Source: Candidatus Krumholzibacteriota bacterium (lineage in GTDB: Bacteria > Krumholzibacteriota > Krumholzibacteriia > LZORAL124-64-63). Taken from it: 29,978 nucleotides of DNA. The position numbers and the translations under genes are program-made. The notes beneath the pieces are model-generated. The model did not search any database. It was not told the DNA's origin and saw only the letters and a list, made by a program, of their open reading frames with translations. Of this stretch, positions 1 through 29,978 are shown in pieces; position 1 is the stretch's first letter; the number at the start of each line of letters is the position of its first letter. Where the stretch lies: contig JBDLKA010000037.1 of NCBI GenBank assembly GCA_039714075.1, positions 1 through 29,978 on the forward strand, written 5' to 3'.

Positions 1-2621
<2,621 letters not shown>

Positions 2622-2666
2622 AAAGGCAGTGTGAGTGTATCTCAGTGTGCTACTCTCCATATTCGG

Positions 2667-2679
2667 TTGTCAAAGAACA
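2667..2679 (-). promoter_or_regulatory. boxA-like antitermination element in the ITS before 23S
   Basis: The minus strand reads TGTTCTTTGACAA, matching the rrn boxA consensus. The same 12-mer occurs in the 16S leader. Confidence 0.75.
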
Positions 2680-2706
2680 GTATGCCATGTCCCGTTGGAC
2701 CTGAGC

Positions 2707-2782
2707 TGGTGGAGATAGCCGGGTTCGAACCGGCGGCCTCCGGCTTGCAAAGCCGGCGCTCTCCCAACTGAGCTATATCCCC
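2707..2782 (-). tRNA. tRNA-Ala(UGC)
   Basis: Minus strand GGGGATATAGCTCAGTTGGGAGAGCG...TTTGCAA...GGTTCGAACCC...TCCACCA; 76 nt with encoded CCA, in the 16S-23S spacer. Confidence 0.98.
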
Positions 2783-2791
2783 AGCGACGCC

Positions 2792-2868
<77 letters not shown>

Positions 2869-2978
2869 AACAAACCAGCGGCTGGACCGGGGTCCAGCCT
2901 TTGGCAATAGAATAGCGTGCGAGGCCTAGAACAATTCCGTCTACCGTAGGCATTTCGCCAAGGGCGAATTGCCTTACT

Positions 2979-4544
<1,566 letters not shown>

Positions 4545-4683
4545 CAAAAAATAACAACAGGATTTTTTCCTGCTTATTTTCGCAATAGTAAACAGTCATC
4601 GGCGAGACTCGCGACCAGTCCAAGGACAGGCCGGATTCTCTGAATGACTCGGAATTGCATTCGGGCCATCGCACGCTATTCTG

Positions 4684-4695
4684 TTGTCAAAGAAC
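4684..4695 (-). promoter_or_regulatory. boxA-like element in the rrn leader
   Basis: Minus strand GTTCTTTGACAA, between promoter P2 and the 16S gene. Confidence 0.75.
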
Positions 4696-4743
4696 TGAAC
4701 CGAGCAGTCGTAGCCGCCGGTCCCCCATTTGTCGGGGGAAAGC

Positions 4744-4772
4744 AAGATACTCAAGCGGCCTCTAAGTGTCAA
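4744..4772 (-). promoter_or_regulatory. rrn promoter P2 (sigma70-type)
   Basis: TTGACA-17 bp-TATCTT on the minus strand, with an AT-rich tract upstream. Confidence 0.8.
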
Positions 4773-4890
4773 CAAGTAAATTGACTTTTTTCGGCCATTC
4801 GAGCGCCGCCCGCCCGGGCTGCTAAGAGCCTTGGCGGACAATCCGTAACCCCGTTTCAGCGGTAAGCTTCCACATGGGCAACGGGGGCGG

Positions 4891-4960
4891 AAGTTATACG
4901 CACAACCCGCTGGAGTCAAAAAGAAAAATCGTTTTTTCATTTTTTTTTCAATTTTCCCTT
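4891..4960 (-). promoter_or_regulatory. rrn promoter P1 with UP-element-like A/T tract
   Basis: TTGACT (4914-4919)-17 bp-TAACTT (4891-4896), followed by the GC-rich discriminator-like CCGCCCCCG. A long A/T-rich tract (4920-4960) lies directly upstream. Confidence 0.75.
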
Positions 4961-5186
4961 AAAACCGCTATTTGAACCGCATTTCCGCGGGGTGCGAGCC
5001 CTCCCGGATGGCCTCTGGCGTGGCCCGTCGGACACGGCAGGGTGGTGGCCCCGTGGACACGTCCCCGGCAAACAGGGTTTTCCGGCCCGACCGGAGGGTC
5101 GGAACCCGGCACAATTCCTGCGATTAAAACGAGGGATTCATTCCGGTCCCGCCGGTCCGCCGCTGCGAATGGTCTCATTCCCGGAG

Positions 5187-5215
5187 TGGACTTCCGGGGT
5201 TTCTGGTTCTAATGT
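5187..5215 (+). promoter_or_regulatory. putative promoter of the PBP gene
   Basis: TGGACT-17 bp-TAATGT, about 60 bp upstream of the GGAGG RBS and ATG 5276. Confidence 0.45.
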
Positions 5216-5275
5216 TGGTCCGCATCCGGCGTTTCGCCGGTTCGCGGCCAACCCGGATTCAGGCACGGAGGCGCC

Positions 5276-7402
5276 ATGCTCAGACTGCTCAACATGACCA
5301 TCCCCATCCCCTGGGTCAAAAGGATCCTTCTCGGCCTGCTCGTCCTTTTTCTCTTCAGCCTGGGCGGGACCCTGCTGGGAATCAAATACCTGGCGAAGGA
5401 TCTGCCTTCGCTCGATTCCCTGCAGGCCATCGAACCTTCCGTCAAGACCGTCATCTTTGCGGCCAACGGGGACACGTTGCGGGAGTTCTTTACCGAGAAC
5501 AGGACCATCGTTTCGCTGAGCCGCATTCCGGTCAGTCTTCAGCACGCCGTAATCTCGGTGGAGGACCGGCGGTTCTATAAACACTACGGCATCGACCTGC
5601 GGCGGCTGGTGGGCGTGGTCTGGATCAATCTGGTCACCAACCGCAGCCCCGGGGGCAGCACCCTGACGCAACAGTTGGCCAGGAATCTGTTTCCCAAACT
5701 GCTGCCGAGCCAGAAACGGATTACCCGTAAATTCCGCGAGTGGATGGTGGCCACCCAGATCGAATCCATCTATACCAAGGACGAGATCCTGGCCATGTAC
5801 CTGAACCAGATCTACCTGGGCAAGGGTTCCTACGGCGTGCAGGCGGCCGCCCACACCTTTTTCGCGAAGGACGTCTGGGAACTGGGCCCCGCCGAATGCA
5901 GCATGATCGCCGGCATGATCCAGCGGCCCGAGACCTACTCCCCCTTCAACCACCTGGACCGCGCCTATACGCGGCGGGCCACCGTGCTGGAAACGATGAT
6001 CAAGGCGGGTTACCTGACCCGGCCCGAGGCCGAGGCCATCGGGGCCACGGAGGTTCATCCGGTGTCCGGGTCGGCGGCGCGCAATGCCTCCGCCGGTTTC
6101 GCCACCTATTTCGTGGAGGAGGTCCGCAAACAGCTGGAAAAGGACTACGGCGCTTCCCGGCTCTACAAGGAAGGGCTGCGGGTGTGGACCACCCTCAATC
6201 CCCAGTACCAGGACTGGATGGAAAACGCCCTGGAAAGCCATCTGACCGCGGAGGAAACCGCACGGAAATACGACATGACGCGGGCCATCCACGACAGCCT
6301 GGTCGTCAGCGGCGAACCGCCCGAGAAAGTCGAATACCTCCAGGGGGCCGCCCTGCTCGAGGACGTCAGGACCGGCGCGATCCTGGGCATGGTCGGCGGG
6401 CGTTCCTTCAACGACTACAAGTGGAACATGACCACCCAGGCCACCAGGCAACCCGGGTCGATCTTCAAGCCGCTCGTCTACCTGACCGCCCTGCAAAACG
6501 GATACATCCCCTGCTCCATTCTCATGGACACTCCCTTCGTGCTGGACACCGGGGTGAGCCTATGGCGGCCCAAGAATTTCAGCGGACGGTTCCAGGGTCC
6601 CATGACCCTCCGTTACGCCCTGAGCCGATCGGTCAACGCCCCGACGGCGAAACTCTTCCAGGACTTCGGTCTGGCCCCCGTCCTGGAGAACATCCAAAGG
6701 CTCGGCTTCACCACGCCCCTGCCGCGGGTTCCCGCCCTGTTCCTGGGTGCGGGCGAAGTCACCTTGCGTGAAGTGGTGGCCGCCTACAGTTCGTTCGCCA
6801 ACCACGGTGTCTACGTCAAACAGCATTTGATCACCAGGGTGGAAAGCTCCCAGGGCGAGATCCTGTACCAGGTGAGAATCGAGCAGCGCGAAGCCCTGGA
6901 TCCGGCCGAGGCCTACATGATGACCAATCTGCTGTCGACCACACTGAAGGAAGGAACCGGCGTCAGCGCCCGCTGGCGGGGCTTCACCAAATCCGGCGCC
7001 GGCAAGACCGGCACCACCAACGAAAGCACCAACGCCTGGTTCTGCGGCTTCACCCCCAGCTTCTGCGGCGGGATCTGGGTCGGGTTCGACCAGGACCTGC
7101 CCATGGGCAAGGGGGCCACCGGCGCCCGCATGGCTCTGCCCATCTGGGCGGATTTCATGGGCAAGATCTCCGACCAGAAGGGCGAAGAGCCGTTCATCCG
7201 GCCGCCGGGGATCGTCGAGGAGACCGTCTGCCTGAACTCCGGGATGCTGGCCACCAGCGGGTGCGACTCCATCGCCGGGGAAGTTTTCCTGCCCGACAAT
7301 TTTCCGCAGGACATCTGCGACCTGCATGGGGGGCAGCTGCATGATTTCCAAGGGGTGGGTAAAGACTTCAAGACGCTGGACCAGGATGATGATGAGTTCT
7401 GA
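5276..7402 (+). CDS. class A penicillin-binding protein (PBP1A family; transglycosylase + transpeptidase), 708 aa
   Basis: N-terminal TM helix. GT51 motifs EDRRFYKHYGID, GGSTLTQQL and RKFRE. Transpeptidase motifs SxxK (GSIFKP), SxN (SVN) and KTG (GKTGTT). RBS GGAGG precedes the ATG. Confidence 0.95.
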   Translation: MLRLLNMTIPIPWVKRILLGLLVLFLFSLGGTLLGIKYLAKDLPSLDSLQAIEPSVKTVIFAANGDTLREFFTENRTIVSLSRIPVSLQHAVISVEDRRFYKHYGIDLRRLVGVVWINLVTNRSPGGSTLTQQLARNLFPKLLPSQKRITRKFREWMVATQIESIYTKDEILAMYLNQIYLGKGSYGVQAAAHTFFAKDVWELGPAECSMIAGMIQRPETYSPFNHLDRAYTRRATVLETMIKAGYLTRPEAEAIGATEVHPVSGSAARNASAGFATYFVEEVRKQLEKDYGASRLYKEGLRVWTTLNPQYQDWMENALESHLTAEETARKYDMTRAIHDSLVVSGEPPEKVEYLQGAALLEDVRTGAILGMVGGRSFNDYKWNMTTQATRQPGSIFKPLVYLTALQNGYIPCSILMDTPFVLDTGVSLWRPKNFSGRFQGPMTLRYALSRSVNAPTAKLFQDFGLAPVLENIQRLGFTTPLPRVPALFLGAGEVTLREVVAAYSSFANHGVYVKQHLITRVESSQGEILYQVRIEQREALDPAEAYMMTNLLSTTLKEGTGVSARWRGFTKSGAGKTGTTNESTNAWFCGFTPSFCGGIWVGFDQDLPMGKGATGARMALPIWADFMGKISDQKGEEPFIRPPGIVEETVCLNSGMLATSGCDSIAGEVFLPDNFPQDICDLHGGQLHDFQGVGKDFKTLDQDDDEF

Positions 7403-7520
7403 GGGTGGTGCGTAAGAAGGGCCTGCCTACATCGAGGGGTTCCTGGCTTAGCTTCGCGAAGACGCTCAGATGCGCCAGGAACCCCTCGATGTAGGCAGGC
7501 CCTTCTTACGCGCCGCCCTC
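7401..7520. repeat. long inverted repeat (47-bp arms, 38 bp perfect, 26-nt spacer) filling the convergent intergenic region
   Basis: 7401-7447 is the reverse complement of 7474-7520 with two mismatches. The core 7410-7447/7474-7511 is perfect. Confidence 0.95.
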
Positions 7521-7525
7521 GGAAG

Positions 7526-8842
7526 TCATTCGAGCCGGTCCAGGATCAGGGAGTTGGCGGGGACCGCCTCCTCTGAAAAAGACAAAGCGGCCTTGATGCG
7601 GGTGGCGGCAAGGGCCGCCATTTTTTTGTCGGTGCAGAAAATTCGGGCGATGATGTCGCCCTTGTTCAACTTGTCGCCAACCTGGGGTAGGAAATCTATT
7701 CCGGCGGTCAGGTCGAGGGGGTCTTCGACCTGCAGGCGGGCGGCGCCCAGGTCGGCCAGGGACAAGCCCACCTGGCGGCAATCGATCTTGGATAACCAGG
7801 CATCGGCGGGGGCCTCCAGTTCCAGAGCCAGCGGGGCCACCTGAAGGCCGAAATCCTCGCGGTCGGGATCGAGGGTGCCGTCCTGCGCCCGAACCCAGGC
7901 CAGCATGAAATCGAAGGCCCGGCCCGAGTCCCAGGCTTCGCGGACCCTGGCCAGGGCGGCCGCCCGGTCGGGCTCGAGTCCCGCCACGCGGACCATCTCG
8001 GCCACCAGGTCCTCGGTCAGGGCCACCAGGTCGGCGGGAGCCGCCCGGCGCCCGGCCGGACGCAGGGCCGCAAAGGCCTCTATCGTCTCGTTGGAGTGGC
8101 CCACGGCCACGCCCAGGGGTTGGTCCATGTCAGAGAAAACCACCGACATGCGGCGGCCGTAGAGCCCGCCCACAGTCACCAGGGCGGAGGCCAGTTCCCG
8201 GGCCCTGGCCAGGTCATCCATGAAGGCCCCGGAACCGGTTTTCAGGTCGATGACGATGGTGCCCGGTCCGGCGGCCAGTTTCTTGGACATGATGGACGCT
8301 GTGATCAGGGGGACGCAGTCCACCGTCGCTGTGACATCGCGCATGGCGTAGATGCGCTTGTCGGCCGGGGCGATGGAACCGCTCTGCCCGATGATGGCGC
8401 AGCCGGTCTTTTCGGTCAGCTTCAGGAATTCACCGTTATCCATGTGGATGCGGTAGCCCGGGATTGACTCCAACTTGTCCAGGGTTCCCCCCGTGTGCCC
8501 CAGGCCCCGCCCCGACAGCATGGGCACCTTCAGACCGCAGGCCGCCGCCAGGGGCGCCAGCAGCAGGCTCACCTTGTCCCCCACGCCGCCGGTTGAATGC
8601 TTGTCCGCTGTGGGGCCGGACATGTTCCCGGTGTCCAACTCTTCGCCGGAACGAAGCATGGCCCCGGTCAGGGACGAGGTTTCTTCGGGAGTCATGCCCC
8701 GGAACCAGACGGCCATCAGGAAGGCGGACATCTGGTAATCGGCGAAGGCTTCGGCGGTGAAACCGTTCACCACGAATTCGATCTGCCCGGCGGACAGTTC
8801 CCGGCCGCGTTTCTTGGCTTCGATGATCTCGAGGATATTCAA
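7526..8842 (-). CDS. pdp: pyrimidine-nucleoside (thymidine) phosphorylase, 438 aa
   Basis: Motifs DKHSTGGVGDK, SGRGLGHTGGTLDKLESIPG, SIMSKK and DLKTGSGAFM. The TTG start overlaps the cdd stop. Confidence 0.95.
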   Translation of the reverse strand: MNILEIIEAKKRGRELSAGQIEFVVNGFTAEAFADYQMSAFLMAVWFRGMTPEETSSLTGAMLRSGEELDTGNMSGPTADKHSTGGVGDKVSLLLAPLAAACGLKVPMLSGRGLGHTGGTLDKLESIPGYRIHMDNGEFLKLTEKTGCAIIGQSGSIAPADKRIYAMRDVTATVDCVPLITASIMSKKLAAGPGTIVIDLKTGSGAFMDDLARARELASALVTVGGLYGRRMSVVFSDMDQPLGVAVGHSNETIEAFAALRPAGRRAAPADLVALTEDLVAEMVRVAGLEPDRAAALARVREAWDSGRAFDFMLAWVRAQDGTLDPDREDFGLQVAPLALELEAPADAWLSKIDCRQVGLSLADLGAARLQVEDPLDLTAGIDFLPQVGDKLNKGDIIARIFCTDKKMAALAATRIKAALSFSEEAVPANSLILDRLE

Positions 8843-9282
8843 GATACCCCTTCCCCGTCGTCCGGCCCGGGAGCCGTCTGGTCCACGTAGTTCTCGAAGG
8901 CGTTGGGAATCAGTTCATCGAGGGTGAACCGGTGAACGACGCCCGTGGCGCCCTGCTCCCCGGCGATCAGAACCGTCAGGTCCCGGCCGAACTCCAGCAG
9001 GAACTGCCGGCAGGCCCCGCACGGCGGCGTGGGCGCCTGGCCGTCGGCACAGATGGCGATGGCGCTGAAACTCGTCTCACCTTCGGCCACCGCCCGACAC
9101 GCGGCCGAGCGTTCGGCGCAGATGGACAGCCCGATGCTGGCGTTCTCCACGTTGGTTCCCGGATAGACCGTGCCGCTTTTCCCCAGCAGCGCGGCGCCCA
9201 CCCGGAAACCCGAATAGGGCGAATGGCTGTGCCGGCGGGCTTCGCAGGCGGCCGCAACCAGTTGCTGCAAAGTATCATTCAT
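8839..9282 (-). CDS. cdd: cytidine deaminase (homotetrameric type), 147 aa
   Basis: Motifs SPYSGFRVGAA, GTNVENAS, zinc ligands CAE and PCGACRQ. Start reassigned to ATG 9282 (ATGA overlap with the deoB stop, AGGAAAGGA upstream). Confidence 0.95.
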   Translation of the reverse strand: MNDTLQQLVAAACEARRHSHSPYSGFRVGAALLGKSGTVYPGTNVENASIGLSICAERSAACRAVAEGETSFSAIAICADGQAPTPPCGACRQFLLEFGRDLTVLIAGEQGATGVVHRFTLDELIPNAFENYVDQTAPGPDDGEGVS

Positions 9283-10466
9283 GATGAAAGTCCTTTCCTG
9301 GTTTCCGGCAGGAAACTGGTGCCCTTGCGCGTCGGGGCGCTGCCGAAAAAGTCGGCCAGGGTGGCCGCCACGTCCATGAATCCCACGCGTGTCCCGAGGT
9401 CCCGTCCCCCGGCAGCACCGGCCATATAGGCCAGCAGCGGCACGTGCTCCCGCGAGTGGTCCGTGCTCACGGTGGTGGGGTCGTTGCCGTGATCCGCGGT
9501 CATGATCAACAAGGTGCCGGTGGCCAGTCCTTCGAGATACGGCCCCAGCCAGCGGTCGAAATCCTCCAGGCCCTGTTTCATCCCTTCCGGATCGTTCCGG
9601 TGGCCCCACAGCATGTCGAAGTCGACCAGATTGAGCAACAGCAGAGTGTCCCGTTCTTTCGAGGCCGCGGTCAACCGGGCCAGTTGCTCCATGCCCTCGG
9701 GATTGCTCTTGGACGGAAAGGTTTCATCGATGCCGACCCCGGCATACAGATCGTATATCTTGCCGATGGAAAGCACCCGCACCCCGTGGTCCTGCAGGTC
9801 GGTCAGCAGCAGGCCGCGCGGTGGATCCAGGGCGTAGTCGTGGCGGTAGGGCGTCCGTTCGTAAGCGCCCGCAGCTCCGGTGAAGGGGCGGGCGATGACC
9901 CGGCTGACCTGATGGGGCGGCACCAGCATGTCCCGGGCGATTTCACAAACCCGGTACAACTCGTCCAGGTCGCAGACCTCGTCGTGGGCGGCAATCTGGA
10001 ACACGCTGTCGGCGGAAGTGTAGACGATCAGTTTCCCTGTCCGGCGATGTTCGTCACCCAGTTCCTTGATGATGTCGGTGCCGCTGGCCGCCTTGTTGCC
10101 CATCACCCCGTAGCCGGAAAGACGGGAAAACTCATCGATGACCTCGGGGGGAAATCCGTCGGGGTAGGTCGGAAAGGGAACCGACGTGACCAGGCCCATC
10201 AATTCCCAGTGACCGGTGGTGGAGTCCTTGCCGGCGGACACTTCTTCCAGCCGGCCGAAGGCGGCTGCGGGGGCCGTGACGGGATCCACCCCCTGGATAC
10301 GGTGGAGATTGCCCAAACCCAGGCCCTGCAGATTGGGGACGTGAAGCCCACCCACCCTGGCCGCCATGTTCGCCAGGGTGTCGCTGCCGGCATCACCGTA
10401 TTCGGCGGCGTCGGGGGCCCCCCCGACACCAAGCCCATCCAGAATAACGAGAATGGCCGTGGCCAT
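9279..10466 (-). CDS. deoB: phosphopentomutase, 395 aa
   Basis: Motifs ILDGLGVG, GKDSTTGHWE, YTSADSVFQIAAH, NLVDFDMLWGHRND and TADHGNDPT...HSRE. Start reassigned to ATG 10466, after the AAGGAG RBS. Confidence 0.96.
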   Translation of the reverse strand: MATAILVILDGLGVGGAPDAAEYGDAGSDTLANMAARVGGLHVPNLQGLGLGNLHRIQGVDPVTAPAAAFGRLEEVSAGKDSTTGHWELMGLVTSVPFPTYPDGFPPEVIDEFSRLSGYGVMGNKAASGTDIIKELGDEHRRTGKLIVYTSADSVFQIAAHDEVCDLDELYRVCEIARDMLVPPHQVSRVIARPFTGAAGAYERTPYRHDYALDPPRGLLLTDLQDHGVRVLSIGKIYDLYAGVGIDETFPSKSNPEGMEQLARLTAASKERDTLLLLNLVDFDMLWGHRNDPEGMKQGLEDFDRWLGPYLEGLATGTLLIMTADHGNDPTTVSTDHSREHVPLLAYMAGAAGGRDLGTRVGFMDVAATLADFFGSAPTRKGTSFLPETRKGLSS

Positions 10467-10501
10467 GAATGATTCTCCTTCGTGGAACGCGATAGGGTTC
10501 A

Positions 10502-10530
10502 AGGGTAGTGGGCCCGGGTGTGTCCGTCAA
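10502..10530 (-). promoter_or_regulatory. putative promoter of deoB-cdd-pdp
   Basis: TTGACG-17 bp-TACCCT on the minus strand. Confidence 0.6.
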
Positions 10531-10540
10531 CAGCTTCACC

Positions 10541-10568
10541 TTGCCACCACTGGACTTCCGGTTAGAAT
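10541..10568 (+). promoter_or_regulatory. putative promoter of rarA-pfkA
   Basis: TTGCCA-16 bp-TAGAAT, ending 7 nt before ATG 10576. Confidence 0.6.
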
Positions 10569-10575
10569 AGGCAAC

Positions 10576-12030
10576 ATGGTAAACGATCTTTTTTCCACCG
10601 ACGACAACAACGGCGACAGCGGGGCCGGGGTCAACGGTTCCGCCGCAAACGGGGCCCCTGCCCCGGACGAGCGGACACCCCTGGCTGACCGGATGCGGCC
10701 GGCCACCCTGGACGAGATGGTCGGGCAGGAGGAACTCCTGGGGCCCCGGGGTCCGTTGCGACTGTTGCTGGAGGGGGACTCCCTGCCCTCACTGCTGCTG
10801 TGGGGACCGCCCGGGTGCGGCAAGACCACCCTGGCCCGCCTGGTGGCCCGGCATTCCCGGGCGCGCTTCCTGGAATACAGCGCGGTGGCGGTCGGTTCCA
10901 GGGAGCTCAAGGCCGTCATGAGCGAAGCCGCAAAACTCAAGCAGGCCACCGGCCAGCGGACCATCCTGTTCCTGGACGAGATCCACCGCTTCAACAAGGC
11001 GCAGCAGGACGCCCTGCTGCCCTGGGTCGAAAGAGGCGACGTCACCCTGATCGGCGCCACCACCGAAAACCCCAGTTTCGAAGTCAACAGCGCCCTCATT
11101 TCACGGACGCGGCTCTTTGTTCTGACGCCGCTGGCGACCGAAGACGTGGGCGTGCTTTTGACCCGGGCCCTGGCCGATCCCCGCGGGCTGGACGGCCGCC
11201 TGGCCATGACCCCCAATGCCATCGCCGCCCTGGCCGAGATGAGCGAGGGGGACGCCCGCGCCGCCCTGGGACAGCTTGAAACCGTGGCCGCGGCGGTGGC
11301 CGCCGGATTCGACAGGGGAACCGAAGGCCGGGACCTGGACGTGGACGCCCTGGCCGAATTGATCAGAACCCGGGCCGCCCGTTTCGACAAGGCGGGCGAG
11401 GAACATTTCAACATCATTTCGGCCCTGCACAAATCCATGCGCAACAGCGATGTCCAGGCCGCCCTGTACTGGATGACCCGCATGCTCGAAGGCGGCGAGG
11501 ACCCTCTGTATATCGCGCGCCGCCTGGTCCGGTTCGCCAGCGAAGATGTCGGTCTGGCCGATCCCGAAGCCCTGCGCCATACCCTGGCCGCCCGGGACGC
11601 GGTCCATTTCATCGGCATGCCCGAGGGCGCCCTGGCCCTGGCCCAGGCCGTGGTCTATCTGGCCCTGTCCCCCAAGAGCAACGCCCTGTACAAGGCCTAC
11701 GGGCGCACCTCGAAAGAGGTCGCCAAGGGACACAACCCGCCGGTGCCGATGCATCTGCGCAACGCCCCCACCAAGCTGATGAAGAACCTGGGCTTCGGCC
11801 AGGGCTACGTCTACGCCCACGACACCGACGAGGGCATCGGGCGAATGAGCTGTCTGCCGGACAGCCTGCGGGGGACGGATTATTACCGACCGGTAGCCAA
11901 GGGATTCGAGACCGAACTGGCCGCCCGCATGGAGCAGATCCGCCGGTGGCACGCCCGCCGGCAAAGCGGCCAGGCAACCGAAGACCACCCTGATTCGGAC
12001 CACCCTGACCATGAACCGGGAGACACCTGA
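10576..12030 (+). CDS. rarA: replication-associated recombination protein A (RarA/MgsA AAA+ ATPase), about 484 aa
   Basis: Motifs PLADRMRP, Walker A GPPGCGKTT, Walker B LFLDEIHRFNKAQQD, GATTENP, ISALHKSMR, ASEDVGLAD and VPMHLRNAPT. The longer ORF-track start would overlap deoB, so ATG 10576 was chosen. Confidence 0.96.
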   Translation: MVNDLFSTDDNNGDSGAGVNGSAANGAPAPDERTPLADRMRPATLDEMVGQEELLGPRGPLRLLLEGDSLPSLLLWGPPGCGKTTLARLVARHSRARFLEYSAVAVGSRELKAVMSEAAKLKQATGQRTILFLDEIHRFNKAQQDALLPWVERGDVTLIGATTENPSFEVNSALISRTRLFVLTPLATEDVGVLLTRALADPRGLDGRLAMTPNAIAALAEMSEGDARAALGQLETVAAAVAAGFDRGTEGRDLDVDALAELIRTRAARFDKAGEEHFNIISALHKSMRNSDVQAALYWMTRMLEGGEDPLYIARRLVRFASEDVGLADPEALRHTLAARDAVHFIGMPEGALALAQAVVYLALSPKSNALYKAYGRTSKEVAKGHNPPVPMHLRNAPTKLMKNLGFGQGYVYAHDTDEGIGRMSCLPDSLRGTDYYRPVAKGFETELAARMEQIRRWHARRQSGQATEDHPDSDHPDHEPGDT

Positions 12031-12989
12031 TGAAACGAATCGGAGTCCTGACCGGCGGCGGCGACGCAGCCGGCATGAACACTGCGGTCAGAGCCGTCGT
12101 CCGCACCGCCTGTGGCCTGGGCGCGGAAGTCATCGGCATCAAGAAAGGTTGGCGGGGCCTGGCGGAAGGCACCTCGGTGGAGTTGAATCCCGGCACCGTC
12201 AGCGGCATTCTTCACCGGGGAGGAACCATCCTGCAGACTTTCCGTTACCCGGAGTTCGCCACCGACGAAGGGGCGGCGCCGGTGGCCAAGACCCTCGACA
12301 GGCTCAAGCTGGACGGGATGATCATCATCGGCGGGGACGGCAGCTTTCGCGGGGGGACCAAGTTGTTCAAGGAATTCGGCCTGCCCGTCGTCGGGGTGCC
12401 GGCCACCATCGACAACGATATTCCGGGGACGGACATCTCCATCGGTTTCGACACCGCGCTGAACATCGCCATCGACGCGGTGGACAAGATCCGCGACACC
12501 GCCACCAGCCATGGGCGCATCTTCGTCATCGAGGTCATGGGGCGTGAATACGGTCTGCTGGCGGCGCAGACAGCCATCGCCACCGGCGCCGAGGAAGTGC
12601 TGCTGCCCGAGATCCCCTTCGACCTGGACGACATGTGCCGGAACATTTCCGCGGGTTACCGGCGCGGCAAGGAGCACGCCATCATCATCGTGGCCGAAGG
12701 CGCGGGCAAGGCCTCCTATGTTTCCTACGAGATCAAGGAGCGGCTGAAACGCAGCGTCCGCATGGTCGTGCTCGGTCACGTGCAGCGCGGTGGGTCGCCG
12801 TCGGGCTACGACCGGATCCTGGCTTCGCGCCTGGGGCACCGGGCCACCGAAATGCTGTTCGAGGGACAGCACGGCCTGATGGTCGGCGTGGTGGCCAACA
12901 AGTTCAAGACCAGCAGCCTCGACAAGAAGACCAAGGCTCCGGCGAAGGCCGTGCTCCGGGACGCACGCCTGATGGAGATTCTCGTCTAG
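12030..12989 (+). CDS. pfkA: 6-phosphofructokinase (probably ATP-dependent), 319 aa
   Basis: Motifs IGVLTGGGDAAGMN, GGDGS (Gly typical of the ATP-type enzyme), PATIDND, EVMGR, VAEG and LGHVQRGG. The start overlaps the rarA stop (TGATG). Confidence 0.95.
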   Translation: MKRIGVLTGGGDAAGMNTAVRAVVRTACGLGAEVIGIKKGWRGLAEGTSVELNPGTVSGILHRGGTILQTFRYPEFATDEGAAPVAKTLDRLKLDGMIIIGGDGSFRGGTKLFKEFGLPVVGVPATIDNDIPGTDISIGFDTALNIAIDAVDKIRDTATSHGRIFVIEVMGREYGLLAAQTAIATGAEEVLLPEIPFDLDDMCRNISAGYRRGKEHAIIIVAEGAGKASYVSYEIKERLKRSVRMVVLGHVQRGGSPSGYDRILASRLGHRATEMLFEGQHGLMVGVVANKFKTSSLDKKTKAPAKAVLRDARLMEILV

Positions 12990-13004
12990 CACGAAAGCGG
13001 AAAG

Positions 13005-13036
13005 AAAAAAGCGGGCTCCCGTCGGGGAGCCCGCTT
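13005..13036. terminator. intrinsic terminator between convergent genes
   Basis: Hairpin AAGCGGGCTCCC-GTCG-GGGAGCCCGCTT. The A-run on the left gives a U-tail for the minus-strand transcript; it may act in both directions. Confidence 0.85.
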
Positions 13037-13041
13037 CGTAT

Positions 13042-13076
13042 TCGGTTTCCGAATCGGTTTCCGAATCGGTCCCGAA
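13042..13076. repeat. short tandem repeat, TCGGTTTCCGAA x2 plus one degenerate 11-bp copy
   Basis: Units at 13042-13053, 13054-13065 and 13066-13076 (TCGGTCCCGAA). Confidence 0.8.
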
Positions 13077-13081
13077 CCGGA

Positions 13082-13972
13082 TCAGATGTCGCGCTCCGAG
13101 CCTTCCACGAAGGTGTTGCCGTACTTGAACCAGTTGATCTTCAGGGTGCCGACCACGTGACCGAGGCCTTCATGCTCGATCTTGCGCTTGGTGTATTCGT
13201 CTTCCAGCGTCAGCATGGAAAAAGAACCGATAAGCGGCAGGTCCTTGTCCTTCAACAGGTGCAGCATCCAATCGGCGCCGTCGGTCAATTCGGTGATCTC
13301 GACGGCGGATTCGGGGAACACGGCGTACCAGGCGAAATCCTCGGCGGCGGGATTGGCCTTCACCGAGTCGGCCAGGTCGTGGCGGGGAACATAGACAAAG
13401 GATTCGATACCGGTCTGGATGGGCTTGAGGTCGCCGTCCTCTTCCTCGGGCAGGAAGGTGGAGCCGGCTTCCTTCAGGTCCTTGGTCTTCCAACCGAGTT
13501 CGGGCAGGGGCGCGCCCGGGGTTTCCAGATCGACCGCACCGGCACGCAGCAGGTTGGGCATGGTGTAATTGGCGGGCACGGCCAGGCTGTCCGCCTCGAT
13601 GACACCGTTCCGTTTGATCCGCTGGATCACGAGGTGTGTCGGGGAGGGCGAGAACGTCTTTCTCACACCCAGCAGGGTCCCGGCCAGATTCCGGTAGTTG
13701 TGCTCGAGATCCTCGCCGACCAGGAACTCCAGGAGGTTACCGTCGCGCACGATGGCCGTGTTGCCGCGGACGTATTCGAATTCAGGAGCATCGATTTCGA
13801 ACAGGAAATCGGTGCTGAGGGTATCACCACGGGTGACCCTGCGGAGGGAGTCGTAGACGTAGGGATCCACTTCTTCCTTTTTTCCACAACCGGTAAGACC
13901 GATGATAGACACAGCCAGCAGGCCGAGCAGCATGACTGAAACCCAGCGACGCGCGGAAGAAACACCGAACAT
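13082..13972 (-). CDS. hypothetical lipoprotein, 296 aa
   Basis: GGGAGG RBS before ATG 13972. Signal peptide with a basic N-region, hydrophobic core and lipobox LTG-C. The mature region is acidic and globular-looking. The ORF-track extension to 14632 overlaps the next gene and was discarded. Confidence 0.85.
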   Translation of the reverse strand: MFGVSSARRWVSVMLLGLLAVSIIGLTGCGKKEEVDPYVYDSLRRVTRGDTLSTDFLFEIDAPEFEYVRGNTAIVRDGNLLEFLVGEDLEHNYRNLAGTLLGVRKTFSPSPTHLVIQRIKRNGVIEADSLAVPANYTMPNLLRAGAVDLETPGAPLPELGWKTKDLKEAGSTFLPEEEDGDLKPIQTGIESFVYVPRHDLADSVKANPAAEDFAWYAVFPESAVEITELTDGADWMLHLLKDKDLPLIGSFSMLTLEDEYTKRKIEHEGLGHVVGTLKINWFKYGNTFVEGSERDI

Positions 13973-14040
13973 GAACCAACCTCCCAAAAGGTATGCTCCT
14001 GACCCTGCAATCGGGACGCAAGGCCACAATTTCCGGACAT

Positions 14041-14068
14041 TATTATGGCCGGACAGGAAAACCGTCAA
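14041..14068 (-). promoter_or_regulatory. putative promoter of the lipoprotein gene
   Basis: TTGACG followed 15-18 bp later by CATAATAAT. The exact -10 register is ambiguous. Confidence 0.4.
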
Positions 14069-14184
14069 CAATTCCCTTTGACCCCATGAAATTGGGGTAT
14101 CCGGGGACAAAAAGCAAATGCATTCCCAAGGTGGCCGGGCGCCGGGCTTCGCCGTCCCCTTAATCCCCATCCGGCAAGGGAATA

Positions 14185-14850
14185 TCAAAGTCCCGGCAGC
14201 CTCCTGACGACCTCCAGGACATCTCTCTGGCTCGGCAGGGCCCCATCCCAGAGGGACTGGAAAACCTGCCAGTGGTCGGGCAGAAGAATGCCCGCGAGGG
14301 AAAAAATCCGGGCGAAACGACCCCTGCGTTCGTCCAGCGGATAACCCGGCAGCCCATGACGGGCCAGGCGGCCGTCCACGTGGACCGCCCAGGCTTCGGC
14401 GAAGGCCTCGGCCAGCGCCGCGGGAAGATTCCTGCCCGTCACTTCCCCACGGACCACGTCCCTGGCCGTCAAAAGGTGGTGATGGAGATAAACCGCCGCC
14501 CTGTCCGGGGAAAAACCTTCGGCCGCGCCGACGGAAACCTCCCGCGGCGCGGGAGACTGCTCCCAGACCTCGGGTATGGGCTGGACGGCATCCCGGGGGC
14601 GGGCGGAAGGATCGAAACAATTCCCGTGGCAAAACAGACCCAGTACCGGCAGGTCATCCGGCCCCGCCCCGGCCTCCAGCCGGTACCAGGCATCACCGTC
14701 ACCCGGCAAGTCGTCCCCGTAGATGCGGATGCCCGAAAAATCCTCGCCCAGGTCCAGGGCCCTGCCGGCAGCCTGGGCCAAGGGGACCAGATCCGCCGCC
14801 AGATCCCCGGCCAGACCCACGCAATCGACCGAAAGAGACGCTGGGGTCAC
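14185..14850 (-). CDS. hypothetical protein, 221 aa
   Basis: The GTG start lies 6 nt after the tnaA stop and the ORF fills the gap on the operon strand. Composition is protein-like, with aromatic-rich segments (YLHHHLLTARD, WAVHVDGRL, HWQVFQSLW). Confidence 0.75.
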   Translation of the reverse strand: MTPASLSVDCVGLAGDLAADLVPLAQAAGRALDLGEDFSGIRIYGDDLPGDGDAWYRLEAGAGPDDLPVLGLFCHGNCFDPSARPRDAVQPIPEVWEQSPAPREVSVGAAEGFSPDRAAVYLHHHLLTARDVVRGEVTGRNLPAALAEAFAEAWAVHVDGRLARHGLPGYPLDERRGRFARIFSLAGILLPDHWQVFQSLWDGALPSQRDVLEVVRRLPGL

Positions 14851-14856
14851 CGGGAA

Positions 14857-16257
14857 TCAACCTTTCGCAATCATCCGGCCGCCGCCCGCGGGCTGCAGCT
14901 TGGCCGTGAAATGACGCAGCGCGGGCGGCTCCCAGGTTATTTCGAGGCCGCGCAGCCGCGACCCGATCTCCATGACCCGGGCGCAGGACTCGGCCACGTA
15001 ATCCAACTGGGTGTGGGTATAAACGCGGCGGGGAATCGCCAGGCGGACCAGTTCCATGGCCGGGTGCACGATCTCACCGCTGTCGGGGTCCTTGTGATCG
15101 AACATGAGGCTGCCGATTTCGACCCCCCGCACGCCCCCTTCCAGATACAAGGCCGCGGTGAACACCTGGGCCGGGAATTCGGACTGGGGTATGTGGGGCA
15201 GGGCTTTCCTGGCATCCAGATACACCGCGTGGCCGCCGGTCGGTTTCAGGTGGGGCACTCCCAGTTCGTCCAGCCGCCGTCCCAGTCGGGCCACCTGGCC
15301 GATGCGGTAGGCCAGGTAATCGGGGTCCAGCACCTCGCGCAGTCCCTGGGCCACGGCGGCCAGATCACGACCGGCCAACCCGCCGTAGGTGGGAAAACCT
15401 TCCCTCAGGATAAGCAGGTTGGTGACTTTCTGCGCCCACTGTTCGTCGTCCAGGCAAAGGAAGCCGCCGATGTTGACCAGGGCGTCCTTCTTGGCGCTCA
15501 TGGTGCACCCCTGGGCCAGGGCGAACATCTCACGGCAGATTTCCTTGATGTCCTTGTCCCGGTAACCTTCTTCGCGCTGCTGGATGAACCAGGCGTTCTC
15601 CGCGAAACGGCAGGCGTCGTAGATCAGGGGCACGCCTTTTTCCCGGCAAAACTCCGAGACCTCGCGCATGTTCGCCATGGACACCGGCTGTCCGCCGCCG
15701 CTGTTGTTGGTGATGGTCAACATGACGAAGGGGATGCGCTCGACGCCGTACTTTTCGAAGGCCGCGGCTAGTTTGGGCAGGGACATGTTGCCCTTGAACG
15801 GGGCCTCCACGGCGGGATCGAGGCCTTCGGGGCCGATGCAATCCAGGGCGATGGCTCCGGTGTGTTCTACGTTGGCCCGCGTGGTGTCGAAATGGATGTT
15901 GTTGGGCACCACGTCGCCGGGCTTCAGCGTGACGGTGAAAAGCATGCCCTCGGCCGCGCGACCCTGATGGGTGGGGATCACGTGCTGGTAGCCGAAAATA
16001 TCCTTGATGGTGCTTTCGAACTCGGCATAGGAATTACTGCAGGCGTAGGCTTCGTCGCCGCTCATCAGGGCGGCCCACTGCAGATCGCTCATGGCGCTGG
16101 TGCCGCTGTCGGTCAGCAGGTCGACGTAGATGGCGGATGACGGGATCTTGAACACGTTGTACCCGGCCGCGCGGAGATAGGTCACCCGTTCTTCCCGACT
16201 GATCCGCTGAATCTTTTCGACAACCTTGATGCGGTAGGGTTCGAAGGGAAGGTCCAT
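14857..16257 (-). CDS. tnaA: tryptophanase (PLP-dependent tryptophan indole-lyase), 466 aa
   Basis: Motifs DLLTDSGT, GDEAY, THQGRAAE, FDTT and the PLP-lysine motif MSAKKD. It has the TnaA-type residues EGFPTYGGL, VEIGS and LRHFTA rather than the TPL-type EGMPSYGG, MERG and LRFFTA. GAGGAG RBS. Confidence 0.9.
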   Translation of the reverse strand: MDLPFEPYRIKVVEKIQRISREERVTYLRAAGYNVFKIPSSAIYVDLLTDSGTSAMSDLQWAALMSGDEAYACSNSYAEFESTIKDIFGYQHVIPTHQGRAAEGMLFTVTLKPGDVVPNNIHFDTTRANVEHTGAIALDCIGPEGLDPAVEAPFKGNMSLPKLAAAFEKYGVERIPFVMLTITNNSGGGQPVSMANMREVSEFCREKGVPLIYDACRFAENAWFIQQREEGYRDKDIKEICREMFALAQGCTMSAKKDALVNIGGFLCLDDEQWAQKVTNLLILREGFPTYGGLAGRDLAAVAQGLREVLDPDYLAYRIGQVARLGRRLDELGVPHLKPTGGHAVYLDARKALPHIPQSEFPAQVFTAALYLEGGVRGVEIGSLMFDHKDPDSGEIVHPAMELVRLAIPRRVYTHTQLDYVAESCARVMEIGSRLRGLEITWEPPALRHFTAKLQPAGGGRMIAKG

Positions 16258-16358
16258 GGAAGATTCTCCTCGGCAGACGGTGAAAATATCGCTTCAACGT
16301 GCTTGAACTATGGTCAAAGCCCGCCTTCCATACAAGCCGCAAAAACCATCAGCCCAGG

Positions 16359-19300
16359 TCATTCGCCGGACTCGGAGGGCAGGGGGGATTTTTCCTGGTA
16401 AAGGACCAGCAAGCTGTCGGTAACCCTGACCAGGGATTCGTAATGCTGCCGCAGCGGTTCGGTTCCCAGGCACAGGTACGCGGCGCCCGCCATGGCACCT
16501 CCCAGGGGCCGCGATGCCGAGGTCAACACCGCCAGTGGCCGGCGGTAGCGGGGACCCCGGACCGCCACATCGTCCATCATTCCGTACCACCAGGCTTCCC
16601 ACAGGGGCACGGTCAGAAGGGCGCTCAGGGGTTCGCTCCCGTATTGTTCCAGCAGGCGCAGGATCCGGTCACGGGCGGCCGGGCGGGCCATGAAGGTATT
16701 GGCCCACGGGGTGGGCGCCACCAGGTCGGCAAATTCGCCGAGGGTGATCGCGGGGTCGGGGTCCTGGTCCCCGGACCAGTCCAGCCAGGCCCGGCCGGCC
16801 TCGGGCCCGAGAAGCTTCCCGGTCATAAGGTCGACGTCCTTGTTGCCCGGGGCCTCCGTTTCCCCGGCCGGAGCATCCGGTTGCGGTTCGGACCCGGCGG
16901 CATCCGGCGGTGAACCGAAGGTTTCGTCCAGCAGACCGCAAAGGGCGAGATGATCCGTGGCCGCGGCGAGCAGTTCCCTGGGGCCGGGCAGGAACAGGCT
17001 CTCCAGGCGGGTCTCCAGGACGGCCAGCCAGCCCCGGTCGCGGATCGACGATCCCAGGTATTCCAGGTCGCCGGGCATGGGCGCGGTGATCCGCAACGGG
17101 GCCGTCAACCTGCCCGCCTCGTGTTCATGGACGACCCGGGAAAGACACTGGTCCAGGTTGGCCGCGTAGTCGGAGATGAGAATCCCCTTGTCCCGCCGCC
17201 GGACTCCCCCACCCTGGAATTCGGGGGCCACCAGCTTGCGGGTTTCGGACCAGAGCTTCCGGGCCGCCTTGCGTTGCCCGGGAAGTTCGACGACATCGTC
17301 GGCCCGCGGAGTGGTCAGGAACAGATGTTCCCAGGGTTCGCGCGCCGCCGCCGGATCCACCGTCATGATCAGGCGGCGCCCGCGGCCGGTCTGGGCGATG
17401 CGATACCGTGTTTCGGAAGCGAATCTCTGCGCTTCACAGATGACCACCACCGACGAAGAGGAATCCGCCGGGAAGGCCCCCGCTGCAGGTTCATCCGCCT
17501 GGGTTGCTGAAGCCAGTGGCACCCTGACGTCCAGGGGGCCGGTCAGGCCCAGGCGCAGAAAATCCCGGCAGACCATGGCGGCCACCGCCTGATCGGGACA
17601 GTAGATGGTGAGTTCGGGAACCTCACCGCCGCCCGCACCGCATTTCAACAGGCCGCGCGCCAGGGCTTCATGACGGCCGGATCCAAAGACCCCCTTGAGC
17701 ACCAGAAAGGTCGGACCCTCGTCGGCCAGGGCAAGGTCCGCCACCCGGGCGACCACCGCGTCCAGATCGTCCTTTTGTTCCGCACCCCCGGCTAGCAGCG
17801 ATCGCAACCCCCGCCTTCCCCGTCCGGACTCGGCGGCATCACCATATCGAACCACCGCGCCGGCGCCGGCGCGGGTGGAACCCGGATAACCGGCGGCCGC
17901 TTCCTCGCGCACGAGTTCCCAGCCGTGCGACCGGTTCCGGACGGTCCGGCTTTCGGCCACGGTCAACAGGTCCACCAGGTGAACGGCGCCCTGGCAGGGA
18001 GGTCCGATCCAGCGCCAGAACCCGAGGGCGGCGCCCAGGCCCAGGAAGTAACTTTCTTCATCCCGCAGGTCCGTCAAACCCGTTTCCACCAGGAAGCCGT
18101 CCCCCGTTTCCAGGGCACCGGCCATGACGTCCGCGATACGATTCCGGAACACCCTGAGGCTCTGCACCAACTCCGGCACGATCTCGGCAGAAGGACCCCG
18201 GCATCCCACCAGACGCTGGGTCGAGTGGATAAGTCCCCGGGGGCAGACATAGGTCAACCCCACGGCGGCGGCCGGGAGGCCCTCGCCGAGAGACTCCCCG
18301 TTCCATCCGTGCCAAATGAGGAAACAATCCAGCAGAGCCACTTCGGATGCGTCGATCCTGGCGGGGGGATACTCCATATCGATCCAGTTGAGGGACCCGG
18401 CTCCGCCCGCTCCCAGCCACAGGGGAAGCATGACGCCCAGATTCCGCTCCAAGTGGTCCAGGGAATTCTCCAGGTCGGCGAATCTGCGGGGGATCAAAAG
18501 GGCGTGCCCCTGGCCGTGGCGGGCGGCATCAGGATGCTCCGATCCCGCGGAGGAAAGAGAGTCGCCGGCCAGCCTCGCCGCCCAGCGCAACAGGCGCACG
18601 CCCTCGGCGACATCGTCCGGGGCAAGACCGGCCAGATGGCCCAGCCAGGCCAGCGACAGCAGTTGGCGTCCCGGGGGCAGCGATTCTCCCTGGGGATCAT
18701 CTTCCGAACCGGATTGGGTGCTGGTCAGGGCACGCAGACGGGGCAGCAGGGCCTGAAGACGCCGCACAACCGTTGCGGCGCTTCGGGCCCGACCGCAATC
18801 CAGGCAGGGCCCGGCCCCCGCCGGGGCAACGGAGGGACCTGAAGGGCTCACCTGTTCCCCGGCGCCCGGCAGTAATTCGGCGCCACAGGCCGAGGACAGG
18901 AAACGGACCCAGGACGGGTCCAGTCCGCGGCTGAACAGAAGGACGGTTTCGGCCCCGCAATCCAGGATCGAACGAAGCGCCAAAGCGGTTTCCTGGGCTT
19001 CCTGTTCGGGACCGGGTTTCCATTCCGAGACATCCCCGGCCATGATCACCGCCGGGGTATACGCCGCCAGGAATGCTTCCAGATCGGGATCGGAAAAGTC
19101 CTCGGGCTCGACCCAGACCACCGGTGCGGGAACCTGCTCCCGGCGTTCGGCGGACCAGACCGAAAGGCCGGACATGCCGGCCGCCGTCACCAGGTCGGCG
19201 GCGCCCGCGGGCATGGTGTCGGCCACAAGCAGAATCCATTCCTCCACCTGCCCCCGCTCCCAGGCGGCCACCAGGCGGTCCGCCATTCCCCGCCAGACAG

Positions 19301-22300
19301 GGGTCTCGTCGCCCAGTAGAAGATGCACTCCCGGGCCGGGGGTTGAAACTTTCTGCGGGCCCTGGGTCGGGGCGCCATCAGCAGCGGCAAGGTCACCGGA
19401 ATCCCGGGTCATCAGCCACCCGTTGACCGAGGCCTGGATTTTACCGTCCACCGGCTGTCGGCCCCGGGGATCGGCCCCGGGAAGGGTCAGGGTGCGCCCG
19501 ATCCCCTCGGTGGCCAGGCGGGCGATTTCCCCGGTGGATCGTGGCGGCGCGGGTTCGTCACCGGGGGCCGGGACCTTGCTATTCAGCAGGAGCCGCCACC
19601 AGCGCGTATCCAGAACAGCCACGGTATCCCAGGGTCCCGCCAGGCAGGCGGCCATTTCAAGTGAGCAGATTTTCCTGCGCCAGGCAAAAAAGATCTCCCG
19701 TTCGGCATCGGCCCGCACCCAATCGGCACGGGTGTCCGAATTCGCGGCCGGAACCCCCTCGCTTTCGAGACTGGCCAGGACCGGAACGGCCAATAATCCG
19801 CCCGCCCGGAAATCATCAGGCTCCTCGCCGCCGACGGGGTCCAGGAAATTCCAGGCGGCGATTTCCAGGTCCACCTCGGCCCTGCTGACGGAGGCCCAGA
19901 AGTCGGCGGACCGTCCGGCGGCCGGCAGCAGAACCCAGCCCCCACCGGATTCGGCGAAGGCGCGCTGCACCCAGGTCGCCTGACCGGCCAGGGCCTCGCC
20001 CGCCAACCGGCGGGCCTCGGGCTGGACACCCTTGTCCGCCAGCAGCAGGGACGGCGGATTGCCGTCGGTCAGGGAAAGACAATAGGGACTGCCGAAGACC
20101 TGCAGCCATTCGCCCAACAATCCCTCCAGTTCCGAACGCAGCCAGACCGATCCCGTCAACAGGGAAAGGTGACGGCGCCCCCGGGTATGAAGCAGGGCGT
20201 GGATTTCCTGTATGCCGGGTCCCCCGTTGCGCAGCAGGTTCCAATGGATGGCGGCGCTGTCCAGAAACACCCAGGAGGCGTCACTGCCCTCGAAAACTCC
20301 CCACAGGCTGTCCAGCCTTTCCGGGGTCACCGCCAGATGATCCACCGGCCCGGCCACCAGCCCCGCCTTGCGGACCCTCTGGCTGAACTGCCCGGCCCAG
20401 GTGTCCAACTGCCCCTCGGCATCAAGCTGGGGCTCTTCCCGGGCCAGCATTTCGACCGCGGCCTCATAGCGGTCGTACAATGGGAATCGTCCCGGAGTCC
20501 GCGGCCGCACCTGCCGGAAATCCAGCAGGTCGCCGTTGTGGGATTCGACCAGCCGCAGCCAGTGGAAGATCGGCAGGAGGTCGTCTTCATCCGGACGCAC
20601 ATCCGTCAGGAGGGACTCCAGGAACTCCAGGGCCGCGGACAGTGAGTGGACGGTCCCCGCCGGCGGGATCAGAGTCACCGGACCGATGACACCGCCGGCC
20701 ACCTGCGCCAGGGCTTCCAGCCTGTCCAGGCGATCCAGCACCACCCGCCACTTCCGGGTGCCGTCACCCCAGGCGGCCAGAACGGCCGTCGGATCCCCCG
20801 TCGAGACGATGGCCAGATCATTCCGGCCCAGATCCGGCCTCGGGCCGGGATCCCCCGCAGGAGAACCTTCCCGCCGCGATGACGGACCGGTCGCCGACCA
20901 GCCGAAGGGGTCGGGCCGGGTCCATAGAAGCGGCAGGGTCCACGGCTCAAAGGAGGAATCGAGTCCGGAACCTCCGTGGGAATCCATATTGATGAATTCG
21001 TACAGGAAGCGGGCCGCAGCGTCCCCCCGGCGGGCCAGTTCGCCGACACCCGCGCGCAGGGCCGGGTCTCCGGCAACCACCCGGTTGCGGACGGCCAGCC
21101 AGCCCAGGCCGGCAATCAGGGCGCCCGCGGCCGGCCCCTCTTCCCACGCTTCCAGCAAGGAGGAACTTCTGGGGGGCTCCAACTCCGGATGTCCCGCAGC
21201 GGGATCCCATCCCCCCCGCCAGGGTCCGGTCTCGGCCAGGCACAACCCCAGGACGGTTTCCCGGTCCAGCCCGTCTTCCGGCAACCGGCTTTCCATGGCC
21301 GCCACCATGAAATCGTGGACCGTCCAGCGGGCCGGCGCCTCCTGCCAGGCGGATTTCACAAAGGAGCGCACATCCTCCGCAAAGGCCACGACCCGGCCTT
21401 CGCAGGGAGCCAGGAATTCCCCGATGGGTTCCAGGCCGTCCCCCTGACGCCAGTACGCCATGTCCCTGGGTTCGTTGTCCCACCAGAAGATGATGGTGAC
21501 GCCACCGGCTGAGCCCAGGGCCAGGGAGGCCCAGGCCAAAGACGAATCGGCCGCCGGCCCCAGGGACGGTCGGCGGTGAAGAATCCGGCTTTGGGCAGCC
21601 TGGAGACGGGAAGCAAGCTCGCCCGCGGGGGCCGGTCCGCCGGCTGCCATGACGGTAAGAGCTTCCCCGTAACGCGGGACGGGGAAATGCCCCGCATCGG
21701 TGTTGCCCAGAAGTTCGAGCAGCCGCACGCGGGCTTCTTCGGCCCGGGGCCCGGTCACGGGTCCGACTCCCAGATAGGCGCGATACAGTTCGACGCTTTC
21801 GGCGGCCCTGCCCAGCAGGCGGTCCGCGGTCACGGCCTCGAGCCAGCTTCTCTCCTCGGCCAGCCGACTGGTCGATCCGAAGTACTCGGGCTGCACGAGT
21901 TGCAGCACCACCCGCGCCCATTCCTCGGCTTCGGGCGAGCCCCGGTTCAACCGGCCATGTTCGATGAACACATCGAACAGTTCGCCGCCCTTGTGCGCGA
22001 GCCAGAGACGGTCCTCCTCGGTCAAAGGCAGGTCGTGGCGGACGAGGTTGAAATCAAAGGGCCGCCCGGTGCGGCCGGCGGTCCGGAACAGTCCCTTGAT
22101 CAGGGGCACCGCCGAAGAGGGTTCCTCCTGGAAAATCCGGCTGCGGGCCACCAGGAACAAGGCGGCTTCCAGTTTGGGCTGATTGGTGACCGGATCATCC
22201 TCCGGGCGCAGTTCGGCCACCCGGACACCGTCCCTGACAACATGTTCTCCCTGCTCCAGGAATCTGCGGCGGAACTCGATGGTGCGGCGCGGCCAACGGC

Positions 22301-22529
22301 CGGGGGCGTGCGGCGGCGTCTCCCGGTTGCGGGCGGCGTGTTTGAGCAGGCTCTTGAAACCGTCGGTGATTTTTTCGGAAAAGAACACACGCCCCGGTGA
22401 GCCGTCACGGCGCCTGGAGGCTTCATGAAAAAGACGTTCCCCATGCGCAAAATCGCCGGCCGCCAGGGCTTCCTCGGCGGCGATGAGCATTTTCCAGTAA
22501 TTCAGTTCGTGCGTCCGATCGTTTTCCAT
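16359..22529 (-). CDS. giant hypothetical protein, 2056 aa; predicted TPR-like + degenerate exonuclease + degenerate DinG + degenerate RecQ + degenerate UvrD modules
   Basis: Uninterrupted 6.2-kb ORF that fills the space between the S8 protease gene and tnaA on the same strand. Ordered remnants of SF2 and SF1 helicase motifs were read by eye (see findings). The CDS itself is well supported; the domain call is inference. Confidence 0.85.
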   Translation of the reverse strand: MENDRTHELNYWKMLIAAEEALAAGDFAHGERLFHEASRRRDGSPGRVFFSEKITDGFKSLLKHAARNRETPPHAPGRWPRRTIEFRRRFLEQGEHVVRDGVRVAELRPEDDPVTNQPKLEAALFLVARSRIFQEEPSSAVPLIKGLFRTAGRTGRPFDFNLVRHDLPLTEEDRLWLAHKGGELFDVFIEHGRLNRGSPEAEEWARVVLQLVQPEYFGSTSRLAEERSWLEAVTADRLLGRAAESVELYRAYLGVGPVTGPRAEEARVRLLELLGNTDAGHFPVPRYGEALTVMAAGGPAPAGELASRLQAAQSRILHRRPSLGPAADSSLAWASLALGSAGGVTIIFWWDNEPRDMAYWRQGDGLEPIGEFLAPCEGRVVAFAEDVRSFVKSAWQEAPARWTVHDFMVAAMESRLPEDGLDRETVLGLCLAETGPWRGGWDPAAGHPELEPPRSSSLLEAWEEGPAAGALIAGLGWLAVRNRVVAGDPALRAGVGELARRGDAAARFLYEFINMDSHGGSGLDSSFEPWTLPLLWTRPDPFGWSATGPSSRREGSPAGDPGPRPDLGRNDLAIVSTGDPTAVLAAWGDGTRKWRVVLDRLDRLEALAQVAGGVIGPVTLIPPAGTVHSLSAALEFLESLLTDVRPDEDDLLPIFHWLRLVESHNGDLLDFRQVRPRTPGRFPLYDRYEAAVEMLAREEPQLDAEGQLDTWAGQFSQRVRKAGLVAGPVDHLAVTPERLDSLWGVFEGSDASWVFLDSAAIHWNLLRNGGPGIQEIHALLHTRGRRHLSLLTGSVWLRSELEGLLGEWLQVFGSPYCLSLTDGNPPSLLLADKGVQPEARRLAGEALAGQATWVQRAFAESGGGWVLLPAAGRSADFWASVSRAEVDLEIAAWNFLDPVGGEEPDDFRAGGLLAVPVLASLESEGVPAANSDTRADWVRADAEREIFFAWRRKICSLEMAACLAGPWDTVAVLDTRWWRLLLNSKVPAPGDEPAPPRSTGEIARLATEGIGRTLTLPGADPRGRQPVDGKIQASVNGWLMTRDSGDLAAADGAPTQGPQKVSTPGPGVHLLLGDETPVWRGMADRLVAAWERGQVEEWILLVADTMPAGAADLVTAAGMSGLSVWSAERREQVPAPVVWVEPEDFSDPDLEAFLAAYTPAVIMAGDVSEWKPGPEQEAQETALALRSILDCGAETVLLFSRGLDPSWVRFLSSACGAELLPGAGEQVSPSGPSVAPAGAGPCLDCGRARSAATVVRRLQALLPRLRALTSTQSGSEDDPQGESLPPGRQLLSLAWLGHLAGLAPDDVAEGVRLLRWAARLAGDSLSSAGSEHPDAARHGQGHALLIPRRFADLENSLDHLERNLGVMLPLWLGAGGAGSLNWIDMEYPPARIDASEVALLDCFLIWHGWNGESLGEGLPAAAVGLTYVCPRGLIHSTQRLVGCRGPSAEIVPELVQSLRVFRNRIADVMAGALETGDGFLVETGLTDLRDEESYFLGLGAALGFWRWIGPPCQGAVHLVDLLTVAESRTVRNRSHGWELVREEAAAGYPGSTRAGAGAVVRYGDAAESGRGRRGLRSLLAGGAEQKDDLDAVVARVADLALADEGPTFLVLKGVFGSGRHEALARGLLKCGAGGGEVPELTIYCPDQAVAAMVCRDFLRLGLTGPLDVRVPLASATQADEPAAGAFPADSSSSVVVICEAQRFASETRYRIAQTGRGRRLIMTVDPAAAREPWEHLFLTTPRADDVVELPGQRKAARKLWSETRKLVAPEFQGGGVRRRDKGILISDYAANLDQCLSRVVHEHEAGRLTAPLRITAPMPGDLEYLGSSIRDRGWLAVLETRLESLFLPGPRELLAAATDHLALCGLLDETFGSPPDAAGSEPQPDAPAGETEAPGNKDVDLMTGKLLGPEAGRAWLDWSGDQDPDPAITLGEFADLVAPTPWANTFMARPAARDRILRLLEQYGSEPLSALLTVPLWEAWWYGMMDDVAVRGPRYRRPLAVLTSASRPLGGAMAGAAYLCLGTEPLRQHYESLVRVTDSLLVLYQEKSPLPSESGE

Positions 22530-22535
22530 GGCCGA

Positions 22536-22544
22536 AATCTACCA
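22536..22544 (-). promoter_or_regulatory. extended -10 element for the 2056-aa gene (leaderless geometry)
   Basis: TG-G-TAGATT, followed by 6 nt and then the ATG. No Shine-Dalgarno sequence. Confidence 0.5.
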
Positions 22545-22601
22545 CGGATAACTCCGGGAAGGGAGGGGGAATATGCAGCAAAAGAAGTCGACCGCGGCGG
22601 A

Positions 22602-25600
22602 TCAGCGGGTCAGGACCACCCTTGAAACGAGCGGCCTGCCGGCGCCCCGCACCACCGCCAGATAGGTCCCGGCAGCCAAGGGGCGACCGCGGCTGTCGTT
22701 TCCATCCCACTTGAGGGAATCCGTGGCAATACCCGACCCCAGAACGCGGACCCGGCGGCCGCGCAGGTCGAAAATCTCCAGTTTCAAAGCCGGAGAGGGC
22801 GAAACCCCGGTCAAACGAAACTGGAAATTTCCTCCGCCGGGATTGGGGAACGCCACCAGTTGCCGGGTTCCACCTGCGCCGACGGGAACCGGGGATACGG
22901 CTTCCCGCAACGGGCAGGCCCCGCTGTTGCGGCCATCGCCCCGGGCGGCGGTCCAGGCGGTTTGGGAACTCTTGAGCGAGCGGACAGGCTGGATCCCCAC
23001 CTCATGCGACAGGATATCCACCCGCAGGTAGACGTCGTCCTCCACGGGAATGAGCATGGCGCCGGCGCTGCCGTACATGGGGTCGGTCTTGCCGCCGGCC
23101 GTCAAGGGCTCCCTTCGAACCAAAGGGCGGTCCAAGCTGGACGGACTCAACCAGGTCGTGCAGGCACCGGGCAAAGAGGTGACTCCAATGAGGATTTCGG
23201 ACCAGTCCACACTTACCAGGGAATTGACGTCAGTCCCGCTGCTTCCCTGAAAATTCCAGGCCAGCGGGGCGGGCAGCAATATGTGATCCAGGGTCAATAG
23301 TCCCTGGGAAGTCGAAGCCTTCACCCGAAACCCGGGCAGAACGGAAGAGGTGGTCACCCCGGTTGCAGCCAGGGAACCATGACCCAGAACCCATTCATCC
23401 TGGTCGCCGAATAGTCCGTTATCCGCCAGCCCGGTCAGGGTCACCCGCAGGTCGCCGGTCTGGTAACCACCGGCCACCACCGCCGCGGACAGCGCCAACC
23501 AACTCCCCCCCTCCGGTGCCGGGACCGTCAAATCGTCACCCGTCCCGGGTTGTCCCGTTGCGTCCAGGACCCGCATGGCCAACCGCCCGGTCACGGGATC
23601 CAGGGCCGGCAGGATGATTTCGTGAAACCCGTCATCGTCCAGATCACACAGGACCGGAGCCACCTCGAGAGCCACCCCGAGATCCCGCGGCCAACCGGGC
23701 AGGGCGTTCAGGTTCTCGTCGAGAGCCGTGACATGGCCGTCGGCAAAAGCAATGACCAGGGACTCTCCCGCTCCCGCCACCAGCACTCCCGCGGCGGGAG
23801 TCAAGGGCAGGCTGTGTCCCAGGTCGGCCTGTGCTTCCAGGACCGGGCCGTGGGACCAGCTGCGGACCATTCCCAGCTTGTCCACCGCGGCGACCCTGCG
23901 GTTTCCGCCGGAGGTCACGATACCCACGGGGGTGGTCAGGTTCCGGTTAAGGGTCAGGGCGACTTCCTGGATCGCCCCGGAACCGGCAAAGAAATAGATC
24001 GAACCGAAGTCCGAGGCCACCACGATTTCATCGCCGGGCACGCCATCCATATCCCAGACCAGGGGCTGGGTCAAACCTCCCTGGCTGGAACTGTGGGGAA
24101 AAACGAACACCGGCCAGCCCGGCCGGAAGTCCCCGTTCGTGTCCAGGGCGCTGAGTGATCTGGCGCCGAGGTCCACCGTAACGCGGGAGGGAATAATCAG
24201 GGTCGGACCGCTCAGCCCGGCCAGGTTTCCGGAATTGGGCGCGCCGGTGGCCAGGCCGGGCAAACTGGCCGCCGCGGCCTGGGCCGGGAAGGAATCGGCC
24301 TCCCTGATTTTCAGGGAAACTGTTCCCTGCCCGGACTTGCGCTTGACCACCATCACCAACCAATTGCCGGGATCGGGCCTCAGATACGTGAATTCCGAAA
24401 CGCCCGGACCGTTGGCGTCCCGGTGCCGGACCTGGTCAACCGTGGCCGGATCATCCAGCCACCGCGGGTCGGCAACTTCCAGCACGACGTCCAGGCTGCC
24501 GGAGGGAACCGCCTCGATCAGATACCGGATCTGCGGGCTGGTGATCAAGCGGCGGGCGACAACCGGTTTTTCCCAGTCGCTGGTCAGGGTGTCCAACTGG
24601 TCCCGCCCCGGCATCAACGGTAAAAGAGCGGCCTCGGCCGCCGCGTCGACCCGTAGCGTTCCCCAGCCCCGCACCGCGTCCGGACCCACGGGAAAGGACA
24701 GGGGAACCTGACCGGTGCCCGCATCATTTTCGGCCAGCACGACCGGAGCCGCGGTCAGTTTCAAAAGACCCGCCCGGGTCAAAGCCGAATGGCCGTCTGC
24801 CGGTAGGATGATCCCGTTTTCCAGCAGGGCCTCGTCCAGCAATTGCAGGGCGCCCGCGACATGGGCGGCGGCCAGACTGGTGCCGAAACGCCCGCTGTAG
24901 GTATCGTTGGGTTCGTTGTCCGCGGCGATGATCCGCCCTCCGCCACCGAGCAAACCCCCTCCGGGCGCCAGCAGGTCGGGCTTGCCCGGCACCGCCAGTC
25001 CCCGACTGCTGAAGGCCGAAACGGCCCCGGATCCGTTCACGCTGCCGACGGTCACCACTTCGGGCAGGGAGGCCGGAAAGCCCAGACCGGGATGGTCGAC
25101 GCCATCGTTGCCCGCAGCGGCAACGGGCAGCATCCCCGCGGCGACAAAAGCGTTCATGGCCGTGCTGATTCCCGCGTCGACATCCCAGTTGACCGCGGTC
25201 AGGACGGTGCGGATCCGGTAGATGTCCCGATGATCGAGAGTCCAGGCGCAGGCAGCCAGGAAATCACCAGCCCAGGCATGCCAGGTCTGGTCGAAATCGT
25301 AGAATTTGACCACGGTAAGCCGGCTGCCGGACGCCAGGCCCCGGTAGGCCGGATCCACCCGGCCGCTACCAACGACCACCGAGGCCAGCGCCGTCCCGTG
25401 GTAGTGGTAGTCCCAGGGACCGGCCGCCAGGGGAAAATCGTCCGTCACATCCTGCCACCCGACGACCTTGTAGCCCTCGAACAACGGCCAGCCGTTATCC
25501 GCCGGAAACCAGTCGCTCGCATCCCCCACGACCGGCGGAGGGCCATCCTTGTCGTCATCCGGATAATCACCCAGATCACCGTGTGCGGTATCACAGCCCG

Positions 25601-26336
25601 AATCCAGGATGGCCACGGAAGAGGACCAGTCGTCCCCGAGTTGCCACCGGCCCGTTTCGAGTCTGGCCGCGCCCGCCAGGTGGCGGCTGTCCGCCAGGGC
25701 AGGCACGCCGTCACGGTCAATCATGATGCGCCCGCCGGGCCGGTCGGCGAGAAAGGCGCGCAGACCTGTTTCGTTTCCCGCCAGGACGGCGACCCCGCCG
25801 AAACGGTCCACCGAATGCAGGAGACGGCAATCGCCAACCCGGGACGCGCCCTCCATCGCGCGGACCACGCCCTGCCTGCCGGCACCCAGGCAGATCAAGC
25901 GCAGATTGCCGGCCTGCCAACTGCCCCCGGCGGGTTCCATCCCCGCGGGGAAAGCGCTTTCTCCGGACATTCCGTCGGCAGCGGCGGCTGCCCGCAGAGG
26001 CGCGGAGACCGCGGCGGCGCGCAGGTCGTCAAAACCCACCCGGCCGTCCAACCACGCATCAAGGAGGTCCTCCAGACCGTTACCGTTTTCATCGAGCCGG
26101 GAATCAAAGCCCGCGGTGAAGTCCGACGGGGCGGCGTGGGCGACGGCGATCAGGGCCCTGTCCCCCGCCGCCGGCAGGATCCCCACCAGCATCAGAAAGA
26201 GGAGGGCGAACCCGATGCTCCGTGGGGATCCCAACCGACAGATCAAGGCAGCGCGAGGGGCCGGGGACGGGTTCGAGCGGAAACAGGAACCATCCGGGAC
26301 CTTGTGTCGGGCCAGAACTGTGCGGTTTGCGGGCAT
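22602..26336 (-). CDS. secreted subtilisin-like S8 serine peptidase with FG-GAP-like repeats and C-terminal FlgD-Ig/sorting domain, about 1244 aa (start uncertain)
   Basis: Catalytic triad VAILDSG / HYHGTALA / GTSLAAAHVAG and oxyanion AAGND. Hydrophobic signal-like segment IGFALLFLMLVGIL. Repeats WDMDGVPGDEIV and DLDDDGFHEII. C-terminus FPNP...IFDLRGRRVRVL...WDGNDSRGRPLAAGTYL. Confidence 0.9.
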   Translation of the reverse strand: MPANRTVLARHKVPDGSCFRSNPSPAPRAALICRLGSPRSIGFALLFLMLVGILPAAGDRALIAVAHAAPSDFTAGFDSRLDENGNGLEDLLDAWLDGRVGFDDLRAAAVSAPLRAAAAADGMSGESAFPAGMEPAGGSWQAGNLRLICLGAGRQGVVRAMEGASRVGDCRLLHSVDRFGGVAVLAGNETGLRAFLADRPGGRIMIDRDGVPALADSRHLAGAARLETGRWQLGDDWSSSVAILDSGCDTAHGDLGDYPDDDKDGPPPVVGDASDWFPADNGWPLFEGYKVVGWQDVTDDFPLAAGPWDYHYHGTALASVVVGSGRVDPAYRGLASGSRLTVVKFYDFDQTWHAWAGDFLAACAWTLDHRDIYRIRTVLTAVNWDVDAGISTAMNAFVAAGMLPVAAAGNDGVDHPGLGFPASLPEVVTVGSVNGSGAVSAFSSRGLAVPGKPDLLAPGGGLLGGGGRIIAADNEPNDTYSGRFGTSLAAAHVAGALQLLDEALLENGIILPADGHSALTRAGLLKLTAAPVVLAENDAGTGQVPLSFPVGPDAVRGWGTLRVDAAAEAALLPLMPGRDQLDTLTSDWEKPVVARRLITSPQIRYLIEAVPSGSLDVVLEVADPRWLDDPATVDQVRHRDANGPGVSEFTYLRPDPGNWLVMVVKRKSGQGTVSLKIREADSFPAQAAAASLPGLATGAPNSGNLAGLSGPTLIIPSRVTVDLGARSLSALDTNGDFRPGWPVFVFPHSSSQGGLTQPLVWDMDGVPGDEIVVASDFGSIYFFAGSGAIQEVALTLNRNLTTPVGIVTSGGNRRVAAVDKLGMVRSWSHGPVLEAQADLGHSLPLTPAAGVLVAGAGESLVIAFADGHVTALDENLNALPGWPRDLGVALEVAPVLCDLDDDGFHEIILPALDPVTGRLAMRVLDATGQPGTGDDLTVPAPEGGSWLALSAAVVAGGYQTGDLRVTLTGLADNGLFGDQDEWVLGHGSLAATGVTTSSVLPGFRVKASTSQGLLTLDHILLPAPLAWNFQGSSGTDVNSLVSVDWSEILIGVTSLPGACTTWLSPSSLDRPLVRREPLTAGGKTDPMYGSAGAMLIPVEDDVYLRVDILSHEVGIQPVRSLKSSQTAWTAARGDGRNSGACPLREAVSPVPVGAGGTRQLVAFPNPGGGNFQFRLTGVSPSPALKLEIFDLRGRRVRVLGSGIATDSLKWDGNDSRGRPLAAGTYLAVVRGAGRPLVSRVVLTR

Positions 26337-26405
26337 CAACGTCCTAAGGGATGTTAAAGTGACTCCCCGGATTACCATCCGGGAAAGGGAAGTCAACCCA
26401 TATTG

Positions 26406-26530
26406 ACCTTCCCTACGCAACCGCGCGGCCGGGGTTTCGACCGGAAAACCGCAGGCGGTTGTGTTGGTGGGGTTTCTCGAGGTGCCGACCTGAACCTGGG
26501 CATTTCCGAATCGCATGAAGTTAGGGAGGT
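26406..26530 (+). ncRNA. candidate structured RNA of unrecognised class
   Basis: Closing stem 26406-26415/26522-26530 encloses two hairpins, 26415-26424/26455-26464 and 26477-26486/26499-26509. The G-U pairs form only on the plus strand. No known family recognised. Confidence 0.3.
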
Positions 26531-26591
26531 GGCTGATCCGCCGCAAATGGCCGTTCCGCCAGGCGGCCCGCCGATGGACAGGTCGGCCCGG

Positions 26592-26966
26592 TTACCCCAC
26601 TCCCACCAGGTGGCGGATCTCCGAACCACCCTCCTTGCCCCCGTAATTTACGGCGACCACGTCGAACCGGAAACCACGCCGGGCGGTGCCCTGGTTTTCC
26701 ATCATCCAGATCGCCGCCATCCGGCGCAGGCGTTTCAACTGGTGCGGAGTCACCCAGGCTTCGGGCGGAACCGGGCACCGGGGCCCCCGGGTCTTGACTT
26801 CCACGAAGGCGACCAGTCCATCGCGGACCATGACCAGATCGATTTCGCCCCCCGGGCGCCTGAATCTCCGGTCGAGGCAGCGGTAACCGCATTTTTCCAG
26901 GAATTGCCGGGCGGCGTCCTCTCCCCACCTGCCCAGGGAATGACTGGCGGAATGACCGGCGGGCAT
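26592..26966 (-). CDS. yraN: YraN family (UPF0102) putative endonuclease, 124 aa
   Basis: Motifs LGRWGEDAA, GEIDLV, FVEVKTR and RFDVVAV. Usual position downstream of rnhB. Start reassigned to ATG 26966. Confidence 0.93.
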   Translation of the reverse strand: MPAGHSASHSLGRWGEDAARQFLEKCGYRCLDRRFRRPGGEIDLVMVRDGLVAFVEVKTRGPRCPVPPEAWVTPHQLKRLRRMAAIWMMENQGTARRGFRFDVVAVNYGGKEGGSEIRHLVGVG

Positions 26967-27054
26967 GGCCCGGCTCGCTTTCTGGGAGGAGCCGACAGGA
27001 AGAAGGGAGTGCTGATCCGGCAATGCAAGGCCGGTGCCCGGGAACGGCGGAAGG

Positions 27055-27693
27055 TCAGAACAACTGGCCCTGATCCAGTTCGGCAATGGGACGGTAACTG
27101 AAACGGTGCAGGGGACAGGGTCCGAGTCTGGCCAGGGCCTGCCGGTGGGTGGCCGCGCCGTAACCCTTGTGGGACGCGAAACCGTAATCGGGGTAATGGC
27201 GGTCCCAGGCGGTCATGACCCGATCCCGCAGGACCTTGGCCACCACGCTGGCGGCCGCGATTGCGGCGCTGGTGGCGTCACCTTTGACCAGGGCCTCTGC
27301 GCGCATGGGAATCTCGGGCACCTGGAGACCGTCGACCAGGACCAGTTCCGGGCACGGGTCCAGGCGGGCCACCGCCCCGGCCATGGCCCGCAGCGTGGCG
27401 CGCAGGATGTTGATCCGGTCGATCTCGCTCGGAGAAACAGCGCAAGCGCCCCAACTAAGGGCGCTTGCCTGGATATCTTCAAAAAATGCTTCACGCTGCC
27501 GAGCGGTCAGGGCCTTGCTGTCGTCCAGACCGTCGGGACACCAGCGGTCGGGCAGGACAACCGCCGCGGCGACCACCGGACCGGCCCAACAGCCACGCCC
27601 CGCCTCGTCGACGCCGCCGAGCAACCGACGGCCCCGGCCGGACTTCTCCCGGTCGAAACGAACCAGGGAACCCAGCGGGCCGGGCATCGACAT
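27055..27693 (-). CDS. rnhB: ribonuclease HII, 212 aa
   Basis: Motifs GVDEAGRG, LDDSK, INILRA, VDG, VKGD...IAAASVVAKV, HKGY and HRFSY. Confidence 0.97.
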   Translation of the reverse strand: MSMPGPLGSLVRFDREKSGRGRRLLGGVDEAGRGCWAGPVVAAAVVLPDRWCPDGLDDSKALTARQREAFFEDIQASALSWGACAVSPSEIDRINILRATLRAMAGAVARLDPCPELVLVDGLQVPEIPMRAEALVKGDATSAAIAAASVVAKVLRDRVMTAWDRHYPDYGFASHKGYGAATHRQALARLGPCPLHRFSYRPIAELDQGQLF

Positions 27694-28038
27694 CTACCGG
27701 CGGGCTTCGCGGATCCTGGCCTTACGCCCAGTCCGGCCGCGCAGGTAGTAGAGCTTGGCCCGGCGAATCCGGCCGCGCTTCTTGACAGTGATGGAGCTCA
27801 CGTTGGGCGACTCCACCGGGAAAATGCGTTCGACCGCGATTCCGCCGGAAATCTTGCGCACCGTAACCGAAGCTTCATGACCCGTTCCCTGCCTGGCGAT
27901 CACCGCGCCGATGAAATTCTGGATCCGGCTCTTGCCGGCTTCCTGGATCCGCACGGCCACGTTGATGGTGTCACCGATGTTGAAATCCGGGAGATCGTCC
28001 CGCAGGCCCTCGACCCGCATCTGCTCGACGATGTTCAT
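27694..28038 (-). CDS. rplS: 50S ribosomal protein L19, 114 aa
   Basis: Motifs PDFNIGDT, RIQNFIG, TVRKISGGIAVERIFP and RRAKLYYLR. GGAGG RBS before ATG 28038. Confidence 0.98.
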   Translation of the reverse strand: MNIVEQMRVEGLRDDLPDFNIGDTINVAVRIQEAGKSRIQNFIGAVIARQGTGHEASVTVRKISGGIAVERIFPVESPNVSSITVKKRGRIRRAKLYYLRGRTGRKARIREARR

Positions 28039-28133
28039 CACTGCCTCCAATTAATGCCCGCCCGGGATCGTGTGCTCACTTGCGGCACTTGCCCGAAAGA
28101 CCGGCGTTCCACTCGACTCGTTGCTATTCAGGT

Positions 28134-28868
28134 TCAGGCCCCGTTGTCGTCATCCGAATCCGCAAGGTCCGGCCGCCGAATGCGGGTCCTGTCTGCGGCC
28201 TGTTCGCGCCGCCATTTATCTATGTTGGCGTGATGCCCGGACAAAAGGACATCAGGCACTTCCAGTCCGCGATACTCCGGGGGCTTGGTGTACCACTGGC
28301 AATCCAGGCCGCCGCCCCTCGTATCGGTGAAGCTGTCGTTTCCCGCCGAATCACCGTTGTGCAGGACCCCTTCGATCCTGCGCACCAACGCGTCGGCGAT
28401 CACCAGGGCGGGCAATTCCCCGCCCGAAAGGACATAGTCCCCGATGGACACCTCGCGCGTGACCACCAGTTCCCTCGCCCGCTCGTCGATGCCCTTGTAA
28501 TGACCGCAGATCAGGATCAGTTCACCCTTCAACTGCAATTCATTGAGCAGGTCCAGGGTCATGACCTCGTCGAAGGTTTCACCCTGGGGCGTGGTCAGGA
28601 TCACGGTCGCGTCGTCGTTCTGCCGAACCGACTCGACGGCTTCGACCACCGGGGGCGCCATCATGATCATGCCGGCCCCGCCGCCGTAGGCGGTATCATC
28701 GACGGTGCGGTGCTTGTCCACCGCGAAATCCCTGATGTCGACCACTTCGTACCGCACCAGGTCCTGCGTGGCCGCCCGTCCCGGGATGCTCGTCTCCAGA
28801 ACGGTCCGGACCATGTCCGGAAAAAGGGTCAACACCTTGATGACCGGCGTATCAGCCTTTCTGGACAT
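28134..28868 (-). CDS. trmD: tRNA (guanine37-N1)-methyltransferase
   Basis: Motifs LTLFPDM, VDDTAYGGGAGM, CGHYKGIDER, SIGDYVLSGGE and VPDVLLSGHHA. Confidence 0.98.
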   Translation of the reverse strand: MSRKADTPVIKVLTLFPDMVRTVLETSIPGRAATQDLVRYEVVDIRDFAVDKHRTVDDTAYGGGAGMIMMAPPVVEAVESVRQNDDATVILTTPQGETFDEVMTLDLLNELQLKGELILICGHYKGIDERARELVVTREVSIGDYVLSGGELPALVIADALVRRIEGVLHNGDSAGNDSFTDTRGGGLDCQWYTKPPEYRGLEVPDVLLSGHHANIDKWRREQAADRTRIRRPDLADSDDDNGA

Positions 28869-29379
28869 CAAGCAATCCTTCCGGAGGATCGATCACCAAC
28901 GGGCCCTCGAGACCGTCGTCGGGCTGCAGGATCGGAACCACCGCCGGGATCAGGATCTCGGCGCCCCGCTCACCCGGGTCGGGAATCACCAGCAGATATC
29001 CGGCGCCGGTGAAACGCACTTCCTCGACCGTGCCCACGGCTTGCCCCGCGACGGTAACCACCTCGCGGTCCAGGTAACGGAAGGGAAGCCCCCCGGCCGG
29101 GCGCGGGAAATCGGGTTCCAGGTAGCTCTCGCGCCTGAAACCCAGCCGACGACCCACCAGGGCTTCGGCCGCGTTCCGATCGCCGGTTCCGCTGACCTTG
29201 ACGGCCTCGCAACTGCCGGCCGGCCGGTGCCACTGCACCTCCACCGCGGTACCGTCGTCCCAGACGAGGTAGGGTCCCTCCAGCACGGCTTCGTGGAAGT
29301 TCAGCAGGGGGTAGAGCTTGACTTCACCCTTGAGCCCCAGTGCCTTGACCACCTCGCCGATGACAATGAACTGGTCCAT
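28852..29379 (-). CDS. rimM: ribosome maturation factor RimM, 175 aa
   Basis: Motifs IGEVVKALGLKGEVK, DRNAAEALVG, ILIPAV and IDPPEGLLD. Lies between the KH gene and trmD. Confidence 0.93.
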   Translation of the reverse strand: MDQFIVIGEVVKALGLKGEVKLYPLLNFHEAVLEGPYLVWDDGTAVEVQWHRPAGSCEAVKVSGTGDRNAAEALVGRRLGFRRESYLEPDFPRPAGGLPFRYLDREVVTVAGQAVGTVEEVRFTGAGYLLVIPDPGERGAEILIPAVVPILQPDDGLEGPLVIDPPEGLLDVQKG

Positions 29380-29385
29380 GACCGG

Positions 29386-29718
29386 TTACTCGACGATTTC
29401 CAGGCCGATCCGCTGGTCGGTATGGGCGCTGACCGCGGTCAGGATCACCCGCATGGCCTGGGCGGTCTGACCGCCCTTGCCGATGACCTTGCCCAGATCG
29501 GCTTCATTGACCCTGACCTGGTAGATGTCCCGGTCCTGACGCCTGACGATATCGACGGTCACATCCTCGGGATGTGCCACCAGATTCACCACCAGATAGG
29601 AGATGAGTTCGAGCACCCTCTCCTGGCCGATGTTCAACAGGTCGTCCTCGACCTCGGTCGCATCCGCATCCGTCCGGATTTCCTCGTCGCCGGTGGTATT
29701 TTCTTCCTGACCGCTCAC
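29386..29718 (-). CDS. khpA: KH-domain RNA-binding protein (KhpA/YlqC family) with acidic N-terminal extension, 110 aa
   Basis: Motifs LVAHPEDV and DLGKVIGKGGQTAQAMR (KH GxxG loop). The GTG start overlaps the upstream TGA. Conserved rpsP-khpA-rimM order. Confidence 0.92.
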   Translation of the reverse strand: MSGQEENTTGDEEIRTDADATEVEDDLLNIGQERVLELISYLVVNLVAHPEDVTVDIVRRQDRDIYQVRVNEADLGKVIGKGGQTAQAMRVILTAVSAHTDQRIGLEIVE

Positions 29719-29978
29719 TTTTCTTCTTCCTTCTTCTCTTCCTCGGCCTCGGCCTCGGCGGCTTCAGGTTCGGCGGCTTCAGGCGCAGCTTCTGCCACGG
29801 CTTCTTCGGTGGCGGCCTCGGCGGGGGCCTCTTCGGCTGCGGCATCCTCGGCAGGAGCCTCTTCGGCTTCCGCTGCGGCTTCGGCTTCCTCGGCGGCCTT
29901 GGCTTCCGCTTCAGCAGCGGCTTCAGCGGCGGCTTCGGCATCCGCCTTGGCCTTGGCTTCGGCCTCGGCGGCAGCCTT
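29715..29978 (-). CDS. rpsP: C-terminal Ala/Glu-rich tail of a CDS entering from the window edge, probably 30S ribosomal protein S16
   Basis: The frame from 29978 reads KAAAEAEAKAKADAEAAAEAAAEAEAK...EEKKEEEK-stop. Identity rests on synteny and on the known AE-rich S16 tails; the S16 core is outside the window. Confidence 0.7.
   Translation of the reverse strand, partial: KAAAEAEAKAKADAEAAAEAAAEAEAKAAEEAEAAAEAEEAPAEDAAAEEAPAEAATEEAVAEAAPEAAEPEAAEAEAEEEKKEEEK

Follow-up and report, generated by a model that had tools for sequence, protein, structure and literature searches.

The gene examined here raises the question of what a bacterial protein of about 2,000 residues does when several helicases can be read into its sequence by eye and none of their canonical catalytic motifs is found. 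It lies in a window comprising the whole stretch of DNA analysed, 29,978 nucleotides of a contig from a Candidatus Krumholzibacteriota bacterium (Table 1). The original prediction described an intact 6.2-kb ORF, and the frame is indeed open from its start codon to its stop. Since a high GC content yields long spurious ORFs on both strands and the DNA here has 65-69 % GC, a frame kept open by chance, or a pseudogene in decay, had to be considered. This reading is refuted and retains practically no probability. Orthologues of equal length were found in 58 assemblies, with identities down to ~31 %, and 266 of the 2,056 positions are at least 90 % identical in a 50-member alignment. In addition, the overall dN/dS against five orthologues is 0.17-0.27, with saturated dS, and stays below 0.4 for every segment, and residues 1066-2056 yield a confident structural model. 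As judged from these comparisons, the ORF is kept by selection and is not decaying, as had been proposed. The family comprises 93 proteins with about 29-81 % identity, nearly all of them ~2,000 AA long and full length. The full-length orthologues occupy 58 loci in 58 different Krumholzibacteriota assemblies, one copy in each, and the giant protein is single-copy, vertically inherited and restricted to this candidate phylum.

Table 1. Features of the giant ORF and its predicted product, with positions in the 29,978-nucleotide window.
Feature	Residues	Position	Strand	Remark
Whole ORF		16359..22529	minus	ATG start, 2,056 codons + stop, uninterrupted; family Krumholzibacteriota-specific
N-terminal region	1-330	21540..22529	minus	48 % helix by crude propensity estimate
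Single TPR-like helical hairpin (NYW..L..A..AL..GDF..AE)	~9-47	22389..22505	minus	profile match to TPR protein P0184
Most conserved stretch, His/Asp/Trp/Arg-rich	561-860	19950..20849	minus	23.7 % of positions at least 90 % identical
Alpha/beta domain, alternating strands and helices	1066-1220	18870..19334	minus	DSSP, pLDDT ~86-94
CLDC, putative zinc-ribbon remnant	1242-1245	18795..18806	minus	comparison with deep-branch members
Second alpha/beta and helical region	~1290-1545	17895..18662	minus	confident AlphaFold2 model, DSSP elements E224 to H480
UvrD-like SF1A helicase-fold module (predicted)	~1590-2056	16362..17762	minus	boundaries inferred from motif positions and DSSP
GVFGSGRH, Walker-A-like loop	1613-1620	17670..17693	minus	Arg at Lys position, His at Ser/Thr position
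CPDQAVAA, motif-Ia-like	1644-1651	17577..17600	minus	P1645 49/50, D1646 48/50
VVVICEAQR, Walker-B-like strand	1694-1702	17424..17450	minus	Cys at Asp position, Glu and Gln kept; strand E629-632
RLIMTVDP, motif-III-like strand	1719-1726	17352..17375	minus	D1725 50/50; strand E654-659
Motif V/VI position	2020-2038	16416..16472	minus	invariant C2020, G2022, E2024, H2029, then R2035-V-T-D

At the level of a predicted structure, the last ~470 residues are shown to have a UvrD/PcrA/Rep-type (SF1A) fold with two RecA-like domains. An AlphaFold2 model covering residues 1066-2056 (pLDDT 84.0, pTM 0.85) was compared with the PDB using Foldseek, which returned 59 matches at E <= 0.001. Ranking highest were UvrD (2is6_B, E 5.5e-9), Deinococcus radiodurans UvrD, AddA, Mycobacterium tuberculosis UvrD1, PcrA and Rep, together with SLFN11, GajB, AdnAB and RecB, most of them with a probability of 1.00. 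The UvrD/PcrA/Rep matches, among them 2is6_B, 4c30, 1pjr and 1uaa, had E-values of 5.5e-9 to 1e-5 over ~630-660 alignment columns against full-length targets. The TM scores were low, 0.25 relative to the query length and 0.36 relative to the target length, at an rmsd of 15-18 Å, so the match rests on local 3Di and sequence similarity of a multi-domain protein rather than on a rigid superposition. As far as these local matches show, the model has the two RecA-like domains 1A and 2A with 1B and 2B insertions of UvrD, PcrA and Rep. Strings resembling motifs I, Ia, II, III and V/VI follow in colinear order, and the P-loop has the same beta-loop-helix topology. The module differs from these helicases in its length (~470 AA compared to ~650-720 AA), in its C-terminal position after ~1,590 other residues, and in the lack of any Pfam UvrD-helicase, AAA_19 or UvrD_C match in the giant protein. 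The UvrD-like remnants originally placed at about 17730-16380 (residues ~1600-2050) are thus supported by structure and by strings conserved family-wide. Of the structural matches that had been expected, UvrD and PcrA were recovered for residues 1066-2056, but no RecQ was among the matches listed.

No sequence method gave a significant placement of this module in any helicase family. Pfam returned no family at E <= 1 for the giant protein and no helicase family for 22 other members, and a profile of the C-terminal half of the family matched no helicase among PDB sequences; the PDB profile matches were noise. Eight segments of the protein were also compared by hhalign with DnaQ, DinG, RecQ, UvrD, RecD, HelD and Rep of E. 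coli. The probability was at most 1.7 % for all segments except the one containing the P-loop. The best hhalign result was 22.6 % with RecD, against 10 % with UvrD, in an alignment spanning only the P-loop. There, the loop aligns with Walker A of RecD, UvrD and HelD, and CPDQAVAA is placed on 'APTGKAA' of RecD (22.6 %). Residues 2020-2038 correspond to the C-terminal strands of the second RecA-like domain (model strands E948-955 and E971-979), and their alignment with motif VI of HelD and RecD is colinear and not significant.

The absence of a canonical Walker A lysine and of DExx motifs, which had been claimed from the sequence, was confirmed. The protein contains no GK[ST], its single G..G.G[KR] is GVFGSGR at residue 1613, and its one DE.[HDQ] (residue 647) and one hhhhDE (residue 1599) lie in unconserved columns. 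Motif columns were counted over 50 family members, and the Walker A arginine additionally over 42 tree tips. Instead of the GxxxxGK[ST] of UvrD, PcrA and Rep, the family has GxxGxG-R-H, with G1613 in all 50 members, G1616 in 48 and G1618 in 49. The lysine position (1619) is occupied by Arg in 46 members, Lys in three (P0085, P0089 and P0092) and Ala in one, and Arg is found in 40 of the 42 tree tips, including every deep clade. The next position is His in 33 of 50 members, Thr in only two and Ser in none. Likewise, the DExQ(D) of Walker B is replaced by hhhh-C/L/A-E-x-Q. Asp is found in none of the 50 members at position 1698 (30 Cys, 13 Leu, 5 Ala, 2 Met), while E1699 (45/50) and Q1701 (46/50) are retained. 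Motif loss is therefore common to the family, which has a helicase-derived module with substituted catalytic motifs across 50 members. The description of this site as catalytically dead, however, is too strong, because the altered residues, including Asp1725, are themselves conserved. This high conservation suggests a non-canonical ligand site that functions, and a working enzyme would fit it equally well.

Our preferred explanation, to which we assign a probability of roughly one half, is that the giant protein, rather than being three helicase remnants in a row, is a large lineage-specific scaffold ending in a UvrD-type fold, whose remodelled and selection-held site is predicted to bind a ligand without canonical ATP hydrolysis. 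The nucleotide site of the modelled SF1A fold has been altered and since kept constant by selection. The module, at the end of a scaffold of ~1,590 residues, would most likely still bind a phosphate-bearing ligand, either a nucleotide or a nucleic acid. In P-loop NTPases, an exchange of Lys for Arg usually preserves binding and cripples hydrolysis. Canonical ATP hydrolysis would be lost, judging by motif chemistry alone. On this reading, the scaffold most likely carries a non-canonical module that binds nucleotide or nucleic acid.

An alternative that is less probable but deserves serious attention is that the module remains active as a non-canonical NTPase or translocase, in which Arg1619 replaces the Walker A lysine and Glu1699 stays the catalytic base. 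The constraint on G1613, R1619, E1699, Q1701 and D1725 would fit such an enzyme, as would the P-loop segment, whose dN/dS is the lowest in four of five comparisons (0.08-0.23), the lysine of three members and the retention of the entire SF1A architecture. The residue at position 1620, the complete loss of the Walker B aspartate and the usual effect of Lys-to-Arg exchanges speak against it. In that case, the lineage would possess a genuine motor of its own, which might act, for instance, in repair, replication restart or RNA metabolism.

For the preferred binding module, AddB, RecC and AdnA of AdnAB offer the closest analogy, since these SF1-derived folds lost their catalytic motifs and were kept for DNA recognition or as scaffold. 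RecC, for instance, retains an inactivated SF1-derived helicase domain as a DNA-recognition and scaffold part. By analogy with the inactivated helicase domains of AddB and RecC, the module would serve binding or recognition, and it shares with them the SF1 fold, as modelled, and the loss of catalytic motifs. Chains of AddA, AdnA/AdnB and RecB were among the Foldseek matches, whereas no AddB or RecC chain was among those listed. Furthermore, AddB, RecC and AdnA have nuclease domains and act together with an active motor subunit in one complex; for the giant protein, no partner helicase or nuclease was identified in the window.

The gene order around the giant gene is conserved over the 58 loci as RimM-TrmD-RnhB-YraN-[S8 peptidase]-giant-TnaA-...-PFK-RarA. 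TnaA follows in 43 of 58 loci and YraN precedes in 36 of 58, many loci being cut by contig ends; here, an S8 peptidase and a tryptophanase gene flank the ORF. Because this synteny covers the entire region, it does not establish a functional tie between the giant gene and its neighbours. Inspection by eye showed neither a signal peptide nor a membrane segment, and the protein looks cytoplasmic. A part in anti-phage defence or as a decoy, for example as a helicase module like that of Gabija GajB or Schlafen, had also been suggested and is very unlikely. GajB (8iud, E 1.1e-5; 8sm3_B) and the helicase domains of SLFN11 and SLFN14 (7zel_A, E 2.4e-6) do appear among the Foldseek matches; such generic similarity carries little weight, since it is expected of any UvrD-like fold. 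GajB and Schlafen-11/14 function in defence or stress and come with partner or nuclease domains of their own, and the gajB gene adjoins that of GajA, an OLD-family nuclease, while no GajA/OLD-type gene neighbours the giant gene. In every lineage, the latter is a single, vertically inherited copy with the same housekeeping surroundings, and its family has no match in PADLOC or PHROG and none to a phage or plasmid.

The original prediction had gone further and proposed a TPR region, a DEDDh-exonuclease-like fold and catalytically dead DinG, RecQ and UvrD helicases in series. This arrangement is improbable, as only its UvrD-like C-terminal module is backed by any test, although residues 1066-1545 do form confidently modelled alpha/beta domains. 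Searches of NCBIfam and of PDB sequences with the giant protein gave no match, nor did a profile of the N-terminal half of the family against PDB sequences at E <= 10. When 1.84 billion representative proteins were searched exhaustively with the N-terminal half, no relative beyond the family emerged. For the exonuclease, whose family is marked by Asp/Glu/Asp/Asp plus His as catalytic residues of three Exo motifs on an RNase-H-like fold, the hhalign probability of residues 331-560 with DnaQ was 0.1 %, and for the proposed DinG region (~566-980) that with DinG was 0.2 % for residues 561-860 and 0.4 % for residues 861-1065; at this sequence level, neither module is upheld. DinG and XPD have a DEAH box and a four-Cys Fe-S cluster next to two RecA-like domains. 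The sequence has no conserved DExx and no Fe-S cysteine cluster, its sole CxxC being the putative zinc-ribbon remnant. RecQ helicases combine a DEAH helicase core with RQC and a zinc-binding domain. The proposed RecQ-like part (~1065-1216) fares no better, with 0.1 % for residues 1066-1260 against RecQ and no RecQ, DinG or XPD chain among the Foldseek matches listed for the model of residues 1066-2056. None of the 28 segment pairs exceeded 4 % when internal repeats were sought, and nothing links the other segments to the P-loop module. For annotation, the lesson is that motif matching by eye over-called two helicases and an exonuclease, unsupported by any test.

The scaffold of the preferred reading can be described in part. 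Residues 1-330, with 51 positions of at least 90 % identity, are probably mostly helical according to their sequence. A TPR-like N-terminus had been predicted, of which a lone TPR-resembling unit stands, whereas TPR proteins have three or more 34-residue helix-turn-helix repeats in tandem. The repeats of TPR protein P0184 are matched 10 times by profile (E 9.5e-7), the hhalign probability of residues ~9-47 with TPR units is only 5.5 %, and neither a second unit in residues 1-330 nor a Pfam TPR match was found. Residues 561-860, the zone earlier read as DinG-like, contain the invariant columns H656, H664-N-G-D667, D670, W743-G744, D757, H762 and H787-L-S789. As the most conserved part of the scaffold, rich in His, Asp and Trp, they may carry a separate activity. 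The zone earlier read as RecQ-like is the alpha/beta domain of residues 1066-1220. It is followed by CLDC, in a region that the model leaves disordered (pLDDT < 50 at model residues 160-173); all 13 deep-branch members have a complete zinc ribbon (CxxC-12-CxxC) inside an insertion of 135-195 AA.

A bolder and rather doubtful proposal is a Krumholzibacteriota-specific machine, in which the Arg-for-Lys, Cys-for-Asp module would bind without turnover and sense nucleic acid or nucleotide. It would be mounted on ~1,590 residues of undescribed folds, including the catalytic-looking core of residues 561-860 and the two alpha/beta domains of residues 1066-1545. These two domains could be a second, fully eroded helicase pair. 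In that event, the machine would be the single-chain counterpart of 'one live, one dead' helicase-nuclease complexes or else a wholly new enzyme.

Helicase folds that no longer catalyse, as in AddB and RecC, have been recognised before as readers of sequence and as scaffolds. What this family adds is a remodelled site that is itself frozen by selection phylum-wide, Arg occupying the Lys position in every deep clade. The family thereby provides a natural experiment on how a P-loop behaves after its ATPase role ends. The giant protein is encoded by one of the largest conserved genes of the uncultured phylum Krumholzibacteriota, and with about three quarters of it lacking a detectable relative among the 1.84 billion representative proteins, it is a clearly defined object for discovery by structural and biochemical means.

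The giant protein encoded in the window, with its relatives, is a new Pfam-dark family in which one part is recognisable, a remodelled UvrD-type helicase fold. Its open reading frame of 2,056 codons begins with an ATG and is intact. A word-indexed search returned a family of 93 proteins, nearly all of about 1,970-2,300 AA, which align end to end with 29-81 % identity. All are either without a name or labelled 'hypothetical'; such names as there are indicate Candidatus Krumholzibacteria. When a single genome was scanned for each GTDB species, there were 135 matches to the pattern, and a relative is encoded in 58 of them, one in each of 58 separate assemblies; some of these carry depositors' labels such as Fibrobacteraceae, Gemmatimonadales or plain 'bacterium'. 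Against five orthologues, the dN/dS ratio (Nei-Gojobori) was 0.17-0.27 over the whole gene and stayed under 0.40 in all of five segments; these ratios are rough because dS is saturated at about 1.0-1.8. Among 50 members, identity is at least 90 % at 266 of 2,056 positions, most densely in residues 561-860 (23.7 %). These results show that the giant gene is real, single-copy, under selection and restricted to one phylum, the Krumholzibacteriota.

Further relatives were sought with profiles of the two halves. When 1.84 billion representatives were searched exhaustively by HMMER with the N half (residues 1-1065), 88 proteins had E ≤ 0.001, namely family members or their fragments and one TPR protein, in which the repeats align with residues 4-40 ten times. 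With the C-terminal profile, a word-indexed search found 23 proteins; every one is a fragment from this same family and has no Pfam domain. Judged by titles and abstracts, none of the papers listed for Krumholzibacteria and Krumholzibacteriota is about the giant protein. In several assemblies, which are long-read or low-coverage, the gene is split or read through into Arg/Pro-rich out-of-frame stretches (loci L045, L046 and L056; proteins P0145 and P0158). These copies appear to be frameshifted by assembly error and not to be pseudogenes. P0145, in which a YraN domain is joined to the giant protein, was rejected as a fusion, and P0158 as an odd relative or paralogue, both being frameshift-riddled read-throughs.

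The window comes from a bacterial chromosome and has 62-69 % G+C beyond the rRNA operon. The giant gene is preceded by a family-conserved array of KhpA, RimM, TrmD, RNase HII, YraN and an S8 peptidase, and followed by a tryptophanase/tyrosine-phenol-lyase homologue, a conserved ORF, PFK, RarA, phosphopentomutase, cytidine deaminase and thymidine phosphorylase. Across the 58 loci, TnaA was found in 43, PFK and RarA in 40 each, YraN and the S8 peptidase in 36 each and RnhB in 34, with absences mostly due to contig ends. With synteny extending over the whole neighbourhood, adjacency by itself is no argument for a functional link. The immediate upstream neighbour of the giant gene is the S8 subtilase, which in most loci separates it from YraN. 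In nine deep-branch loci YraN adjoins the giant gene and the S8 gene is missing from between them, so the S8 gene seems to have entered the array later. The tryptophanase homologue, immediately downstream in the 43 loci, does not reach the equivalog cut-off of either TnaA or TPL. The conserved ORF that follows had no Pfam match and, in NCBIfam, a sub-threshold 'lipo-invert tail' match only; it is a second family without an assigned function in the same array. Overlaps of 137-331 bases between the longest-ORF calls for cytidine deaminase, phosphopentomutase and RarA (8839-10502, 10366-12030) are a high-GC ORF-extension artefact, and the true starts are thus probably further downstream. A promoter and terminator scan found nothing beyond shuffled expectation. 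Neither the decoy role offered in the original prediction nor a defence role is supported by this conserved housekeeping synteny, by PADLOC, which gave no match, or by tblastn, for which 50,697 phage records and 72,556 plasmid records yielded no match to the giant protein.

Features of the window (nucleotide positions) and of the C-terminal module of the giant protein (residues)
Feature	Position	Strand	Remarks
rRNA operon	1-4544	minus	G+C 52-55 % vs 62-69 % in coding part
23S rRNA	1-2621	minus	cut by window end
tRNA-Ala(TGC)	2707-2782	minus	
tRNA-Ile(GAT)	2792-2868	minus	
16S rRNA	2985-4544	minus	complete
Conserved ORF, up to 516 AA	13082-14632	minus	between PFK and tryptophanase homologue; 41/58 loci
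Tryptophanase/tyrosine phenol-lyase homologue	14857-16257	minus	NF009709 subfamily model, 669 bits
Giant gene	16359-22529	minus	
Subtilase (Peptidase_S8), 1,314 AA	22602-26546	minus	C-terminal FlgD_ig / T9SS type A sorting-like domain
Helicase-like core	residues about 1590-2056		boundaries placed from DSSP string and motifs, as for all rows below
Strand, glycine loop, helix	residues 1607-1612, 1613-1619, 1619-1634		
Strand and CPDxAxAA helix	residues 1640-1643 (strand)		
Strand	residues 1694-1697		C-E-A-Q at end
Strand	residues 1719-1724		invariant D1725 at end
Second alpha/beta unit	residues about 1783-1838		
Helical insertion with disordered loop	residues 1839-1990		
Last two strands			invariant C2020, G2022, E2024, H2029, and R2035-V-T-D

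Sequence comparison with known proteins returned very little. Pfam, NCBIfam, PADLOC, PHROGs and phmmer against the PDB gave zero matches for the window protein, and the ESM Atlas gave no usable match for residues 1560-2056 or 560-1000. In 22 other members, Pfam reported sub-threshold zinc-ribbon matches in three and nothing else; a weak Cas3e P-loop match was found in the relative P0089 (E 3.4e-4). Searched against all PDB sequences, the N-half family profile had no match and the C-half profile only noise-level P-loop matches to RFC5 and HelD (E 0.4-2.7). Eight segments were also compared by hhalign with E. coli DnaQ, DinG, RecQ, UvrD, RecD, HelD and Rep. Among these 56 comparisons, only segment 1591-1860 exceeded a probability of 5 %, with 22.6 % against RecD, in an alignment that takes in Walker A and motif Ia, 10 % against UvrD and 7.5 % against HelD. 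An SF1B profile of seven sequences, E. coli RecD and six phage RecD/Dda-like helicases, gave 17-22 % over the P-loop only, no gain over single templates. None of 28 segment pairs within the giant protein exceeded 4 %, and repeated helicase modules are thus without a sequence trace.

The architecture originally proposed, a DEDDh exonuclease followed by DinG-, RecQ- and UvrD-like helicases, is supported for one module, the UvrD-like one; the remainder is contradicted at the sequence level. hhalign gave 0.1 % against DnaQ for the supposed exonuclease (residues 331-560), 0.2-0.4 % against DinG for residues 561-1065 and 0.1 % against RecQ for residues 1066-1260. At that level, the giant protein is not the triple pseudo-helicase that was suggested. 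That this huge intact ORF has no canonical Walker A lysine or DExx motif is confirmed by a regular-expression scan and by the family columns. GK[ST] is absent from the whole protein, and the sole G..G.G[KR] is GVFGSGR at residue 1613. The sole DE.[HDQ] (residue 647) and the sole DE after a hydrophobic run (residue 1599) both fall in columns that are unconserved in the family.

The UvrD-like assignment, placed at about 17730-16380, agrees with the core delimited by structure modelling and motifs. An AlphaFold2 model of residues 1066-2056, built from a 39-sequence alignment, reached a mean pLDDT of 84.0 and a pTM of 0.85, with a pLDDT of at least 90 in 591 of 991 residues. With this model, Foldseek found 59 PDB matches at E ≤ 0.001, led by E. 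coli UvrD (2is6_B, E 5.5e-9) and D. radiodurans UvrD; further matches were AddA, M. tuberculosis UvrD1, PcrA, Rep, the helicase domains of SLFN11/14, GajB, AdnA/AdnB and RecB. The probability was 1.00 for the UvrD, PcrA, Rep, SLFN, GajB and Adn chains and 0.77-1.00 for the long AddA and RecB alignments, and the UvrD alignments of about 630-660 columns span the full target length. The TM-scores are low (0.25/0.36, rmsd 15-18 Å), as expected for a multi-domain protein matched at different domain angles. The alpha/beta regions at residues 1066-1220 and about 1290-1545 were likewise modelled with confidence. Taken with the motifs, the model shows the last ~470 residues as a predicted SF1A UvrD-like fold whose site is non-canonical and conserved.

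In this site, the Walker A glycines are near-invariant (50, 48 and 49 of 50 members). The lysine position holds Arg in 46 members, Lys in three and Ala in one, and the following Ser/Thr site is His in 33/50 and Thr in just two. Where Walker B would have Asp, the members have Cys (30), Leu (13), Ala (5) or Met (2), and never Asp; the next residue is Glu in 45/50, and Gln1701 is present in 46/50. On a midpoint-rooted FastTree phylogeny of 42 full-length sequences, Arg occupies the lysine position in 40 tips across every deep clade, and the only Lys tip (L050) is nested within Arg-bearing relatives. The remodelled site is thus an ancestral and maintained state, not scattered decay. When a P-loop NTPase has Arg in place of Lys and lacks the Ser/Thr and Asp that coordinate Mg, phosphate binding normally persists and hydrolysis is crippled. 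The three members with a Walker A lysine, P0085 (from L050), P0089 and P0092, still lack the Ser/Thr after it, and in P0085 the Walker B Glu is replaced by Asp; they would be natural comparators for biochemistry.

Erosion is seen elsewhere in the protein. A zinc ribbon (CxxC-12-CxxC) is complete in all 13 deep-branch members of the alignment, within an insertion of 135-195 residues at query positions ~1200-1275 (e.g. P0081-P0094; loci L028, L031, L035, L044, L047-L051, L053, L057 and L058). In the crown group it is reduced, with one CxxC kept in 14/37 members and none in 23/37. The window protein has a single remaining CxxC (CLDC, residues 1242-1245), in a stretch that is disordered in the AlphaFold2 model.

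RecC carries an inactivated helicase domain that serves in a recognition or anchoring manner. The preferred reading is that the C-terminal module of the giant protein may bind a nucleotide, a nucleic acid or both, with no canonical turnover of ATP, and, by analogy, would be the recognition or anchoring part of a large lineage-specific scaffold. The main rival explanation is that the site is a working, unusual NTPase, which its strong conservation fits equally well. AddB, whose helicase domain is described as inactivated (PMC3321194), is likewise a proposed analogue of this module. The family is of interest as a giant conserved in an uncultured phylum and for its natural Arg-for-Lys P-loop.
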